A stretch of 56,493 bases of DNA from Candidatus Aenigmatarchaeota archaeon (GTDB lineage: Archaea > Aenigmatarchaeota > Aenigmatarchaeia > CG10238-14 > SCSR01), in the NCBI GenBank assembly GCA_038998585.1, contig JAVZGQ010000005.1, positions 1 to 56,493 on the forward strand. Reading direction: 5' to 3'. Position 1 is the first letter of the stretch. Each line of letters opens with the position of its first letter. The notes under the pieces were generated by a model. The model ran no database searches. It saw nothing but the letters and a program-made list of their open reading frames with translations, and had not been told where the DNA came from. Positions 1 to 56,493 of the stretch are shown here, piece after piece. Made by a program: the position numbers and the translations under genes.

Positions 1-3000
1 AATAGTCAAATTAGCAATTCTATAGCTTCCTGCTTCACAATTCCAACTAAACGTTCTATTTTCTCCAGGTAACAATTCTAATGGTAAAGATTCTAAGGGT
101 GAATCTGCTGTCTTAACTTTGTAAACTATAAATTTGTTTGATATTAAAGTATCATTTCCAGCATTGCTCGAATTAGCGAAAACAGTCACATTAGCTTCTC
201 CATAACTAGTAGCATTAACTTGCCACCAAACCTTCTTGTATTCACCAACTGAGATACTTCCCAAATTCCTCGTTGGTTCATCAACTTGCCAACCAGAAGG
301 AACAGTTATCGTAACATTAACATCATTTGCTGTATCTACCCATGTTGCAACAGTTGCATTTATAGTAAAGTTTCTATAGATAAAAACTTCTTTTGGTTTC
401 AAGATTTCATATACATCTAATTGAGGAGCACAACCTGGCAATTGAATTTTTATTGTAAAGTTCTCAGAAGCATTTGGCTTATAATTTGGTTCAGAGGAAT
501 TTATTTCAGCTGCCCAAAGTTGAGGACCTTCGTACCATCCAGAGCAAGTTGTAACATTAAACAAAAATCTTGCATAACCTTCATCATCTGTATAGTTGTT
601 TCCTATTATTTTATAACCATTTGGATAGCTTGAATGATAAAGTTTGAAAGTAACAGTTGCAGAAGGATTTGTTACATTGTAAGTTTGCCTATCAAAATCA
701 TATACCCTTACAGAAAGCCATTGAGGTTGTGTATCTTTAATAACTGTGGTATCATTTCCCTCTCCGCCATAGCTCACGTTCACATCATCTTTTTCCACAG
801 TTACAGACAAAACTTGGTAAGTTTCTGCTCCATCCATCTTGAATTGATAGTACCAAACTCCTTGTTGATTTGCTGAAAAGTTCCTATACCAATATTTAAT
901 TGAATTAATGCAGTTAGCACATTCAGTAGGAGTTTGGTTTAAGCAAGTTGGTACATCACATTTAAAAATTGGTGGCCAAGCAGTATGCATATATAGACTA
1001 ATGTTTAAAACATTTTCACTATCACCAGAAGAAGCTTTTACTGAAAAGTTCCAGTTTGGATATCCCCATCCTTCTGTTGTTGGAATTGCAGTAGGCTCTT
1101 CTAATTTCTTGACAGGATATAAGTAGAATAGTCCTGGAGTTCCTAGATTAGCAGTGCTATTATCGTAGTGATAGCTTCTATTTACAAACATACTCGCATT
1201 ATACCATCCCATTGGTGTTGTAATATCAGTTTGCCAATCGCATGTATAGGCATTAGCTCCTACTTGGCTTACTGGAGAGCATTCATAGCTTTGCTCACTT
1301 TTATTTGCAAAGTACCTTACTGTTGTTGTTAAAGGATCACCGCAATCGTCAGTAGTAGCCCCCAAGAAAGGAACTTTTTGTTCTTGTGTATAATTAGTTG
1401 AACCATCTGGCTTCTGGAAGCTTAATGTTATGTCTCCCATTATGGTTAGATTGAGGCCTGTAATCGAAGCCGAACCGTAGCACTCACTCGCCCCTTCTGC
1501 AACTTCAATTTTCCATCTTTGATCTCCTACTTTATATTTCGGGGAGCAACCCGGATTAAAGTAAAAAACGGAATAACCTGAAGCATTAGTGAGGTTTCCG
1601 TAAACTGGTCCTGGAACTCCAGGTTCAAGTTCAATTGAAAAGTTGACCATTAGGTTTGGAACTAGGGTTCCATTTAAGTCACGAACCCTTACAGCGAGCA
1701 AATCAACCTGGTCACCACGTCTATTTGCAATGGAATTATTACCCACTATATCCTCAAGCAAGATAGTATCTTGTTGGATTGCGAATGGGTGAGAAGGGGT
1801 TTCATTTACATTCCCAGAGCTATCAACAACCCTAAACTTATAGTGAGCTGGTCCTATATATGAGCAAGTAAAATTGGTTATGTCTGTAAAGTTTATTTGG
1901 GTCCATGCTGAACAAGCTGTACAATTTTTCTTCATAATTTCTACAAATCCGGCACCAGCATCAACTAATAAGCTTATATTTAGGTCATCTCCTTCATCAT
2001 CTCTCACCTCAACTGTGAAATTCCATGTTTCACCCCAACCATAGCTTGCTCCTTCTGTCACACCCATCACAGTTTCATTAGCATACTTTGGAGGCCAGTT
2101 CACGTTTATTGTGACATTATAATTACTTGATTTGTTGTAACCATAGCAAATTGAAGCTGCCGTATCGACATAGCCCCACCATTGTCTTTTTCCAGAGGTA
2201 AAATCTGCATCTGGTAAGAAATAAAAGTATACATAGCCTGTTGCATTGGTTGTATTATAACCAACAGTTTTGTTTGCACCTTCCCAAGAAGTCATTGTAA
2301 CATTAAACTTTGTTTGAAGGGTTTGTGAGATATCATAATTTCCTTTGTCTATGTCATAGGCTCTAAGTACAAATTCAGCAGGGCTTGCTGGTGTTGCAGT
2401 AGTTTCATTTCCAGAAACATACTCTAATATAATTTTATCCGGGTCAATCACATGATAATCATTCCCACTTGTAGTGTTAGATGTACCTAAATTGTCAGTC
2501 GCATTAAATTTGAAGAACCAAGTTCCTATGTCATTACAAGTGAAATTCACACTTTTGGTAAACCATAGAACTGTGTTACTGCAATCGGTACATGTTTTCC
2601 AGTCTTGAAATTCCCAGTTTCCACCAGCCTTTTTAAGCCAGAATGAAACGTTTACAGTTTCTCCAGAAGCGTCGCTTACAGCTATAGTATAGTTGTAAAA
2701 TTTACCCCAGCCACCTGAGGAAGGAGTAACAGTTGGGTTGTTTAGCTGAGGAGTTGTAACCAACTTGAAAGCATTAATAATTTTTATCGAATTATTGTAG
2801 AAATAACCTTTACTAGCATTCATAGTTATGTTATAGTAACCAGCCACTCCTACACTAGAATCCCAGCCGCAGCTGTAGTTTCCAGGATATCCTGGTACAT
2901 CTGTTCCAGAGCAGTAATAAATATTTTCACCATTTTCTAGGGTAAAGTTAACTATAGCACCACTTTCACCAGAACCACAGTCATTCTTTACATATCCTTT

Positions 3001-6000
3001 TATCGTTATTGTTTGCCCCCAATTAAAATCCTGACCATTCAAAGGTTGAGTTAATTCTGGATCTAGAGCTCCGTAAATGATTACTGTCATGTTTTCTGAT
3101 GTATTTGAATAATAGCATGAAGATGTTCCAGTGGCATACACATACCAAAGCTGTGGACCAACTTGATACCCAGCACTACACATTGAGCTAAGTGTATATG
3201 CTAGATGCCCAGTAGAGTTTGTGTTACCCATGGGATAAGAACTAAATGTACTACCGCTTTTTTGTATGTATAAGGTACCAGAAACTTCACCCTCCCCGAC
3301 ATTTGTATTTCTTATGCTATCATAAACTATTTGTGATAATTCTATTGAATCAGTTCTATTTACCACACTGTTATTTACTGTCGCATTTTTAAGCAATATA
3401 GTGTCGTTTAATGGAATAAAGTATATGTTTGGATAATTATTCCATGTATCATCCTTATTGCCTGGAGCCGTAGTAACATTTAGTTTATAGTATTTTGCTG
3501 CAGCAATTGCTCCAAGTCCACCTCCAAGGGAGCCCCCACTACAAGTAAAAGTTTGAGTAAAATTTACAAGTTGCCCTGGAGTTGAATTAACAACAACAGA
3601 ATAATTTCTTGATTGTTGGAATAGAAATGGCTCTCCAGCGATTGCAGATATCCATAGGCTTACATTCTCTGGAACATTTGTTTCATTGTAGGGATCCCAG
3701 AGTTCTGCAGAAAAATTAAAGACCGACCCCCATCCAGCAGTATAGCCACTCTGAGTGTTATTGATTTTTGGATTTTCTAGCTTTGGATTAACATCCTGCC
3801 AACACCATCTGTATTGTATTGAAGAAACTACAGAACTACCTCTCTTCGGTCCTTGTATAGAACCATAGTATGGGCCATTTGATGTGAATCCACCTATATC
3901 AGAAATTGATAGGCTGCATGTGTTAGGTGAACTAATGGTACCGTTATTGTTAGCACCACAGGTCCAAAATGGGCCAAGTGGCGCGTTGACAACTAAATAG
4001 CTAGCTGGGTAATATGCATACGCAGTCGTATTTGTTAAATTAAAATATCCCCATTCGTTTGAAGTTGATGTAGTACTTGTGTAGAAAAATACTGTTATAT
4101 TTTGAATATAACAATTTAGTGTACCAGGGCAATCTATAGGATCCCATGAAATGGGGCAGTTTACTGAACTTCCTGTTGTACCAGTACAACTAAAAGATAC
4201 CGAATCTGTAAACCATTGGCATATGTATAATGGATCAACAACAAGCATCCAACTTCTAGCTTCTTTGAAAGTCTTAACATGTTGTCCTACTTTATATTCA
4301 ACTTCTGCCGGGCCAAGCATGTACAAGCGCGGCCAAGCAAATGGAGGTAAAGCAGAATAAAATACTATGGAGTTATTTGACAAATTTTCCCATGTTAAAA
4401 CTTTTGAATTGTTTTCTATTTCTAATTTTGCACCTCCTGTATTTGTAACAGTAAAATCAACTGGCAAAAATTCTCTAAATGTGATGTTTTCTGCTTTGGT
4501 ATAAGAAATGATTTTTATAGATGAAGTGAAAGGTCCTCCATTCGGATCGGTGGTAATTGGTGTATCCCTTAATATGTCAAATTCATAAAAATTTTTGACC
4601 AGAAAGTATGAAGCAATCTCTGCCCTAACCTCATTTTCACAACAACCTGTAGTAGCAGTAGCAAATAGTGTATAGTTACCGGGTACTGTAGTTTCATATG
4701 AAGCAGTGTATACACCTTTAGATATCTCAGATATAGAGCCATCATTTGTAGCGAATATAGAGACTTTATTGTCAGGGGCTGTAACTACCAGAGTTACGTC
4801 CGCACCAGAAACCAAATGACCTTCACTATTTAAAACAACCATTAATATCTCAGCAGTTTCTCTAGGATGATAAATTGACTTTTTTGTGTTTATTGAAATT
4901 AGTCCAACGGCGAAAGTTGTTTCTTCTTCAACAATAACTTCCCCAGGATTTGGGCTTATATAACTTAACCTTAATTTAAGCTTATGCACACCAGGCCTAA
5001 ACTCCCTTTCTGTATCCAATTCAACCCAATACTTTCCTTTTTCAATTTCATCTTCAGTAAAATTAACTTCACTAACATTTCCTTCAGGATCTACAACAAA
5101 AACTTTTATTGTAGCATTTGAATAAAGCTCTTTAGTATCTTCATCTAAAACTAAAATTTCAAACTTTATTTTTTCCCCTAACCCATAATTGAATTTTTCT
5201 TGCTTAATTTTTGGTTTAAGTTTCAAGTGTTTTAAGATATCAAAGCCCAAAGTTTTGTTTATATTTCCAAATTTAGTTTCAGCAAAAATTTCTGCAGTGT
5301 AAGTTCCAGAGATTTTGGGCAATAACTCAAAATTAAACAAAAATTTGCCATCGGTTAATATGTTATCTTGAAATACAGTTTTCCCTTTAGGATCTTTTAT
5401 TACAATAGAAACATTTGAGCTTATTATGCTTTCATTTAAACTAACATTTCCAGACACTTTAACAAATTTCCATGTCTTATTTCCCTTAGTAACATTTTCT
5501 ACAGAAACAAAAGCATCTATGACTAGAGTAACATTCGGTCGAGTAGTTTCTAAACATTCGACAGAAACATCAAAGCTCTTGAAATCCTTGCTTTCATTTG
5601 TTTCTGCAGTAACGTTTAAAGTGTATTTTCCACATTCACTTGCTTTTAATAGCCAAGATATCATCGAGCTTTCATTCTTTCCGATCTGGGCTATAGTTTT
5701 TTGCAGGCCTTCGGCTGCAAATTCTTGTGGGGCTTGCAAGCTAACAAAAACATCAGAGGAATTTCCATTCAGTGAAGTAATAAAAGCTTTTACTTCAAAT
5801 TCTTCAGAAACATTCACAGAAGAAGGAGCTTCTGTTCTTTCTATACTGATTTCAGGTTTTGGTTGAATATTCCCCGGGGCGCTAAAATTTAAGGTATAAT
5901 AAAAGCTTGTAGAATTTCCGAAATTTCCGGAAGAAACTTTAACAGAATATTCTCCCTCTTCATAAAAATCAGCGACAAGATAATTAGAATAGACCCCATC

Positions 6001-7527
6001 GATTGCATTTAGTATTGTGGAATAAATTGAACTATTATTGAATTCTATGCTTAAGTTAATTTCTCCATTTCTACTTCCATTTACCAAAAACTCTCCAAGA
6101 ATGTTTATAGTTTCACTTTGGGTATAGTTTTTCTTGTCGGTAAAGACTGTAAGATAAATGATATTTTCTTCTTCAAAAACTTCCAAGTTTCCTTCTTTAG
6201 TCTCGATCCAATTTCCAGCTAAGTCAGAAGCATAAAACTTAAAAGCTATACTTCCAGCCGAATTTACAGTTTTAGTAACATTACTCCAAGCTTCCAAAAC
6301 ATTAAGGTTAGAAGACCAAACAGCTTTTCCAAATTTCTTGACTAGGATAATATGGTTAGGAACAGTTATATCATAAATCTTACCTTTGTAGTTCTCTAGA
6401 CTTATTTGCTTGACATAAATTGGCTTAAGATTTTCATCAAGAAAAGTTATACCATAACCAGCTTTAGCTAGCTCATAAGCTTTTTCCACTTCAATGAACT
6501 TAAATTCTTTTAGATCCACACCAAACAACAAATCTCTAGCCCTTTTCACAAAGTCCAAAGGATAGTTAATTCTCGCAAAAACTTTATGCTTAGGTGTTAC
6601 ATAGATGTCAATTCCCCCGTTTATCTTATAAATTCCATCATCGTAAGGAAGCTCAACTATCCTCAAGGGCCTCTCCCATTTTATATTACTTTCAGAAAGA
6701 GTAGCGACTTCATCTTCATAGTTCAAATCCTTAAAATACTTCCACCCTTGTCTTGTTAAAACTTTTGTTTCGTTATCGTAACTTGAAACAAAAATATGGC
6801 TTTCATTCTCCCAAGAGCCAGAAGAATTCCAGCTGAAGATCCATTCATCCAAGCCAAAATCATCTTGCCAAAAAGCAAAAAATTCCACTTCTTCCCCAAC
6901 TTTTGCTTTCTCTTTACTTGCTCCAAAGAAAGAATAAGAGGGAGTCATTAAATCCTCTAGAGATGTTGAATTGTCGATATCGACTGTATTATTTTCTTCA
7001 TCAGCTAGAGACATGACAGCTGTTGTTGATGTTGTTGTGGTAGACTCGACAATTTCTTCATTCAAAGGCAAAGGAGCGGTTATTGTCGAAAAAGTAACAT
7101 TTCCGTCAGTTTCTGAGCCCGAGCTCTCATTATCTTCTTCAGAACTCATCGTAAATCGGCCAGAAATATCTTTTAAATTGCTTATATTGGAAATATTAAA
7201 GAAGTTTGATAAATTCTGGGCCACTATACTTGCTTGGAAGAGAAGGAGAAAAGCTATTGTAAGGATTGCTATAATCTTTAAACCCTTTTCACCTTTATCT
7301 GAAAGCAAGGGTTTTCTTTCTTGAGTCGACTCTTTTCTCAAGTAACAAAGTTTTGCCGATCCAACTTTTCTTTCGAGAATATCCCCTTTTTTAACCAATT
7401 CCTTAACATATTTTGCAGATGTATGTCTATGTAAGCCAGAAAGTTTTGCTACAGAACTAATAGTAAGGCCTTCCGGATGCTTTCTAAGCATTGATATAAT
7501 TTTCTCTAGAGAATCTTCAGCTCCCAT
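1..7527 (-). CDS. Giant membrane-anchored surface protein (>=2509 aa, 3' end outside window): N-terminal winged HTH, TM helix, S/T-rich linker, Hint domain, repeated beta-sandwich/Ig-like modules
   Basis: Hand translation from ATG at 7527: MGAEDSLEKIISMLRKHPEGLTISSVAKLSGLHRHTSAKYVKELVKKGDILERKVGSAKLCYL (wHTH), then IIAILTIAFLLLFQASIVA (TM). Open where checked (7527-6181 and 120-1); no competing long minus-strand ORF in the track, consistent with no stop before the window edge. Rich in NxS/T sequons and Cys pairs. Confidence 0.88.
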   Translation of the reverse strand, partial: MGAEDSLEKIISMLRKHPEGLTISSVAKLSGLHRHTSAKYVKELVKKGDILERKVGSAKLCYLRKESTQERKPLLSDKGEKGLKIIAILTIAFLLLFQASIVAQNLSNFFNISNISNLKDISGRFTMSSEEDNESSGSETDGNVTFSTITAPLPLNEEIVESTTTTSTTAVMSLADEENNTVDIDNSTSLEDLMTPSYSFFGASKEKAKVGEEVEFFAFWQDDFGLDEWIFSWNSSGSWENESHIFVSSYDNETKVLTRQGWKYFKDLNYEDEVATLSESNIKWERPLRIVELPYDDGIYKINGGIDIYVTPKHKVFARINYPLDFVKRARDLLFGVDLKEFKFIEVEKAYELAKAGYGITFLDENLKPIYVKQISLENYKGKIYDITVPNHIILVKKFGKAVWSSNLNVLEAWSNVTKTVNSAGSIAFKFYASDLAGNWIETKEGNLEVFEEENIIYLTVFTDKKNYTQSETINILGEFLVNGSRNGEINLSIEFNNSSIYSTILNAIDGVYSNYLVADFYEEGEYSVKVSSGNFGNSTSFYYTLNFSAPGNIQPKPEISIERTEAPSSVNVSEEFEVKAFITSLNGNSSDVFVSLQAPQEFAAEGLQKTIAQIGKNESSMISWLLKASECGKYTLNVTAETNESKDFKSFDVSVECLETTRPNVTLVIDAFVSVENVTKGNKTWKFVKVSGNVSLNESIISSNVSIVIKDPKGKTVFQDNILTDGKFLFNFELLPKISGTYTAEIFAETKFGNINKTLGFDILKHLKLKPKIKQEKFNYGLGEKIKFEILVLDEDTKELYSNATIKVFVVDPEGNVSEVNFTEDEIEKGKYWVELDTEREFRPGVHKLKLRLSYISPNPGEVIVEEETTFAVGLISINTKKSIYHPRETAEILMVVLNSEGHLVSGADVTLVVTAPDNKVSIFATNDGSISEISKGVYTASYETTVPGNYTLFATATTGCCENEVRAEIASYFLVKNFYEFDILRDTPITTDPNGGPFTSSIKIISYTKAENITFREFLPVDFTVTNTGGAKLEIENNSKVLTWENLSNNSIVFYSALPPFAWPRLYMLGPAEVEYKVGQHVKTFKEARSWMLVVDPLYICQWFTDSVSFSCTGTTGSSVNCPISWDPIDCPGTLNCYIQNITVFFYTSTTSTSNEWGYFNLTNTTAYAYYPASYLVVNAPLGPFWTCGANNNGTISSPNTCSLSISDIGGFTSNGPYYGSIQGPKRGSSVVSSIQYRWCWQDVNPKLENPKINNTQSGYTAGWGSVFNFSAELWDPYNETNVPENVSLWISAIAGEPFLFQQSRNYSVVVNSTPGQLVNFTQTFTCSGGSLGGGLGAIAAAKYYKLNVTTAPGNKDDTWNNYPNIYFIPLNDTILLKNATVNNSVVNRTDSIELSQIVYDSIRNTNVGEGEVSGTLYIQKSGSTFSSYPMGNTNSTGHLAYTLSSMCSAGYQVGPQLWYVYATGTSSCYYSNTSENMTVIIYGALDPELTQPLNGQDFNWGQTITIKGYVKNDCGSGESGAIVNFTLENGENIYYCSGTDVPGYPGNYSCGWDSSVGVAGYYNITMNASKGYFYNNSIKIINAFKLVTTPQLNNPTVTPSSGGWGKFYNYTIAVSDASGETVNVSFWLKKAGGNWEFQDWKTCTDCSNTVLWFTKSVNFTCNDIGTWFFKFNATDNLGTSNTTSGNDYHVIDPDKIILEYVSGNETTATPASPAEFVLRAYDIDKGNYDISQTLQTKFNVTMTSWEGANKTVGYNTTNATGYVYFYFLPDADFTSGKRQWWGYVDTAASICYGYNKSSNYNVTINVNWPPKYANETVMGVTEGASYGWGETWNFTVEVRDDEGDDLNISLLVDAGAGFVEIMKKNCTACSAWTQINFTDITNFTCSYIGPAHYKFRVVDSSGNVNETPSHPFAIQQDTILLEDIVGNNSIANRRGDQVDLLAVRVRDLNGTLVPNLMVNFSIELEPGVPGPVYGNLTNASGYSVFYFNPGCSPKYKVGDQRWKIEVAEGASECYGSASITGLNLTIMGDITLSFQKPDGSTNYTQEQKVPFLGATTDDCGDPLTTTVRYFANKSEQSYECSPVSQVGANAYTCDWQTDITTPMGWYNASMFVNRSYHYDNSTANLGTPGLFYLYPVKKLEEPTAIPTTEGWGYPNWNFSVKASSGDSENVLNISLYMHTAWPPIFKCDVPTCLNQTPTECANCINSIKYWYRNFSANQQGVWYYQFKMDGAETYQVLSVTVEKDDVNVSYGGEGNDTTVIKDTQPQWLSVRVYDFDRQTYNVTNPSATVTFKLYHSSYPNGYKIIGNNYTDDEGYARFLFNVTTCSGWYEGPQLWAAEINSSEPNYKPNASENFTIKIQLPGCAPQLDVYEILKPKEVFIYRNFTINATVATWVDTANDVNVTITVPSGWQVDEPTRNLGSISVGEYKKVWWQVNATSYGEANVTVFANSSNAGNDTLISNKFIVYKVKTADSPLESLPLELLPGENRTFSWNCEAGSYRIANLTI
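6307..6783 (-). other. Hint (mini-intein/BIL-like) domain, 159 aa, inside the giant protein
   Basis: Block A SYDNETKVLTRQGWKYFKDL, block B VTPKHKVF, block F YKGKIYDITVPNHII, block G KAVWSSN. No endonuclease. The +1 residue is Leu. Confidence 0.85.
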
Positions 7528-7530
7528 CTC

Positions 7531-7548
7531 TTGTACACCAGTGTACAA
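7531..7548. promoter_or_regulatory. Perfect 8-bp inverted repeat, candidate operator
   Basis: TTGTACAC-CA-GTGTACAA, 3 nt upstream of the giant-gene ATG, overlapping its GGTG SD-like sequence, between two divergent wHTH-encoding genes. Confidence 0.5.
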
Positions 7549-7677
7549 CATAGAAAATGTTTGTCGAATCCCATATTCCATTATAAATCTTCGGAGAATC
7601 TCTCTCCCGACACTTCTTTTTTCTGGATTTTAAAAGAAACTCAAATCTTTTATATTGTCGAAACCAAAAAATATTAT

Positions 7678-8076
7678 GTGAACATATCAATTCTTAAGCC
7701 AAAAAATAATAATGATGTACAGCTGGAAGAGCTTTTGAGACAAATGGATACTCAGAGAGCCCAAATGGCAATAGAGCTCGAGAAATTGAGAAATTTAGGG
7801 ATGAAAATCCAGGAAATCGAAAATAGATTAAAGGAGATAGAGAGATTAATTTCTGTGGGCGGCTTTAGACTTAAAGCAAACCCTGTAAGCTCAAAAACAA
7901 AAGAAGCAATAAAAATGATTCTTCAGAAATACGGTGAGCTAACACCTCTCCAGCTCAGCAGACTTATCAAACTGTCGAGAACTAGGTGTAATGAATATCT
8001 TAAGGAAATGGAGCGTGAAGGCATCGCAACTTCGAGGATAGAGAGTCGAAAAAAATACTACAAGCTTCGACAATAG
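7678..8076 (+). CDS. Coiled-coil plus C-terminal winged-HTH DNA-binding protein
   Basis: Heptad region followed by KEAIKMILQKYGELTPLQLSRLIKLSRTRCNEYLKEMEREG...RKKYYKL. Start uncertain (GTG 7678 chosen). Confidence 0.75.
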   Translation: MNISILKPKNNNDVQLEELLRQMDTQRAQMAIELEKLRNLGMKIQEIENRLKEIERLISVGGFRLKANPVSSKTKEAIKMILQKYGELTPLQLSRLIKLSRTRCNEYLKEMEREGIATSRIESRKKYYKLRQ

Positions 8077-8115
8077 CTAAAAATTACATCGACTTTTGTC
8101 GGATTTTTATATCGA

Positions 8116-8664
8116 CTAAATAAATCTTCCCAATAAAATTAAAGATAAAATTCCAAATAGGTGTAAAAAATAGGTGAAATATAAGAATTTCTTTGTTTCA
8201 AATTCGGCCATTCCAAATAAAACTGTGGCAATTTCGTCTGGCAAAGGGGAGGCTATGATAAAACCAGCTATAACAGGAACTATTTTTTTAAATTTCCCAG
8301 ATCGTCTAATTTCTTTTAATTTTATCCCACTCTTGTCCGTAAGATCGTCTATTTCTTTTACTAAATGATTTTTGATAAACCTGAATATGAGATAATCACC
8401 AATAACTGCTCCAAAAGCCCCTAAAATCGAAGCAATAAAAGGATTAATGGTGTTAGAAATGAAGATGAAGACACTAGCTGCTAATGGTGCCGTTAAACCA
8501 TAAGGGAAAAAAATTCCGGCAAAAAAAGCTCCAAAATAGCCCAATTCACTTAAATAGCTTTTAAGTGTTTCTCTAACAAAAGCATTGGTCAAGCTGAAAA
8601 TTGCTATGAAAGTACTTAGTCCTAAAAAAAATAAGTACTTATATTTATACTTAAATTTCATCAT
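8116..8664 (-). CDS. DedA/VTT-like membrane protein
   Basis: Hydrophobic, with GAVIGDYLIFRF and SPLPDE motifs. Confidence 0.65.
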   Translation of the reverse strand: MMKFKYKYKYLFFLGLSTFIAIFSLTNAFVRETLKSYLSELGYFGAFFAGIFFPYGLTAPLAASVFIFISNTINPFIASILGAFGAVIGDYLIFRFIKNHLVKEIDDLTDKSGIKLKEIRRSGKFKKIVPVIAGFIIASPLPDEIATVLFGMAEFETKKFLYFTYFLHLFGILSLILLGRFI

Positions 8665-8667
8665 ATT

Positions 8668-10755
8668 TTATTTTAATTTTTTACTCTTTTTATTATTCCA
8701 GTCTTTCTTAGTTTCACATTTTGGATCTAAACACATCCTAAAAGGTCTTTTACCTCTTCTTAAAACCTGTATTATTGGCGTACCACATTTCTCACAGATT
8801 TTCCCTGTTGCTTGAATACTTGCATTATGAGGTAATGGGTAGCCTGTCTTACACTTTGGGTAATTACCACAACCTACAAAAAACTTTCCACTCAATCTAG
8901 ACCTTAAAATCCTTAACTCACCGGTTTTACAATTTGGGCAATTTCCAAGCCTTCTTTCCTCCTCCCTCTTTACCATCAAAGCTTCCAAGAGCTTTTTACC
9001 AATCTTCTTTTCATTTGCTTTAAATTCTTCTAGAATTTCCTTTAAAGCCTTTTTAGCTTCTTCCACAACCTCTTCCCTTTTCTTCTTACCGTTGTAGACA
9101 AGCTCCATCTCTTCTTCAAATTTTCTAGTCAGCTCTTCTGAAAGAATTCTCGGGCAATAATTTTTCAGGGCTTTAACAACAGCCTCTCCAAGCTTTGTAA
9201 CTTGAATACTTTTCCCCACTATATAGCCTCTACTGTAAAGAGTTTGTAAAATTTCTGATCTAGTGGCTCTAGTACCCAGATTTCTGGCCTCCATTTCTTT
9301 AATTATACTACCTTGGGAATAGCGTGCTGGAGGTTGGGTCTCTTTAGCCAATTCCTCTAGCTTTACGACTTTAACAGTTTGACCAATATTAAGCTCGGGT
9401 AGAATCAATTCTTCTCTCTTCAAATAAGGTTCATATATCTTAGTCCAACCTGGCTCTAAAGTTCGCTTACCAACAAGCAAGAAAACATGATTAGCAACAT
9501 TTAAGCTGATTGTATTAGTTTCTCTCAAAGCTTCATCTCCAAAAACTGCTAAAGTACGCCTTGCTATTAAATCATAAATTTTTCTTTGCTGGGAGGTAAG
9601 TTTTGATAGATCAGGAACTTCATGTGTGGCATAAATAGCAGGATGAGCAGGGTCTTCCTTTTTTCCTTCCATGGGGACGAGCTTCTCCTTTTTCAAAAGT
9701 TCCTCTACAAATTTTTTGTAGGGTGGTAAAGCGGCTAAAGCTTTCAGAATTTTTTCATAATTTATACTTGCCGGTAATTTTTGGGAGGCTGATCTAGGAT
9801 AGCTTATGAATCCTTGTTGGTATAAACTTTCAGCTATATTCATAGTTTGTTGTGGGGAAAATTTAAAATGCTGGTAAGCCTCGGCTTGTAAGTCTGTTGT
9901 GTTAAAAGGAACAGGAGGAGCTTGTTTATATTTTTTCTTCTTAATATCTTTAACAACGGCATCTTTGCCTTTACAAGCTTGTAATATCTTATCAGCATCT
10001 TCTTTTTTCCAAATTCTTCCTTTTTCATAGCTTGCAATAGCTTCCGTCCCATTTATCTTAACATGAAGCTCAAGCTCCCAGAAAGGCTTTGGTTTGAACT
10101 TTCTAATTTCAAGCTCTCTATCAAGCAAAATTGCTAAAGTAGGCGACTGTACACGACCGGAAGATAAAATCGCAAAACCTTTTTCAGCAACGCTTTTTAA
10201 AGCTAAGGTCAAAGCTCTTGTAGTATTAATCCCCCAGAGCCAATCTAACTCATGTCTAGTTAAACCTGCTTCAAGTTGACCAAAATTTATATGTGGCATT
10301 ATATTTTCATAAGAGTCTATTAGCTCATCTTTAGTTAATGTTGAGAATTTCATTCTCTTCGCATCATTCTTGTTTGCAAGAAATCTCAGGATATTTACAC
10401 CAATCAATTCACCTTCAGTATCATAATCTGTTGCAATAATGAAATCAGAACCTTTTTCAACTATTTTTTTTACAACATCAAAATACTTCTTGGAAAAAGC
10501 GGATTCTTTGTTAACTTCAAAGCTAGGCTTCCAAGTATAGCTAAAAACAGGATATTTCCACCCCTTTTCTACAGGAGCTAGATTAAACAAGTGCCCAACA
10601 GCACAAACAACTATATACTTTTTTCCTTTTCTCTCAAACTCATAATAAGTTACTTTATTCTCATCTGTATGAGCCTTAAGGCTTTTATTTTCTACCAAAG
10701 CTTCTGCAATTCTTCTAGCAGCGTCAGGTTTTTCGGCTATTATTACTACAGGCAT
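8668..10755 (-). CDS. topA: DNA topoisomerase I (type IA)
   Basis: IAEKP Toprim start, ATDYDTEGE, SSGRVQSP, catalytic ISYPR, C-terminal Zn ribbons. Confidence 0.97.
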   Translation of the reverse strand: MPVVIIAEKPDAARRIAEALVENKSLKAHTDENKVTYYEFERKGKKYIVVCAVGHLFNLAPVEKGWKYPVFSYTWKPSFEVNKESAFSKKYFDVVKKIVEKGSDFIIATDYDTEGELIGVNILRFLANKNDAKRMKFSTLTKDELIDSYENIMPHINFGQLEAGLTRHELDWLWGINTTRALTLALKSVAEKGFAILSSGRVQSPTLAILLDRELEIRKFKPKPFWELELHVKINGTEAIASYEKGRIWKKEDADKILQACKGKDAVVKDIKKKKYKQAPPVPFNTTDLQAEAYQHFKFSPQQTMNIAESLYQQGFISYPRSASQKLPASINYEKILKALAALPPYKKFVEELLKKEKLVPMEGKKEDPAHPAIYATHEVPDLSKLTSQQRKIYDLIARRTLAVFGDEALRETNTISLNVANHVFLLVGKRTLEPGWTKIYEPYLKREELILPELNIGQTVKVVKLEELAKETQPPARYSQGSIIKEMEARNLGTRATRSEILQTLYSRGYIVGKSIQVTKLGEAVVKALKNYCPRILSEELTRKFEEEMELVYNGKKKREEVVEEAKKALKEILEEFKANEKKIGKKLLEALMVKREEERRLGNCPNCKTGELRILRSRLSGKFFVGCGNYPKCKTGYPLPHNASIQATGKICEKCGTPIIQVLRRGKRPFRMCLDPKCETKKDWNNKKSKKLK

Positions 10756-10786
10756 TAAATCAAATTCTACTTGAAAATTTAAAAAG

Positions 10787-12004
10787 CTACTTCGTCATAA
10801 TGTCTTTTTGATTCATTGAAGCTTTTGCTTCTTCTCCTTCAAGCGAGACAAGCTTATCTTCTAAGTCGGATATCTTTTCTACCAGATTCTTTATTTCGAT
10901 TTCCATTTTAGAATTTTTTAAGGGCTGATAAATTTCTTTAGCTTCAGGTAGCTTAGAGAAAGCATCCTTAAGACTGGCAAAAATTCCATTTGGCATATTT
11001 TCTATCCTATCTTCCAATTTTACCAATTTTTCTTCAACTGAAGTATGTAATAATGCAGATCTCTCGGCCAATTCTTCTATTCTTTCAGCTAATTTAGCTA
11101 AGGCCTTCTGAAAGCTTTCAAGTCTCAAATCAAATTCAGCTTTTCTATTCAAAAGATAATCTATGTTTTCTTTCAAAGAATTGAGTCTAGAAGAAAGGAA
11201 TTTTATGTCTATTTCTGATTTAGTTGATATAATTCCACTAATCTTATCTTTTATTTCTTTTATTTCTCTACTTGTTTCAGCCCTTAATTCAGAAACTTCA
11301 GTGGCAATTCTCTGTATGACTTGAGTCTCGAGCGGCTTTATTCTCTCCTCCAGTCTTTTAATTTCATTTTCCAAGTTTAATATTTTTTCGGTTAGTGGTG
11401 AACTTTCAACAAGTTTGAATTTTTCTTCTAGAGATAAAATCTTATCAGCAAGATCGACTATCTGTTCAGTCGGTATTAAAATTGAAGATACCCTTTCATT
11501 TATTTTTTCAATGTTTTTTTCAAGTTGCTTTACATCGTCTTTCAAAGCTGATTGAAGGCTTTTATTTTTCAAATCGGAGATGTCTTCTTCGATTTTCTTG
11601 ATGATCGGACTTTCTGAAGACCCTATCTTGTTAGCCAAGTTATTTATTTCTTCTTCAAGTTTTTTTGTTTCTTCTATTTGGGGCGCAAAATTCTTCACTT
11701 CTTTTGATAGTTCTAAGATTTTCTGGTAATTTTCTGTTGTTTTTGAGTTCAAATCTTCCAAGATTTTTTTAAGTTCAAACCCACCAAGATTTTCGACCAT
11801 TATCAAGTCTTCCAGCTCATCCAACCTCTCTCTAATTGAATTAATTGTTTCAACATCAATGATTTGAATCGATTTGAGTTTTTCTTTAATTTCACCTATA
11901 GCTATTTCCAGATTTACAAGCCTTTTATCGACTTGAAGAAGGGCAAATTTGAACTTCTCCTCAATTTCTTTCTCTTCTTTTTCTAATTCTTCCCCAGAAT
12001 CCAA
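10787..12004 (-). CDS. Long coiled-coil protein of unknown function
   Basis: 405 aa with near-continuous heptad pattern. TTG start with GGTG SD. Confidence 0.7.
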   Translation of the reverse strand: MDSGEELEKEEKEIEEKFKFALLQVDKRLVNLEIAIGEIKEKLKSIQIIDVETINSIRERLDELEDLIMVENLGGFELKKILEDLNSKTTENYQKILELSKEVKNFAPQIEETKKLEEEINNLANKIGSSESPIIKKIEEDISDLKNKSLQSALKDDVKQLEKNIEKINERVSSILIPTEQIVDLADKILSLEEKFKLVESSPLTEKILNLENEIKRLEERIKPLETQVIQRIATEVSELRAETSREIKEIKDKISGIISTKSEIDIKFLSSRLNSLKENIDYLLNRKAEFDLRLESFQKALAKLAERIEELAERSALLHTSVEEKLVKLEDRIENMPNGIFASLKDAFSKLPEAKEIYQPLKNSKMEIEIKNLVEKISDLEDKLVSLEGEEAKASMNQKDIMTK

Positions 12005-12035
12005 TATACCACCTATTTAATATTTTGTTTTCAAA

Positions 12036-12545
12036 TTATATTCTTTTTTCATATCTAAGCCAAAGGGCCCAAGAAGCCAATACAGCAAAGATCAAGCCAA
12101 ATTTCCATAGAAAATCATGGATAAGTTCAAAAAAATTCGGATCAATTAAAGAGATGTAGATTGTTAAAACAATTCTTGCTATGTTAAAAAAGAAAATTGA
12201 AGGCAGGGTTATAATAAGAAAAAATAATTTTTTCTTAAGTTTAATGGATGGGGTTGCCATTACTAGAGAAAAAAGAGTATAAAGGGATTTCCAACCCGTA
12301 CAGTCCATATCCATTTCAATGAAGTATATATTGAAATTATTAACTGCTTTTAAGATTTGGCCGTCTAAACTTGTTTTTACACCAAGAGTTAACAAAAGCT
12401 TGTAAGAAAGAAAAGTTACAAAATCTTGTAGAGGTCTGTAAGAGAAATTAAAGTATAGCAATATGTAGAGAGGTACAGCAAGCAAATTGAACTTAAATAA
12501 AAACCACAAAACTTGTAAAAGTTTTCCTTTAGTTTTCTTATTCAT
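12036..12545 (-). CDS. Exosortase/archaeosortase family membrane protein
   Basis: Multi-TM with catalytic-type Cys (DCTGW), Arg (NIARI) and His (IHD). Confidence 0.8.
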   Translation of the reverse strand: MNKKTKGKLLQVLWFLFKFNLLAVPLYILLYFNFSYRPLQDFVTFLSYKLLLTLGVKTSLDGQILKAVNNFNIYFIEMDMDCTGWKSLYTLFSLVMATPSIKLKKKLFFLIITLPSIFFFNIARIVLTIYISLIDPNFFELIHDFLWKFGLIFAVLASWALWLRYEKRI

Positions 12546-13036
12546 TTTTTCTTCCTCATTATATCTTTTGCAGCATCAACTATACTTTCACTTTTTTCCT
12601 TGAAAACCCTTTTTACAACATCTTCAAATATTTCCTCTCTTCCAAACTTTTTCAAAATCTCTTCAATTTTTATAAAAATATTGTGATAATTTCTGAAAGC
12701 TCTCAGTGCCGCCGCCAAAGCATCTTTTTGATGAGAATCATTCGCCAATTGCTTGAGATCATCTAAAACTTTGGCTTTTTCCTTATATTTCATCGAAACT
12801 TGGGGATAAAAAACATCACATCCTAAAGCACTAGCAAGTTTTTCTATGCCTTTAGGTAAGGGATTTACATCACTAGCAATTATCAAGGCATCACCAAATT
12901 TCAAGATATGTTTTATTATTTCTGCACGACTTGCTTCTTTTTTACTAGAAAGATCTAGTATATTACCTCTTGTATCTAGTATAGCTATTCCTATTGTTGC
13001 TCCCAAGTCAATCCCAACTATTAAATTCTTCCTCAG
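12542..13036 (-). CDS. DUF460 (RNase H-like) domain protein
   Basis: IVGIDLGATIGIAILD...IASDVNP...HQKDALAAA. The frame extends to a CTG at 13036 preceded by GAGGTGA, which restores the GID motif. Confidence 0.8.
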   Translation of the reverse strand: MRKNLIVGIDLGATIGIAILDTRGNILDLSSKKEASRAEIIKHILKFGDALIIASDVNPLPKGIEKLASALGCDVFYPQVSMKYKEKAKVLDDLKQLANDSHQKDALAAALRAFRNYHNIFIKIEEILKKFGREEIFEDVVKRVFKEKSESIVDAAKDIMRKKK

Positions 13037-13701
13037 GTTTTCACCTCATATTTTTCAGTTAAAATCTTTTTAATTTTTTTGGCAAGTTTTTCTCCTATTC
13101 CTTTAACTGATTTTAGTTCCTTCTCATCAGCAGAAAAAACCTTTTCTACAGATCCAAATTTCTCTAGCAACCTCTTTGACAGGACTGTGGAAATGCCAGG
13201 AATACCAGAAACTATGAATTCCTTAATCTTATTCAAATCTTCTGGTTTTTTCCCAACTTTAAATGCTAAACCAAATTTCTTCTCTTCTTGCTCCTTCCTA
13301 GCTATCCAATAAATTGTTTTTGCTGTATCTAACTCATTTCTCGTGCTTATTAAGCTAATCCCAAAGTCTATTACCAAGCTTGCTATTGTTGCCTTCAAAG
13401 AATTTTCATTTATTTCTCTTGTTGAATAACCTTCTATCAAAATTATGGGCTTCTCAAAATTTTTCTTCAACTTACTTGCCTGTTCAAAAATCCTACCGTT
13501 AAATATAGAAGAAATAAAATCGTCATAAGATTTTCTTTCGATAACAACTCTCTTGCTACAGATGAAATCACCACACTCAAGATTCATTTCATTTACTATA
13601 GCCCCAGTTTTCTTCAAGACTTCATTAACTCCCTTTTCCCTGTAATCGCAAATAATAACTACCTTTTCTTTTGAGTTTAAAATTGTTTGTTTTTCACACA
13701 T
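13033..13701 (-). CDS. ERCC4/XPF-type nuclease with HhH motifs (Hef nuclease half)
   Basis: CDYRE, GDF...IERKS..DF, IPGIS and VKGIG HhH motifs. Confidence 0.92.
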   Translation of the reverse strand: MCEKQTILNSKEKVVIICDYREKGVNEVLKKTGAIVNEMNLECGDFICSKRVVIERKSYDDFISSIFNGRIFEQASKLKKNFEKPIILIEGYSTREINENSLKATIASLVIDFGISLISTRNELDTAKTIYWIARKEQEEKKFGLAFKVGKKPEDLNKIKEFIVSGIPGISTVLSKRLLEKFGSVEKVFSADEKELKSVKGIGEKLAKKIKKILTEKYEVKT

Positions 13702-13913
13702 ACAATCATTTCTTTTCTTCAAATTTGAATAATTAATTTATAACTACCAAAGTGATTAAATTCATACTAACCAATACTTTAGGCAATAAATAGGGTAATC
13801 TAAATAAAAAATTAAAAATCTTTGCCCATCACATCAAATTTCTAAGTCATCATTTCCTATGATTTTGAGAACATTTGTCAATAAAAACAAATCAGAGCTT
13901 CTAAATAAATAAC

Positions 13914-15443
13914 TCATTTAATGAAATCTGCAATGGTTCGTTTTTTCTTTTCCTTTCTTTTCATATCGTAAAGTATCCCCCTCATCTTTTTTTCTTTTTG
14001 TAAAGCAGCCCAATAATAAGATTCGTCATGAGTATCTTTGGTAATTAAAAATATGACTCTACCAGGAGCGGTTCTGCCAGTTCTACCCATTCTCTGAATT
14101 TTTCTTATTTCTGTAGCCACACTATCAAAAAAAATTACAACATTTACTTCACTTATATCCAGACCTTCTTCTGTGATTGATGTCCCAGTCAAAACATTAA
14201 ACTCGTTGTTTTCAAACCTTTTCAGAACCTCAATTTGTTCTTGTTGAGTCATTCCTTTCTCTTCTTTGCTTGCCTGCCCTATTAGTATCTCGCACCTTAT
14301 ACCATCTTTTTTTAGAGCTTCATTTATTTTTTCAACAGTGGATCTGTAATTTGCAAAAACTATGATTTTCGTCGTGGGGTTTACACTTAATAAATCCTTA
14401 ATCAAAAACCTGAGCTTCGTGAGTTTCGGATGTTCAATCCCACTTTTTATTATGTTTTCCATAATCTTCATAACTTCTTTCATCCTCAGGTCATTTGCAA
14501 TTTTCCTATCAACCCTTTTTTTACTTTCTCTAAACTTTTGCAAGTATTCATAAAGAGATGAAATTTCTTGTGTCTCAAGAAGCTCTATAGCATGCTCAAT
14601 TTTTATGGCTTCAGCTAACTTCATCATTGCCCATATAAGCGAGTAATTTTTCGATCCTTGCATGTACTTTGCTGAAATAATGTTCTGTAAACTAAGCAAG
14701 AGTTTTTTCGGTGGCCTGCTTGTATTGATGAAGCCATGGTCTTTAAGCCATGTTATTGGCTCTTTTAGCATTTGCTCGAACAAGCCCTTAATCATCTTCA
14801 TCTCTTCTGGCAAATCAACATAAATCCAATCTTTTAATATAGGTTTCACATACTGCTTAACATCTTCATCACTCTCGGTCCTTATTTCAATAGCTTCTAT
14901 GAAAAGATTTTCTTTTATTTCTTCAATTCTTTTAAAACTACCACCAGGAGAAGCCGTCATACCAAGAATTAAAGGATATTTTGATTGTTCCATATATTTC
15001 TTTGCAACAAATGTGTAGGAATATTCTTTCACACACCTGTGGCTCTCATCAAAAACTGCCAAAGAGAAATTTTCTAAATTAATTCTCCCACTTTGTAAAT
15101 CATTCTGAATCGTTTGTGGCGTCGCAATTATCAATTTACTTTTTTGGTAAATTTCACTTCTTATTTCAGGCCTTACTTTTCCTGTGAGAAGAGCTATTTC
15201 TTCTCCTTTCAAGTTAGTGAACTTTTCAAAGCTCTTTTTATGCTGAGCATTTAAAGGTCTAGTAGGAGCCATCACAAGGATCTTGCTTTCAGGAAACTCA
15301 TTGATCCTCTTTATTGCAACAAGTATAGCTATTAGGGTTTTTCCCATTCCTGTTGGTAATACAACTAAAGTGTTTTTTTTACTAGCAGTTTCTGCTATAT
15401 TTTTTTGATATTCTCTTGGTTCTATCCCCTTTAAGCTTACCAT
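13914..15443 (-). CDS. Hef/FANCM-like SF2 helicase (helicase half)
   Basis: PTGMGKT, DESH, TASPG, QRMGRTGR motifs. Confidence 0.93.
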   Translation of the reverse strand: MVSLKGIEPREYQKNIAETASKKNTLVVLPTGMGKTLIAILVAIKRINEFPESKILVMAPTRPLNAQHKKSFEKFTNLKGEEIALLTGKVRPEIRSEIYQKSKLIIATPQTIQNDLQSGRINLENFSLAVFDESHRCVKEYSYTFVAKKYMEQSKYPLILGMTASPGGSFKRIEEIKENLFIEAIEIRTESDEDVKQYVKPILKDWIYVDLPEEMKMIKGLFEQMLKEPITWLKDHGFINTSRPPKKLLLSLQNIISAKYMQGSKNYSLIWAMMKLAEAIKIEHAIELLETQEISSLYEYLQKFRESKKRVDRKIANDLRMKEVMKIMENIIKSGIEHPKLTKLRFLIKDLLSVNPTTKIIVFANYRSTVEKINEALKKDGIRCEILIGQASKEEKGMTQQEQIEVLKRFENNEFNVLTGTSITEEGLDISEVNVVIFFDSVATEIRKIQRMGRTGRTAPGRVIFLITKDTHDESYYWAALQKEKKMRGILYDMKRKEKKKRTIADFIK

Positions 15444-15444
15444 A

Positions 15445-15858
15445 TTATTCTCCGATTATAGTTACAGAAACTTCTCTTTCTCTTGCTTCAAACATCTCGA
15501 CAAAAAAAATGTTTTGCCAAGTACCAAGTAAAAGCTTATTGTCTTTTAATGGTATGGTTAAGAAAGTTTTTAGTAGATTTGATTTTATATGAGCAGTTGC
15601 ATTTATATTGCCTTCATAATCGTGAAAGTACTTACCATTTAACGGTAAAATTTTCTCAAAAAACTTCACTAGATCTTTATGTATACCCTGTTCGTATTCT
15701 TGAATTATAAGCGCTGCTGTATTGTGTAAAGCATTAACGAAAACCATACCATTTTTAATTTTTGACTCTTTCACAACTTTTTCAACTTCATCAGTTATTT
15801 TTACAAATTCATTTAATCCTTTAGTTTTAATCTTTATAGTCTTTTGGAAAATTTTCAT
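15445..15858 (-). CDS. yjbQ: YjbQ/UPF0047 family protein
   Basis: HNTAAL, NATAHIKS, LGTWQ motifs. Confidence 0.9.
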   Translation of the reverse strand: MKIFQKTIKIKTKGLNEFVKITDEVEKVVKESKIKNGMVFVNALHNTAALIIQEYEQGIHKDLVKFFEKILPLNGKYFHDYEGNINATAHIKSNLLKTFLTIPLKDNKLLLGTWQNIFFVEMFEAREREVSVTIIGE

Positions 15859-15897
15859 AGTTAAATTTTAATTAGATTTAAATATTAAGTAATTGCT

Positions 15898-16575
15898 ATG
15901 CAAGTTGCAGTATTGTTTAGTGGTGGGAAAGACTCAACTTATGCTACTTATATTGTTAAAAAGCAAGGATATGAAATAAAGTATTTGATTACAATGATTC
16001 CAGAGAGAGAAGATTCTTGGATGTTTCATCATCCGTGTATAAAACTAACAAAACTTCAAGCTAAGTCTGCAGGTTTAAAACAAATCATTCATAGAACAAA
16101 AGGCGAAAAAGAGAAGGAATTGGAAGATTTGAAAAAAATTTTAGAAAAAATAAAAAATAAAATTAATGCTGTAGTTTCTGGCGCCATTGCAAGTACTTAC
16201 CAAAAATCTAGAATTGATAAAATTTGTGAAGAGCTTGAACTTAAACACATAGCACCAATTTGGAATAAAAATCAAGAAGAAGTTTTGAAGAGAGAATTAG
16301 AAGCAAGATTAGAGATCTTAATAGTGGGGGTTTTTGCTGAAGGTTTTGATGAAAGCTGGTTAGGGAGAAGAATTGATGAGGAAGCTTTGAGGGATCTTAT
16401 GAAACTTAAAGATAAATTTAATATATCCCTTTCTGGCGAAGGAGGCGAGTATGAATCATTTGTGATAAATTGCCCCATTTTTAATAGAAGGATTGAAATT
16501 TTGAGGAGTAGGAAAGTTTGGGACGAAAAAACTAATAGTGGCTATTTAGTTGTGAATGAAGCAAAGCTTATGTAA
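15898..16575 (+). CDS. Diphthine-ammonia ligase family PP-loop ATPase
   Basis: SGGKDS, SWMFH, GEGGEYES motifs. Confidence 0.9.
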   Translation: MQVAVLFSGGKDSTYATYIVKKQGYEIKYLITMIPEREDSWMFHHPCIKLTKLQAKSAGLKQIIHRTKGEKEKELEDLKKILEKIKNKINAVVSGAIASTYQKSRIDKICEELELKHIAPIWNKNQEEVLKRELEARLEILIVGVFAEGFDESWLGRRIDEEALRDLMKLKDKFNISLSGEGGEYESFVINCPIFNRRIEILRSRKVWDEKTNSGYLVVNEAKLM

Positions 16576-16584
16576 AGTGATAAA

Positions 16585-16965
16585 ATGTCTAAAGGAGTTT
16601 ACTCTTTGTTGATAGAACTGAAGAGAGACCAAGAAATAAAAATAGGTAGTTTAGGAAAATTCAAATTTCCAAAAGGTTTTTACATATATACAGGCTCGGC
16701 TTTGAACAACCTTGAGGCAAGGCTGATTAGACATCTAAAAAAACAAAAGAAAAAGTTTTGGCACATTGATTATTTCCTTACAAACAAATATGTAAGAATA
16801 GTTGGTATACTAACGATCAAAACAAGCTTGATGTTGGAGTGTAAGCTCAATCAAGCAATATTAAAGAATTTGAGAGCTTCTATTTTTGTGAAAAAATTTG
16901 GGTCTTCTGATTGTGATTGTGAAAGCCATTTTATTTACTTAGAGAATAATTATTCAAAAAAATAA
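16585..16965 (+). CDS. GIY-YIG (DUF123/Uri) nuclease family protein
   Basis: GVY...YIYTGSA, WHIDY, FGSSDCDCESH. Confidence 0.85.
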   Translation: MSKGVYSLLIELKRDQEIKIGSLGKFKFPKGFYIYTGSALNNLEARLIRHLKKQKKKFWHIDYFLTNKYVRIVGILTIKTSLMLECKLNQAILKNLRASIFVKKFGSSDCDCESHFIYLENNYSKK

Positions 16966-16974
16966 ATTTATACT

Positions 16975-17349
16975 ATGAGTTTAATCAAAAATTTAATCGG
17001 CTTTGCCTCGATTTTTTTAGCTTGGTTTAATCCTTTTACCTTAACATTTCCGTTTAGACTAACCCTTTTCATTATAGGTTTCGATTTAACCAGTTGGCGA
17101 GCGAAGCTTGTTCTTTTTTTAATTAATTTTTTCTTCCCTCTTTTAGGAGAAGAGGGATTGTTTTTAGTTTGGGTTCTTCTATTTTTGCTAATTGTAGAAT
17201 TTATTTTTTTTCACTTTAAAATCTTGAAGATCGTGGTTGTAATTTCTAAACCAATTATAGTTTTCTTATCAATTCTGTCTATTATGAACGATATTCAGTT
17301 AGCTTTGATAATAGCTGGAATAGATTTAATTTTAAATTTAAAACACTAG
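16975..17349 (+). CDS. Hypothetical membrane protein
   Basis: 124 aa, strongly hydrophobic. Confidence 0.6.
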   Translation: MSLIKNLIGFASIFLAWFNPFTLTFPFRLTLFIIGFDLTSWRAKLVLFLINFFFPLLGEEGLFLVWVLLFLLIVEFIFFHFKILKIVVVISKPIIVFLSILSIMNDIQLALIIAGIDLILNLKH

Positions 17350-17360
17350 CTTTAAATTAA

Positions 17361-17454
17361 GCCGAGGTCGCCTAATTGGTAGGGCACCGGTCTCGAATTT
17401 ATTAAGATAACCGGCGGGCGAAAGCCCATCTGGGTTCGAGTCCCAGCCTCGGCG
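17361..17454 (+). tRNA. tRNA-Ser(CGA) with 11-nt intron at 37/38 (17398-17408); CCA not encoded
   Basis: Acceptor GCCGAGG/CCTCGGC, discriminator G, long variable arm GGGCGAAAGCCC, T arm CTGGG-TTCGAGT-CCCAG, anticodon stem CCGGT/ACCGG. Confidence 0.88.
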
Positions 17455-17577
17455 TAAATTTTACAGGATGATTTTACCCATAGTTAGAAACTAGAATAAA
17501 ATTGATAGAGACAAAAAAATTTATATGGTTTTGGTGTGTTAGTTGAATTTTTTAATTTTCAATTTTAATAAAAATTT

Positions 17578-18000
17578 ATGGAGAGTTTTGAGGAAATAGT
17601 TAAAAGATGTTTTTATTTTAAAAGAGTTTATCCTCTTAACGAACCCGAATACGGAAAAAGCTTATTTGCTTCTAAAAATTTTTTTGATAATCTTGGAATA
17701 AAAATTAACAATATTTTGATTAAATTTAAGCCAATTAGTAGGAAAGTAGAAAAAAATAAATTCAAAAGTTATTTGACTAAAAGTCCAACAGAAAATATTT
17801 ATAAAAGACTAGAAGAAGAATGGTTTGAATGTCGTTTGTTAAAATCAAAGTTCTTTAATCACTACTATATATTTTACGACCCAATAGCCCAAATTCAAAT
17901 AGAGGAAATTTTTTATGCAACAAATGAGTGGTTTAACAATTACGAACTTTCGCCCGGTATAAAAATTTTGATAAGAATCCCTGGAGAATATTTACTGTGA
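17578..18000 (+). CDS. Hypothetical protein
   Basis: 140-aa ORF with no recognised motif, AT-rich, next to tRNA. Confidence 0.55.
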   Translation: MESFEEIVKRCFYFKRVYPLNEPEYGKSLFASKNFFDNLGIKINNILIKFKPISRKVEKNKFKSYLTKSPTENIYKRLEEEWFECRLLKSKFFNHYYIFYDPIAQIQIEEIFYATNEWFNNYELSPGIKILIRIPGEYLL

Positions 18001-18180
18001 AATGATGCGTCCTTTAAAAATACAGTATCACTTATTGCCAAAATTTTTCTGAAATGAATATTAAAAAGCTTAAATACTTATAGTAAGAATAATCAATTAA
18101 CCAAAGGGAGGAAGGTAGAGGAACAAACTCTACTTCTAACTCATGAAGATAAATAAAATAAAGTAAAGGAGGTTTTGTAA

Positions 18181-18507
18181 ATGCCTTTTAGGAGAGGTAG
18201 TTTTAGGAGATTTGGTCCTAGAGTAGATATTCCGAAGCCGGTTAAAATTGGCGAGGAATACGAAGTTGATATAAATGAAGTTGGATCTAAAGGAGATGGA
18301 ATAGCAAGGATAAAGAACTTCGTTGTATTCATCTCAGGAGCAAAACAGGGAGAAAAAACAAAGATAAAAATAACAGAAGTGAGGAACAGATTTGCAATAG
18401 GAAAAAAAGTTTCAGATGAAGCAACAAAAGAGGCTGCAGAAGAAGCAAAAGAAGAGTCAGAAGAACTTGAATCAGAAGAAACAGAAGAAGCGGGAGAAGA
18501 GGAATGA
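18181..18507 (+). CDS. Single-TRAM-domain RNA-binding protein with acidic tail
   Basis: PVKIGEEYEVDINEVGSKGDGIARIKNFVVFI. GGAGG SD. Confidence 0.9.
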   Translation: MPFRRGSFRRFGPRVDIPKPVKIGEEYEVDINEVGSKGDGIARIKNFVVFISGAKQGEKTKIKITEVRNRFAIGKKVSDEATKEAAEEAKEESEELESEETEEAGEEE

Positions 18508-18517
18508 ATCCCTTCTC

Positions 18518-19255
18518 CTATTTTTCTTTTATTAATTTAATGAATTCCAAAGCGTTCTTGTACATCATACTATTGTTGAACATAACCCAAATTTCTTTGG
18601 CCTTTTTCTCTGCTTGCTCAACCTTTTCTTTCAATTCTACAAGCTCTTTTTCACTGAAATTGTAATTGTACATGCTAATTAAACCAAAACCATGCAAGCG
18701 AAAGTAAGTTATCTTGTCTTTTCCAAAATAAATAGGCTCATTTCTAAAAGGATCCACACACTCAACTAAATCAAATTTTTTACAAATCTTTTTTATCAAT
18801 TCTGGATTTTTATGCCATTCTCCCCTTGGTTCCCATGCTAAAATCAAATTCTCTCTTTTTATCAACTTGAAAAAATCTTCCATCCTTTTTATGTTTTCTT
18901 CGCTAGCTTTAAAGCTTGCTGGTGATTGGAACAATAAAATCCTTGCTTTCAAAGCTTTACAAATTTCTTTCATCATGTTGAACAAATTTACAGAACCTTT
19001 TGAAAATTTAATTTGATGTGTTATTAGTTGGTTACACTTCACACTAAATTCAAAATCTTTTTTAATTTCTTTAGCCTCATTACTCCATTTTTCTGCTGTA
19101 TTAACTTTTGGAATCTTGTAAAAAGTTGAATTGACTTCAACACAAGGAAAAATAGAAGAATAAGCTTGTAAAACTGATTTGAATTTGTTAGCTTTATTCC
19201 CGAGAAAATCTCTAGGTCTTAAAAACCCCCAACCACAACACCCTACTTTTATCAT
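18518..19255 (-). CDS. DUF72 (YecE-like) TIM-barrel protein
   Basis: VGCCGW, VEVNSTFY, LFQSPASF, YFRLHG, MFNN. Start moved to ATG with AGGTGA SD. Confidence 0.9.
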   Translation of the reverse strand: MIKVGCCGWGFLRPRDFLGNKANKFKSVLQAYSSIFPCVEVNSTFYKIPKVNTAEKWSNEAKEIKKDFEFSVKCNQLITHQIKFSKGSVNLFNMMKEICKALKARILLFQSPASFKASEENIKRMEDFFKLIKRENLILAWEPRGEWHKNPELIKKICKKFDLVECVDPFRNEPIYFGKDKITYFRLHGFGLISMYNYNFSEKELVELKEKVEQAEKKAKEIWVMFNNSMMYKNALEFIKLIKEK

Positions 19256-19256
19256 T

Positions 19257-19835
19257 TCACCTTGATACAAATTTACTACCTTTAATAAAAAACCTTAATG
19301 GCTTAGCCAAATCTTTTTTCACACCTATTCTATGTGAGCAAGCAACTTCAAAATCTTCTTTTCCTACATCAAGAAAATTTATTGGACTTTCTTCGTTTGT
19401 GGAATCAATTCCATTAAGACTTTTATCTATAGCAAAAGCTTTTGAGAGCTTACCTGGCCCTCTCGTCAAATCAAAAAAATTTTTTGTTATTCTGTTTTTC
19501 TTCATCTCTTCTATTCCTTTAATCGGTTCTATTGCTCTTATTAAAACAGCTCCTGTTTTTCCTTTTTCGTGTGCAACAACATTAAGCAACCAATTATTGT
19601 GTACATTGTAAATCAAAATTTTTCCCGGTTCATCTTTCATTAACTTTACACAATATTTAGGCTTGCCCAAATAGGCCCTGGAGGCAGGGTCTTTTTCTCC
19701 AAAATAGGCTTCAGTTTCTACAATTTCTCCAATCAAAAATTTATTTTCAAGCTTCCTCAACAACAGCTTACCCAAAAGATCTTTGGCTACTTTGTCAGGC
19801 CTTTTTGTGAAGAATTCTTTAACCAAAGTCTTCAT
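19257..19835 (-). CDS. 3-methyladenine DNA glycosylase (MPG/AAG family)
   Basis: IVETEAY, DPASRA, AVLIRA, GPGKL, RIG motifs. Confidence 0.92.
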   Translation of the reverse strand: MKTLVKEFFTKRPDKVAKDLLGKLLLRKLENKFLIGEIVETEAYFGEKDPASRAYLGKPKYCVKLMKDEPGKILIYNVHNNWLLNVVAHEKGKTGAVLIRAIEPIKGIEEMKKNRITKNFFDLTRGPGKLSKAFAIDKSLNGIDSTNEESPINFLDVGKEDFEVACSHRIGVKKDLAKPLRFFIKGSKFVSR

Positions 19836-20380
19836 ATTTTCTCTACCAACTTTACCAATTTTCTAAAATCCTCTTCTACAAGCTTCCTAATCTTAGGAAA
19901 TCTCATGGAAGCTGCGGGGTGAAAAGTGAAAAAATAAATTTTTCCATCCATCTCAACTTTCTCTCCATGAATTTCAGAAAGCTTCCCTTTAAACCTAAGA
20001 GCTTTAATTGTAACATCTCCCAACAAAGCCACGATTTTTGGTTTTATCACTTCTAATTGCTTAAGAGTAAAGAAGATGCAGGATTTAATTTCTTTTTTGT
20101 TTGGTTTTCTGTTTTTTGGAGTGTGACATTTTACAACTCCTGTAATAAAAAATTTTTCTCTTTTCAATTTTATTGATTCTAATAGCTTGTTTAAAAGCTT
20201 TCCGGAAATTCCCACAAATGGTTTACCTTGGATGTTTTCATTCCTTCCAGGGGTTTGTCCTAAGAAAACAATTTTAGCGTTTGAGGGATCCTCTCCAGGA
20301 ACAGTTCTTTTCCTAATCTCCCAAAGTCCACATTTTTTACAATTTTCAATTTCACTTGCAATTTTTTCCAAGTCATTCAT
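19832..20380 (-). CDS. Uracil-DNA glycosylase family 4 (Fe-S)
   Basis: CxxC, PFVG.SG, VVKC, HPAA. Motif A reads GQTPG rather than GE(A/G)PG. Confidence 0.85.
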   Translation of the reverse strand: MNDLEKIASEIENCKKCGLWEIRKRTVPGEDPSNAKIVFLGQTPGRNENIQGKPFVGISGKLLNKLLESIKLKREKFFITGVVKCHTPKNRKPNKKEIKSCIFFTLKQLEVIKPKIVALLGDVTIKALRFKGKLSEIHGEKVEMDGKIYFFTFHPAASMRFPKIRKLVEEDFRKLVKLVEKI

Positions 20381-20532
20381 TTTATCTATAAAGTAAAATC
20401 TTAAAGTATAGGCCTTAAAAATAACGCATAATTAGCGATTTTTAAGATTCTTTACTTAACATAAAAAAGAAATATTCAAATGGCTTTTAAATAATTATCC
20501 TTTTAACAATTAAAATTTTTAGGAAGGAGAAA

Positions 20533-20700
20533 ATGAAAGAGCTTATAGGGAAAAAAGTTAGACTCATAGTTATGATGGGTGATATTTCATTGCCTTTTGA
20601 AGGAATTTTGAGAGAGGCAGATGCATGGATTGTCTTGGAAGACAGAGGAAAAAAGAAAATAATAAATAGAGATTCTGTTATCTATGTAGAAGAAAAATGA
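20533..20700 (+). CDS. Small 55-aa protein, Sm/LSm-like fold suspected
   Basis: Below ORF-track cutoff: MKELIGKKVRLIVMMGDISLPFEGILREADAWIVLEDRGKKKIINRDSVIYVEEK. Purine-rich RBS. Confidence 0.65.
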   Translation: MKELIGKKVRLIVMMGDISLPFEGILREADAWIVLEDRGKKKIINRDSVIYVEEK

Positions 20701-20965
20701 TGATGAAACTCTTTTCACTAATGTTCATAAAAAGTTGATATCCAAAAATAAGTCAAAAATGTGATAATTGTACATAAACATACACTATTGGCTTCAGACA
20801 CAGCGATCAATTTATAAGATGAAGAATTGCCTCAGATTTTGGGGTGAGATGTTTACAAAGAAGATTTAATTCCAGTAGTTTTGGATGAAGAGATTGTGCA
20901 TTAAAATTTCCAAAAGTTAAATTCATTAAACAAGAAATTTAACTTAAACCACAATATATAAAATT

Positions 20966-21412
20966 ATGGATCAAGTCAAATACAAGACATCTAGAATATC
21001 TTTCTTATATAACTACATTTTTACTCTTTTGATCATCGTATTTTTATCTTTTATTCATTTCATTGAGCTAGATTATTCTTTCGAGGTAGTTGCATTGTTT
21101 GTTTGTATTCCCTTGATTTTTATAGCTTTGATTGAGCCAGAGTTTGTAAAGATTTATAGACATTACTTACTAGAAGAAGATAATTTTACCTTGGTTGAAG
21201 GAATCTTTTCAAAGAAAAAAATTTCAATACCTTACGATCAAATAACAGGAATAACGATGCATAAGACTTTTCTAGGAAGAATAATTAAATTTGGAGATGT
21301 GAAAATTTCTGGTTTTAAGGATGAGATCGTAGTTAGGGGTATAAGGAACCCCGACAAGCTTTATGAAGACTTAAATGAAATAATGAAGTCCTACAAAAAG
21401 AAGAAAAAGTAG
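20966..21412 (+). CDS. Membrane protein with bacterial PH-like domain
   Basis: Two TMs, then GIFSKK...IPYDQI...FLGRIIKFGDVKI. Confidence 0.8.
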   Translation: MDQVKYKTSRISFLYNYIFTLLIIVFLSFIHFIELDYSFEVVALFVCIPLIFIALIEPEFVKIYRHYLLEEDNFTLVEGIFSKKKISIPYDQITGITMHKTFLGRIIKFGDVKISGFKDEIVVRGIRNPDKLYEDLNEIMKSYKKKKK

Positions 21413-21417
21413 GTAAA

Positions 21418-22689
21418 ATGTCAAAAGTTTATCTTGAGGTTTATGGTTGTTCATCAAATTTGGCAGATTTTGAGGCAGCTTTCGGTCTTCTTAAACAAGC
21501 TGGTTTCAAGATAGCTAGTGAAAAAGAGTCTGATTTGATAATAATCTTCACTTGTGTGGTAAAACAACCAACTTTTAACAAAATGATCCACAAAATCAAA
21601 GAATTCTCAAAACTGGGAAAGCCTCTTATTGTAGCAGGTTGTATGGCAAAGACAGATGTTAAGATGATAGAAAAAATAAATCCAAGAGCTTCTCTACTTG
21701 CCCCCGACAATATTGAAAAAATAGTTGAAGTGGTAAATGCTACTTTGCTAGGAAAAAGAATAGTTTTCACACAAGACTTAAATAAACCCAAGCTAGACCT
21801 TCCAAAATGTAGGAGAAATCCTTTGGTGGCTATAGTACAAATAGGAAGAGGTTGCACATCAAATTGTAGCTATTGCTATGAGCCTTACAGAAGCAAGCTA
21901 TTCAGCTATCCTTTAGAAGGAATAGTTAAAGAGGTTAAGAGAGCTTTGGCCGATGGTTGTAAAGAAATCTGGCTCACTAGTTTAGATTGCGGTTGTTATG
22001 GTTTAGATATAGGAACAAATTTGGCAGAGCTTTTAGAGGAAATTTGTAATATAAAAGGAAAGTTTTTTGTAAGAGTTGGTATGACTAATCCTTTACATAC
22101 AAAAAAAATTTTGAAAAAATTAATAGTAGCCTATCAAGATGAAAAAATATTCAAATTCTTACACCTACCTTTACAATCTGGAAGCGATAGAATTTTAAAG
22201 CTTATGAAGAGAGGATACGAGATAAAAGATTTTTTAAAAATTGTGAAAAAATTTAGGAGGGCTTTCTCTCAACTCACACTCAGCACCGACATAATAGTCG
22301 GTTTTCCTGGAGAAACTGAAGAAGATTTTTTAGCCACGTCAAGGGTTTTAAGGGAAGTTAAGCCAGATATTGTAAACTTATCAAAATTTGGTATGAGAAG
22401 AGGCACTGAAGCTACTAAGATGGAGCAGTTAGAAAAGAAAATCTTGAAAATTAGAAGCCTGAAGCTAAGCGAAATAATCAAGAAGATTTCTCTGGAGAAA
22501 AATAAGAGTTGGATAGGTTGGAAAGGCGAGGCTTTAGTCGATGAAATTGGGAAAGGAAAAAGTTTTGTTGCTAGAAATTTCGCTTATAAACCGATTGTAT
22601 TGAAAACAAAAGAAAAAATTTTTGGTAAATTCGTTGAAGTAGAAGTCAAGGAAGCGAGAGAAAATTTTCTTCTCGGTAAAAAAATTTAA
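21418..22689 (+). CDS. MiaB-like tRNA methylthiotransferase (archaeal MtaB-type)
   Basis: YGC..N, TC.VK and AGC N-terminal cysteines, radical SAM CxxxCxxC, C-terminal TRAM. Confidence 0.92.
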   Translation: MSKVYLEVYGCSSNLADFEAAFGLLKQAGFKIASEKESDLIIIFTCVVKQPTFNKMIHKIKEFSKLGKPLIVAGCMAKTDVKMIEKINPRASLLAPDNIEKIVEVVNATLLGKRIVFTQDLNKPKLDLPKCRRNPLVAIVQIGRGCTSNCSYCYEPYRSKLFSYPLEGIVKEVKRALADGCKEIWLTSLDCGCYGLDIGTNLAELLEEICNIKGKFFVRVGMTNPLHTKKILKKLIVAYQDEKIFKFLHLPLQSGSDRILKLMKRGYEIKDFLKIVKKFRRAFSQLTLSTDIIVGFPGETEEDFLATSRVLREVKPDIVNLSKFGMRRGTEATKMEQLEKKILKIRSLKLSEIIKKISLEKNKSWIGWKGEALVDEIGKGKSFVARNFAYKPIVLKTKEKIFGKFVEVEVKEARENFLLGKKI

Positions 22690-22741
22690 ATAGAAGAAAT
22701 GCATAATATTATTATCATATTTCAAGAGGCAATAGAAAGAA

Positions 22742-23167
22742 ATGTTTGGTCCACATTTGACTTTAGATTTATATCACTGCAACAAGAAAAAACTTTCTGA
22801 CAAAAATTTTATACTCAATTTTCTCGAAGAATTGGTAGATGCAATTAAGATGAGGAAAATTGCCCCTGCTCAGGCAATAGAATATGAAGGAAATCCAAAT
22901 TCTTTTGATGCCGGTGGTATTTCTGCCTTTGTCTTGATTGCAGAAAGCCACATAAGTATTCATACTTTTGTGAAACAAGCTTTCGCTTCAATAGACATCT
23001 TCTCTTGCAAGGACTTTGATGTGAAGATGGCTGAAAATTTTGCAGCTGAAAGATTTGAACCTAAAAAAGTTGAGAAACATTTCATAATGAGAGGAAAAGA
23101 ATTCCCAAAAGAAGTAGAAAAAGTGAAGAAGATTGTTGCAAAAGAGAGAAAAATTATTTTTTCATAA
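22742..23167 (+). CDS. speD: S-adenosylmethionine decarboxylase proenzyme family (pyruvoyl)
   Basis: FGPHL..D, LIAESHISIHT, DIFSC. Confidence 0.88.
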   Translation: MFGPHLTLDLYHCNKKKLSDKNFILNFLEELVDAIKMRKIAPAQAIEYEGNPNSFDAGGISAFVLIAESHISIHTFVKQAFASIDIFSCKDFDVKMAENFAAERFEPKKVEKHFIMRGKEFPKEVEKVKKIVAKERKIIFS

Positions 23168-25025
23168 ACTTCTTTAAAGTTTCCATCACAACCTGTGCCT
23201 CTATTCTTCCTCTCACTTGACTCATCACAATCCCTACAGCTTTCTCGTAACTTAAACCAGGACGAGAAACTATTTCTTCAAAGATTTTCTTGAGTTCTGT
23301 TAAACTTATTGGTCTCAAGTTTAGCTCTTTAATTACATTTTGTACGGTCTCACCAGGATAGTTTGCGAGATACTTCAAAATTTCTGGTATTGCTTCTTTC
23401 ACAATTTCTTTTTTATCCAAAGCTTCAAAAAGATCAAAGAAGTGTTGTTTAGAAATTCTTTCCACTTCGATTTTTTCTCTTCTTTGTAAGTCCTTAAGTA
23501 TGCTAACAAAAGTGTTTGCAACCAGAGCAGGAGAAATTTTATACTTTTTTACTATATCTTCAAAAAGCTCGAAGTACTTTGATTCCAAGAGTGGTTTAGC
23601 AAGTTCATCGGAAAGCTTATACTGCTTCTTGAATCTTTCATATTTTTTTGTCCATGGTTCTGGAAGATCTTCCCTTATCTTTTCCAAAAACTCTTTTTCA
23701 AGTAGTACTGGCTTAATATCAGTTTCTGGATAAAGCCTAGCAGCTCCTGGCAGTGGTCTTGTGAATTTTGTGGCTCCTTGTTCGTCTGCGGCTCTAGTTT
23801 CTTTTTCTGAACCAAATTCCAAAATTCTGTTGATCTTATCCAAAAGCTCTTCAGAAACTTTTCCTCCAGTCTTAGGCTCGCCAATAAGAACTATCGCATC
23901 TTGGTCATCGGCTTTCAAGAATTCCCTTATTTTCTTAAAATCAGCATCCGCCCTATACTTTGATAAATCCTCATCAGAGTGTATTATTCCTTCTAGACCA
24001 AAGATTTGAACAAATTCAGCGAGCTCTCTACCTAGAGTCTTGTCTGGGGAAATTTCCTCCTTTAATCGACCAGCAAATCCAGGAAGCCTAAGAGCAAAGA
24101 CTCTACCCCCAGTTTCTACAATTGCCCTCAATACTCTGCAATTACTCTCTTTCAATAATTGATTAACATCAATAGGTTTGAATTTTATCTTTTTGATACC
24201 TTTCTTTCTTAACTCAGCTCTAATAGCAAGCAAAGAAAGTTGTCTCTTAACTTCATTTTCTATGACTTTTGATAGCAGGCTAAGCTCTTGTACACCTTTT
24301 ACCTCAACCCTCTCACACCCCTTAATTGAAATGTTCAAATCTTGTCTTATCGCTCCTATCTCATGTTTGGTTTTTCCTGTTGATCGACAGATCATCCCTA
24401 TTTGATAGGCAATATCCTCTATTTCTTCTGGGTTGAATCCTGTTAGAATTCCTGTGGAAATTTCAACAAGTGGTACACCAAGTCTGTTAAGCCTGTAGGT
24501 CACCTTACCTTTCTCTTCAGAAACTATGGCTGCAGCATCTTCTTCCAAGCTTACATTTTTAATCTCAATTTTTTTCCCTTTATAGTTTAAAAAGCCATTC
24601 AGTCCAATTACCATAGTTCTCTGAAAGCTTGTGGGGTTGCTTCCATCTATCACGGTTTTTCGCATGACTTCTATTTCTTCTGGGATTTGACAGTTTAAGA
24701 GCATGGCGATCTGTAAAGCAATATTTAAGGCCTCTTTATTAATTTCGTGTGGTGGTTCTTCGTCTAACTCTACCAAACAGCTCTCTTCCTTGAAAGTCTG
24801 ATAATAAAAAGTTCTATCTCTTAGGTATTCGTGTTGAGCCGCTATATCTATTTCTCCAAGCTCACTTGTAACAGGATGCTGTTTTCTCATTATAATTGCT
24901 ACAGGTTCTTTTTCTCTCATTGCAGTCGAGCAACTACAGAAAAGTTTTTCTCTGGTGTTAAGTTGTTGATGTATTTCCAGTCCTACTTTCAGCCCGATTT
25001 TTTTGTAATCCAATTTTTCAGACAT
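23154..25025 (-). CDS. gatE: Glu-tRNA(Gln) amidotransferase subunit E
   Basis: GLEIHQQL, DGSNPTSFQRT, RPLPGAARLYPETD. Confidence 0.97.
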   Translation of the reverse strand: MSEKLDYKKIGLKVGLEIHQQLNTREKLFCSCSTAMREKEPVAIIMRKQHPVTSELGEIDIAAQHEYLRDRTFYYQTFKEESCLVELDEEPPHEINKEALNIALQIAMLLNCQIPEEIEVMRKTVIDGSNPTSFQRTMVIGLNGFLNYKGKKIEIKNVSLEEDAAAIVSEEKGKVTYRLNRLGVPLVEISTGILTGFNPEEIEDIAYQIGMICRSTGKTKHEIGAIRQDLNISIKGCERVEVKGVQELSLLSKVIENEVKRQLSLLAIRAELRKKGIKKIKFKPIDVNQLLKESNCRVLRAIVETGGRVFALRLPGFAGRLKEEISPDKTLGRELAEFVQIFGLEGIIHSDEDLSKYRADADFKKIREFLKADDQDAIVLIGEPKTGGKVSEELLDKINRILEFGSEKETRAADEQGATKFTRPLPGAARLYPETDIKPVLLEKEFLEKIREDLPEPWTKKYERFKKQYKLSDELAKPLLESKYFELFEDIVKKYKISPALVANTFVSILKDLQRREKIEVERISKQHFFDLFEALDKKEIVKEAIPEILKYLANYPGETVQNVIKELNLRPISLTELKKIFEEIVSRPGLSYEKAVGIVMSQVRGRIEAQVVMETLKKFMKK

Positions 25026-25028
25026 TTT

Positions 25029-26360
25029 TTACCTCTTTGAAATCTCTCCGGCATAGTTTGTAAGCATCATCTCCTTAACTTTCTTCATTTCTTTTGTATG
25101 ACCTAAAACCCAAGCAAGCTTAACAAAGGCTGTTTCAGGAAGCCAATCACAACCATTCCCTATAACCCCAGCTTCATCTAAAAGTCTACCAGCCGAATAA
25201 ACATTGAGGTTAAGTCTACCAAAAATTGTTTGAGGTGCTATAACAACAGGAATTCCTGAAGAAATTAAGCTTTTTATAGCAGGTAACAAACTTTTGGCAA
25301 GTTTATCATTGTTGGGATTGGTTGGAACATGTCCTAGACCAGTGCCGGCTAAAACCACACCTTCGAAATATTTTGATAAGCTTTCAACAAACTCTGGTTT
25401 GATGTTCGGATAAACTTGAATTAGACAAACATTTGGATTTATTTTATCATCAACTTTCAAGTTTCTTTTCTCCCTTCTATTGAAGTCATTTCTTAAATAC
25501 TCTATTTTTCTTTCTTGATACCAAACTTTAGCAAATGGCAGAACATTTACAGATTGAAACGCATCTCTCCTGCTAGTGTGAAGCTTTCTAACTTTTGTGC
25601 CTTGGTGTAAGAAACAAAAATCATCGTTCATGCTTGCATGCATACAAACCAAAACCTCGGCTATTTCTGACTTACTTGCTGCTAAAACTGAGCAGAGTAG
25701 GTTCATGGCATTATCACTTGAGCCCCTATCACTGCTTCTCTGAGCCCCAACCAAGACAACAGGGACAGGTAAGTTTTGAAGCATAAAACTAAGAGCCGCT
25801 GATGTATAGTGTAATGTATCAGTGCCATGCATGAGTACAATTCCATCACAACCTGTTTTGATTTCTTTTTCAACCTCTCTTGCTATTATTTGCCAATGGC
25901 TTGGACTCATATCTTCTGAAAAAAGGTCAAAAAGCTTTCTTGCTTTGATGTTCGATATTTCTCTGATCTCAGGAAAAGCCAACATTAAGTCGGCTGGAGA
26001 GAAGGCGGGAAAGACTGCTCCAGTTGTATATTCTACTCTTGAGGCTATAGTACCACCGCATCCCAAGATGGAAACTTTTGGTTTGATTTTATCTATTTTT
26101 GGTTTGAATTTTGCTGGTTTGAATTTTATTGGAATTCCTTTTTTTAGAAGCTTGAGTTGCACACCTTTCTCAAATTTAATACCTATGTTATATCCATTAT
26201 CAAGCTTTATAACAAGGACATTAGGATCGCCTAGGGCTATTCTTGGCATTAGTAAGCCTTCATAGCTTGTAGTACATTTAGTAACCCTTACTCTATCGCC
26301 TATAGAAATTCTTTTACTTTCTAGTAGTGACAATATTTCCTGTGAGTACAAAAGTTTCAC
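25029..26360 (-). CDS. gatD: Glu-tRNA(Gln) amidotransferase subunit D
   Basis: KLDNGYNIG, GGTIASR, HGTDT, GAQRSSDRGSSD. Confidence 0.97.
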   Translation of the reverse strand: MKLLYSQEILSLLESKRISIGDRVRVTKCTTSYEGLLMPRIALGDPNVLVIKLDNGYNIGIKFEKGVQLKLLKKGIPIKFKPAKFKPKIDKIKPKVSILGCGGTIASRVEYTTGAVFPAFSPADLMLAFPEIREISNIKARKLFDLFSEDMSPSHWQIIAREVEKEIKTGCDGIVLMHGTDTLHYTSAALSFMLQNLPVPVVLVGAQRSSDRGSSDNAMNLLCSVLAASKSEIAEVLVCMHASMNDDFCFLHQGTKVRKLHTSRRDAFQSVNVLPFAKVWYQERKIEYLRNDFNRREKRNLKVDDKINPNVCLIQVYPNIKPEFVESLSKYFEGVVLAGTGLGHVPTNPNNDKLAKSLLPAIKSLISSGIPVVIAPQTIFGRLNLNVYSAGRLLDEAGVIGNGCDWLPETAFVKLAWVLGHTKEMKKVKEMMLTNYAGEISKR

Positions 26361-26421
26361 ACCCCATAATTAATTGGGATATGAGGTATTAATTTCTTTA
26401 TGGTTTTAAATTATAACTTAT

Positions 26422-27237
26422 ATGCCCACCAACTTGCCAGGCGAATGGTTTGCTATTGAGAAAGAATATTTAGAAGAAAGAAATTTGGAAAGGAAAATAG
26501 ATCTGTTGAAAAAGCTGATTTCAGCAACACCAAAGCACAAGGGAACAGAAAATCTTTTAGCCGAATTGAGAAAAAGATTATCGAGGCTAGAGGATCAGTT
26601 TGAAAGAAGAAGTAAGAGACCTGGAAAAAGACAGGCTTCAATTAAGAAGTCGGGTGACATTCTCGTAGCAATTCTCGGTCTGACTAAAAGTGGTAAGAGT
26701 AGCTTGTTGAATGCTCTGACAAATGCTCAAGCAGCGGTAAGTCCTCAGCCATATACAACTAAAGAACCAATAACGGGAATTTGTTTTTTTGATGGTGTAG
26801 CAGTACAATTTGTAGAAATTCCATCCTTTTTCTTACCCAAGCACATGGCATTAGTTCACATAGCTGATTTGGTTTTGGTGTTGGCAAATAACAATGAGGA
26901 AATAAGTGAAATTGAAAAAATCCTTGTTCAAAACAGAATCAAGAAAAAGAAGATTTTTTGGTCAAAAAACAAGGATTACAGCCAATTGATGAAAAGAATA
27001 ATAGAAGAGGCCGAAGTTATTAGAGTTTTCACTAAGCCTGTGGGTAAACCAAAAGAAGAAAAGGCCTTAGTTTTGAAAAAAGGAAGCAATCTGGAGGATT
27101 TGATTATAAAGATAAACAAGAACTGGCTCAAGAGCTTCAGGTTCGCTAGGATTTTTGATGAAACAGTCTTTTCTGGTCGAAAAGTTGGACTGAATTATTT
27201 GCTTAAGGATAAAGATGTGGTAGAGTTGCATGTGTAA
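26422..27237 (+). CDS. Short DRG/OBG-family GTPase with TGS domain
   Basis: MPTNLP, PKHKGTE, G1 GLTKSGKSS, C-terminal TGS. G3 degenerate (EIPS). Confidence 0.8.
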   Translation: MPTNLPGEWFAIEKEYLEERNLERKIDLLKKLISATPKHKGTENLLAELRKRLSRLEDQFERRSKRPGKRQASIKKSGDILVAILGLTKSGKSSLLNALTNAQAAVSPQPYTTKEPITGICFFDGVAVQFVEIPSFFLPKHMALVHIADLVLVLANNNEEISEIEKILVQNRIKKKKIFWSKNKDYSQLMKRIIEEAEVIRVFTKPVGKPKEEKALVLKKGSNLEDLIIKINKNWLKSFRFARIFDETVFSGRKVGLNYLLKDKDVVELHV

Positions 27238-27559
27238 AGTTTTTCTTTTAAAACTTCCTATCTTAAGCTCACTTTCCTTCCAATTTTTTCTTTGATTTTT
27301 TGTCCCTATTTTCAATTACACTTGCTTTGGTTAAAATATAATCTGGGTTAAGCCCTCTTTTCTGACATTCTTCCTGAATTTTTCCGCGTAATGGGAGAGA
27401 TAAGATTGTAATGGCAAAATAGATGAAGATCATGTATGTAAAATATTTTGTAAAGAAACAAAAGAAAAAGCAGCACCTTGGGATTAGGTGTGAATGGACA
27501 CATTTACAATTCTAGAACTGATTGGACAGACTACCTAACCACATTAGTTTTTTAAAAAA

Positions 27560-27820
27560 ATGAAAAGTAGAAAATATTTTACACCAACACAATCTGCTTT
27601 CTTACTCGATTATAAGCACAAAATTTTCTTCTTACCTGCAAGTCAAGGAGGTTATGTTTTTTCTTATGATAATGATGAGCTAAAGCTGAAAAAGGTTGTG
27701 AGTGAAATTATAGCAAGAAGAGCTGTTTACATTAGAGATTATCTTTACATAATAGGTGATGACAAGATTGTTGTTCTCGATGAAACAGATTGGGAAAGGG
27801 TTAATGAAATCGAATTCTAA
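27560..27820 (+). pseudogene. Probable C-terminal fragment of a secreted beta-propeller protein
   Basis: AFLLD.KH.IFFLP...GGYVFSY...RRAVYI.DYLYI resembles the C-terminus of beta-propeller secreted proteins. No N-terminal part. Confidence 0.55.
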
Positions 27821-27877
27821 AATTTGATTTTTCAGAAATAAAAAAATAATTAATACTTTAGATATCATTAATTATTT

Positions 27878-28540
27878 ATGGAAGGACAAAATTGTTTGGT
27901 TAGATTGGGTGAAAAGCTTCCAGAGATGATAGTAACAACAACACACGGTAAGAAAAATCTTCCAGCCGATTACAAGGGGAAATGGCTTGTAATCTTTGCA
28001 CATCCCGCAGACTTTACTCCAGTTTGCACCACAGAATTCTACGCTTTTCAGAAAAAATATGAAGAATTTGTGAATTTGAATGCAGAGCTTTTGGGGTTAA
28101 GTATAGACCAAGTTTTCAGTCATATCAAGTGGATTGAGTGGATTAAAGAAAATTTGAAATTAGAAATAAAGTTTCCAATAATAGCTGATGATGTGGGGGA
28201 AGTTTCAAAAAAGTTGGGGCTGTTACATCCAGCAAAAGGAACAAACACAGTAAGAGCAGTTTTCATAATCGATCCTGATGGAATAGTAAGGCTAATCCTA
28301 TACTATCCTCAAGAAGTAGGCAGAAACATAAATGAAATACTGAGGGTGCTTAGGGCTTTACAAGTAAGCGATAAGAATAAAGTTGCTATGCCTGCAAACT
28401 GGCCAGAAAATGATTTAATTGGTGACAAAGTAATAGTTCCTCCTACAAAAAGTGTTGAAGAAGCTGCTGACAGGATGAAAAAAATAAAAAACAAAGATCT
28501 AGAAGGTTTTGATTGGTGGTTTGCCTTCAAGAAAATTTGA
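27878..28540 (+). CDS. Peroxiredoxin (Prx6-type)
   Basis: [32 protein letters not shown]. Confidence 0.95.
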
Positions 28541-28581
28541 AAAATTTACTTTTTTTATTATCAAAAAATTAACTGATAAAA

Positions 28582-28998
28582 ATGAGATTGTGGTCTTTAC
28601 ATCCTAAATATTTAGATAAGCTTGGTTTAATAGCTGTTTGGAGAGAAGGTTTGTTAGCAAAAAAAGTTCTAGAGAACAAAACTAAAGGATACAGAAACCA
28701 TCCTCAGCTCGTTAGGTTCAAAAATTATGAAAAGCCATTGATTGCTATAAATGCTTATTTGTTTGAGATTTATAAAGAGGGAAAAAGAAGGAGTTATAAG
28801 TTTGATTTAAGGAAAATAGAGGCTGTTGAAGCTAAATGGATAATTCCTATAACTTCTGATCAACTCAAGTTTGAGTTTGAGCATCTTTTGGGAAAGCTTA
28901 GGAAGAGATGTAAAGAAAAATATTTAGAGCTTGCTAGGAAAAAAAGAATTGAAGCTAACAAAATTTTCAAAGTTGTTAAAAGCAAGGTGGAAAGTTAG
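28582..28998 (+). CDS. Pyrimidine-dimer DNA glycosylase/T4 endonuclease V-like protein
   Basis: MRLWSLHPKYLD...WREGLLA...GYRNHPQL. Confidence 0.85.
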   Translation: MRLWSLHPKYLDKLGLIAVWREGLLAKKVLENKTKGYRNHPQLVRFKNYEKPLIAINAYLFEIYKEGKRRSYKFDLRKIEAVEAKWIIPITSDQLKFEFEHLLGKLRKRCKEKYLELARKKRIEANKIFKVVKSKVES

Positions 28999-29034
28999 GA
29001 AAAGGGATATAAATCAAAATTTTAAAGAAGAATT

Positions 29035-29547
29035 ATGCAGCTCTCTGAAGCTATTGAGAAAAGAAGGAGCATAAAGAAGTACAAGAAAAAAGTGCCAAGT
29101 GACGATTTGATCAGAAAATGTGTAGAAGCTGCTTGTTTCGCCCCTTCTGCCCACAATTCTCAGCCTTGGAAGTTTGTTATTGTTAAGGACAAGGATAAAA
29201 TTTTGGCTTTAAGCAAAACTCAGCCTTGGTCAGCTTTTTTGGCTGACGCTCCTGTGGTGATAGTTGCACTATCTGAAGAAAGTAAAAGCCCTAGACACTG
29301 GGTTGAAGACTTGAGCTGTTCTATAATGCTGCTAATGCTTAAAGCTGCAGAGCTAGGCTTAGGCACATGCTGGAATGCCGTTTATTCGCCAGAAGATCAA
29401 AAGAGGGAAGATTATGTTAGAAAAATTTTGGGAATTCCTAGCAAGTACAGAGTTTTGGCAAACATAGGCTTGGGCTTTCCAGATGAAAAGCCTGCAAAGA
29501 AGAAAGTTAAAAGTTTTGAAGAAGTTGTTTTAGAAATTAAAGATTAA
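29035..29547 (+). CDS. Nitroreductase family protein
   Basis: RRSIKKY, APSAHNSQPW, LGLGTCW. Confidence 0.93.
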   Translation: MQLSEAIEKRRSIKKYKKKVPSDDLIRKCVEAACFAPSAHNSQPWKFVIVKDKDKILALSKTQPWSAFLADAPVVIVALSEESKSPRHWVEDLSCSIMLLMLKAAELGLGTCWNAVYSPEDQKREDYVRKILGIPSKYRVLANIGLGFPDEKPAKKKVKSFEEVVLEIKD

Positions 29548-30102
29548 TATTATTTCGACAAAAAATTAGTCACGATATATTTGCTTGTGGACGAAATCAT
29601 TGAAAAATATCGAAGCGAGTGGGTGAAAAATACAGAGATGAAAGTAGTTCTTAGATTATAGAAAAGTTTTTGACTAGTCGGGCAACCTTTCTAAGACCAA
29701 TCGAAACATAATTCTCTCTTTATGGTAGAAATGTTTTTGGTGTAAAGGGTCTAGAGAAATATTCCGACTTGGATAAACTTTTTGGTGAATTTGAAATAAG
29801 ATTGGAAAAACTGGGATTAGAAATTTACATTCCTGAAGATACAGGAAAAATTCAGGAAATTATACACAAAATCTGGATCAATAAATTTTGTTATTGTATA
29901 GAGAAAAAATAGTATAAGTCAAAGTGGGTGAAATTGTTCTACACGGTCGGGAAAGGGTGAAAAAGTTTTGTGAGGGAAATTTGAAGTTGAAGTTTTTATT
30001 CTTTACAAATCCAATTACATTCTAGAGATTCAAAAAAGTTTTGGAGTCTGTTTTTGTTCTTCAAAAGTCAACTTACAAAGAACAAAAATTAAAAAGTATG
30101 GA

Positions 30103-30972
30103 TTAAATTGCTAAAAAACTCCACCAAGGCTTTTCTATTTTTTCTATTTTTCCATCCTCAGCGTTAACTTGAGTTTTGATGGGAACTGTTACAGGAATTA
30201 TCCAAAGCAGTTTAGCATCTTTCTTACCCTCAACTTCATAAACCGTTTTATCTTCCTCACTTTTCAATTCCATCATTTCTATTTTTTGTTTTTTATTAAC
30301 GAGTATGATTTTTTCAGCCAAATTTGGCATGAGGTTGACAAAAACTTCTTTTTTCGCAGTTTCAACTTTCAATGAAGAATTTTCAAATTTTAGAGTTTCT
30401 CTTGTTATAGCAACTACGCCGTCAACTTCCAATTTCGTAATTTTTTCTTTTTTATCTATTTCAACTTTAACATCAACTTCTGGCTTTGCTAAACTCGAAA
30501 CTTGATGAGGCAATGCAGGCAAAACAGGCTTAACTTTAATTGAAATTAAAGGAATTTCTTCCACACCTTTGAATTCAATAGGCTTCTTTTCAATCAATAT
30601 GGGGTTTTCAGCCAAGGGAGAAATCTTAATACTGGTTTCTTTTGGTAATGCTATTATTGGAGCGATTTTTTCTTCTACTTTCTCACAATCCTGGGGACAA
30701 ATTTCTTTATTTTCCGGGCAGGGGCAACCAATTGAAAGGCAAACCACTTCTTGACATATTCCATCACCACATAAATTTTTGCAGCCAGGAGGCAAAGATG
30801 TAATTTCTTCTGCTTTTCTGATGTCAATTTCTATTGGTTTGGTTGCTTGAGTCTGAATTTCTTCAATTTGTGTTTTTATTGCTTCAATTGGGATAGTTAT
30901 TTCATTTTTGGCAAAAGCAGGAGTTAAAAGCAGAAAAACAATTGATAAAAAAGATAAGTATTTTGTTTTCAT
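30103..30972 (-). CDS. Secreted protein with 8-Cys motif and C-terminal PepSY-like region
   Basis: Signal peptide, CKNLCGDGICQEVVCLSIGCPCPENKEICPQDC, ends VNAEDGKI...KPWWSFLAI. Confidence 0.7.
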   Translation of the reverse strand: MKTKYLSFLSIVFLLLTPAFAKNEITIPIEAIKTQIEEIQTQATKPIEIDIRKAEEITSLPPGCKNLCGDGICQEVVCLSIGCPCPENKEICPQDCEKVEEKIAPIIALPKETSIKISPLAENPILIEKKPIEFKGVEEIPLISIKVKPVLPALPHQVSSLAKPEVDVKVEIDKKEKITKLEVDGVVAITRETLKFENSSLKVETAKKEVFVNLMPNLAEKIILVNKKQKIEMMELKSEEDKTVYEVEGKKDAKLLWIIPVTVPIKTQVNAEDGKIEKIEKPWWSFLAI

Positions 30973-31331
30973 ATTTATCAATTGAATTTTTAATAATAAA
31001 ATCATTTTTAGATAAAAAATCAACTAAAATTCTAAGCTATATTCTTGTGCAGCTTTATTCTCATTCAACCTTTTGAAGCTAGTCAAATCTTGCAAATATT
31101 TATTTTTCAGCCCATTCCAACACGACCAACATTTCTTATCCTGCCTTAATACAAACTTCTAGCAGCAAAGCACCAAAATTTTCTTAAACTTGTGTTCATC
31201 TAAAATATAACCACAAATTATTATATCCAAGATTTTCAATGCCTTATATTTTTAATTAATCTTTCACCCAATTTCATAAACAGAATTCGTCTTCTTTCTA
31301 ATCTTACAAATTATTTTCATTCAATTAAGAG

Positions 31332-32486
31332 TCATTTTGCCATCACTATTTTAATTATGTCGTTGTTTTTCAGCATATAATCTTTCCCAAGCCTTTTCTT
31401 GTTCCTCACATCTATAGCACAAATGAATTTTTCACCAATATCTGTGTGAATCTTAAAAGCCAAATCCAAGGCAGTAGATCCCTTTGGCATGAGAAATGCA
31501 TCAGGCAAAATGTTCCCATATTTGTCACAAAGCTTGTTTTCATCTTCAACAGGATAAACTACAATGTAGCCAAGCAAATCAAAAACAGCTTTATTTAAAC
31601 AATCTTGAACGCCCGTAGAACCATACTTTCTTATAAATTCTTGAATTTTTTCTAGGGCTTTCTTCTTTTGCTCTCCGAGCCTACTCTCATCAAGGATTTT
31701 GAATCCACCACCAGGTAAATATTCTATTAACCCAGCTTCATCAGCTTTCTTCAAAGCAATTTCATAATCGGCGGAAGTTGGAACAATTATCAAGTCCTTG
31801 AATTTTTCTTTCAGAATTTCAAAATTTTTTTGAGCTTCTGGTAAATCAATCTTATTAGCAGCTATCAACATGGGCTTCGAGACCTTTCTTATTTCTTTAG
31901 CAAATTTTTCCACATCACTAACCCAAACTTTTTCTAAAACAACTTCTATATGCTCTTTTCTAACTTCAAGTCCACTCAATTGTTCAGCAAGCATTCGTAT
32001 CAACTCAGTTCTAGATTGAGCTTTTCCAATCTTTGTCAAAGCTCTCTTTATGACATCAGCAAACCAAAGGTCAATTTCTTCTCTTACAAATTCTATATCA
32101 AAGCTTGGGTCATAACCCTGAGTAGGATCTCCCTCAGCGTCTGTTAGACCAGAAAAGTCGACTATGTGAATAAAGACAGAGGCTTGTCTTAAGTCGTCAA
32201 GGAATTTATTCCCCAAACCCTTACCTTCATGTGCTCCTGGAATTAGGCCGGCAACATCCACAAGCTTGATTGGAATAAACCTTTTACCTTTTTTACATAC
32301 CCCACTTTTAGGATTGCATTTAATACCAAACTCTTTACAAACACAATCAACTATCACATATCCTATACCAAAATTCGGATTTATTGTTACAAATTTTCTA
32401 TTACTTATCTCCACATCAATTAAAGTGGCAGCTTTGAAGAAACTTGACTTTCCGGCATTAGTCTTCCCACAAATACCAATTATCAT
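31332..32486 (-). CDS. ychF: YchF/OBG-family ATPase
   Basis: GKTNAGKSS, DVAGL, GLGNKFLDDL, ANKID, TGS. Confidence 0.92.
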   Translation of the reverse strand: MIIGICGKTNAGKSSFFKAATLIDVEISNRKFVTINPNFGIGYVIVDCVCKEFGIKCNPKSGVCKKGKRFIPIKLVDVAGLIPGAHEGKGLGNKFLDDLRQASVFIHIVDFSGLTDAEGDPTQGYDPSFDIEFVREEIDLWFADVIKRALTKIGKAQSRTELIRMLAEQLSGLEVRKEHIEVVLEKVWVSDVEKFAKEIRKVSKPMLIAANKIDLPEAQKNFEILKEKFKDLIIVPTSADYEIALKKADEAGLIEYLPGGGFKILDESRLGEQKKKALEKIQEFIRKYGSTGVQDCLNKAVFDLLGYIVVYPVEDENKLCDKYGNILPDAFLMPKGSTALDLAFKIHTDIGEKFICAIDVRNKKRLGKDYMLKNNDIIKIVMAK

Positions 32487-32510
32487 AATTCTATATTGAA
32501 ATAAATAGAA

Positions 32511-32720
32511 TTAAGTCTTTGCTATCTTGTAAATTTCTTCGACCATTCTTTCTATGTTTTTTATCCTTTCACTTATTGCTTCAATTTGTGCTGAAATTAA
32601 TTCAATCTTTTGTTCTGTCGAAAGCTTGTTCATTTCAATTTCTGAATTAGGGCTTGATTCCGGAGGGCTGACCTCTGGTAAAGATGGTAGAGGCTCTTTC
32701 TTCTTAAACCAACTAAACAT
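32511..32720 (-). CDS. Small protein, Pro-rich linker plus coiled coil
   Basis: GGAGG SD before MFSWFKKK. Overlaps the upstream gene end. Confidence 0.65.
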   Translation of the reverse strand: MFSWFKKKEPLPSLPEVSPPESSPNSEIEMNKLSTEQKIELISAQIEAISERIKNIERMVEEIYKIAKT

Positions 32721-33228
32721 AAACAACCTCCGGCATACCGGCCCATCTTCTTATTTCTTTCACCAAAATGTTAATTAGTTCTTGGCAGGTTTTAAGATAA
32801 TTTTTTCTAACTTTAGCATAAAAAAATTTTATATAGAGCCATAAAAGGGCTTTATAGAATGGGGTTTGTTGGAATGGGGTTTTAAGTTTGAATTCAGTTC
32901 TCAAATTCCCACCTATAGTTATTTTAGCATTTCCGTCTTTTGAAGGTTCTGATGGTTGTGTCCCTTCAAGAATAATCTCGAAGTAAGCTTCTGTGAAATT
33001 GTCAAATCCTTTGTGAATAATCAATTTTATGAAAAAGCTATGGGGGTCACTATCGGCACTCCATCTAAAATCTCTCTCAAAAATATCTGTACTACCAATT
33101 TCAAAGCTTCTTTGAAAAAATGAACTATCCATATTTTTATAAAATTGGAAAGGATTCGGACCTTTATAATTTATTTCAATTTTATCTCTAGGTGCAAGAA
33201 TACTTTCTTCAACAACCCAGCTTGTCAT
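32713..33228 (-). CDS. Hypothetical protein, paralog of 33237-33779
   Basis: Shared L.PR..I...Y.GPNP, E..F.W, K..D.F, LRTE and W....Y...R..Y...C.EL pattern. Confidence 0.8.
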   Translation of the reverse strand: MTSWVVEESILAPRDKIEINYKGPNPFQFYKNMDSSFFQRSFEIGSTDIFERDFRWSADSDPHSFFIKLIIHKGFDNFTEAYFEIILEGTQPSEPSKDGNAKITIGGNLRTEFKLKTPFQQTPFYKALLWLYIKFFYAKVRKNYLKTCQELINILVKEIRRWAGMPEVVYV

Positions 33229-33236
33229 GATTTACA

Positions 33237-33779
33237 CTAATATTTTTTTGGTAAAATGTTAAGAAAAGATTTTATTTCTTCAATAAATTTTTCTGAAAGT
33301 TCTCTGCACTCTTTAATATACCTCATCCTTGTACTCTGATAAATAAATTTATGCCAAAACATTCTCAAAATTTCATAAATCAAACTTCTTTGGAATAAAG
33401 TGTCTTGTGGATATTCCGTTCTTAACATTGGTTCAAACTCTATCTTAACGCTTCCCTCTTTTCCAAATTCCCTGCTATGCTTTGCCTCGCCGCTTAAGCT
33501 CACTGTAATGAAGAAGAAACTGAAAGTATCTAAATCTTTTGTGGCCTCAAACTTAACTTTGAACTTTTCAACTCCGGTGCTTCTATCCCAGCTAAACTCT
33601 CTTTCTTGAATATCTCCTGGGTCCACACGCCAAATACTAGTCAACGACTCTTTAATTTTCTTGTAAAGGTCTTGCGGATTTGGCCCTCTGTATTCAAGAG
33701 TTATAAAACCTACGCGTGGTGATAAACAATCGTCATGAATCATTAGCTTTGTCCTGGCAAAAATCGGCATATCTACCAA
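33237..33779 (-). CDS. Hypothetical protein, paralog of 32713-33228
   Basis: Same motif series as its neighbour. Confidence 0.8.
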   Translation of the reverse strand: MVDMPIFARTKLMIHDDCLSPRVGFITLEYRGPNPQDLYKKIKESLTSIWRVDPGDIQEREFSWDRSTGVEKFKVKFEATKDLDTFSFFFITVSLSGEAKHSREFGKEGSVKIEFEPMLRTEYPQDTLFQRSLIYEILRMFWHKFIYQSTRMRYIKECRELSEKFIEEIKSFLNILPKKY

Positions 33780-33837
33780 AAAATTATTAGTTAGAATAAA
33801 ATAAAAAGATTAAAAGTTTTCTTACCAAAAAGTCACT

Positions 33838-33984
33838 ATGATAAAAATACTTGGGGCTTTGCTCATATTCTTTGGTTTAGTCTTCACTTTCAATTTTAGT
33901 AGAGCTAAAGACTATAACTCTTTTTTACTCCAGATTTTATTAGGTCCAATTTTTATATTTTTAGGTTTACAATTAATTGAATGA
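33838..33984 (+). CDS. Small 2-TM protein (48 aa)
   Basis: Hand-translated: MIKILGALLIFFGLVFTFNFSRAKDYNSFLLQILLGPIFIFLGLQLIE. Confidence 0.55.
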   Translation: MIKILGALLIFFGLVFTFNFSRAKDYNSFLLQILLGPIFIFLGLQLIE

Positions 33985-33985
33985 G

Positions 33986-34147
33986 ATGTTTACTAAAATT
34001 TTTGGCATCGTCTGCTTCATAGCTGGTATTTTGATGATATTGTTTTTTCCAGAAATAAAAGAATACCAGCCAGAAGAAATAGGATTTGCTGGTATCTTAG
34101 TAGGCTTCGGTTTAATTGCCCTTGGGATTTACTTTTTGAAAATTTAA
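33986..34147 (+). CDS. Small 2-TM protein (53 aa)
   Basis: Hand-translated: MFTKIFGIVCFIAGILMILFFPEIKEYQPEEIGFAGILVGFGLIALGIYFLKI. Confidence 0.65.
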   Translation: MFTKIFGIVCFIAGILMILFFPEIKEYQPEEIGFAGILVGFGLIALGIYFLKI

Positions 34148-34173
34148 TACAAGAGATAAATATAATTTAAATT

Positions 34174-35880
34174 ATGGTGAAATATCCAAAAGATGATGAG
34201 ATTGAGCCTGGTCACGGAATTAATATTCAAATAAAAAATGCTGATGTCTATCTTGATTTTGACTCTTCTCTTGGCAAGTGCTCAGGAGTTCTTTTATCAC
34301 TAATCTTCCAGTTACCTAAATGGGGTTTCGACAGGGTTAAGATAGATGATGTCATAGTGGTGACCCCAACATTCCAACAATACTATCAAATAACAATTAA
34401 ACAAAAGGAAGAATTTGAAGCTATGATAAAAACTAGCCTGGCGAGTATAGCCACGGCTCTTTCTGATTTAGAGCTTCTTAAACACGATTTGAGGAAATAT
34501 AAGGAGTTTATGGATTATTATAAGATGATAGAAGTTGGAATAAAAAAGAAAAATGATAAGTTAAGACTTCAAGGTGAACAAGCCCTTAAAGCAATTTTCA
34601 TTGATCAAGTCGATTCTCACACAGACTTGCCAAACCAACCTATTGCTTTAAGATCAATAGCTGCAAGATGGCCTACTATAATTTCAGACTTTATGAAGCT
34701 AGAAGATGAAGATGTTGAGCCAAAAAAAATATCAGAAAAATATAAAGTTTCAGAAGCCGAGGGTGTTGTTCTCGCTACAAAAAACAAGCTCTATAAAGAG
34801 TGGAGAGATGAACTATTCAAAAGAGCTGTTGAGGATAGGTTCAAGAGTTTGGTTGCCATGGTTGAAGCAAGGAAAAAATCTTATGAAGAATATAAAGAAA
34901 TGATTAAACCTACACTTAGGAGGTATAAATCAATAGTAGATGGATTAAGTAATCCAAAATTTGCTGCTGATTTAGAAAGAGCAGCTTTTTGGAGGCCTCA
35001 CTCTCAAGCAATGTCAATAGATGCCTGTACTATTTGGGCTTGGAAACCCTTTGCAGCTCCTGAAAAATACAAATCTGTGAGGGAGATTCCTTTGAGTGAA
35101 ATTCAGGCAGAAAAGGCAGGCTTCACTCCTGAAGAAGTGAAAGAATTGAAAGAGAAGAAGAAAATAAAAGAAGATGGTATGGTAAAAGCTCTGCCGGTAG
35201 AACCTTCTATAGACGAGATTGTAAGGAAAAAATTAATCAAAGAAATAGAAAGAGAATATGGGGTCAAAATTACAGCCACTGATATCTTCAATGCAAGACA
35301 AAGACTTGTTGATAGGTTTGAAAAATCTGTTACTGGTGCTACAGATTACGAGTCTTGGGTTTTCAGCCCATATTTCATGTTCTTTGAAATTCCTGTAGTA
35401 AGGTCAGTGATTCGCTTACCAAATGGAGTTGAGATTGAAGACTTAACTTTTGATAGGTTTAGGGCTTGGCTCTCGACTCAAAATATAATCATAGGTAGGT
35501 TGATAGAACTTGAGGCAAAAGATAAACAGCTTGACAATTACATAAAACAGATGCTTGGCGAGGCTGGTATTTCCAAAGAAGGTAAGGCAATTGTTGATAT
35601 AGATGAACTTGTGAAAGAATATGAAATAAAGCTAGAGGAAGAAAAGAAGGAAGAAAAAAAAACAAAAGTAGAAAATCCATTCAAGAAAATTGGGGGCACC
35701 GTCAATAATTTCTTCAAGTTTTTTGGTTTAGAGGTTAAATTTTTCAAGGCCAAAGTTCCCTATGAAGTTCCATATGAATTTATTGTGAAGGATAGGATAA
35801 CAAAATATTACTTGAAGGAGGTTGGCACTACTTTTGGGACAATAGTCAGTTTCCTTAAATCCTCTTTTAATGTACCGTAG
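34174..35880 (+). CDS. Large hypothetical protein (568 aa, helical/coiled-coil)
   Basis: Long ORF with host-like codon use. No recognised motif. Confidence 0.8.
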   Translation: MVKYPKDDEIEPGHGINIQIKNADVYLDFDSSLGKCSGVLLSLIFQLPKWGFDRVKIDDVIVVTPTFQQYYQITIKQKEEFEAMIKTSLASIATALSDLELLKHDLRKYKEFMDYYKMIEVGIKKKNDKLRLQGEQALKAIFIDQVDSHTDLPNQPIALRSIAARWPTIISDFMKLEDEDVEPKKISEKYKVSEAEGVVLATKNKLYKEWRDELFKRAVEDRFKSLVAMVEARKKSYEEYKEMIKPTLRRYKSIVDGLSNPKFAADLERAAFWRPHSQAMSIDACTIWAWKPFAAPEKYKSVREIPLSEIQAEKAGFTPEEVKELKEKKKIKEDGMVKALPVEPSIDEIVRKKLIKEIEREYGVKITATDIFNARQRLVDRFEKSVTGATDYESWVFSPYFMFFEIPVVRSVIRLPNGVEIEDLTFDRFRAWLSTQNIIIGRLIELEAKDKQLDNYIKQMLGEAGISKEGKAIVDIDELVKEYEIKLEEEKKEEKKTKVENPFKKIGGTVNNFFKFFGLEVKFFKAKVPYEVPYEFIVKDRITKYYLKEVGTTFGTIVSFLKSSFNVP

Positions 35881-35888
35881 GTGATTTA

Positions 35889-37703
35889 GTGGTTTATATT
35901 CTTGGCATTTCTACAGGAGCTTTTGGGGTTGCTGGAGCAGAAGAAAGGCCACAGTTAATAGGGCTTTACAAGAAAGCTCAGGCAGGTTTAACAAAAGGTG
36001 TGAATTTTGTTCAACTTGACTTGGAATCTCTTTCAGAATTCGAAGAGCCGGATCTTGAGAAAAAAATGAAGAGAGACATAATAGAAAAACTTGGGATAAA
36101 TTTTGGTATACATAGCGAGACAAAAGCTTTTGGTGTTGAAGCTGCTGAACTCGATTCTGCCATAAAAATGGAGTATGAGAGAGCTCATGAAAGATTAATT
36201 TGTATTTTAAAACATTCAAAAAACATAGGGGCAAAATATGTTTTGGTTCACTCTTCAGAATCAGAGCCTTTTCGCTTGTTGGAAAGGACCTTGCAAGCAT
36301 GTGATTTGGTTGATCCTGAGGGAAACTCTTTTAGAGAATTCTTAATAAATAACAAATGGCTTTTAAATTGGTTGATGAGTGGTAGTAAGGAAGACAGATC
36401 AAAAGAAATGAGAGAAATTTTGATTAATGTTTGGACAGAAAAAGGAAAACAGAAAGGAAGAATAGAAAAAGAAGATATTGAAAAAGCTTTTAAAGAAAAA
36501 GGCATAAGGCCACAAAATTTTTTCTGGTTAGAGCTTTTAAGAGGAAGAACTTTTGAAGAGTATTTGCAAGACAGGATAATGAGCAGAGTACAAAGCGAAG
36601 AGATATCAGTAGGGGAAAAATACATAGATTCGCCAGAAAACCAGGAAAGAATAGACAAAGGTATAGAAAGGTCTTTAGAGATAACCTTTACCGATATAGT
36701 CGATTATGTTATTTCTCTTGTTAACTCAAGAGATTTACACTATGGCCCGGAGAGATGGGCCTATTATTTTATTGCAAAATGGATGGAAGAAAATAAAGAT
36801 CCACTATGGGAAGAAATAGTTAAAGCGAGCATAAAATTCTTTGCAAAAAGAGATGGAAAAGATATAGAAGAGTGGATGATAAAGAAGGGTATAAACCCAG
36901 AAAAACTTACAATTGAAGATGAAAATTTCAGAACCACTTACGAGATTTGGATTCCAGCAGTTTCAGCAAGATACATCTTTGGCCATTTCTTTCCCAAAAG
37001 AAGCGAATACAATGACCCAAAAGAGTATTTGAGTGAAAATGGCATGATTTTTGCTTTAGAGTCACCAATGGGAAGTAGGGGAGTAGAAGAGTGGTTGAGG
37101 CTAGCCAACCCTTACCAATACTATTTTTTAGTTAAAGAAGCAAACAAGCAAGCTGGAAAAGATATTTTTGCAGTTGCCCTAGATTTTGAGCACATGTTAA
37201 GCCTAAGGATAGACCCTGAGAAAGTCATAAATCTTTTACCAGAAGATGGAGGCAATTATGTTAGAGTTATACACGCAGGCTGGCCTTCAACTTTAGCGCC
37301 AGCTCATCTACCAATAGAAGTTGGCTCGGACCAACAGAAGTATTTATATGAAATGTACTACAGGTTAAGACAAAAGGGTTTTGGTAAAAATAAGGATTGT
37401 TACATAATTTTCGAAAGAGGTGGTCCAGAAAGCTTTCAACAATCCATAATTTCTTTACAACTTATAATTAAGTGTTTAGAAAAAGATATACCGCCTGAAA
37501 AGCTTGTTGAGCACCCCGAATTCTTTGGTATTGACATAAAACAATTAGCATCAGAGGAAAGGCAAAAAACTGTGATAAGAGAACATGCTTTTGATCCATT
37601 GAAAGGCTTGATCTCGGTGCCAGAGGAAACTCATGGCTTCTTTGGAAGGGCTGCTGTTGGGAAAGGAAAAACAGAAGAATGGAGAAATGAGAGATATAGG
37701 TAA
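35889..37703 (+). CDS. Xylose-isomerase/AP-endonuclease-2-like TIM-barrel metalloprotein with large insertion
   Basis: Metal-ligand pattern GIHSE, LVHSS, ALESP, LDFEHM, IHAG, HLP, IFERGG. Confidence 0.7.
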   Translation: MVYILGISTGAFGVAGAEERPQLIGLYKKAQAGLTKGVNFVQLDLESLSEFEEPDLEKKMKRDIIEKLGINFGIHSETKAFGVEAAELDSAIKMEYERAHERLICILKHSKNIGAKYVLVHSSESEPFRLLERTLQACDLVDPEGNSFREFLINNKWLLNWLMSGSKEDRSKEMREILINVWTEKGKQKGRIEKEDIEKAFKEKGIRPQNFFWLELLRGRTFEEYLQDRIMSRVQSEEISVGEKYIDSPENQERIDKGIERSLEITFTDIVDYVISLVNSRDLHYGPERWAYYFIAKWMEENKDPLWEEIVKASIKFFAKRDGKDIEEWMIKKGINPEKLTIEDENFRTTYEIWIPAVSARYIFGHFFPKRSEYNDPKEYLSENGMIFALESPMGSRGVEEWLRLANPYQYYFLVKEANKQAGKDIFAVALDFEHMLSLRIDPEKVINLLPEDGGNYVRVIHAGWPSTLAPAHLPIEVGSDQQKYLYEMYYRLRQKGFGKNKDCYIIFERGGPESFQQSIISLQLIIKCLEKDIPPEKLVEHPEFFGIDIKQLASEERQKTVIREHAFDPLKGLISVPEETHGFFGRAAVGKGKTEEWRNERYR

Positions 37704-37733
37704 AAATTTAAGCCTTAGTGTGAAAGATAAATT

Positions 37734-38588
37734 ATGACCATAGAAAACCTAGAAGAAGAATTGGAGGATGTGGAATTGGCAAGGAAGGAAGATCAAGAGC
37801 AGGCTGAGCTTCAGAAAAAATTTATAGAAAAAGTGGTTAAGTTTGCCAATGAAGCCAGGAAGCAGTATGGTAACTTGATTAAGTCGGTTGTAATTTTTGG
37901 TTCTGTGGCGAAAGGGGTGATGAAGAAAGGAAGTGATGTTGATGTTTGGGTTATACTTGATGATACCGCAACCAAAAGTTCAGAAGATTTAGATAAGGTT
38001 AGCTCACAGCTCTACCTTATAGCTCATGAGCTAAAAGATATTCACATTCAAATCACTTTACTAACAGATTTTTGGCAATGGGTAAGGGCCGGTTCACCCG
38101 AGCTTATTAACTTTCTTAGGTATGGTCTGTTAATTTATGATACAGGTTTTGTGAAGCCTGTTCAAAGAATGCTTCATATGGGATTGTTGCCACCAAGCGA
38201 AGAGACAATAAACTTGAAGGCCAAAGCAGCAGAGGCAAGGTACAAGAAGATAAAGCTTGATTTAAAAACTATGATTTTTGAGTTGAGATATGCAGCAACA
38301 GATGAAATTCAGGCAGTCATCATGTACTATTACAAGGCTCAACCGGATCAAAAGGCTATACCAGAATTTTTGGAGAAATTGGTAAAAGAAGGAAAACTGG
38401 AAAAGGAATACATAGAAAAATTTAAAGAATTGGACAAGCTTTGGAAGGACATAGACCATAAGATAATTAGAGAAGTTGGAGTCGAACATTTGGAAAAAGC
38501 CTTTGAGCTAACAAGGGATATTATAAACAGATTTAATAAATTACTCCCAGAAGATATAAAAGGAGAAGAATTGCCTGAGGTGGATTAA
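37734..38588 (+). CDS. Nucleotidyltransferase (MNT)-HEPN fusion, HEPN motif degenerate
   Basis: FGSVAKG..SDVDVWV. C-terminal helical domain with WKDIDH in place of RxxxxH. Confidence 0.8.
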   Translation: MTIENLEEELEDVELARKEDQEQAELQKKFIEKVVKFANEARKQYGNLIKSVVIFGSVAKGVMKKGSDVDVWVILDDTATKSSEDLDKVSSQLYLIAHELKDIHIQITLLTDFWQWVRAGSPELINFLRYGLLIYDTGFVKPVQRMLHMGLLPPSEETINLKAKAAEARYKKIKLDLKTMIFELRYAATDEIQAVIMYYYKAQPDQKAIPEFLEKLVKEGKLEKEYIEKFKELDKLWKDIDHKIIREVGVEHLEKAFELTRDIINRFNKLLPEDIKGEELPEVD

Positions 38589-38663
38589 ATTGAAAGAAGA
38601 TTTAAACACCAATTCTATTAGTCTGGAAAAAGAAATAGAATATGCGAAAGAAAGAGGGTAAGT

Positions 38664-39803
38664 ATGGTAGATGAAAAAGAAAAAGAAGAAAAGAGGGAAG
38701 AACACCCTGAGACAAAAGAGCAAAGGCTGAAAGAAGTTGAGGAATTTTCTAAGCAGGTTTTAGAGAAATACGGCAAATATATAAAATGTATAGTAATGAT
38801 GGGAAGTGTTGCTAGGGATGAATTTAAACCAAAGAGTGATATTGACATTTTTGTTGTTTTGGACGATGCCTCATTTGAAATTACACCGAAGCTCCAAGAA
38901 AAAATAGATGATGATTTAGAAAAAATTGCTGAAAAAATTTCTAGTAAACTCTCAGTTCAACCCAGCTACACTTTGACAGAATTCTGGGATTATGCAAGAG
39001 TTTGTCATCCTATAGTTTACAATTTCATCAAGGAGGGAATTGCGATTTATGACACAGGTTTTTTTATACCAATAAAAAGACTTCTTGAAATGGGTAAAAT
39101 ACCTGCAACAAGGGAGGCTATAGAAAGCTATATGGATGGGGCACCAAAGAAGCTCATGAGAGCAAAAACTGTTAAGCTGCTTATGCTTGCTGAAGACTGT
39201 TATTATGCTATGCTTAATACAGCTCAAGCTGTTTTGATGTTCATGGGCTTGGCCCCTCCTGTTCCAAGTAAGGCTTATGATGATGTCAAGAAATTTTTGG
39301 TTGAGCCCGGGATTTTGGAGCCGGAGTATGCTGAGTGGCTTAAGGAGATAATTGAAATAAGGAAGAAGATAGAACATAAAGAGCTTACGGATGTTGAAGG
39401 GAAGTTTGTTGATGAATGGATTATTAAAGCAGAAAAATTTGTTAACAAGATGTTTGGTTTGCTTAATGCCTTAGAAATAAGGAAGAGAGAGAAGATCTTG
39501 GAAAGAACTTATGAAGTCATGCACAAAGCTGCTATAACTGCTCTCAAAACTTTGAAAAAAATGCCTGAGAAAGAGGAAGAGGTTCAAATAGCTTTTAAGA
39601 AGGAATTCATCGATTCAAGGCTCATTGATCCTTACTATACTGAAGTTTGGAACAAAATTGTTAATATGAAAAAGCTTGTCGATGAGAAAAAAATAACAGA
39701 AATTTCTGATAAAGATGTTTATGAGATGAGGGAGCATGTGAGAAGGTTAATTCATGATTTGGCTAAAATATTGAAGGAGAAAGAAATGGAAGGAAAGAGC
39801 TAG
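38664..39803 (+). CDS. Nucleotidyltransferase (MNT)-HEPN fusion, intact RxxxxH
   Basis: MGSVARD..SDIDIFV, CYYAML, RKKIEH, extra C-terminal helical domain. Confidence 0.82.
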   Translation: MVDEKEKEEKREEHPETKEQRLKEVEEFSKQVLEKYGKYIKCIVMMGSVARDEFKPKSDIDIFVVLDDASFEITPKLQEKIDDDLEKIAEKISSKLSVQPSYTLTEFWDYARVCHPIVYNFIKEGIAIYDTGFFIPIKRLLEMGKIPATREAIESYMDGAPKKLMRAKTVKLLMLAEDCYYAMLNTAQAVLMFMGLAPPVPSKAYDDVKKFLVEPGILEPEYAEWLKEIIEIRKKIEHKELTDVEGKFVDEWIIKAEKFVNKMFGLLNALEIRKREKILERTYEVMHKAAITALKTLKKMPEKEEEVQIAFKKEFIDSRLIDPYYTEVWNKIVNMKKLVDEKKITEISDKDVYEMREHVRRLIHDLAKILKEKEMEGKS

Positions 39804-39886
39804 ATATCTGAAAATATTTGCTTTATAAATATTCCAATATTTTAAAAATATGCGAAATTACCAAATCTAGGAAAAAAATTACAATA

Positions 39887-40486
39887 CTAGAGATTATTTG
39901 CTGCAGATAATTTCCGTTCAACAACATCACCCAGAGGTGATTTCTCCATGAATATTTGAGATTCGAACTTGTATATTTTTACATCTAAATTTTTCCACAT
40001 GGTGGGAGGTAAACCAGCCTTATAACATAAGTTATTCAAGAAATCTTCAACATTCCATTTATATTCTACTGGAACTTGAGGTAGAAGTAAACCTTGACTA
40101 AAGCCATATTGAATGATTAAACCATCTCTCCCGATTTCTATTTTTTCAAAATATTCTTTTGGTCTTTTAACTCGAATGATCTCAGGTTCAGTTAAAATAG
40201 AAACTTCAAAAATCACTCTACCCAATTCTTCTTTCTCCATAGGTTTAAATCTCGGGTCTTCGTAAGCTGCCGAAATTGCAGCTTTCTGCACAGCTTCTCC
40301 CAAAGAAAAAATGGGATATGGAAAGCCTATACATCCTCTTAACTCTTTTTCAGGATAAGTTTCTATTGTGACGAAAACTCCTTTTTTGATTTCAAACTCC
40401 TTGCTAAATTTCATCCCAACTTTTCTTTTTTCAACGGCCTTTCTTGCCAACTTGATTAATTCCTTGCCTTGCTTTAGGTTAAACAT
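39887..40486 (-). CDS. AMMECR1 domain protein
   Basis: GVFVT, LRGCIG, DPRF, GLLLPQV, LCYKAG. Confidence 0.93.
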   Translation of the reverse strand: MFNLKQGKELIKLARKAVEKRKVGMKFSKEFEIKKGVFVTIETYPEKELRGCIGFPYPIFSLGEAVQKAAISAAYEDPRFKPMEKEELGRVIFEVSILTEPEIIRVKRPKEYFEKIEIGRDGLIIQYGFSQGLLLPQVPVEYKWNVEDFLNNLCYKAGLPPTMWKNLDVKIYKFESQIFMEKSPLGDVVERKLSAANNL

Positions 40487-40858
40487 AGTTTAATTTGAAA
40501 CAAATAAAAAAATAAAGATTTTCAATTTGTTTAAGCTGGAGATTAATAAGCTCTTATTTGAGATTAATTTGTGATGATATTATGTATATTTTCTGTTTTT
40601 ATGAAATCATTAAGCCTGATCTTTATCTATTTTAACAATGGGAAAATTACTAACTTGGTAAAGTTTGGCATGTGATTCAAAATATATTGTTAACATGTTC
40701 GGCTTATCTTTAAAATAAACTAGGAATGATATTAAACTCTATGAAATTATTTTCGACTTATCTCTATATATTTGGGCAATATTGCAAGGTCTACCTGAAA
40801 ATAAAAAACTATTAATAATGGAGATTTACACTTTGGTTGTTAAAAGAAATTTAAAAAA

Positions 40859-42046
40859 TCACTTTATTTCTTTTTTTAGAAAATAGAAAATTGTTAAAGC
40901 AAAGATTTGAGTGATGAAGACAAATGAAAATAAGTAAGAAATAGAAATTTCATAAAAAACCCCGGCCAGGGTACCACCTATAAGTAAAGCTAAACCATAA
41001 AATGCTGTGAAAATTCCATAAGCAGAACCCCTCTTAGATATTGGCACCATGTTCGCTATCACGGCTCTCATTATTGTTTCATGTGATCCAATCACTATAC
41101 CAAAAAGCAATATACCAAAAACAATAAAAATAAATTTATCGACAAAAACTAAAAATGGAATTGGTAAAGTCAACAGAGGTATCAAAATCAAGAGAAGCAA
41201 TCCACTTCTATTTCTGTTTCTTTCTAGTTTATCATAAGCTTTGCCTATGAGCGGAGCTGTTATTGCGTCAACTATCATAGCTAAAGAATAAAGCAGAGGA
41301 ATTATTGCTTCAGGCACAACATTATTAAACTTAAAATAATAGCCAAAGATCACAAAATTTATAAAACTAAGAGTTGTGGCAAATGTGAATAAAATGTAAA
41401 TCCAGAATATTTTTGGAAGCCTCCCCTCTTTATTTTTGTCAATTTTTTCTATTCTAGAGTTTTTAAATAAAAAGTAGGCAAAGAAAAGAACCCCCATCAA
41501 AAATAAAAATGGAATGAAAAGAAGACAGTAGGCATACTTGTATTCTACCAAGCCTATTGTTTTAAAATTTAAAAAAGCCATTGAAATTAACAAAGGTCCA
41601 ATTAGTGCACCTATTTGATCTAGAAACTCATGAATTCCAAATCCAAATCCCGCGCCAATCTTTTTTGCGACATATGAAATAATAATGTCTCTTGCAGGAT
41701 TTCTTATCGCTTTTCCAATTCTTTCAAAAATTATAAAAAATATAGCAAGTTGCCAATTTCCTACAAAAGCAAGAAAAGGGATAAAAGCAAGCAGAGCATA
41801 CCCAAGAATTGTTAATAACCAATAAGATTTTGTTTTGTCTGAAATATAGCCAGAAACTACTCTCAAAGCATGGCCAAAAAATTCTCCAAGGCCTGTGAAA
41901 AAACCAATTACTGCTACACTTGCTCCAAGAATTTGTAGATATTGGCCATTAATTCCTCTTGCTCCTTCATAAATTATGTCGCCAAACAAACTTACTAAAC
42001 CAAAAATTGTTATTAGGATTAAAGCCTTTTTTAAAAATTTTTTCAT
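40859..42046 (-). CDS. MFS transporter
   Basis: About 12 TM, GYISDKT, ERIGKAIRNPARD. Confidence 0.92.
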   Translation of the reverse strand: MKKFLKKALILITIFGLVSLFGDIIYEGARGINGQYLQILGASVAVIGFFTGLGEFFGHALRVVSGYISDKTKSYWLLTILGYALLAFIPFLAFVGNWQLAIFFIIFERIGKAIRNPARDIIISYVAKKIGAGFGFGIHEFLDQIGALIGPLLISMAFLNFKTIGLVEYKYAYCLLFIPFLFLMGVLFFAYFLFKNSRIEKIDKNKEGRLPKIFWIYILFTFATTLSFINFVIFGYYFKFNNVVPEAIIPLLYSLAMIVDAITAPLIGKAYDKLERNRNRSGLLLLILIPLLTLPIPFLVFVDKFIFIVFGILLFGIVIGSHETIMRAVIANMVPISKRGSAYGIFTAFYGLALLIGGTLAGVFYEISISYLFSFVFITQIFALTIFYFLKKEIK

Positions 42047-42126
42047 ATTTTCGACAAAAAGATTTTTTGTTTTTCTAATCTTAAAGCTATTTTGAACTTA
42101 AATATGAATTTTTTTAAAGCTAATTT

Positions 42127-42615
42127 ATGAGAATTTACACTTTAGGCCACAGCACAAGAAGCTTAGAAAAATTTTTGGGAATTTTGAAGATTTTTAAAAT
42201 TGATTTGGTAATTGATGTTAGACATTGGCCATCAAGCAAAAAATTCCCATGGTTTAATAAAGATAATTTGGAAAAAGAATTGACTAAGGAAAGAATTCAA
42301 TATCTTCACTTTCCTGAGCTAGGAGGCTACAGGAAAGAAGGATACGAAGCATTCAGCAAGAGTGAGGAGTTTTCTAAAGCTTTAAGCAAGCTAGTGAAAT
42401 TGATTGATGATAAAAATGTAGCACTGTTTTGTGCAGAATTTTTGTGGTGGCGTTGTCATAGAAAATATATTGCTAAAGCTTTAGTTGAAAAAGGAATAGA
42501 AGTAATTCATATTTTTGATGAAGAAAGAATTCAAAAACATATATCAAAAGAAAAAGAAGTGGAAGAGAAAATGAAACTAAGGCTTTGGTGCGACAAAAAA
42601 TTAAGGTTAAAATAA
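42127..42615 (+). CDS. DUF488 family protein
   Basis: YTLGHS, IDVR..P.S, LGG.R, CAE...WRCHR. Confidence 0.9.
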   Translation: MRIYTLGHSTRSLEKFLGILKIFKIDLVIDVRHWPSSKKFPWFNKDNLEKELTKERIQYLHFPELGGYRKEGYEAFSKSEEFSKALSKLVKLIDDKNVALFCAEFLWWRCHRKYIAKALVEKGIEVIHIFDEERIQKHISKEKEVEEKMKLRLWCDKKLRLK

Positions 42616-43551
42616 TTACTCTTCTCTAGCCTTTTTCTCGACCTCTTCTTCAATTCCAAGTTTTTCAACAAGCTCTTTTTGTCTGTTACGGATCGTAACT
42701 TCAGTAACACCTACGATGTCGGCAACTTCTCTTTGCGTCCTTTTCTCCCCAACAAGAACAGAAGCAATGTAAATCGCAGCTGCTGCCACACCTGTAGGTC
42801 CTTTACCAGAAGTTATTTCTGACTTCTTAGCCTTCTTCAAAATCTCTATTGCTTTTGCCTGTACTCTATCGCTCAAACCAAGCATAGAGCAAAATCTTGG
42901 AACAAAAGTTATTGGGTCAGCTGGCAAAATTCTGACATCGAGCTCCCTTGCTATGTAGCGATAAGTTCTTCCTATTTCTCTTTTCTCAACGCCAGAAGCT
43001 TCAGAAATTTCATCAAGCGTTCGAGGAGAACCAAATTCTCTTGAGACGGCATAAGCCAAAGCTGCTATAACAGACTCTATGCTTCTTCCCCTAACCAGGC
43101 CTTTGTTAACAGCTTCTTCATAATACCTTGCTATTCTTTCATGAATGCTTTTTGATAAGTTCAAAAAAGAAACTATTCTCTGCAACTCACTTAAAGCAAA
43201 ACTCAGATTTCTGTCCTTTGATTTTATCAAACGCTTATGCCATTTTGTGAGTCTGTAGTATTGTGCTCTTTTCTTAGCCGGGACCTTGTAAAGCTCACCC
43301 ACACCTTTTCCTATTTCTGTGGTCATTCCCTTGTCATGTTTTGTGAAAGTTAAGGGTGCACCACCTCTAGCTCTCCTACTCATCTGTTCAGAATCAAAAG
43401 CTCTCCATTCTTGTCCGGTATCTATAATTTCTTCCTTCAAAACAAGCCCACAATCCTTGCAGATTATCTCCCCGCGGTTAGGGTCTTCTATAAGGTTAGC
43501 ACTACCACATTCGGAACATCTTTGACCTGCTTTTATTTTCTTTTTTATCAT
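42616..43551 (-). CDS. tfb: Transcription initiation factor IIB
   Basis: Zn ribbon CSECG...CKDCG, EWRAF, two cyclin repeats, VTEVTIRNR. Confidence 0.96.
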   Translation of the reverse strand: MIKKKIKAGQRCSECGSANLIEDPNRGEIICKDCGLVLKEEIIDTGQEWRAFDSEQMSRRARGGAPLTFTKHDKGMTTEIGKGVGELYKVPAKKRAQYYRLTKWHKRLIKSKDRNLSFALSELQRIVSFLNLSKSIHERIARYYEEAVNKGLVRGRSIESVIAALAYAVSREFGSPRTLDEISEASGVEKREIGRTYRYIARELDVRILPADPITFVPRFCSMLGLSDRVQAKAIEILKKAKKSEITSGKGPTGVAAAAIYIASVLVGEKRTQREVADIVGVTEVTIRNRQKELVEKLGIEEEVEKKAREE

Positions 43552-43759
43552 TTTATCACTTTCAAGTGAAACTCTCACTAAAAACTTATAAAAATGTTGT
43601 GCCAATAAATATTTAAAGCTTTTGGTTTCCGTTTCTTTTAACTTATTAAATATGTTTTTTTGAAAGACTTAAGTTTTTTAATGATTTTTTGATAGCAAAG
43701 TTTACTAAACTTATTATAATCATCTTGATAATCTTGATTTTACCAATCTAATTTTTTGT

Positions 43760-44230
43760 TCATTTGGCTCGACTCCTTGGCAATCTCTTAAGTCTAGCCC
43801 CACATACAGGACACTCTTTTAGATTTTGTTTAAAATATTTTTTACAAACAGCACAATATTTTTTCCAAAAATATAGTTCTCTGATTCCTTTACTGAATAT
43901 AGAGAGATATTTTATTCCAAATCCCTTAGCCACATTTTGGATATTGTAATCATCAGAAATTACAATTGCATCAATTTGCTTGGCTAGAGCTAAAACCTGA
44001 ATATCCGTGTTAGAAAGCCTTTCCAGATCTCCGGTCTTCTTAGCTATTTCTTTTATTTTCCTCACAAAATTTTCCTCAGGCTCAATTATTCTTGCTTCTA
44101 GGGCTTCAAGCTTTATGCTAGAAAGCTTGTCTTTAACTTCTTCTTTCACTAAAGGCGGGATGAAAATTTCATTAAACTTGCGAAAATCTTGGAGATAGAT
44201 TATCGCAGAAGTATCGAGTACCACCCTCAT
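43760..44230 (-). CDS. Nob1-like PIN ribonuclease with Zn ribbon
   Basis: VLDTSA, TGD...LS.TD, SDDYNIQNV, CxxC...CPVCG. Confidence 0.9.
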   Translation of the reverse strand: MRVVLDTSAIIYLQDFRKFNEIFIPPLVKEEVKDKLSSIKLEALEARIIEPEENFVRKIKEIAKKTGDLERLSNTDIQVLALAKQIDAIVISDDYNIQNVAKGFGIKYLSIFSKGIRELYFWKKYCAVCKKYFKQNLKECPVCGARLKRLPRSRAK

Positions 44231-44273
44231 AACAATAAATAATAAAAAGGCGTAAATAAAATATCAGATTGTT

Positions 44274-44486
44274 ATGAAAGACTTCCCACTTTTCCCTTTG
44301 GAAAAGATTTTGAAAAAAGCAGGAAAAGAGATTGGGGCCGATAGGGTTTCCGAGTCAGCTGTAATTGAGCTCAAGAATATTATGCTCGAGATAGCTGAAA
44401 AAATTGCTCTCGATGCCCTAGTGGCAGCAAGGCATGCAAAGCGTGTTACTGTTAGAAGGGAAGATGTTCAGATGGCGGTGAGATGA
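44274..44486 (+). CDS. Archaeal histone
   Basis: RVSESA...ARHAKRVTVRREDV histone fold. Confidence 0.93.
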   Translation: MKDFPLFPLEKILKKAGKEIGADRVSESAVIELKNIMLEIAEKIALDALVAARHAKRVTVRREDVQMAVR

Positions 44487-44876
44487 ATGTCAAAAACAAC
44501 AACAGTAATAAAAGATCTCAAACCCAATGGGTTTGTTTTAATAGAAGATGCTCCTTGTAGAGTGGAAAGGGTTGATGTGAGCAAGTCTGGTAAACATGGG
44601 GCGGCTAAGGCAAGGGTGGAAGCAATTGGTCTTTTGGACAACAAGAGAAGAAGTATAGTTAAGCCTGCTGACGACACAGTTGAAGTTCCCATTCTTGAGA
44701 AAAAGAAGGCCCAGGTTGTTGCTATTCTTGGGGAGAAAGCTCAGCTTATGGATTTATCAACCTTTGAAGTTTTTGAACTCGAGATTCCTGAAGAAAGAAA
44801 AGAAAAAATAAAGCAGGGAGAGGAAGTAGAATATTTTGAGATAGTTGGTATAAGAACCTTGAAAGAATTGAAATAA
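44487..44876 (+). CDS. eif5a: Translation factor aIF-5A
   Basis: Hypusine motif SKSGKHGAAK. Confidence 0.96.
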   Translation: MSKTTTVIKDLKPNGFVLIEDAPCRVERVDVSKSGKHGAAKARVEAIGLLDNKRRSIVKPADDTVEVPILEKKKAQVVAILGEKAQLMDLSTFEVFELEIPEERKEKIKQGEEVEYFEIVGIRTLKELK

Positions 44877-45092
44877 ATTTGGGTAAAATAAAGCTAGTTT
44901 TATTAGTTATAAAATGTTTACAATAGAGACTTTTAAATTAACAAAAGATTTCAACGACTTGAGATTCTTTCAATATTTTCTTTTGTCGCGATTTTTCATA
45001 AGAGGAATAGCTTTCAATAAACAAAAAATAATACATTTTCAAACTTTTTGATAACATCAACGATTAAATTCTTTTGCATTTTATTACTAATT

Positions 45093-46259
45093 ATGTCAGA
45101 GGATGATAGAAAAATAGGTAGATTCATTAAACAAGATATTGAAACATGGAAAGCCTTTTCTCTATATCCGAGATCTACTCCAGCAATGAGAGAAGAAGAA
45201 TTTTTATTAATCAAAAAAAACTTATTAAGCCTTAAGCTTCGTGCATTGGAAGAACATCCAAGAGTATGCTATTTAGCTACTGAGAGAATTCCTCTGGTAA
45301 AATATCTTCCATATGCCTTTATAGAAAGAATTGAAAAGGAAACAAGAAAGAGAATAATAGAATGCATAGGTGAGTATTATAACGAAGATGAGTATTCAGA
45401 AGACAAATTAATAAAAATAAAGGAGACCATCTTAGACTTGAAAGTGCTTGCAAATCTTCACAATATAGGCATAAATGATTTCTATGATTTCATGACGCCT
45501 GTCAGAGTGTTAAACGAATGGGTATATTCAATAGACGAGATGATAGATAATCATATGGATAATCAAACCAACATAAGAAGCATGATGTATATTTCAGGAA
45601 AAATGCGCTTTGTGGCAGGAGAAATTATCAAAAGCATGTGCAAGGGCGATTTGGTTGGAATGATTCCAGATTTTCGTGACATAGTTGAAGCTAATTATCT
45701 TAGGGAGACCGCTGGTTTAAATCCAGATAAACATATCTTACAATACCTACGCTTATTTTTCAAGAACTTCCTCGAGCCCAGTGATTATGAGTATCTTGAC
45801 ACGGGCTTTTATGGAGATTTATTTACAGAATGGTTCCAAAAACAAATAGGTAATAATAAACAAAAACTCCAATTAATTTGGAATGCAAGGTGTAGAGCAA
45901 CTGATGTTATTGATGGTTTGATTGATCTGGAAGATGATGTTAAAAATAAAGTATTTAGCCCCTTAGTCCTTTATATCTACGACATTAGTAAGCCTAGTGA
46001 AAAAAACAAAATAGAAAATTCTATATTTTCAGGAAAATATAACAAAGAGTTTGAAAAAACGATTCAGAATTACTCATATGAACTTCTTATGCGAATTAAA
46101 AACTATTTAGATAGCATTAAATCAAATTCTGAAAATATACAGCAATTTAAGGATAGAACTTACCGTATTATCGATTTAGGTCTTCAGATTACTCAAGATA
46201 CTGAAGCCTCAACAGAATATGAAAGATTTTATATACAATCGCTCAAAGAACTATTTTAA
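45093..46259 (+). CDS. Hypothetical helical protein, possible class I isoprenoid-synthase fold
   Basis: Two acidic motifs IDEMID and IDGLIDLEDD about 130 aa apart. Confidence 0.5.
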   Translation: MSEDDRKIGRFIKQDIETWKAFSLYPRSTPAMREEEFLLIKKNLLSLKLRALEEHPRVCYLATERIPLVKYLPYAFIERIEKETRKRIIECIGEYYNEDEYSEDKLIKIKETILDLKVLANLHNIGINDFYDFMTPVRVLNEWVYSIDEMIDNHMDNQTNIRSMMYISGKMRFVAGEIIKSMCKGDLVGMIPDFRDIVEANYLRETAGLNPDKHILQYLRLFFKNFLEPSDYEYLDTGFYGDLFTEWFQKQIGNNKQKLQLIWNARCRATDVIDGLIDLEDDVKNKVFSPLVLYIYDISKPSEKNKIENSIFSGKYNKEFEKTIQNYSYELLMRIKNYLDSIKSNSENIQQFKDRTYRIIDLGLQITQDTEASTEYERFYIQSLKELF

Positions 46260-46958
46260 CTGTTTTCTTAATCTATCAATTTCACTACGAAGCACATTGT
46301 AGCCTCTATGTGCATCTTTTTCACTTAATATCAAAATACCTTCGTTATAACTTGACAAAATTTCAACAACATTTATTCCACTTAACCCTAGAATAGAAAG
46401 TATATAGCCACCCACTCCTGGTACATTCAATATATCCTTTGGTGTGAATATGTTCAATGCTGCCTGATTCTTTCTATGATAAATTATATTTTCTCTCCCA
46501 ATGATTTTTAAGATTTTTTCTAAGTTTTCTTGAGCGGTTATCAGTGTTATGAATGTGTGTCCATAAGTGATATGGAAAAACTGTTTTTCTTTTCTCGAGT
46601 AGATATATTGCATGATCTTCAAGAGCCTATTTTCAATATTTTTGACTATCTTTATGCCAAAAACTGCTACATCACTCTCTAAACTAACACGAGTGCTTGC
46701 TATCATTTTTCTCAAAACATTTACATCATATCCTGCAAGCTTACCACTTTTTTCAACATAATGAATATATCTTTCAATCACTTTCGCAATTGATCCTAGA
46801 CTTGGCTCATACCCCAACTCTTTCTTTATTTCTGGCAAGAGCCTTCTCGCAACCTTACGTGGGCTTGAAATTTTATTGATTATAGCTATGATTGATGCTA
46901 CATCTTTTTCTAAAATCATCTTTACTGTTCTTGCCACTATTCTTGATTGAAGTGTCAT
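46251..46958 (-). CDS. ACT-domain-containing regulator-like protein
   Basis: N-terminal helical/HTH-like part. C-terminal PGVGGYILSILGLSGINVVEILSSY ACT signature. Confidence 0.75.
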   Translation of the reverse strand: MTLQSRIVARTVKMILEKDVASIIAIINKISSPRKVARRLLPEIKKELGYEPSLGSIAKVIERYIHYVEKSGKLAGYDVNVLRKMIASTRVSLESDVAVFGIKIVKNIENRLLKIMQYIYSRKEKQFFHITYGHTFITLITAQENLEKILKIIGRENIIYHRKNQAALNIFTPKDILNVPGVGGYILSILGLSGINVVEILSSYNEGILILSEKDAHRGYNVLRSEIDRLRKQLK

Positions 46959-47283
46959 AATTTATCTTTGATATCAATTCTTATAAATTTAATTTGCGAC
47001 ATTTTTGTCAATTTTTGTCTTTTAAAATATACAATAAAAATTTTTATAACAATTTTGATATATAGGTGTTGTAAATTACGTCAAGCTATGTAGGGCCCGA
47101 CGAGGAATTAGAAAAAGGGGCTATGCCAAAAAAGAAACGCATAGCTAAATAAGGAAGGTGGACTTTAATAAGAAAACTCGAGAAATCTTGTTGGGATTTG
47201 GTATGGGCGGGATGAAAGATATAAACCAAGGTCTCATGGTTCTTATTTTCATCCATATGATGAATAATTTTAAATAGCAAGAG

Positions 47284-48411
47284 GTGATTAGTTTGAGTAA
47301 AAACAGTTTGAATGATATTGAATCATTTGTTAGAGAATTGCTTACAACTAATAAATTTTATGAATTAGAAGTAGACTCTGCGCAAACAATAAAGGGTCTG
47401 ACAAAAATACCTGTAATATCTAAATATAATTTCAATAGTGGTTTGAACTACAAACTTATAAACCAGGCCCAAGATGAAAAAGTTATCGAAATTAAAGAAA
47501 CAGGTAATGTGTCTGAACTTGAGGTATATAATCATGCCAATTATCCCGTGTTAATTCCGTCTGGCAGTTTATTGATATCTAAAAAGGGTGGATGGCAAGA
47601 TAGGGTACTCACGACAGATATCTTGATTGAAGCTAATTGCATGTTAAGATTACCCGTCGCTTGTGTAGAACAATACAGATGGCGGCCTAGACCAGAATCT
47701 GAATTTAATAGAATTTATCAAAAATTAGGAATTGACGAATCATATGAGGAATCAGATTTTCATGCAATGTATTTTGTTTCCCCTCGTGTAACACGTGTGT
47801 TAATGACATCTATAGATGATAATATTGAGAAAGGATATAGTGGTAGTATGCGCTTTAGGGTAAATCAAGCAGAAGTTTGGAGAGAAGTTGAAAAGGAAAT
47901 AGAAGAAGCAAATGCAAAAACATTAACCAAAGCATTCACAGAAGTTTTTATAAAAGATGATAAGAAATTGGAGTTTGATATATATGAAGGTGAAGTTGGT
48001 GACATCTTCATTGGTTCTGGTAAAATTCTTGGCATGGAACTATATGAAACGCCAGATATTTGGAGAAATATATGCGGACAAACGATAAAAAGGTATAAGT
48101 TAGCCGCAAAGGATCAAAAGGATTTTGATAAAAGAGCCTTAGACAAATTTTTCTCAGATTTGAGTAAGTGTGAAGTTAAAGCTAAAAAATCTTTGGGATT
48201 AGGATTCGATGTAAGGATAACAAAGAGTGTGAATGGAGCATGTTTAATTATCGGGTCAGCCCAAAATTACACTCCAGCTCATATAACAATAGTTCCAAAA
48301 GAAGAGATTGGGGAAAGATTACTAGACTCTTCATGGATTCTCCAAGATACAACAAATTCACCTCCTGGATTACCTAGAATGTACCAAGAAGTAATTAGGT
48401 GTTTTGATTGA
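47284..48411 (+). CDS. ARPP-1 (DUF6569)-like domain protein
   Basis: V.EL.V.N, GGWQDRVL, LPVACVEQYRW, Q.EVW.EV motifs. Confidence 0.7.
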   Translation: MISLSKNSLNDIESFVRELLTTNKFYELEVDSAQTIKGLTKIPVISKYNFNSGLNYKLINQAQDEKVIEIKETGNVSELEVYNHANYPVLIPSGSLLISKKGGWQDRVLTTDILIEANCMLRLPVACVEQYRWRPRPESEFNRIYQKLGIDESYEESDFHAMYFVSPRVTRVLMTSIDDNIEKGYSGSMRFRVNQAEVWREVEKEIEEANAKTLTKAFTEVFIKDDKKLEFDIYEGEVGDIFIGSGKILGMELYETPDIWRNICGQTIKRYKLAAKDQKDFDKRALDKFFSDLSKCEVKAKKSLGLGFDVRITKSVNGACLIIGSAQNYTPAHITIVPKEEIGERLLDSSWILQDTTNSPPGLPRMYQEVIRCFD

Positions 48412-49130
48412 CATATGAGATTTTGTACTCTTACACAGAAGCCTCAATAATTGCAGCAAAAATAAGAGAAGACACCAATTCAGATAACTTTATTCGAGTT
48501 GGGATCTCTTTTACTCTTAACGAAGATTACAGAAGAACTATTTTTAAGCCAGAGCAAGAATATTGTAGTGCTAGGGTTCTAGATTGCCTTTCGGATTTAA
48601 ATGAGCTAATCAACGATAGCATGGGAGAAAAACAAAATTATTTGATAAGAAAAGCTGAGCTATGTTATGGTGGGTCTGTAAGCTCGATTAATAAAAATGC
48701 TGAGAAAGAACTGATTTACATGATGCGAGAACCAATTCGAGAAAATAATAACATTCGTCTGAATGAATTGAAGAAGATATGTGATAAATTAAAAAGTAGA
48801 TATAAGGATGTTGCCTTATATAAAGACTCTGGGATTTATTTATCAGCAGCAATGCCTTACAATCCACTATACGAGAATCCTGGTGTGAGCATTGATTTGT
48901 TAGACATAAGAATACCAAGAGAAGTTTTAGGATGTAGAGTGGAATTCGTTCTACCGGAAAGAATTTATGATTGTAAAAAAATTGAGGGTCCTTTCAACTC
49001 TCTTGCGCAATATATTATGTTTGGGAAGATGTTAGAAGATCTTGAGAAGGCTCATCAAGAATTTTTAGATTTAGTTGACCAATCAAAAGAAGTAAGAAAA
49101 TTAAAAGTTGTGAAAAAGATAAGTGTTTGA
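48408..49130 (+). CDS. Hypothetical protein coupled to the ARPP-1-like gene
   Basis: 4-nt overlap. No recognised motif. Confidence 0.6.
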   Translation: MTYEILYSYTEASIIAAKIREDTNSDNFIRVGISFTLNEDYRRTIFKPEQEYCSARVLDCLSDLNELINDSMGEKQNYLIRKAELCYGGSVSSINKNAEKELIYMMREPIRENNNIRLNELKKICDKLKSRYKDVALYKDSGIYLSAAMPYNPLYENPGVSIDLLDIRIPREVLGCRVEFVLPERIYDCKKIEGPFNSLAQYIMFGKMLEDLEKAHQEFLDLVDQSKEVRKLKVVKKISV

Positions 49131-49155
49131 AACATTTAGAAAATTAGTTTAACTC

Positions 49156-49857
49156 TCAATTTTGAGCTTCAAAAAATTCATCAACACCTTTTTCTATTTC
49201 ATCAACAATTTTCTTCCAAACATCATTTTTCTTAAAAATAACATCCGGCTTTACAACTCTATAAATCTTGCAGTCTTCGCTAACCCTTTTTCCAACTTCT
49301 GTAACATATTCTATTGGATAAATTCTAGAATTGTCTGTAGTTATGATTTCATCTTCAATTGGATAAATCAGCACATTTCTCATTTTCTGAATTTTTGGAT
49401 CTAGTTTTTCTCCTTTATTCGCCACAATCAAATAAAGTTCAACACTTAATTCCTTCCAATAAAACCTCTTCCATTCTGGATTAAATTTTTTAACACCATT
49501 TTTTACATTATCAAAAACCATTTTTGAAGAAGATCCGCTTACAGCTTCATCAACAATTATCACAGCCTTATAGTTTCTTTCAGTATACAACTTTTTGAAC
49601 AAATGAGTTAAACTATTTTCTATAAACTTTTCTCTTTCTTCTAATATTGAAGTGGCTGGGAGGAAAACAACATCCGATTCGAAACTACCTAATTTTTTAT
49701 ACAATCCATAAGAAACGCCTTTATAAATTGGCAAACCCCCTCTCAGAGGAACTACAAAAAGAAGTTTTTCCATATCTTTATACGAATGAATTATATCATA
49801 GGCTATCTTACCACAAGCTCTTCCTATTTCACGAAGTTTTTTGTTTAATTCTTCCAT
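49156..49857 (-). CDS. Type I phosphoribosyltransferase-like protein
   Basis: VVPLRGG and PRPP-binding VIIVDEAVSGSS. Confidence 0.7.
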   Translation of the reverse strand: MEELNKKLREIGRACGKIAYDIIHSYKDMEKLLFVVPLRGGLPIYKGVSYGLYKKLGSFESDVVFLPATSILEEREKFIENSLTHLFKKLYTERNYKAVIIVDEAVSGSSSKMVFDNVKNGVKKFNPEWKRFYWKELSVELYLIVANKGEKLDPKIQKMRNVLIYPIEDEIITTDNSRIYPIEYVTEVGKRVSEDCKIYRVVKPDVIFKKNDVWKKIVDEIEKGVDEFFEAQN

Positions 49858-49936
49858 TTTTATCTAATAACTACTATATAGTGACAATTAAATAGAATTT
49901 CTATACTGTATTATATATTTTTAAAAAATTCTTTCA

Positions 49937-49976
49937 CACTACCACAAGATCAAGGAGCTTATCAAGACCTAACAAT
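49937..49976 (-). other. 3' arm of 23S pre-rRNA processing stem (BHB)
   Basis: Inverted repeat of 53322-53361. Forms a GUCA/UGAU central helix with CUA and AAG bulges. Confidence 0.9.
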
Positions 49977-50227
49977 CTCAGGCTTTTAGTAGGAGCAGGC
50001 TCGCCTCTCGCTCGAAAGCTTGAGGCTTACACCTCTCCCCTATCAAGCTTGTAGTCTACAAGGGCCTTCGTCTTACTACCGATTCTTGCGAACCAGCAGT
50101 AAGAATGGTCGTCTATTTTTCCGGGTGGTTTCGTCCTTAGATGCTTTCAGGACTTATCCACACATGGCTTGGCTGCCCGGCGATGCATGTACAACCGGTA
50201 GACCAGAGGCCACGGAAGGGCGTTCCT

Positions 50228-50264
50228 TTTACGTATATCCAGCAAATCCCTAAACTGGGTATAT
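50228..50264 (-). other. 23S BHB intron, 37 nt, after ~2661 (sarcin-ricin loop)
   Basis: Central helix UACG/CGUA, bulges AA|A and AA|A. Splicing gives AGUACGAAAGGAAC. Confidence 0.88.
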
Positions 50265-50329
50265 TTCGTACTCACCCTTCCTTCCGGTCAGACGACCAGC
50301 ACCTCATGTAGATAGCGACCGAACTGTCT

Positions 50330-50390
50330 TTGTCGTCATATCAAATGTACAGCCTTAGATTTCTTCAATTTTTAATACACTTGACATGAT
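50330..50390 (-). other. 23S BHB intron, 61 nt, after ~2597 (H93)
   Basis: GUCG/CGAC, bulges UG|A and AA|A, long intron stem. Splicing restores GUCGUGAGACAG. Confidence 0.9.
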
Positions 50391-50510
50391 CACGACGTTC
50401 TGAACTCAGCTAGCGTCCCCTTTTAACTAGTGGGCACCTATACCCTTGGCCGCTGCTGCACGGCCAGGAGAGGGGGAGCCAACATCGACGCACCAACGCG
50501 CCGGGTCAAT

Positions 50511-50578
50511 TTACCCGTGCGAAGGGCTCTTGTTCAGAACAAGGCCTCGCTATCTTTGGGATGAATCCCCTTCGAGCA
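50511..50578 (-). other. 23S BHB intron, 68 nt, after ~2477 (H89 loop)
   Basis: GCCC/GGGU, bulges AC|U and AA|A, stem CGAAGGG/CCCUUCG. Confidence 0.82.
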
Positions 50579-50750
50579 GTGGGCTTTCACCGGCCACGGG
50601 CCCATTATCCCCGAGGTAGCTTTTCTGATACCCCCGGCAGCCATTAAGACCAACCGAGGTATCGCTAACCCACGCTTTCGCGGCTGGATTCCTCGCTTTG
50701 CGGAATCCAGTCAGGCCAGCTTTTGCGTTTACACTCTACTCCGGATTTCT

Positions 50751-50838
50751 TGCGGGTGGTAGAGTCTATTCTCATCAGCTACCTCCGAAATCATCGAAAT
50801 CATTCTGGAACGGTTCAATCATTGCTAGTCTCTACCAT
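50751..50838 (-). other. 23S BHB intron, 88 nt, after ~2306 (H84), contains C/D-box motifs
   Basis: CGGG/CCCG, bulges UC|A and CA|A, stem UGGUAGAG/CUCUACCA. Confidence 0.9.
50775..50822 (-). ncRNA. Putative intron-encoded C/D box guide RNA
   Basis: AUGAUUGA - 11 nt - AUGA - UUU - CGAUGA - 12 nt - CUGA. The D guide pairs 11/12 with 23S 50608-50619. Confidence 0.72.
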
Positions 50839-51046
50839 GACCCGGATGAGCTGACCTTTGGGCACCCTCGATCCTTTACCGAGGGTGTACCGCCCCAGCC
50901 GAACTGCCCATCTGACGCTGTCCTCTTTCGAGTTAGCGGTAAGGTTGCGAAAGGGTAGTGTTACACTTTCCTCTCAGCTTTTGGCCGAAGCCTAAGCCTA
51001 TAGCGAGTCCTACCTACTCTATGCAGTCACAACCTTACCACAACAT

Positions 51047-51077
<31 letters not shown>

Positions 51078-51206
51078 TTTCCCACATGAGGTCTCCGGCC
51101 TATTCACCGGAAAGGCGAGTTCACTGGGTCCCAGCCCAGGACAGTGGGGAAGTCGTTAAGCCATTCAGACGGGCCGTCATTTAAACGGCAAGGGATTACG
51201 CTACTT

Positions 51207-51253
51207 ATACCGCCCAAGGCGGCGATCATCAAAATCATATGACCGCCTCAGGT
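51207..51253 (-). other. 23S BHB intron, 47 nt, after ~1927, with D'/C' motifs
   Basis: GUCG/CGGU, bulges UA|A and AU|A, stem CCUGAGGCGG/CCGCCUUGGG, loop AUGA-UUU-UGAUGA. Confidence 0.87.
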
Positions 51254-51471
51254 TACGACGGTCAGAGTTACCGCCGCCGCTCTGCGGGGCTTCTTCCCGT
51301 TGGACCGGGCTTTCACACACCGCAGCTGGGCAGGCATCAGAGACCGTACTCATCCTTTCGGACTTGCGGTCTCCAGCGTTTTTGTTAAACAGTCGCTTCC
51401 CCCTTGTCACTGCGACCTGCTCTCCCTTGCGAGAGAACAGGCACCCCTTCTAGCGAACATACGGGGCCAAT

Positions 51472-51526
51472 TTCGGTTGAGTAAAGATCTTACCCAATTT
51501 TATATAATTAATCGACCTTCACCCAT
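51472..51526 (-). other. 23S BHB intron, 55 nt, after ~1677
   Basis: CGGC/ACCG (1 mismatch), bulges AA|A and AA|A. Splicing restores CGGCAAAUUGG. Confidence 0.83.
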
Positions 51527-51589
51527 TTGCCGATTTCCCTAGACTGGGTTCTCCCAACACACCTTTGCCTTCTCGGCAAGCCTACCTGT

Positions 51590-51621
51590 TTCCCGGAAGT
51601 ATAGTTTAAACTTATACTTCT
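51590..51621 (-). other. 23S BHB intron, 32 nt, after ~1615
   Basis: ACCG/CGGG, bulges AC|A and AA|A, stem GAAGUAU/AUACUUC. Splicing restores AACCGACACAGG. Confidence 0.85.
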
Positions 51622-53321
51622 GTCGGTTCTCGGTACGGTCATGGGGAATCCTTCCAGTTTTCCTTTTCACGGGCTCCAGGAATCAGTAGAACTTCCCATA
51701 CGGGAAGCCATTCCTGTATTCATGAGCTTCTCCTCATTAAGAGACTCCACTCACTTCAACAGTTAGCTTACGTCCACCTATCCCGAAGCGTCAGAAAACT
51801 GGCTTGCGTTGCCGCACGTATCCCCATGGCAGTCGAATATTAACGACTTTCCCTTTCGAGTGCTTCGGTTAAGAACACCCTTAGGACCGGCTAACCGCCA
51901 GCTGATCAACATTGCTGGCAAACCCTTAGGCTTCAGGTGGTTAGGATTCTCGCCTAACTTTGCTGTTACTTTCGGCAGGATCTTCAATCCTACACGGTCC
52001 ACCCCTGCTCACACAGAGGCTTCTGTCCATGCAGGACGCCTCCCTACTACTGCTTTCGCAGTCTAGGGTATCGGTAGCTAGCTTAGTCCCTTCCATTTTC
52101 AGGGCCTAAACTCTCGGTAGGTAAGCTGTTACGCACTTATTATCTGATGGCTGCTTCTAAGCCTACAGCCCTACTGTCTGAGAGTTCAGACACCCTTCTT
52201 CGTTTAGCTAGCATTAGGGACCTTAACCCTAGGTTGGGTTGTTCCCCTTTCGAGTGTCGAGCTTACCCCAACACCCTCACTCCGGTCTTCTAAGGCGGCA
52301 ATAGATTCGGAGTTTGACAGGAAGGCTGAACCTTTCGGTCCTTGACCAACCAATCAGTAACTCTACCCTATTGCCTACCTCTGACCAGGCTGCACTGACA
52401 TGCATTTGGGGAGGAACCAGCTATCGCCAGGTTCGTTAGGCTTTTCACCACTAACCCCAGGTCACCCGAGCGAATTGTGACTCAGCACCGGTAGCAGACT
52501 TCCATCCCCCTTTCGAGGGACTTCGTCTTACCCAGGGTTAGATCACCTGGCTTCGGGTCTTGTCCCAGTGATTTCAGGCACTTTCATACCCCGCTCCTCG
52601 CTCTTGCGAGCTGCGAGCTTGTCGCTTTCGCTTAGGCTACCTTGCGAAAGCAAGTTAACCTCACCACTGAGACAAACTCCCTGCCCCGTGTTTCCGCACG
52701 GACGACACGACCCTGTAATCTTCCTCTCTTACTCTCCTTTCGGATTTCATTCGAGGAAGAACCTTTCAGGCCATGTCTGACTATCACCACTTGGTTTCAA
52801 GCTCTTTTCACCCCGCTTTCGCGGTACTTTTCAGCTTTGTGTCACCATACTAGTTCGCTATCGGACTTCGGGAGTGTTTAGAGTTGGATGTTAATCCACC
52901 CAGTTTCCCACTTCCTATCCAGGAAATGGTACTCAGGATACCTGCCATCTTCCTTCCAGCCTTCCCTTACGGGGCTATCACCCTCTAAGGCACAGCTTTC
53001 CAGCAGATTTCAGGTCAGCTGGTTAGGAGGGGCACAGGTCCTACAACTCCACATCCTGTTTGGCTCTTCGCCAACCAGTTCGGTTTGCCCTCTACCGCTT
53101 TCGGTCGCCCCTACTAACGGCATCTCGATTGATTTCTCTTCCTGCGCCTACTAAGATGCTTCAATTCAGCGCGTTCCCTCTCCTTTCGGAGTTGGCCGAG
53201 GCCAACGATTCGCATTGATAGATCCTGGGATCTAAACCTGCGTGCGGTTACCCCAGGCTTATCGCAGCTTGCCACGTACTTCTTCGGCTCCGAAGCCAAG
53301 CTATCCACCAAGTGGCATAGC

Positions 53322-53361
53322 ATTGTTAGGCCTTAGTGACCTCCTTGATCCTATGGTAGTG
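53322..53361 (-). other. 5' arm of 23S pre-rRNA processing stem (BHB)
   Basis: Complementary to 49937-49976. Confidence 0.9.
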
Positions 53362-53605
53362 TCATTAATATGGTTTCAAATAGACAGTTCGCTCTTCATC
53401 TTTTTTCAGGCGAAAAAATTTTATCATCAACCTCCACTCTTCACCCCTTACTTTTGATAAGGAGTTGCATGTAGCTTGCTCACAAGGTGTCCACATCCTC
53501 ATCTTCTATCAGCACAAAAGGACAAGCTCATCGCTAAATAAAAAAGCCGATGCTTTAATTAAGCGCACATACCGACACCGGCAAAATAATAAGTTGTATT
53601 TTATA

Positions 53606-53620
53606 TTTATAAAGATTTCG
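53606..53620 (-). promoter_or_regulatory. Putative BRE/TATA promoter for the 23S gene
   Basis: Minus strand CGAAATC-TTTATAAA, about 25 nt before a switch to a more GC-rich leader at ~53581. Confidence 0.55.
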
Positions 53621-54185
53621 AATTATTAATAATTTTATTAAATTTTTAAATTTTCTTATCGATCAGCAAATGAAGCAAAACCCCTAAAGACCCGAGAAAA
53701 AATGTTTATACAAATCATTTGGAGAAAAAAATTAGAAAGCTTACGATAAAAAGGAAAAAAGAAAATAATAGACAAAATATTTCGGTGAATGAAATTCCTT
53801 TTTCTTGTTTGTATAGATAAATCTAGATTTCTCAAAAACAAAATAGTAAATGTAAATTGGTCCAAACAAAAGAAGGAAAAGTTTATTAAAAATCGAAGAA
53901 TTTTTTCTTTTGAGTATTTCATTAGACTGTCAAAATCAGGAAGAAAACTCTCATAAACAAAAGGGATTGTTATAATAATTATAACTGGAAGAATTTCTAT
54001 TTAAAAAACAAATTGACCAAAATCAAAAAAGGTATTAATGGAAATGAAATTCTCTTAGAGATCCAAAGCGTGAAGGATAAATGTTCTTTAATTTCAAGCC
54101 AAAGTTTTTCAAACGAAAATTTCAAGAACTTTAATTCTCTTGGTAACTCAAGATCAAACGAGATGTTCAACCCACTTTTAATTTA

Positions 54186-54270
54186 TGGACCGGCCGGGAT
54201 TTGAACCCGGAGCCTCGGCTTTGCAAGAGCCGCGATCTTTCATGCAAAGGAACCATTGATCTACCGGCCC
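54186..54270 (-). tRNA. tRNA-Ala(UGC) with 13-nt D-loop intron at 20/21 (54239-54251)
   Basis: G3-U70 pair, anticodon loop CUUGCAA, T loop UUCAAAU. The insert UCCUUUGCAUGAA forms a relaxed BHB on the GAUC/GAUC D stem. Confidence 0.9.
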
Positions 54271-54518
54271 GTTTATAGTAATTATTTAAAATTATAAAAC
54301 TTTAAGCTATTTTTTTAGTATTATTTCTGTTTATATTTTCATCTATCTAGACAATTTTAATTTTATTAAAAATTAATAAACTCTTTTTACTAGAGAAATT
54401 CCTCTCTGAGGTGAAAATTCTTTTCAGGCAGGTTGTTAAAGGTGCCTGAGGTAGGGTCGCAATTATCTTAAGGAGGTGATCCAGCCGCACGTTCCCGTAC
54501 GGCTACCTTGTGGCGACT

Positions 54519-54632
54519 TTAGGCTCCAGGAAGGTCCATTTAAAGGCTAATCAACTCACCTCCAACTCATCATCAATTCAGAGTCAAACCAAACTTTCAT
54601 CTTTAGCCCTAATTTTCTAGGACCTCCAGGAT
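54519..54632 (-). other. 16S BHB intron, 114 nt, between A1492 and A1493, contains C/D-box RNA
   Basis: GGGC/GCCU, bulges UA|A and AA|A, stem UCC.GGAGGUCC/GGACCUUCC.GGA. Splicing restores GGGGCUAAGUCG. Confidence 0.88.
54545..54608 (-). ncRNA. Putative intron-encoded C/D box guide RNA
   Basis: Terminal stem GGCUAA/UUAGCC, C AGAUGA, D' CUGA, C' UGAUGA, D UUGA. D' guide pairs 10 bp with 16S 54697-54706. Confidence 0.8.
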
Positions 54633-54747
54633 TAGCCCCTCTCACAGAACTTCAACTCGACTTGCTCATCGCAAGCCTCGGTGAAGCTCCGCTCGATTGG
54701 CTTGACGGGCAGTGTGTGCAAGGAGCAGGGACTTATTCAGCGAACGA

Positions 54748-54803
54748 GTCCACATCAAAAAGCCGATTTAAAAAATCAATTTAGACTTTTCGGCTCTTTG
54801 ATT
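54748..54803 (-). other. 16S BHB intron, 56 nt, after ~1363
   Basis: Outer helix CGGACG/CGUUCG, central UCAU/GUGG, bulges CA|A and AC|U, 13-bp intron stem. Confidence 0.9.
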
Positions 54804-54848
54804 TGATGACGTCCGCTTACTAGGGATTCCGGCTTCACGAGGACGAGT

Positions 54849-54896
54849 TTGCTGGAGCACTAGCTTTAATAGTAAAAATTTATCTACTAGTACTCT
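54849..54896 (-). other. 16S BHB intron, 48 nt, after ~1318
   Basis: GCUG/CAGC, bulges UA|A and AA|A, stem GAGUACUAG/CUAGUGCUC. Confidence 0.9.
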
Positions 54897-55155
54897 TACA
54901 GCCCTCGATCTGAACTGGGCGCGCTTTTAGGGGATTCGCTTCCCCTTTCGGGGTTGCATCCCTTTGTGGCGCGCATTGTGCGTCGCGTGTGGCCCAGGAC
55001 ATTCGGGGCATACGGACCTACCGTCGCCCACTCCTTCCTCTGGCTTATCGCCAGCGGTCTCCCATGAGTGCACTCTCTCTGAAGAGAGGGTTAGCAACAT
55101 GGGATGTGGGTCTCGCTCGTTAACGCACTTAAGCGCACGCCTCACGGTACGAGCT

Positions 55156-55444
55156 TTATCGTCCTGCCAGCCTCCTTATAATTTCTATTTTAATATTTTT
55201 TAAAGATCATCAAGCTAACTACTCAATTTTTTGATAATTCTTTCTTTTTATTTTGCAAAACATATGAGAAACTTCTTAAATTCTAATTAACTCTTGAATA
55301 TATGTTCATCAGACCCGCTGAACTATTGTATAAACATACTTATCCATCATTTTGTTGAGTTTTTAGTTTTTTGTATTCAATCGAATCTAATTTACAGTAG
55401 AATCTAATTTATGTAGTTTTCTATGTTTTGGAGACTAACAGGAT
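55156..55444 (-). other. 16S BHB intron, 289 nt, after ~1066, AT-rich, no intact ORF
   Basis: AUCG/CGAU, bulges UC|A and AA|A, stem UCCUGUUAG..UCC/GGAGGCUGGCAGGA. Confidence 0.9.
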
Positions 55445-55454
55445 GACGATGGCC

Positions 55455-55513
55455 TTGTGCAGGAGTGTCACTCTTTAAAAATAACATGGGTTAACTTTAG
55501 AGCGACATTCCTT
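55455..55513 (-). other. 16S BHB intron, 59 nt, after ~1056
   Basis: GUGC/GCAC, bulges AU|A and AA|G, 14-bp intron stem. Confidence 0.9.
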
Positions 55514-55643
55514 ATGCACCACCTCTCGGCTTGTCTGGTAAGCCCTTCAGACTGACCCTCATCCTGCCGTCGGCCCTGGTAAGATTTCCGGGGTTGAATC
55601 TAATTGAACCGCAACGCCCACCCCTTGTGTGCTCCCCCGCCAA

Positions 55644-55761
55644 ATCGGGGAGAAGAGCATCCGTTTCAAAATTTTTAATTTTATCTACTAGCAATCATTT
55701 CTTATTCCCCAAAGTAGATTCTATCTGATTTAAAGTTAATTTTAGTTTCGGGCTCTTCTCT
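55644..55761 (-). other. 16S BHB intron, 118 nt, after ~919
   Basis: AGGG/CCCG, bulges AA|A and AU|U, stem GAGAAGAGC/GCUCUUCUC. Confidence 0.88.
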
Positions 55762-55772
55762 TTCCCTTAAGT

Positions 55773-55816
55773 TTGGTGTACAGGGAAAGCACAGCCAATT
55801 CTAGCCATCCCTGAAG
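55773..55816 (-). other. 16S BHB intron, 44 nt, after ~908
   Basis: GGUG/CACC, bulges AA|C and AA|A, stem CAGGGA/UCCCUG. Confidence 0.88.
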
Positions 55817-55927
55817 TTCACCCTTGCGGGCATACTCCCCAGGCGGCCCCCTTAACACCTACGCTCCGGCACTACAAGCTCCCGAGAAGCTTGCAACACC
55901 AAGGGGGCATCGTTTACGGCTAGGACT

Positions 55928-56008
55928 TTCCCGCACGAGTTAGGAAATCCTAGCTGGAAATTTGGGATTTTCTTCATATCTTTGATCAGAAGATACCCAA
56001 TCTCGTGT
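55928..56008 (-). other. 16S BHB intron, 81 nt, after ~801, with D'/C' motifs
   Basis: CCCG/CGGG, bulges GU|A and AA|A, stem CACGAG/CUCGUG. Confidence 0.9.
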
Positions 56009-56493
56009 ACCGGGGTATCTAATCCCGATCGCTCCCCTAGCTTTCGTCCCTCACCGTCAGACCTGTTCCAGGCAGGCGCCTTCGCCACAGGTGGTCCCCC
56101 TAGGATTACAGGATTTCACCCCTACCCTAGGAGTACCCCTGCCCCATCCCAGTCTCAAGTCTGGCAGTATCCTCAGCAAGCCCTCTAGTTTGCTAGAGGA
56201 TTTCACTGAGGACTTACCAAACCGGCTACGGACGCTTTAGGCCCAATAATCATGGCCACCACTTGGAGTGCGGGTATTACCGCGGTGGCTGGCACCCGTC
56301 TTACCCACTCCTTATTCGCCATCCCGTTTTCAGATGGCGAAAGCCCTTGCAGAGCAAGGGCACTCCGGCTTCCCTTTTCTCGCGTTAGCGAATTGAAAAG
56401 GTTTCTCGCCTGCTGCGTCTCGTAAGACCTGGACTCATGTCTCAGAGTCCATCTCCGGGCTCCTACTTCCATAGCCCGTACCCGTTATCGCCT

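Follow-up and report, generated by a model that had tools for sequence, protein, structure and literature searches.

The window, the whole 56,493-nt stretch analysed and the entire contig C5 of the assembly (G000), begins with a single minus-strand frame that runs from 7581 to position 1 and is stop-free up to the contig end. Its product is the N-terminal 2,509 residues of an Aenigmatarchaeota giant glycoprotein truncated by the contig edge, and, judged from relatives, the sequenced frame is the front sixth of the protein (Table 1). The missing stop codon accounts for the absence of the gene from the open-reading-frame track, which the earlier note had remarked on. The gene almost certainly starts at ATG 7527 rather than at ATG 7581, because several relatives have in-frame stops shortly upstream of ATG 7527 and because the position of a TATA-like box conserved in 30 loci (7577–7573) is downstream of ATG 7581. 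A coding N-terminal extension from ATG 7581 was rejected; conservation there is at the DNA level, over the boxes, and relatives carry stops. Among the findings that the earlier note had named as breaking its reading are a true start downstream of the winged helix-turn-helix (wHTH) domain and a frameshift parting the domain from the rest. The best start precedes the wHTH, no indel is listed in any of three sequencing runs (3/3), and one contig from a sequencing run, possibly that of the source sample itself, covers 6665–7441 (wHTH to the start of the Hint domain) with 0 differences.

Table 1. Coordinates of the features at the locus.
Position	Strand	Feature	Basis or remark
1..7527	minus	Giant surface glycoprotein gene	First 2,509 codons; ends at contig edge
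1..3786	minus	Cys/Trp/Asn-rich long repeats, ~560-aa duplication	Ig-like Pfam hints
4660..4887	minus	MG2 (Ig-like) domain	Above Pfam cut-off
6172..6306	minus	C-terminal half of split Ig-like domain	
6307..6783	minus	Hint/BIL-like domain, S267–N425	Thr329, His332, Asp404, His410; penultimate Ser; +1 = Leu426
6784..6954	minus	N-terminal half of Ig-like domain split by Hint domain	P0025 = uninterrupted domain
6955..7218	minus	Ser/Thr/Glu-rich glycosylated stalk, aa 122–209	Sequence
7219..7287	minus	Leader helix, aa 99–121	Flanking predicted prepilin-type (K99-G100↓L101) and signal-peptidase-type (A121↓Q122) sites
7330..7515	minus	wHTH, aa 23–84 of the ATG-7581 frame, recognition helix HRHTSAKY	Pfam, AlphaFold, Foldseek
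7531..7548		Operator A, TTGTAC-N6-GTACAA, 3 bp before start codon	Predicted site of the fused wHTH
7563..7567	minus	TCGAC box just 3′ of the giant gene's TATA-like box	Predicted target of the divergent coiled-coil-wHTH
7573..7577	minus	TATA-like box of giant gene	Inferred from conservation in 30 loci
7607..7611	plus	Middle TCGAC box	Close relatives match exactly; one mismatch in the window
7648..7661	plus	TATA-like TTTTATAT, then GTCGA box, before divergent gene	Inferred promoter
7678..8076	plus	Divergent coiled-coil-wHTH gene	132 aa from GTG

The N-terminal domain adopts a wHTH fold. Residues 23–84 give Pfam HTH matches, the AlphaFold model contains three helices and a β-wing at pLDDT 91–94, and the Foldseek matches of the model are wHTH proteins; a dN/dS of 0.20 indicates purifying selection. 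The domain is followed by a single strongly hydrophobic segment (residues 101–121), beyond which lie 113 sequons, against 36 ± 5 in 500 shuffles (maximum 56), while residues 19–100 contain none. One open frame, a wHTH, one hydrophobic segment and this excess of sequons bear out the architecture described in the earlier note. The ectodomain is very long and Ig-rich (in the window it spans 2,400 aa and has MG2/Big matches). Its internal repeat (residues 1266–1825 versus 1826–2400) has 27% identity at E 1e-42 in a pairwise comparison of the halves, whereas self-BLAST shows no internal repeat.

The fusion of the wHTH to the giant is real and conserved, and a search of relatives found 36 wHTH-leader fusions, some of them giant. 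The commonest form carries only a stalk of ~200 aa and an Ig domain (wHTH, helix, stalk and Ig in 238–395 aa, with no second anchor) and is encoded separately from the giant; in other cases the wHTH-leader is fused to varied, unrelated ectodomains. The junction of wHTH and leader occurs in 73 of the 148 listed 50%-identity cluster representatives and in 36/78 GTDB loci. By these comparisons the junction is old and widespread; what changes readily is the attachment to the giant rather than to the leader.

Relatives' giants span 11,435–14,526 aa, the complete ones having 14,236 and 14,526 aa. Four of them (G061, G062, G007:C1 and G050) carry a C-terminal membrane helix, a HerA/VirB4-type ATPase and a coiled coil. 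The full-length relatives are anchored at the C-terminus and carry the ATPase on the cytoplasmic side, so that by comparison the fibre has a cytoplasmic end besides the wHTH; for the protein in the window, whose own C-terminus lies outside the assembly, we infer the ATPase by homology. In G007, two pieces without overlap, C4 with wHTH and Hint and C1 with 13,242 aa and the ATPase, presumably unite into one giant. No continuation of the gene was found on the other G000 contigs, distal parts of relatives' giants matching C5 only, and no ATPase ortholog was found in the G000 assembly, where the best match (E 1e-6) is a different 507-aa ORF. A 5′-open fragment on C3, tried as a continuation, is unrelated and was rejected. 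The G007 region that matches the start of C9 lies ~11 kb beyond the giant's end, and the intervening coiled-coil gene and 1,962-aa gene have no match in G000, which points to an assembly gap of ~45 kb between C5 and C9.

The full-length relatives resemble SPEAREs, the giant membrane-anchored extracellular proteins of Nanohaloarchaeota, as described in parts of two papers (Hamm 2019, PMC6642349; Reva 2023, PMC10266531), in their leader, very long Ig-rich ectodomain, C-terminal transmembrane segment, VirB4/TraG-like cytoplasmic ATPase and terminal coiled coil; similar intracellular parts are listed for Aenigmarchaeota in Hamm 2019. The window, G061 and G007:C1 yield no laminin-G Pfam match, and since SPEAREs carry at least one such domain by the criterion of Hamm 2019, we call the family SPEARE-like rather than a SPEARE member. 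Relatives here reach 14,526 aa, compared with 9,409 aa for the published SPEARE. The N-terminal wHTH, the operator pair and the Hint domain are features of the present family that go unmentioned in the SPEARE passages of both papers; HTH, intein and Hint have 0 mentions in the available text of Reva 2023, and helix-turn-helix has 0 in that of Hamm 2019. The SPEARE-like design is already published, and what is new is the regulatory logic and the leader; nothing on the regulation of such giants was found in the main texts searched. Among proteins of at most 2,000 aa the ATPase has 940 homologs; labels of Aenigm-, Woese-, Micr- or Nanoarchaeota predominate in the 120 listed, and none of these bears a nanohaloarchaeal name.

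The first Ig-like domain is split by a Hint (intein-like) domain at residues 267–425, which the earlier note does not describe. The Hint domain sits in a loop, as indicated by the uninterrupted homolog P0025 and by flanks both modelled as β strands, and it is strongly conserved (dN/dS 0.08). Canonical class 1 inteins are followed by Cys, Ser or Thr at +1, where the present domain has Leu in 10/10 aligned sequences and also in P0003, P0012, P0013, P0014, L052 and L067; because of this Leu, the domain is likely unable to splice canonically and likely self-cleaves. Type A bacterial intein-like (BIL) domains, as described in part of Mills 2014 (PMC4031507) and represented by structures 6y75 and 2lwy, share with it the Hint fold, an N-terminal nucleophile, block B Thr/His, F4 Asp, F13 His, a terminal Asn and the lack of a +1 nucleophile. 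Unlike them, the present domain is archaeal, begins with Ser1, ends in an invariant Ser-Asn in place of His-Asn and lies inside the loop of an extracellular Ig domain. Judged by its residues it would work like a BIL, yet it is not classed as type A, and in sequence it is closest to inteins of canonical appearance, C..N↓T/S (P0016, P0017 and P0022).

The palindrome upstream of the giant gene reads TTGTACAC-CA-GTGTACAA, with 8-bp arms and a 2-bp spacer. The inverted repeat reported in the earlier note is thus present but not perfect, the CA spacer being non-palindromic. The genome holds 31 such 8-2-8 repeats, and the palindrome alone is not beyond chance; its significance comes from conservation among relatives. 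An operator within 1 mismatch lies upstream of 29/36 wHTH-leader fusions, compared with 0.3% of shuffles. It accompanies 29/34 fused and 3/5 stand-alone proteins with the HRHT recognition helix and none of 27 with other helices, a good operator being missing at the other 5/34 and 2/5; these counts overstate independence, because the loci share ancestry and the patterns used to collect them favoured HRHT. They were made after 12 of 78 loci had been dropped (8 Methanospirillum long fusions, 2 weak bacterial matches and 2 partial matches) and with the truncated L095 counted by hand as fused; the two locus collections overlap, and their counts are not additive. In 16 distinct sites, inner operator positions vary in complementary pairs (16/16, 11/16 and 13/16). 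In G000 the operator is unique, with a score of 27.9 against 12.6 for the runner-up, which is below every training site. No regulon was found in G000, the only recognisable site being the gene's own start, and extra sites in five relatives are at control level. A combined TCGAC and operator pattern occurs once each in 15/151 genomes of the phylum, from 4 families, with 1 match in controls. Across these loci the motif co-varies with the recognition helix and each genome has a single site; because of the co-variation, the wHTH very probably binds the palindrome.

The divergent coiled-coil-wHTH gene mentioned in the earlier note is present and most likely starts at GTG 7678, not at 7531. It is found at 33/36 fused loci and 0/30 stand-alone loci, and the second motif, TCGAC, tracks its presence. 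In L055–L058 the fused wHTH and operator are absent, and the coiled-coil-wHTH is kept with at least three TCGAC boxes; conversely, L119, L122 and L123 keep the HRHT wHTH and operator and lack the coiled-coil-wHTH, with fewer than two TCGAC boxes. By sequence comparison the two regulator–motif pairs thus dissociate in both directions. A sigma-70 promoter scan is uninformative here, the DNA being archaeal.

The hydrophobic segment looks like a cleavable leader and is homologous to the ordinary N-terminal leader of wHTH-less orthologous giants. Ala121 is kept in 34/36 fusions, and Gly or Ser occupies position 100 in 29/36. At the helix start, the pattern [GAS]Q[AVILMT] occurs in 47 of 66 HRHT cluster representatives (shuffles: mean 4.4, maximum 11), with 1/47 in the interval upstream of the helix start, and it lies 20–22 residues before the terminal Ala in 37/39, which is the G100/A121 register. 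Only 23/66 have both K/R at −2 and Q at +1, and 13/66 fit neither pattern; family-wide, the prepilin-type site is a small residue followed by Gln, Leu, Ile or Phe. In the window, this site has a charged residue at −2, Gly at −1 and the hydrophobic helix next, and is off-consensus with Lys at +2, outside the FlaFind +2 set; the full FlaFind pattern is matched by 19/66 relatives. Archaeal class III (prepilin-type) signal peptides, as exemplified by MNKKG/LTV in parts of PMC3824201 and PMC10117864, likewise have a basic residue and Gly directly before the hydrophobic helix and are cut on the cytoplasmic side. The present leader differs from them in an n-region of ~80 aa with a folded wHTH, in Lys at +2 without +3 Gly and in a −2 charge that is absent in about half of the family.

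At the signal-peptidase-type site, Ile occupies −3 in 29/36, whereas by eye Val, Ala or Ser fills that position in partner-giant leaders and in those of secreted proteins encoded by this genome, and for this reason A121↓Q122 may stay uncut. Encoded in the genome are a prepilin peptidase at C6:21248, signal peptidase I at C6:38212 (missed by Pfam PF00717, found by TIGR02228), site-2 proteases and a rhomboid, together with an SPP-like protein below cut-off and pilin-type proteins with KG↓Q or KA↓Q. Proteolysis of the wHTH-bearing chain, as suspected in the earlier note, is likely involved.

The reading that we favour, and to which we give an even chance of being right, is that the wHTH acts as an autorepressor that forms part of the leader and is let go as the protein is exported, providing negative feedback on a very costly operon. 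The wHTH would bind TTGTAC-N6-GTACAA, and since the TATA box precedes this operator, which coincides with or closely follows the predicted transcription start, binding at such a position would repress. The leader would be processed constitutively, with prepilin peptidase most likely cutting G100↓L101 at the cytoplasmic face to free a soluble wHTH, and signal peptidase I cutting A121↓Q122 alternatively or additionally. The divergent coiled-coil-wHTH would add a second control layer by binding the TCGAC boxes that follow each of the two TATA boxes, and Hint self-cleavage would part stalk from fibre, which relatives achieve by two separate genes. Each fibre made would release one repressor, and the feedback would ration an operon whose main gene, at ~42 kb, is some 7% of such a genome. 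A bolder version, which we find doubtful, is that a transcription factor serves as leader peptide of a megadalton host-attachment and motor fibre; its release by prepilin peptidase at membrane insertion would count fibres, and in this lineage the captured intein would make the first Ig domain a pre-cut latch that returns a signal to the operon when the fibre assembles or the host pulls.

SPEARE-like giants rank among the foremost candidates for the means by which DPANN archaea hold on to their hosts and exploit them. At this locus there are two regulators small enough to express, both with predicted operators, and specific predicted cleavage sites; the regulation of the locus is testable with proteins of 60–130 aa and oligonucleotides, with no need to culture the organism. 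If the favoured reading is true, a repressor within a cleavable signal peptide would be an unusual coupling of export to transcription, and the cell, a tiny archaeon of symbiotic type, could ration a fibre of about 14,000 residues, the size seen in relatives.

It is unlikely that the helix is instead a permanent anchor from which an uncleaved wHTH represses at the membrane, the fibre being parted from it by Hint cleavage or, in relatives, by a stop codon. Transmembrane regulators of the ToxR/CadC type (Demey 2023, PMC10269533, in part) likewise combine in one chain a DNA-binding domain with a single hydrophobic helix and a portion outside the cytoplasm, the short form without second anchor has just this topology, and the Ile at −3 and the Lys at +2 agree with a helix left uncut. 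However, small residues are kept at both helix ends in a fixed register, and the fused giants without Hint (G062, L089, L094 and L096) would be pinned at both ends. In contrast to ToxR and CadC, the helix here is leader-like and cleavable-looking, the portion outside the cell forms a structural fibre, and the gene's own promoter is the sole target found.

A sensor of host contact or force is improbable as well. Here the Hint domain would self-cleave, the Ig halves would stay latched, and a pull on the fibre would separate them, triggering intramembrane proteolysis of the wHTH stub. The placement and conservation of the Hint domain and the site-2 protease and rhomboid genes would suit such a device. 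RsgI/SEAL signalling, as presented in part of bioRxiv 10.1101/2023.06.27.546760, offers a precedent, by analogy only, of self-cleavage near the membrane in a β-sheet domain upstream of a long ectodomain; no kinship of sequence or fold is seen, and in the present protein a Hint domain would do the cutting, with a wHTH in place of an anti-sigma factor as the output. However, Hint occurs in just 8/36 fusions, and also without a wHTH (P0012) and in a short protein without a giant (P0003). The absence of a regulon beyond the gene's own promoter, the unrelated ectodomains on the wHTH-leader and the loss of the wHTH from some orthologs also weigh against the sensor linking host attachment to transcription put forward in the earlier note. 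Of its one-component regulator, the genuine, selectively maintained fusion and the predicted palindrome binding are supported and the attachment-sensing role is not.

That a small autorepressor gene simply lost its stop before a surface-protein gene, leaving a tolerated fusion whose coupling to export is functionless, is very improbable. Stand-alone wHTH genes do adjoin surface-protein genes in G000 (C1:2095-2364 and C9:3631-3849), L042 and L043 have a pair of the C1 type in fused form, the tree intermixes short and giant-fused forms, and the recognition helix is lost in the same-genus relative L049 and the whole wHTH in L055–L058; against this stands the age and spread of the wHTH-leader junction. 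Least probable is the DNA tether also proposed in the earlier note, in which the wHTH pins a chromosomal locus at the fibre base or attachment site, for instance to feed the HerA/VirB4-type ATPase: the relatives' ATPase is related to HerA, CedD and TraD and a MinD/ParA-like gene is next in the operon, but the single site overlaps the promoter and 5′ leader, the position of a regulator, and orthologous giants without any wHTH exist, one of them bearing the ATPase (G050).

The window covers contig C5 of the source genome (574 kb, 88% complete) from end to end, and a minus-strand frame stays open to its base 1. The nearest relatives of the genome's proteins bear the label Candidatus Aenigmatarchaeota. 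The N-terminal winged helix-turn-helix (wHTH) proposed in the earlier note is supported by both Pfam and an AlphaFold model, and the comparison gave no sign of the frameshift considered there: contigs of all three sequencing runs compared lack indels, and one of them, from a run that is possibly the source sample, crosses from the wHTH to aa 305 with a sequence identical to the window. Because relatives have stops just 5′ of ATG 7527 and a TATA-like box is conserved across 30 loci, the giant gene almost certainly starts at this ATG; the divergent coiled-coil-wHTH gene most likely starts at a GTG. The N-terminal region holds a single hydrophobic helix, and the ectodomain contains 113 sequons (36 ± 5 in shuffles), Ig-like Pfam matches including MG2, and an internal repeat of 560 aa. 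An exosortase/archaeosortase-family gene lies 4 kb from the locus, with comparable gene order in locus L034, and contig C3 carries a 5′-open, 1,195-aa fragment of a repeat protein with no kinship to the giant.

Features of the giant locus and related loci (window positions unless a contig or locus is named; residues count from ATG 7581)
Feature	Position	Strand
Giant gene, open frame	7581–1	minus
Giant gene, start ATG	7527	minus
Giant gene, TATA-like box	7577–7573	
Palindrome TTGTAC-N6-GTACAA	7531–7548	
wHTH	aa 23–84	
Hydrophobic helix	aa 101–121	
Hint domain	aa 267–425	
Divergent gene, start GTG	7678	plus
TCGAC-like boxes	8067–8117	
Exosortase/archaeosortase-family gene	12036–12545	
Repeat-protein fragment, source genome	C3:82982–86566	
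Second module copy, source genome	C1:2–3191	
Small wHTH genes, source genome	C9:860–1066; C9:3631–3849	
Giant followed by coiled-coil gene, same-genus genome G007	L154:732–9962	

The conserved unit is the wHTH together with its leader. We compared 78 GTDB loci, comprising 36 wHTH-leader fusions, 30 stand-alone wHTHs and 12 that were excluded. Half of the fusions (18) are short forms of 238–395 aa, with wHTH, helix, stalk and one Ig, and in 16 of these an ORF that bears a leader itself comes directly after; nine of those ORFs exceed 1,600 aa within the available sequence. Giant-fused and short forms intermingle in the tree, in which 11 of 40 inner branches are open, and 73 of the 148 cluster representatives listed carry the fusion, mostly as the short form. 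Three distinct wHTH-less loci (L055/L056/G050, L057 and L058) keep both the leader-stalk-Ig gene and the giant, and in same-genus L049 (G001) the recognition helix is deleted in frame, with one extra mismatch in the palindrome, the predicted operator. The same wHTH family also heads unrelated ectodomains. Elsewhere in the source genome, C1 holds a second module copy: here the coiled-coil-wHTH gene runs divergently to a stand-alone wHTH gene that ends directly against the gene of a large secreted protein, a pair found fused in L042 and L043. Two small wHTH genes on C9 adjoin surface-protein genes.

The palindrome, described earlier as perfect, in fact has an 8-2-8 form, and the genome contains 31 repeats of this kind. 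With at most one mismatch, TTGTAC-N6-GTACAA precedes 29 of the 36 fusions, against 0.3% in shuffles. It goes with the HRHT recognition helix, occurring with 29/34 fused and 3/5 stand-alone HRHT wHTHs and with 0/27 that have other helices, and its inner positions vary in complementary fashion. It is a single site in the source genome, and extra sites in five relatives are at control level (1–4 per genome vs 1–5 control sites). At least two TCGAC boxes occur at 36/36 fused and 0/30 stand-alone loci; for the divergent coiled-coil-wHTH the figures are 33/36 and 0/30. Despite counts inflated by kinship and an HRHT-biased search, the two motifs dissociate in both directions: wHTH-less loci have lost the palindrome and retain the TCGAC boxes, and at three stand-alone HRHT loci the opposite holds. 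Of 151 genomes, 15 have a single copy each of the combined pattern. Both motifs sit just 3′ of TATA-like boxes, and a site just downstream of the TATA box is generally a repressor position for archaeal regulators. TCGAC-like boxes also cluster where the divergent gene ends. By eye, a TGTTAAACA-like motif often takes the palindrome's place upstream of stand-alone relatives with SRLT or SRIT helices.

In the most likely reading, to which we give about an even chance, the wHTH would be an autorepressor, produced in a one-to-one ratio with the first product of the operon and removed by cleavage during its export, and would cap synthesis of a fibre of roughly 1.5 MDa. The divergent regulator would add a second control layer.

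Judged from alignments, the helix called a TM in the earlier note is leader-like, aligning with what is an ordinary N-terminal leader in wHTH-less orthologs. At its outer end, 34/36 fusions have Ala, with an atypical Ile at −3 in 29/36; at its inner end, 47 of 66 HRHT representatives have a small residue and then Gln (shuffle mean 4.4), 20–22 residues before the Ala. K99-G100|L101 of the window shares this register and resembles class III sites, which, in the portions consulted of PMC3824201 and PMC10117864, are cut at the cytoplasmic side, although +2 is Lys in the window, about half of the family lacks a basic −2 and 13/66 HRHT representatives match neither cut-site pattern. The genome encodes both a prepilin peptidase and signal peptidase I, as well as intramembrane proteases. 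A repressor that stays permanently tethered is unlikely. Leaders of separate partner giants share G-Q-S-[QE]-L ahead of the helix, which suggests a lineage-specific leader type.

The Hint domain, absent from the earlier note, falls under the Pfam cut-off (E = 2e-7), but its model (pLDDT 81) has bacterial intein-like (BIL) and intein structures as top Foldseek matches. Ser1, Thr-x-x-His, Asp, His, the terminal Asn, the penultimate Ser and Leu at +1 are invariant in 10/10 aligned sequences. By the intein residue rules in the consulted part of PMC4031507, the predicted domain cannot form the usual branched intermediate, so its likely outcome is cleavage. Under autorepression with cleavage, it would restore post-translationally a separation that in many relatives exists as two genes. 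Among six close genomes, dN/dS in the N-terminal region is lowest in Hint (0.08; wHTH 0.20, stalk 0.38). Hint splits an Ig-like domain that is uninterrupted in P0025, and a force or contact sensor acting through this split Ig is likewise improbable; Hint occurs independently of the wHTH, in 8/36 fusions, without a wHTH in P0012 and inside a short protein, P0003. Hint domains of P0003 (aa ~245–500), P0014 and P0017 carry in-frame inserts that look like small genes read antisense, possibly genes nested within inteins; a portion of the P0003 insert shares 72% identity with an antisense frame in L057. P0017, a surface protein, has a canonical-looking intein beside a laminin-G domain; its C-terminal hydrophobic segment is followed by an apparent duplicated HTH tail, a mirror-image architecture.

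An incidental fusion is quite improbable, and a DNA tether very improbable indeed.

The giant's overall design is already published. In G061 and G062 the wHTH heads single frames of 14,236 aa (with Hint; 39% identity to aa 844–2527 of the giant in the window) and 14,526 aa (without Hint), each closing with a hydrophobic stretch, a P-loop ATPase and a coiled coil. The ATPase has intact Walker A and B motifs, matches DUF87 above cut-off, and is closest to HerA (4d2i) among solved structures. It is 85–94% identical among ten relatives, including G007, where it closes a 5′-open frame of 13,242 aa with homology to the repeats in the window. No ortholog was found anywhere in the source assembly, where a stretch of about 45 kb from C5 to C9 is apparently missing. 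Giant Ig-rich DPANN proteins with a C-terminal TM and VirB4/TraG-like ATPase (SPEARE) are described in the parts consulted of Hamm 2019 (PMC6642349) and Reva 2023 (PMC10266531), whose main texts, in those parts, do not mention an HTH. The full-length relatives share this layout, but we call the giant SPEARE-like, because the laminin-G described in that part of Hamm 2019 was not found here and, among the 120 ATPase homologs listed of 940 (proteins up to 2,000 aa), none is named nanohaloarchaeal. Literature searches, supplements excluded, found nothing on the operator pair or on the cleavable-leader reading. A coiled-coil gene comes after the giant in L154, L138, L140 and L155, followed in G007 and G050 by a MinD/ParA-like ATPase gene; G007 and G062 also have a second gene for a large surface protein downstream.

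Follow-up and report, generated by a model that had tools for sequence, protein, structure and literature searches.

The window, by which we mean the whole 56,493-nt stretch of DNA that was analysed, closes with a minus-strand rRNA operon, in which the SSU gene runs from 56493 to 54657 with its 5' end cut off and the LSU gene occupies 53332..49966 (-) with a score of 2444 bits for the archaeal LSU model in an Rfam search. Alignment of positions 50450-51000 to this model locates an insertion in an LSU hairpin loop, with 92 nt present where the model has 4 positions, and alignment to E. coli rrlH puts the insertion point between E. coli 2306 and 2307. We take the hairpin carrying the insertion to be H84. 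The initial annotation had placed an intron in this loop, and both the LSU-model insertion and RNA contigs that join the exons bear this out; on the evidence of the Rfam LSU alignment, the E. coli numbering, and the RNA contig joints, positions 50751..50838 (-) hold a bulge-helix-bulge intron of 88 nt within a hairpin loop of 23S rRNA. The strings quoted in that annotation (AUGAUUGA, ACCGUUCCAGA, AUGA, CGAUGA, UUUCGGAGGUAG, and CUGA) all lie on the minus strand where it had put them. The host genome (574 kb in 13 contigs, 34% G+C, 88% complete), that of a hot-spring archaeon, encodes L7Ae, the splicing endonuclease EndA, and the ligase RtcB, together with fibrillarin and Nop5, the genes for which are neighbors on contig 4. 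Records titled Candidatus Aenigmatarchaeota contain fibrillarins with 81-83% identity to that of this genome.

All features described below are on the minus strand. The splicing motif is built around a central 4-bp helix in which the exon strand CGGG (50841..50844) pairs with CCCG (50753..50756) from the 3' part of the intron. Two 3-nt bulges on opposite strands, as expected for a bulge-helix-bulge intron, enclose this helix; the 5' bulge UCA (50838..50840) separates the central helix from the intron stem and carries the 5' splice site, placed by the RNA joint with an ambiguity of 1 nt, and the 3' bulge CAA (50750..50752) carries the 3' splice site, placed by the relatives' loci and the RNA joint. 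Because the outer exon-exon helix amounts by inspection to at most 2 bp (G-C and A-U), the motif is of the relaxed form. On the intron side, UGGUAGAG (50830..50837) pairs with CUCUACCA (50757..50764) in an 8-bp stem that has a double role as the inner helix of the splicing motif and as the extended terminal stem of the small RNA described below. Both helices covary among 19 aligned sequences. The central helix is 98.7% paired and includes two pairs with double-sided changes, one in 7 sequences and the other in 5; in the intron stem, all 8 of the 8 pairs change on both sides and 98% of cells are paired. The fold of the single sequence is not unusually stable (z = -0.68, with 48 of 200 shuffled sequences folding as well), and its minimum-energy structure has an exon-exon H84 stem in place of the central splicing helix.

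Contigs from four public runs, comprising three metatranscriptomes (X9, X12, and X17) and one DNA run (X2), were placed on positions 50400-51100. In the X17 RNA contig, a joint skips the 88 nt between 50749 and 50838, with 72 nt on its shorter side and an ambiguity of 1 letter, while contig ends in X9 and X12 run from 50750 into the sequence starting at 50839, and vice versa. The exon joint in the RNA contigs is thus 50749/50750 to 50838/50839, and the intron is removed precisely at the bulges. The mature loop that results has 7 nt, as does the loop of an intron-less relative (L032). The joined RNA contigs could in principle derive from a near-identical relative that lacks the intron. Relative to the window, the X9 pieces show 1 mismatch in 83 letters and 1 in 158, and an X2 DNA contig (record 18) spans 50752-51016 with no differences and so contains the intron. 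None of the RNA contigs of X9, X12, and X17 covers the intron body (50760-50831), small RNAs not being expected in assembled contigs of this kind.

Judged by its sequence, the intron body is a dual-guide C/D box sRNA with variant boxes, in the order C box AUGAUUG (50816..50822), 12 nt, D' box AUGA (50800..50803), loop UUUCG, C' box AUGAUUU (50788..50794), 12 nt, and D box AUGA (50772..50775). The spacers between the boxes correspond to a 12-nt D' guide, AACCGUUCCAGA (50804..50815), and a 12-nt D guide, CGGAGGUAGCUG (50776..50787). The initial annotation had already recognized a four-box C/D RNA in the intron, and this assignment is sustained by the conserved architecture in relatives, since a 7-12-4-loop-7-12(13)-4 arrangement can be parsed in 72 loci that represent 53 distinct cores. 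The spacers are 12/12 in 46 of these cores and 12/13 in the other 7, in keeping with the length of about 12 nt that is usual in archaeal C/D sRNAs. A strict regular expression left 6 of 28 and 18 of 68 loci unparsed owing to long internal loops, one-base shifts, or odd boxes, and these loci were covered by the covariance-model alignment.

The boxes in this genome deviate from the consensus sequences RUGAUGA and CUGA, for which the counterpart of the pair between C-box position 6 and D-box position 1 is the G-C pair of the canonical K-turn, as given in PMC6009581. The C box AUGAUUG retains RUGAU and has no terminal GA, and its RUGA is invariant in the alignments of the 53 cores. The D box in the same register is NUGA in 52 of the 53 (AUGA in 40, UUGA in 10, CUGA in 2, and CUAA in 1), so that its first base is A rather than C in the window, and the GA dinucleotides on the two sides are invariant, as in a K-turn. 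Moreover, the base at C-box position 6 is Watson-Crick complementary to that at D-box position 1 in 51 of the 53, as U-A in 39 cores, A-U in 9, and G-C in 3. The internal pair of boxes behaves similarly: D' is NUGA in 50 of 53 distinct cores and ACGA in the other three, its first base forms a Watson-Crick pair with position 6 of C' in 51 of 53, the C' box is conserved in the homologous cores, and the two boxes are separated here by a 5-nt loop, as in a K-loop. The stem next to the K-turn consists in this genome of one C-G pair, an internal loop, and then 3-bp and 7-bp stems; in many relatives and in all free-standing copies the stems begin directly beside the boxes, as with GGUGGC/GCCACC in one free-standing example. 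At gathering thresholds, Rfam searches place no small-RNA family in the window. A permissive search (E up to 10) returned only two archaeal CD-box families for the intron stretch, both aligned end to end from C to D. These matches, to sR18 and sR20, score 12.8 and 11.8 bits where the gathering thresholds are 45 and 44, respectively (best E = 0.57), and the intronic RNA is therefore not a member of either family, although its architecture is alike.

C/D sRNAs direct methylation to the nucleotide that lies opposite the fifth guide base, counted upstream from the D or D' box. Positions 2-10 of the D guide form 9 consecutive Watson-Crick pairs with AGCUACCUC, within the target strand AAGCUACCUCGG (50611..50622), and the pair at position 5 is A-U; archaeal C/D sRNAs typically match their rRNA or tRNA targets over about 9 bp or more, with Watson-Crick pairing at this position. 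This part of the LSU corresponds to E. coli GGUACUCCGGGG (2436-2447), in which window position 50618 is U2438 and window position 50615 is C2441. Because the conserved D register gives 12-nt spacers and the fifth-nucleotide rule then applies to 50618, U2438 is the predicted target and the D guide would direct 2'-O-methylation of this uridine, not of C2441, which the initial annotation had named. Other elements of that assignment survive: the D-side guide does pair with the 2436-2447 strand, about 135 nt downstream, and the 11/12 pairing described for CUACCUCGGGGA at 50619..50608, with two G-U pairs and one G-G, holds. Among the 19 aligned sequences, seven pairs of the D duplex persist in 18 or all 19, an eighth (columns 246/465) is broken in 4, and one pair changes from AU to GC in 5. 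A perfect 9-nt match is reached within 250 nt of the intron by 147 of 20000 shuffled D guides and anywhere in the operon by 978 of 20000 (4.9%). A score that ranked D-guide shuffles by pairs and then by Watson-Crick count was non-discriminating, with 612 of 2000 shuffles reaching the observed value, and was replaced by the 9-nt perfect match. To our knowledge, no organism has a reported 2'-O-methylated nucleotide at U2438.

The target of the D' guide had been left unplaced in the initial annotation, which listed only a 7-bp match in 16S rRNA (~56065-56071). When G-U pairs are allowed, this guide finds its best site across the 6.5-kb operon in the P-loop, GCUGGGGCGGUA (50888..50899), 76 nt upstream of the intron, and covariation supports the same site. 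The duplex has 10 consecutive pairs, 8 of them Watson-Crick, with C-G at position 5 and two adjacent G-U pairs beside the target nucleotide, which is the second G, at 50895. Since E. coli CUGGGGCGG spans 2248-2256, position 50895 is G2251, and the D' guide is predicted to direct 2'-O-methylation there. Shuffled D' guides reach the observed match in 7 of 2000 cases within 250 nt of the intron and in 79 of 2000 (4%) anywhere in the 6.5-kb operon. Across the 19 sequences the P-loop/D' duplex is 94.7% paired, and compensatory changes replace CG with UA in 3 sequences (target C to U, guide G to A) and UA with CG in 4 (target U to C, guide A to G). Exceptions are an A-C mismatch at position 8 in L008, a C-U mismatch at position 3 in L014-L018, and an uncompensated change at position 11 in L027; in addition, L023 and its kin, which form one clade, have an unrelated D' guide with no complementarity to the P-loop. 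G2251 is a predicted C/D sRNA target in 3 of the 7 archaea studied in PMC4644070.

These pairings can be assessed together in a single alignment (A1) of 19 relatives that extends from the P-loop through the downstream target. Across the 33 pairs combined, 93.5% of cells show pairing, compared with 82.5% when columns are shuffled, and none of 500 shuffles reaches the observed value. Sliding one partner by 1-3 columns leaves only 33-50% of cells paired in the same 19 sequences. The pair at the fifth guide position is kept at both targets, being GC in 18 sequences and GU in 1 for columns 8/177, and AU in all 19 for columns 249/462.

We assign a probability of about 0.82 to the reading in which 50838..50751 (-) is a bulge-helix-bulge intron of 23S rRNA whose body is a dual-guide C/D sRNA for G2251 and U2438, acting by the following mechanism. 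The intron would be transcribed within the pre-rRNA and Nop5 and fibrillarin would join, completing the particle. Its D' guide would pair with the P-loop upstream, which puts G2251 at the fifth position from the D' box, and its D guide would pair with the 2437-2445 strand about 150 nt downstream, which puts U2438 at the fifth position from the D box, and both nucleotides would become 2'-O-methylated. Pairing at two sites may also keep the two parts of the peptidyl-transferase region together during folding. The splicing endonuclease would then cut both 3-nt bulges, and RtcB would join the exons to give the 7-nt loop. We infer that the intron RNA binds protein and directs these methylations, either in cis before excision or in trans afterwards, possibly as a circle. 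In this genome, the activity of the RNA may be lowered by its weak K-turn-adjacent stem and by the two G-U pairs of the D' duplex.

The proposed mechanism has to be weighed against several other explanations, one of which accepts the guide RNA and disputes its register. If the D box were CUGA at 50778..50775, as first annotated, the guide would be UUUCGGAGGUAG and the methylated nucleotide C2441 (50615), and in favor of this assignment CUGA is the textbook D box, is present in this genome, and comes with the 12-nt pairing noted above, in which 11 of 12 positions match. Comparison among relatives makes it very unlikely, however, because CUGA is found in that register in only 15 of the 53 cores, the others having CUCA, CUAA, CUUA, CUUU, and similar words, whereas the tetramer 3 nt downstream is the conserved one, with NUGA in 52 of 53 cores and covariation with C-box position 6 in 51 of 53. 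In addition, 12-nt spacers on both sides are obtained only with the downstream register, and the terminal stems of free-standing homologues begin right after the downstream AUGA. We regard as unlikely, although somewhat less so, the idea that the sRNA pairs with both strands as a folding chaperone, or as an aid that positions the exons for splicing, and directs no methylation. Both targets flank the intron and belong to the same domain, and the variant boxes and the two G-U pairs beside the D' target could weaken catalysis; moreover, a chaperone role has been proposed for double guides in PMC4644070. Pairing at the fifth position is nevertheless maintained at both targets in 19 of 19 sequences, as Watson-Crick pairs apart from the single GU in columns 8/177, and the exact 12-nt spacers and the K-turn covariation match the needs of a methylating particle. 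Free-standing copies keep this geometry in settings where they have no splicing role, and fibrillarin and Nop5 are retained in a genome of 574 kb.

A different view would be that the intron is spliced in this genome and carries a decaying, non-functional sRNA whose homologues function elsewhere. The imperfect K-turn-adjacent stem and the two G-U pairs of the D' duplex fit such a passenger, as would the lack of RNA contigs over the intron body, were short RNAs to be expected in assembled metatranscriptome contigs, which they are not. We give this view little weight, since the intronic copy is the sole member of the family in the genome, its four boxes and both guide cores are intact, and the same features are retained in the nearest relative, which shares 94% identity across the region and has its own substitutions at non-pairing positions. 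Finally, box-like words and complementarities might have arisen by chance in an ordinary non-coding mini-intron, given that UGA words are common in an AT-rich genome and that 4-5% of shuffles of a single guide find an equal match over the whole operon. Conservation across the order and beyond, covariation in four helices and two box pairs, and the existence of free-standing homologues together make coincidence extremely improbable.

The methylation-guide reading also draws on the distribution of the family. A query of 211 nt spanning the intron found matches in 40 of 61 related genomes, and 30 loci were taken for comparison. At the intron site, 20 of them contain an insertion of about the same length, 4 contain a longer one that shares the core, and 6 are uninterrupted; the same architecture is conserved there in 24 of the 30 relatives' loci. 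A sequence-only covariance model made from 21 cores (cut-off E up to 0.01) finds the sRNA family in 76 of the 118 genomes of the order, leaving 42 with no match. Flanking rRNA was then sought by BLAST against the exons and operon of the window for 68 loci from 66 genomes, which showed that 33 loci (32 genomes) lie in an H84-loop intron and 34 (33 genomes) are free-standing, meaning that they have no rRNA flank. The remaining locus (L073 in genome G083) is in an insertion near E. coli 2236, about 13 nt before the P-loop, and the H84 loop of that genome is uninterrupted. By family, the matches are free-standing in 20 of 20 cases in f4, divided between 8 free-standing and 6 intronic in f5, and mostly intronic in f1 with G000, which has 29 intronic, 5 free-standing, and 1 at the other site, with 4 weak matches left unclassified. 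An uninterrupted H84 loop was seen in 11 genomes; 10 of these carry a free-standing copy, and G044, which is 97% complete, does not. The covariance-model search of the 118 genomes detected no strong second copy in any genome that has an intron copy.

Other families of the class also have members, with matches in 36 of 99 genomes in a sample of the phylum. The best 18 of these 36 matches were fetched; 17 of the 18 have no rRNA flank, and one (L161 in genome G143) is in an insertion at E. coli 2597/2598. Ten of the best 18 could be parsed, several having G at C-box position 6 and CUGA as D box. The sRNA thus sits in introns at other 23S sites in two genomes, and the guide family is known from four settings. 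Besides the free-standing genes and the H84-loop intron, these are the intron ~13 nt before the P-loop and the one at E. coli 2597/2598. Each of the three introns is within the rRNA domain that the sRNA would target. Three relatives (L005, L009, and L011) have a further intron that interrupts the P-loop itself, and the D' guide can pair there only after removal of that intron, which argues that, at least in these three, the guide acts late or in trans.

The closest known counterpart is the C/D sRNA in the intron of pre-tRNA-Trp (sR50 of Pyrococcus, and Haloferax volcanii), which guides formation of Cm34 and Um39 in its own tRNA (the pertinent part of PMC7994747, citing Clouet d'Orval 2001). 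Both RNAs, as that part describes the tRNA case, consist of a bulge-helix-bulge intron with a dual-guide C/D body whose two guides are aimed at the host exons. In contrast to pre-tRNA-Trp, the host here is 23S rRNA, the targets are 76 and ~150 nt away rather than a few nucleotides, and the guide is found free-standing and in introns at other rRNA sites as well. Where this 2021 review lists the genomic contexts of archaeal C/D sRNAs, tRNA introns are the only intron location given (PMC7994747). With the archaeal C/D sRNAs in the portion of PMC4644070 used for comparison, the intronic sRNA shares its architecture, target rule, target region, and P-loop nucleotide, whereas it differs from them in having the variant boxes AUGAUUN and AUGA, with U-A or A-U replacing the G-C pair, in being encoded inside an intron of its own target RNA, and in matching no Rfam family. 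Archaeal rRNA introns, known from Thermoproteales and others and occurring with or without homing endonuclease genes, have in common with the present intron the splicing motif, the location in a conserved rRNA region, and removal from RNA, to judge from the relevant sections of PMC4496867. Those sections describe the short introns as non-coding and state no function for them, nor do they mention guide RNAs, the words snoRNA, sRNA, box C, and methylation being absent; the short intron in the window, unlike these, would encode one. In the section of PMC6009581 that deals with target prediction, rRNA introns were removed beforehand. Eukaryotic intron-encoded box C/D snoRNAs are likewise guides released from an intron of a host gene linked to ribosome production, as summarized in one part of PMC7994747. 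The eukaryotic RNAs, however, reside in spliceosomal introns of mRNA or non-coding hosts, whereas the host here is the target rRNA and the endonuclease is of the tRNA type. Full-text searches of one open-access library turned up no previous description of a C/D sRNA hosted by an rRNA intron.

The individual parts of this system are known; the novelty lies in the rRNA host, in the variant form of the boxes, and in the alternation of the guide between its own gene and an intron. Intronic C/D guides in archaea have previously been known only from tRNA-Trp, and short rRNA introns have been treated as non-coding passengers; the intron described here would be a short rRNA intron with a readable job, namely as a predicted guide for two nucleotides of its host rRNA in the peptidyl-transferase region. 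Sister lineages that have an ordinary guide gene provide a natural experiment on whether methylation guides act in cis or in trans, and the contrast between gene and intron bears on the sequence in which splicing, modification, and folding take place as archaeal ribosomes assemble, as well as on the origin of intron-hosted guide RNAs. More tentatively, the mini-introns in Aenigmatarchaeota rRNA might be homes for mobile methylation-guide genes, the introns arising from sRNA genes or capturing them, an idea that we consider less likely than not. Were it true, circular sRNA intermediates would be one example of a route by which introns originate or capture guides, selection would favor a guide that is made with and beside its target, and the system would be a prokaryotic parallel to intron-hosted snoRNAs. 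The covariation between C-box position 6 and D-box position 1 offers a comparative rule for recognizing variant C/D boxes in DPANN genomes, where standard searches would miss them. Other introns and spacers of the same operons also resemble C/D sRNAs.

The peptidyl-transferase region of the large-subunit (LSU) rRNA gene contains a second insertion of ~68-70 nt (window 50511-50578, minus strand), which lies in the loop of the next hairpin of the peptidyl-transferase center (PTC), at LSU model position ~2571; we take this hairpin to be H89. Contigs assembled from three public metatranscriptome runs (X9, X12, and X17) join position 50510 directly to 50579, skipping 68 nt, and the insertion is still present in one X12 contig of low depth. 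No C/D boxes are evident within the 50511-50578 segment on the minus strand. Further along the same strand, an insertion of ~61 nt (window ~50330-50390), flanked by the complementary words CGUCGU and GACGAC, falls between E. coli positions 2597 and 2598, adjoining A2602. At the same site, genome G143 (locus L161) carries an insertion of ~190 nt containing the P-loop/U2438 guide RNA, the family with predicted targets at G2251 (D' guide) and U2438 (D guide).

Two C/D sRNA candidates, both on the minus strand, lie next to the rRNA genes. The candidate in the leader directly upstream of the 23S 5' end (window 53376-53427) has a D guide that forms 10 consecutive Watson-Crick pairs with the PTC sequence AGACAGUUCG, its fifth position corresponding to window 50327 (~E. 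coli A2600). The other (window 54551-54600) is located in the spacer directly after the 16S 3' end, and has the layout AUGAAAG, 12 nt, CUGA, loop, AUGAUGA, 12 nt, and UUGA, with a terminal stem of 8 bp. Its D' guide forms 10 pairs, nine of them Watson-Crick, with the 3' region of 16S rRNA, and window 54703 is the fifth position.

Within the C/D sRNA hosted by the 88-nt H84 intron, a 9-nt unit, AUGAUUUCG, occurs twice as a perfect tandem repeat (window 50788-50803, minus strand), the copies comprising the D' box plus loop and then the C' box plus two bases. In one clade, genus g6 (loci L023, L083, L086, L087, L090, L097, L098, and L103), the place of the D' guide is taken by CAACCUUUGAUU or close variants that are not complementary to the P-loop, and the D guide has not changed.

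The P-loop itself is interrupted in three relatives, G003, G031, and G006 (loci L005, L009, and L011, respectively), by a further intron of ~100 nt (GGCUGGG-intron-GCGGUAC) located ~60 nt upstream of the H84 intron of these loci. This intron has the C/D layout AUGAGGA, 12 nt, AUGA, loop, AUGAUUA, 12 nt, and CCGA. The genome to which the window belongs is without it, despite 94% identity to G003 in the region, and in locus L019 the same site is occupied by a long intron that contains an open reading frame. Comparison with seven relatives also delineates two additional short insertions in the LSU of the window, of 32 nt (window 51593-51624) and 55 nt (window 51474-51528), both on the minus strand. 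Many other short LSU insertions are present in these relatives, some of which contain C/D-like words, as exemplified by positions 251-336 of L031.

ARAGORN calls only 18 tRNA genes across all contigs of the 574-kb genome, and several of these have odd anticodon loops or are 85-100 nt long, which suggests that many of the tRNAs contain introns. In the window, ARAGORN calls a tRNA-Arg (gcg) in the 16S-23S spacer (54186-54270), and misses a 94-nt tRNA called by Rfam (17361-17454). Elsewhere in the genome, a second match to the L7Ae family (contig C4, 42203-42475) contains one in-frame TGA. The main RtcB frame is preceded, at a distance of ~100 nt, by a distinct short frame containing a TAG (contig C1, 32265-32348), which matches the first 28 positions of RtcB.

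What the first reader, a model, noticed from the sequence alone, without database searches (positions are those of the whole stretch)
54519..54632. Intron between decoding adenines A1492/A1493 encodes a full C/D RNA whose D' guide targets A1408 across the same helix
BHB geometry fixes the splice between A1492 and A1493. Inside: stem GGCUAA/UUAGCC, C AGAUGA, D' CUGA, C' UGAUGA, D UUGA. The D' guide UUGGUUUGAC pairs 10 bp (one G-U) with GUCAAGCCAA (54697-54706), and the +5 rule gives A1408 (54703), the base opposite 1492/1493 in the aminoglycoside site. The D guide GGAGGUGA pairs 8 bp with the anti-SD tail UCACCUCC (predicted C1535; weaker).
Basis: partly seen in the sequence, partly recalled or inferred. 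Interest (0 to 1): 0.9.

Follow-up and report, generated by a model that had tools for sequence, protein, structure and literature searches.

The report
16S rRNA intron carrying methylation-guide RNA
A 114-base intron that splits the decoding site of a tiny archaeon's 16S rRNA gene carries a conserved small guide RNA aimed at that same decoding site. Relatives keep the same guide RNA in introns at other 16S positions or in a tRNA-Ser gene.

Summary
Window 54632-54519 (minus strand) is a 114-nt bulge-helix-bulge (BHB) intron in the only 16S gene of a 0.57-Mb Aenigmatarchaeota (DPANN) assembly. It is cut between A1492 and A1493. Intron-less relatives give exactly the predicted junction. In 26 introns at this site the BHB helices pair in 94% of cells, and 9 of 12 h' pairs show compensatory changes.

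The intron holds a box C/D cassette: C AUGAAAG, 12-nt guide, D' CUGA, C' UGAUGA, 12-nt guide, D UUGA. I found 54 non-redundant homologous cassettes. All sit in BHB introns: four different 16S sites (1492/3, 1499/1500, 1513/4, 1520/1) or the tRNA-Ser(UGA) intron. In all 41 copies whose own 16S is in view, the D' guide pairs in one register, placing A1408 at the fifth position. The guide covaries with G/A1410. The D guide always pairs with the anti-Shine-Dalgarno tail, but the nucleotide it predicts is not constant.

Fibrillarin, Nop5, L7Ae, EndA and RtcB are all encoded. Methylation, splicing and RNA accumulation are not shown, because the reads laid did not cover this organism.

This is a new variant of a known kind: intron-borne C/D guides were known only from tRNA introns.

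The parts
54697..54706 (-). Target of the D' guide in 16S helix 44, 5' strand (GUCAAGCCAA, E. coli 1405-1414). The predicted 2'-O-methylation site A1408 is at 54703.
   Evidence: 10 bp, 1 G-U, first paired guide position 2. The same register holds in 41 of 41 cassettes whose own 16S is in the locus.
54635..54638 (-). BHB central helix H, 5' strand (GGGC, exon 1).
   Evidence: Pairs 4 of 4 with 54524-54521 in 10 of 10 site-A introns. 100% of cells are paired in 26 introns.
54632..54634 (-). 5' three-nucleotide bulge UA|A. The predicted cut lies between 54633 (A1492, last exon base) and 54632 (first intron base).
   Evidence: Junction confirmed by intron-less relatives.
54519..54632 (-). The BHB intron, 114 nt.
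54623..54631 (-). BHB outer helix h', 5' strand (UCCUGGAGG).
   Evidence: In 26 introns, 9 of 12 h' pairs have changes on both sides.
54603..54608 (-). Terminal stem of the C/D RNA, 5' strand (GGCUAA).
   Evidence: Pairs with 54550-54545. Not conserved in sequence among relatives.
54594..54600 (-). Box C, read as AUGAAAG.
   Evidence: AUGA lies 12-14 nt before D' in 49 of 54 cassettes. The spacer is exactly 12 nt in 41 of 54.
54582..54593 (-). D' guide (UUUGGUUUGACU).
   Evidence: The family consensus is UGGCUUGACU.
54578..54581 (-). Box D' (CUGA).
   Evidence: CUGA in 53 of 54 cassettes.
54567..54572 (-). Box C' (UGAUGA), 5 nt after D' (K-loop).
   Evidence: UGAUGA in 52 of 54 cassettes.
54555..54566 (-). 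D guide (GUUGGAGGUGAG), 12 nt.
54551..54554 (-). Box D, variant UUGA.
   Evidence: UUGA in 40 of 54 cassettes.
54545..54550 (-). Terminal stem, 3' strand (UUAGCC).
54525..54533 (-). BHB outer helix h', 3' strand (CUUCCUGGA).
54521..54524 (-). BHB central helix H, 3' strand (GCCU, intron).
54518..54520 (-). 3' three-nucleotide bulge AA|A. The predicted cut lies between 54519 (last intron base) and 54518 (A1493, first base of exon 2).
54472..54479 (-). Target of the D guide: anti-Shine-Dalgarno tail UCACCUCC (E. coli 1532-1539). The predicted fifth-position nucleotide C1535 is at 54476.
   Evidence: 8 bp, no G-U, first paired guide position 2.

Best explanation
This is an archaeal bulge-helix-bulge intron in the single 16S rRNA gene of an Aenigmatarchaeota (DPANN) organism, and it carries a working box C/D guide sRNA.

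Inferred mechanism:
1. The pre-16S folds the BHB. Its central helix is made of exon bases 1487-1490 and an intron mimic of their normal helix-44 partner.
2. The splicing endonuclease EndA cuts after A1492 and before A1493.
3. RtcB joins the exons, which restores the decoding site, and probably circularises the intron.
4. The intron RNA, either before cutting (in cis) or after (in trans), binds L7Ae at its C/D and C'/D' motifs and recruits Nop5 and fibrillarin.
5. Its D' guide pairs with 16S 1405-1414 and directs 2'-O-methylation of A1408.
6. Its D guide pairs with the anti-Shine-Dalgarno tail 1532-1539. There it either methylates C1535 or simply holds the tail during assembly.

The cassette does not depend on its host site. 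Relatives carry it in BHB introns at three other 16S positions or in the tRNA-Ser(UGA) intron. It therefore depends on BHB splicing for its biogenesis, not on this site for its function.

Shown: intron boundaries, BHB covariation, cassette conservation, guide-target register and covariation, presence of the protein machinery.
Inferred: splicing in vivo, RNP assembly, methylation, circularisation.
For: (1) Intron and BHB.
- Helix 44 has about 112 extra nt against Rfam SSU_rRNA_archaea.
- Intron-less relatives read straight through the predicted junction.
- The central helix pairs 4 of 4 and the bulges are UAA/AAA in 10 of 10 site-A introns.
- In 26 site-A introns, 94.2% of 416 cells pair, 9 of 12 h' pairs change on both sides, and slid controls pair in 20-63%.
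- G000 has a single match to this 16S region, so splicing is obligatory for a working ribosome.

(2) Cassette.
- The strict pattern hits 48 of 371 genomes of the phylum, all in the window's order. The reversed control hits 0 of 371.
- Among 54 non-redundant site-assigned cassettes: D' CUGA 53, C' UGAUGA 52, C AUGA 49, C-D' spacer of 12 nt in 41, D UUGA 40.

(3) Independence from the host site.
- The 54 cassettes sit at site A 10, B 10, C 20, D 1, tRNA-Ser(UGA) intron 13.
- BHB central helix pairing: 4 of 4 in 10 of 10 site-B introns; 4 of 4 in 15 of 20 and 3 of 4 in 5 of 20 site-C introns; 4 of 4 in the single site-D intron.
- Rfam calls a tRNA around the cassette in 7 loci.
- One genus (g6) has sites B, C and D.

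(4) Target.
- In 41 of 41 cassettes with their own 16S in the locus, guide position 3 pairs with U1406, so position 5 pairs with A1408.
- Where the 16S has A1410 (5 loci), the guide has U there in all 5.
- Where it has G1410 (36 loci), the guide has C in 32, U in 3, and an extra A in 1.

(5) Machinery in G000: fibrillarin, Nop5, L7Ae, EndA and RtcB.

(6) Precedent.
- Dennis et al. 2015 (PMC4644070, passages read) predict a guide-directed methylation at E. coli A1408 in S. acidocaldarius and N. equitans.
- A free-standing canonical C/D sRNA with both guides stands in a MAG titled Altiarchaeota (L132).

(7) Three RNA reads of run X24, from a same-genus-like relative, skip exactly the 114 nt. This is weak support.
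Against: - No RNA evidence for this organism. The intron (54526-54623) has zero depth in three RNA runs and one DNA run, so the organism is not in them. The 3 joint reads were laid at 92% likeness and could come from an intron-less relative.
- Boxes C and D depart from the consensus (AUGAAAG and UUGA). Rfam C/D families match only at E 0.47-8.5, all below their gathering scores.
- The window's terminal stem leaves 4 rather than 3 loop nucleotides for a K-turn.
- Seven of 54 cassettes have UUAA or UUUA in place of the D box. The D-guide nucleotide is not constant: C1535 here, one base off in those 7 cassettes, C1533 in L132.
- The window's own D' guide carries a G-U and has other matches of similar length, including 11 bp in the 23S at 53087-53077.
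- Three cassettes (L010, L044, L056) pair only 6 bp before an extra A.
- A 2'-O-methyl at A1408 has not been measured in any archaeon in what I read. Dennis 2015 gives predictions only.
Confidence: 0.72

Rival explanations
1. Antisense chaperone or assembly checkpoint without methylation. The two conserved antisense elements hold the 5' strand of helix 44 and the anti-SD tail in the pre-16S. This would guide folding of the 3' minor domain, or block decoding and initiation until EndA removes the intron. The C/D-like boxes would serve only to bind L7Ae and stabilise the RNA.
For: - Both antisense elements are better conserved than boxes C and D.
- The D box is degenerate in 7 of 54 cassettes, and the D-guide nucleotide is not constant across lineages.
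- All four 16S insertion sites (1492-1521) lie between the two target sites.
- The D' guide competes with the very helix-44 strand that the intron interrupts.
Against: - D' CUGA (53 of 54), C' UGAUGA (52 of 54), the 12-nt spacing and the fixed register with A1408 at position 5 (41 of 41) are what methylation needs. Mere pairing would not require them.
- The cassette is kept in tRNA-Ser introns of genomes whose 16S has no intron at these sites (G010, G015). A purely cis role is therefore excluded.
- Fibrillarin and Nop5 are retained in a 0.57-Mb genome.
Confidence: 0.17
2. A selfish mobile intron. The rRNA-complementary segments would be targeting sequences for its own spread into 16S (for example by reverse splicing), with no benefit to the host.
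For: - The cassette sits at four 16S sites and in a tRNA gene, with three sites inside one genus.
- There is no homing-endonuclease ORF; the longest ORF over the intron is 36 aa.
- Randau 2012 (PMC3491384, passages read) already argues that archaeal C/D sRNAs are mobile.
Against: - The D' guide with its D'/C' boxes is also kept in tRNA-Ser introns in four families of other orders of the class (f23, f24, f30, f37). A free-standing copy exists in another phylum (L132). This points to long-term purifying selection on the guide function.
- The guide tracks the host's G/A1410.
- Insertion sites are not adjacent to the guide targets in sequence.
Confidence: 0.07
3. Not an intron. The 114 nt would be an expansion segment retained in mature 16S, and the C/D resemblance would be chance.
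For: No reads from this organism show the spliced form. Rfam C/D matches are below threshold.
Against: - The insert separates A1492 from A1493 in the only 16S copy.
- A canonical BHB with compensatory changes flanks it.
- The same cassette occurs at three other sites and in tRNA introns, each with its own BHB.
- The reversed-pattern control hits 0 of 371 genomes against 48 of 371 for the pattern.
Confidence: 0.03

Closest known systems
Box C/D sRNA in the intron of archaeal pre-tRNA-Trp (sR50 of Pyrococcus; Haloferax volcanii). From the review PMC7994747, passages read.
   Same: A dual-guide C/D RNA lies inside a BHB intron. It is released, or acts, through the tRNA-splicing endonuclease pathway, and the guide RNA and its host transcript are made together.
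   Different: That intron sits in a tRNA and guides Cm34 and Um39 of its own host tRNA. Here the host is the 16S rRNA (or tRNA-Ser in relatives), and both guides aim at 16S rRNA. The tRNA-Ser-hosted copies do not target their host.
C/D-like RNA in the 66-nt intron of elongator tRNA-Met of Nanoarchaeum equitans, and 'mobile C/D box sRNAs'. From Randau 2012, PMC3491384, passages read.
   Same: A DPANN archaeon with a reduced genome keeps an active C/D system, has a C/D RNA in a BHB intron, and shows C/D genes that change place.
   Different: The host is a tRNA. No rRNA intron is described, and no shared cassette at several sites.
Predicted guide-directed 2'-O-methylation at 16S E. coli A1408 in S. 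acidocaldarius and N. equitans. From Dennis et al. 2015, PMC4644070, passages read.
   Same: The same predicted target nucleotide in helix 44.
   Different: Those sRNAs are free-standing genes. Their sequences and second guides are in supplements that I could not open, so homology with this cassette is untested.
Unannotated free-standing C/D sRNA in a MAG titled Candidatus Altiarchaeota (L132:1440-1520).
   Same: The same two targets (a UGGCUUGACU D' guide, and a D guide to the anti-SD tail), the same D'/C' K-loop and 12-14-nt spacers.
   Different: It has canonical boxes (GAUGAUGA and CUGA), stands between protein genes rather than in an intron, and its D guide places C1533, not C1535, at position 5.
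Archaeal 16S rRNA introns of Thermoproteales and Desulfurococcales. From Jay and Inskeep 2015, PMC4496867, passages read.
   Same: BHB introns in 16S, removed by the splicing endonuclease and RtcB, located at or near bulges.
   Different: The known loci there are 374-1391, with none at 1492-1521. Those introns hold homing-endonuclease genes, remnants or small hairpins, and no guide RNA is reported. A reviewer of that paper asked whether introns could be 'colonised' by genes of essential function; this cassette would be such a case.
Eukaryotic intron-encoded box C/D snoRNAs. Named in the review PMC7994747, passages read.
   Same: A guide RNA matures from the intron of a host gene of the translation apparatus.
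   Different: Those are spliceosomal introns of protein or non-coding host genes, processed by exonucleases. The host is never the target rRNA itself.

Membership tests
Archaeal box C/D methylation-guide sRNA | Terminal box C (RUGAUGA) and box D (CUGA) able to form a K-turn through tandem G.A pairs. | tested here: inconclusive
   The window has AUGAAAG and UUGA. Both GA dinucleotides are kept, and A6 can pair with U1 where the consensus has G6-C1. AUGA occurs in 49 of 54 cassettes and UUGA in 40 of 54; 7 of 54 have UUAA or UUUA. The window's C-stem leaves a 4-nt loop. tRNA-hosted copies such as L032 and L057 give a 3-nt loop by my reading. The consensus motifs are recalled.
Archaeal box C/D methylation-guide sRNA | Internal D' (CUGA) and C' (UGAUGA) boxes joined by a short linker (K-loop). 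| tested here: met
   D' CUGA in 53 of 54 and C' UGAUGA in 52 of 54. The linker is 4-7 nt in most, with hairpin insertions of 19-37 nt in L009, L011 and L046.
Archaeal box C/D methylation-guide sRNA | Guide spacers of about 12 nt between C and D' and between C' and D. | tested here: met
   The C-D' spacer is 12 nt in 41, 13 in 11 and 14 in 1 of 54. The C'-D spacer is 12 nt in the window and most others, and 13 in L007, L009, L048 and L142.
Archaeal box C/D methylation-guide sRNA | Guide complementary to rRNA or tRNA over about 8 bp or more, with the fifth position upstream of D or D' inside the duplex. | tested here: met
   The D' guide pairs over 8-11 bp with 16S 1405-1415 in 38 of 41 cassettes (6 bp plus an extra A in 3), always with A1408 at position 5 (one G1405-C pair is added to the printed lengths). 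The D guide pairs over 8 bp with 1532-1539.
Archaeal box C/D methylation-guide sRNA | Partner proteins L7Ae, Nop5 and fibrillarin are encoded. | tested here: met
   Pfam PF01248, PF01798 and PF01269 all match over their cut-offs in G000. The Nop5 and fibrillarin genes are adjacent on C4.
Archaeal box C/D methylation-guide sRNA | The target nucleotide carries a 2'-O-methyl that depends on the guide. | not testable with these tools
   No modification data exist for this lineage. The reads laid do not cover the organism.
Archaeal box C/D methylation-guide sRNA | Match to a curated Rfam C/D family. | tested here: not met
   sR2, snoPyro_CD, sR49, sR18 and sR20 score 13-16 bits against gathering scores of 42-50. 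This is expected for a new guide family and does not bear on how it works.
Archaeal bulge-helix-bulge (BHB) intron | A 4-bp central helix flanked by two 3-nt bulges on opposite strands, with an outer helix. | tested here: met
   The exon-exon outer helix h is weak here (GUGA/UCGC, with extra unpaired bases in the fold), so the motif is HBh'-like rather than a full hBHBh'.
Archaeal bulge-helix-bulge (BHB) intron | Removing the insert restores the conserved mature RNA, and intron-less alleles exist. | tested here: met
Archaeal bulge-helix-bulge (BHB) intron | Splicing endonuclease and RtcB ligase are encoded. | tested here: met
   PF01974 at 92 bits and PF01139 at 473 bits in G000.
Archaeal bulge-helix-bulge (BHB) intron | The spliced junction is seen in RNA. 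| tested here: inconclusive
   Three reads of one RNA run skip exactly 114 nt. They come from a relative about 93% alike and were laid at 92% likeness. There was no coverage of this organism.
Homing-endonuclease rRNA intron | An ORF for a LAGLIDADG-type endonuclease inside the intron. | tested here: not met
   The longest ORF overlapping the intron is 36 aa.
tRNA-Trp-type intron guide (cis guide for its own host) | The guides are complementary to the host RNA's exons. | tested here: met
   For the 16S-hosted copies both guides match the host 16S. For the 13 tRNA-Ser-hosted copies the guides match 16S, not the host tRNA. Host targeting is therefore not a constant of the family.

The most novel reading that the evidence does not exclude
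The cassette may be a 'guide-intron', meaning a C/D RNP whose own two guides decide where its intron lives. The excised, probably circular, RNA would dock on 16S 1405-1414 and 1532-1539. That docking would bring it next to BHB-competent places of the 3' minor domain, where reversal of the endonuclease/ligase reaction followed by copying back into DNA re-inserts it. This would explain four insertion sites (1492/3, 1499/1500, 1513/4, 1520/1), all lying between the two guide targets, and site changes within one genus. While still in cis, the intron would mask both the decoding strand and the anti-SD tail. Splicing would then act as a built-in licence that keeps immature small subunits out of translation. 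In this reading the ancestral home is the tRNA-Ser(UGA) intron, or a free-standing gene as in L132.
Probability: 0.15. Interest if true: 0.93.

Novelty: new variant of a known kind. Interest (0 to 1): 0.8.

Why it matters
- Archaeal rRNA introns have been treated as selfish elements: homing-endonuclease carriers or their remnants. This family carries a conserved, host-directed function, a guide RNA aimed at the decoding centre of the very rRNA it interrupts. That gives one concrete answer to whether rRNA introns can be colonised by useful genes.
- One guide RNA can ride in BHB introns of unrelated hosts (16S at four sites, and tRNA-Ser). Splicing, not a promoter or a nuclease, would define its ends. 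This makes sense in 0.5-Mb DPANN genomes and parallels eukaryotic intronic snoRNAs.
- It yields directly testable predictions: Am1408 (and perhaps Cm1535) in Aenigmatarchaeota 16S, circular intron RNA, and EndA-dependent release.
- It matters for surveys. Introns at 1492-1521 sit in the region of the widely used 1492R primer site (recalled), so these organisms may be missed or mis-assembled.

Tried and rejected
- **Rfam at permissive threshold over 54400-55200.** Only sub-threshold C/D hits, so no known family.
- **Expression.** No run holds half or more of the sampled words. The four runs laid gave zero depth over the intron, so nothing can be said about expression of this RNA. The many joints that skip 177-201 nt come from other organisms' shorter helix 44.
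- **Complementarity within the window alone.** The window's U-rich D' guide has several 10-12-bp matches with G-U pairs. I therefore did not use single-genome complementarity as evidence.
- **A strict C/D motif scan of the whole genome.** It gave 4 low-quality hits and missed the cassette itself. The scan was too tied to the canonical C box and was dropped as a census of C/D genes.
- **ARAGORN on 14 loci.** It called no tRNA around any cassette, because the introns are long.
- **Rfam tRNA model on the tRNA-hosted loci.** It calls a tRNA around the cassette in 7 loci: L032, L033, L047, L057, L064, L073 and L143. The other tRNA-Ser assignments (L058, L062, L065, L136-L139, L141, L210) rest on my reading of the anticodon loop CUUGAG/A, the T arm and the acceptor ends.
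- **Matches outside the family.**
  - The three bacterial matches of the genome-contig scan (L082, L090, L108), and L147, L208 and L155/L191/L192/L205 of the metagenome scan, lack the GG before UUGAC and any C box. I set them aside as unrelated.
  - L140 (G297) lies in what looks like coding sequence and was left unassigned.
  - L115 is titled Hadarchaeum but is a 3-kb contig with a site-A 16S. It may be mis-binned.
  - G103 and G006 carry cassettes that suggest mixed bins.
- **Literature.** Five full-text searches found no paper describing a C/D RNA in an archaeal rRNA intron. This is not proof of absence, because subscription journals are not searched.
- **Supplements.** They may hold the N. 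equitans and S. acidocaldarius sRNAs predicted for A1408.
- **Not run.** I built no covariance model and ran no structure or complex prediction. None was needed for an RNA question.
Full report
**What is there**

The window is contig C5 of a 574-kb, 13-contig assembly that is 88% complete. Public records holding the same cassette are mostly titled Candidatus Aenigmatarchaeota, a DPANN lineage.

The rRNA operon lies on the minus strand. The 16S runs 56493-54471, cut at the window's end, and the 23S runs 53332-49966. Against the Rfam archaeal SSU model, helix 44 has 168 nt where the model has 56. It is the only copy of this 16S region in the assembly.

**It is a BHB intron cut between A1492 and A1493**

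Exon bases GGGC (54638-54635) pair with intron GCCU (54524-54521). This 4-bp helix is flanked by the bulges UA|A and AA|A and continued by h' UCCUGGAGG/CUUCCUGGA. The minimum-free-energy fold finds the same helices (its z-score of -1.08 is not informative by itself).

Because of the A run, three cut placements give the same product. The recalled BHB rule, a cut after the second bulge base, puts the cut after 54633 and after 54519. Seven loci from six relatives lack the insert and read GGGGCUAAGUCG straight through.

Ten site-A introns from genomes all show a central helix paired 4 of 4 and the same bulges. In an alignment of 26 distinct site-A introns from genomes and metagenomes:
- 94.2% of 416 cells form standard pairs
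- 9 of 12 h' pairs change on both sides
- 0 of 500 shuffles reach the observed covariation score
- sliding the partner by 1-3 columns drops pairing to 20-63%

The exon-exon outer helix is weak, so the motif is of the relaxed HBh' kind. No ORF longer than 36 aa overlaps the intron.

**It carries a box C/D cassette**

Reading 5' to 3' on the minus strand:
- stem GGCUAA
- C AUGAAAG (54600-54594)
- 12-nt guide UUUGGUUUGACU
- D' CUGA
- 5-nt linker
- C' UGAUGA
- 12-nt guide GUUGGAGGUGAG
- D UUGA
- stem UUAGCC

With AUGAAAG the spacer is the archaeal 12 nt, and C-box A6 can pair with D-box U1 where the consensus has G6-C1. Rfam's C/D families match only below threshold.

**Comparison with relatives makes the case**

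The pattern made of the D' guide end, D', C' and the D-guide core hits 48 of 371 genomes of the phylum. All hits are in the window's order (f1 38 of 69, f5 7 of 19, f4 1 of 23, f3 1 of 1). The reversed pattern hits none.

Pooling genomes, I parsed 54 non-redundant cassettes with an assigned host site:

| Feature | Count of 54 |
|---|---|
| D' CUGA | 53 |
| C' UGAUGA | 52 |
| C AUGA | 49 |
| C-D' spacer of 12 nt | 41 |
| D UUGA | 40 |
| D UUAA or UUUA | 7 |

Outside the cassette, the introns differ freely in length (83-161 nt) and sequence.

**The cassette is not tied to this site**

The 54 cassettes sit as follows:

| Host site | Cassettes |
|---|---|
| 16S 1492/1493 (A) | 10 |
| 16S 1499/1500 (B) | 10 |
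| 16S 1513/1514 in helix 45 (C) | 20 |
| 16S 1520/1521 (D) | 1 |
| tRNA-Ser(UGA) intron, position 37/38 | 13 |

Each 16S site has its own BHB built from the local exon sequence. The central helix pairs 4 of 4 in 10 of 10 site-B introns, in 15 of 20 site-C introns (3 of 4 in the other 5), and in the one site-D intron.

Rfam calls a tRNA around the cassette in 7 loci. ARAGORN calls none, and the remaining tRNA assignments are my reading.

Genomes G010 and G015 have no intron at these 16S sites and keep the cassette in tRNA-Ser. One genus (g6) shows sites B, C and D.

A looser pattern (D' guide, D' and C' only) also finds the D' half in tRNA-Ser-like introns in four families of other orders of the class, and a site-C copy in a fifth.

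Scan results:
- In the scan of 185,579 species genomes, 49 of 53 stretches are such introns, 3 are unrelated bacterial promoter or SD regions, and 1 is free-standing.
- In 80 metagenome loci, 61 of 67 non-redundant matches are such introns and none is free-standing.

The one free-standing copy, L132 in a MAG titled Altiarchaeota, has canonical boxes and the same two targets.

**The targets**

In all 41 cassettes whose own 16S lies in the locus, the D' guide pairs in one register with 1405 onwards. Guide position 2 pairs with G1405 and position 5 with A1408.

The guide follows the target. The 5 loci with A1410 all have U opposite it; 3 of them are perfect duplexes and 2 have an extra A. The 36 loci with G1410 have C opposite it in 32, U in 3 (the window among them) and an extra A in 1. 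These loci are related, so this is not a formal test, but the five A1410 loci come from four genera in two families.

Dennis et al. 2015 predicted guide-directed methylation at this same position in S. acidocaldarius and N. equitans (passages read). The target is therefore not new, though it remains unmeasured in what I read.

The D guide always pairs with UCACCUCC of the 3' tail. With UUGA as the D box it puts C1535 at position 5. In family f5 the D box is lost and the spacing shifts by one, and in L132 position 5 is C1533. Pairing with the tail is conserved; a particular methylated base is not.

**Machinery**

G000 encodes fibrillarin and Nop5 (adjacent genes), L7Ae, the splicing endonuclease and RtcB.

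**RNA evidence**

This is essentially lacking. No public run held half or more of the sampled words. In three metatranscriptomes and one metagenome the intron has zero depth.

A relative about 93% alike, with helix-44 differences matching same-genus genomes G003 and G006, is present at depth up to about 95. Three of its reads in one RNA run skip exactly the 114 nt. I count this as a hint only.

**Reading**

The best-supported mechanism is a BHB intron that delivers a dual-guide C/D sRNP to the 3' minor domain of its own host rRNA. Am1408 is the likely product of the D' guide. The D guide would either methylate near C1535 or hold the anti-SD tail.

The main rival is that both elements act as antisense chaperones or as a splicing-dependent licence, without methylation. 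The fixed fifth-position register, the intact D'/C' boxes and the 12-nt spacers argue for methylation at least at A1408.

A purely selfish element is unlikely, given retention of the D' half across orders and of the whole design in another phylum.

**Comparison with what is known**

Intron-borne C/D guides are known from pre-tRNA-Trp of Euryarchaeota and proposed for tRNA-Met of N. equitans. Archaeal 16S introns are known at loci 374-1391, carrying homing endonucleases or nothing.

Five full-text searches found no report of a guide RNA in an archaeal rRNA intron, of introns at 1492-1521, or of one cassette shared by rRNA and tRNA introns.

I file it as a new variant of a known kind.

Noticed in passing
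window 53372-53432 (-) and about 53465-53535 (-), the 23S 5' leader: Two more C/D-like units lie in the leader. The one nearer the 23S reads UUGAUGAUAA, spacer, CUGA, AAAA, AGAUGA, AGAGCGAACUGUCUAU, UUGA. Its D guide is a perfect 10-bp complement of 23S 50329-50320 (AGACAGUUCG, peptidyl-transferase region, about E. coli 2598-2607 by recall). Position 5 falls on the A at 50327. The unit is conserved in the 23S leaders of 6 relatives (L046, L092, L097, L102, L103, L107), and the same guide occurs in a different sRNA in L024. The rRNA operon thus seems to carry several guide RNAs with the same AUGAnAA/UUGA box style.
   Followed up: partly
G000:C1:138174-138310 (-), outside the window; also L032, L057, L058, L062, L064, L073, L210: Directly 5' of tRNA-Ser(UGA) sits GGUUCAAGGU, CUGA, UAAAA, AGAUGAUGA. 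This is a guide with D'/C'-like boxes complementary to the tRNA's anticodon loop plus the first two intron bases, so position 5 pairs with the wobble U34. In relatives the guide reads GACUCAAGG where the intron starts UC. In G000 it reads GGUUCAAGG where the intron starts CC, which is a compensating change. G000's tRNA-Ser(UGA) intron is only 12 nt and holds no cassette.
   Followed up: partly
window about 56015-55934, 55831-55652, 55510-55160, 54895-54845, 54804-54747 (-); approximate: The same 16S gene has five or more further insertions against the Rfam model: 82, 180, about 300 (possibly two), 51 and 58 nt. They are A+T-rich. None shows a CUGA-linker-UGAUGA K-loop apart from a weak one at 55226. 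I did not test whether they are BHB introns.
   Followed up: no
L132:1440-1520 (contig titled Candidatus Altiarchaeota MAG): A free-standing canonical C/D sRNA lies between protein genes. Its boxes are GAUGAUGA, CUGA, UGAUGA, CUGA. It has the same D' guide (UGGCUUGACU) and a D guide to the anti-SD tail that predicts C1533. It may represent the ancestral form of the cassette.
   Followed up: partly
window 53077-53087 (-), 23S domain I: The window's own variant of the D' guide (U instead of C) also matches CAAACCGAACU of the 23S over 11 bp with one G-U, starting at guide position 4. The family consensus guide does not share this match.
   Followed up: no
window about 54185-54270 (-), between 16S and 23S: A tRNA-like gene with a UGC anticodon region seems to carry an insertion in its 5' half. 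Rfam did not call it at the gathering threshold. The sequence was seen.
   Followed up: no
L016, L021, L043, L069, L070, L072, L055, L056, L183: Several relatives have a second, cassette-free intron close by in the 3' minor domain. Examples are a small one at 1499/1500 in L016, a GGGCGGCCAGACGAG... insert near 1500 in family f5, and one after CACAA in L055 and L056. This part of the 16S is therefore an intron hot spot in the order.
   Followed up: no
G000:C1:32265-33607 (+) and G000:C4:42203-42475 (-), outside the window: The RtcB match is split. Profile positions 1-28 lie in a frame with one TAG, about 100 nt upstream of the main match (positions 47-426). A second L7Ae-like match contains one TGA. 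These may reflect a frameshift, an intron, recoding or an assembly error.
   Followed up: no
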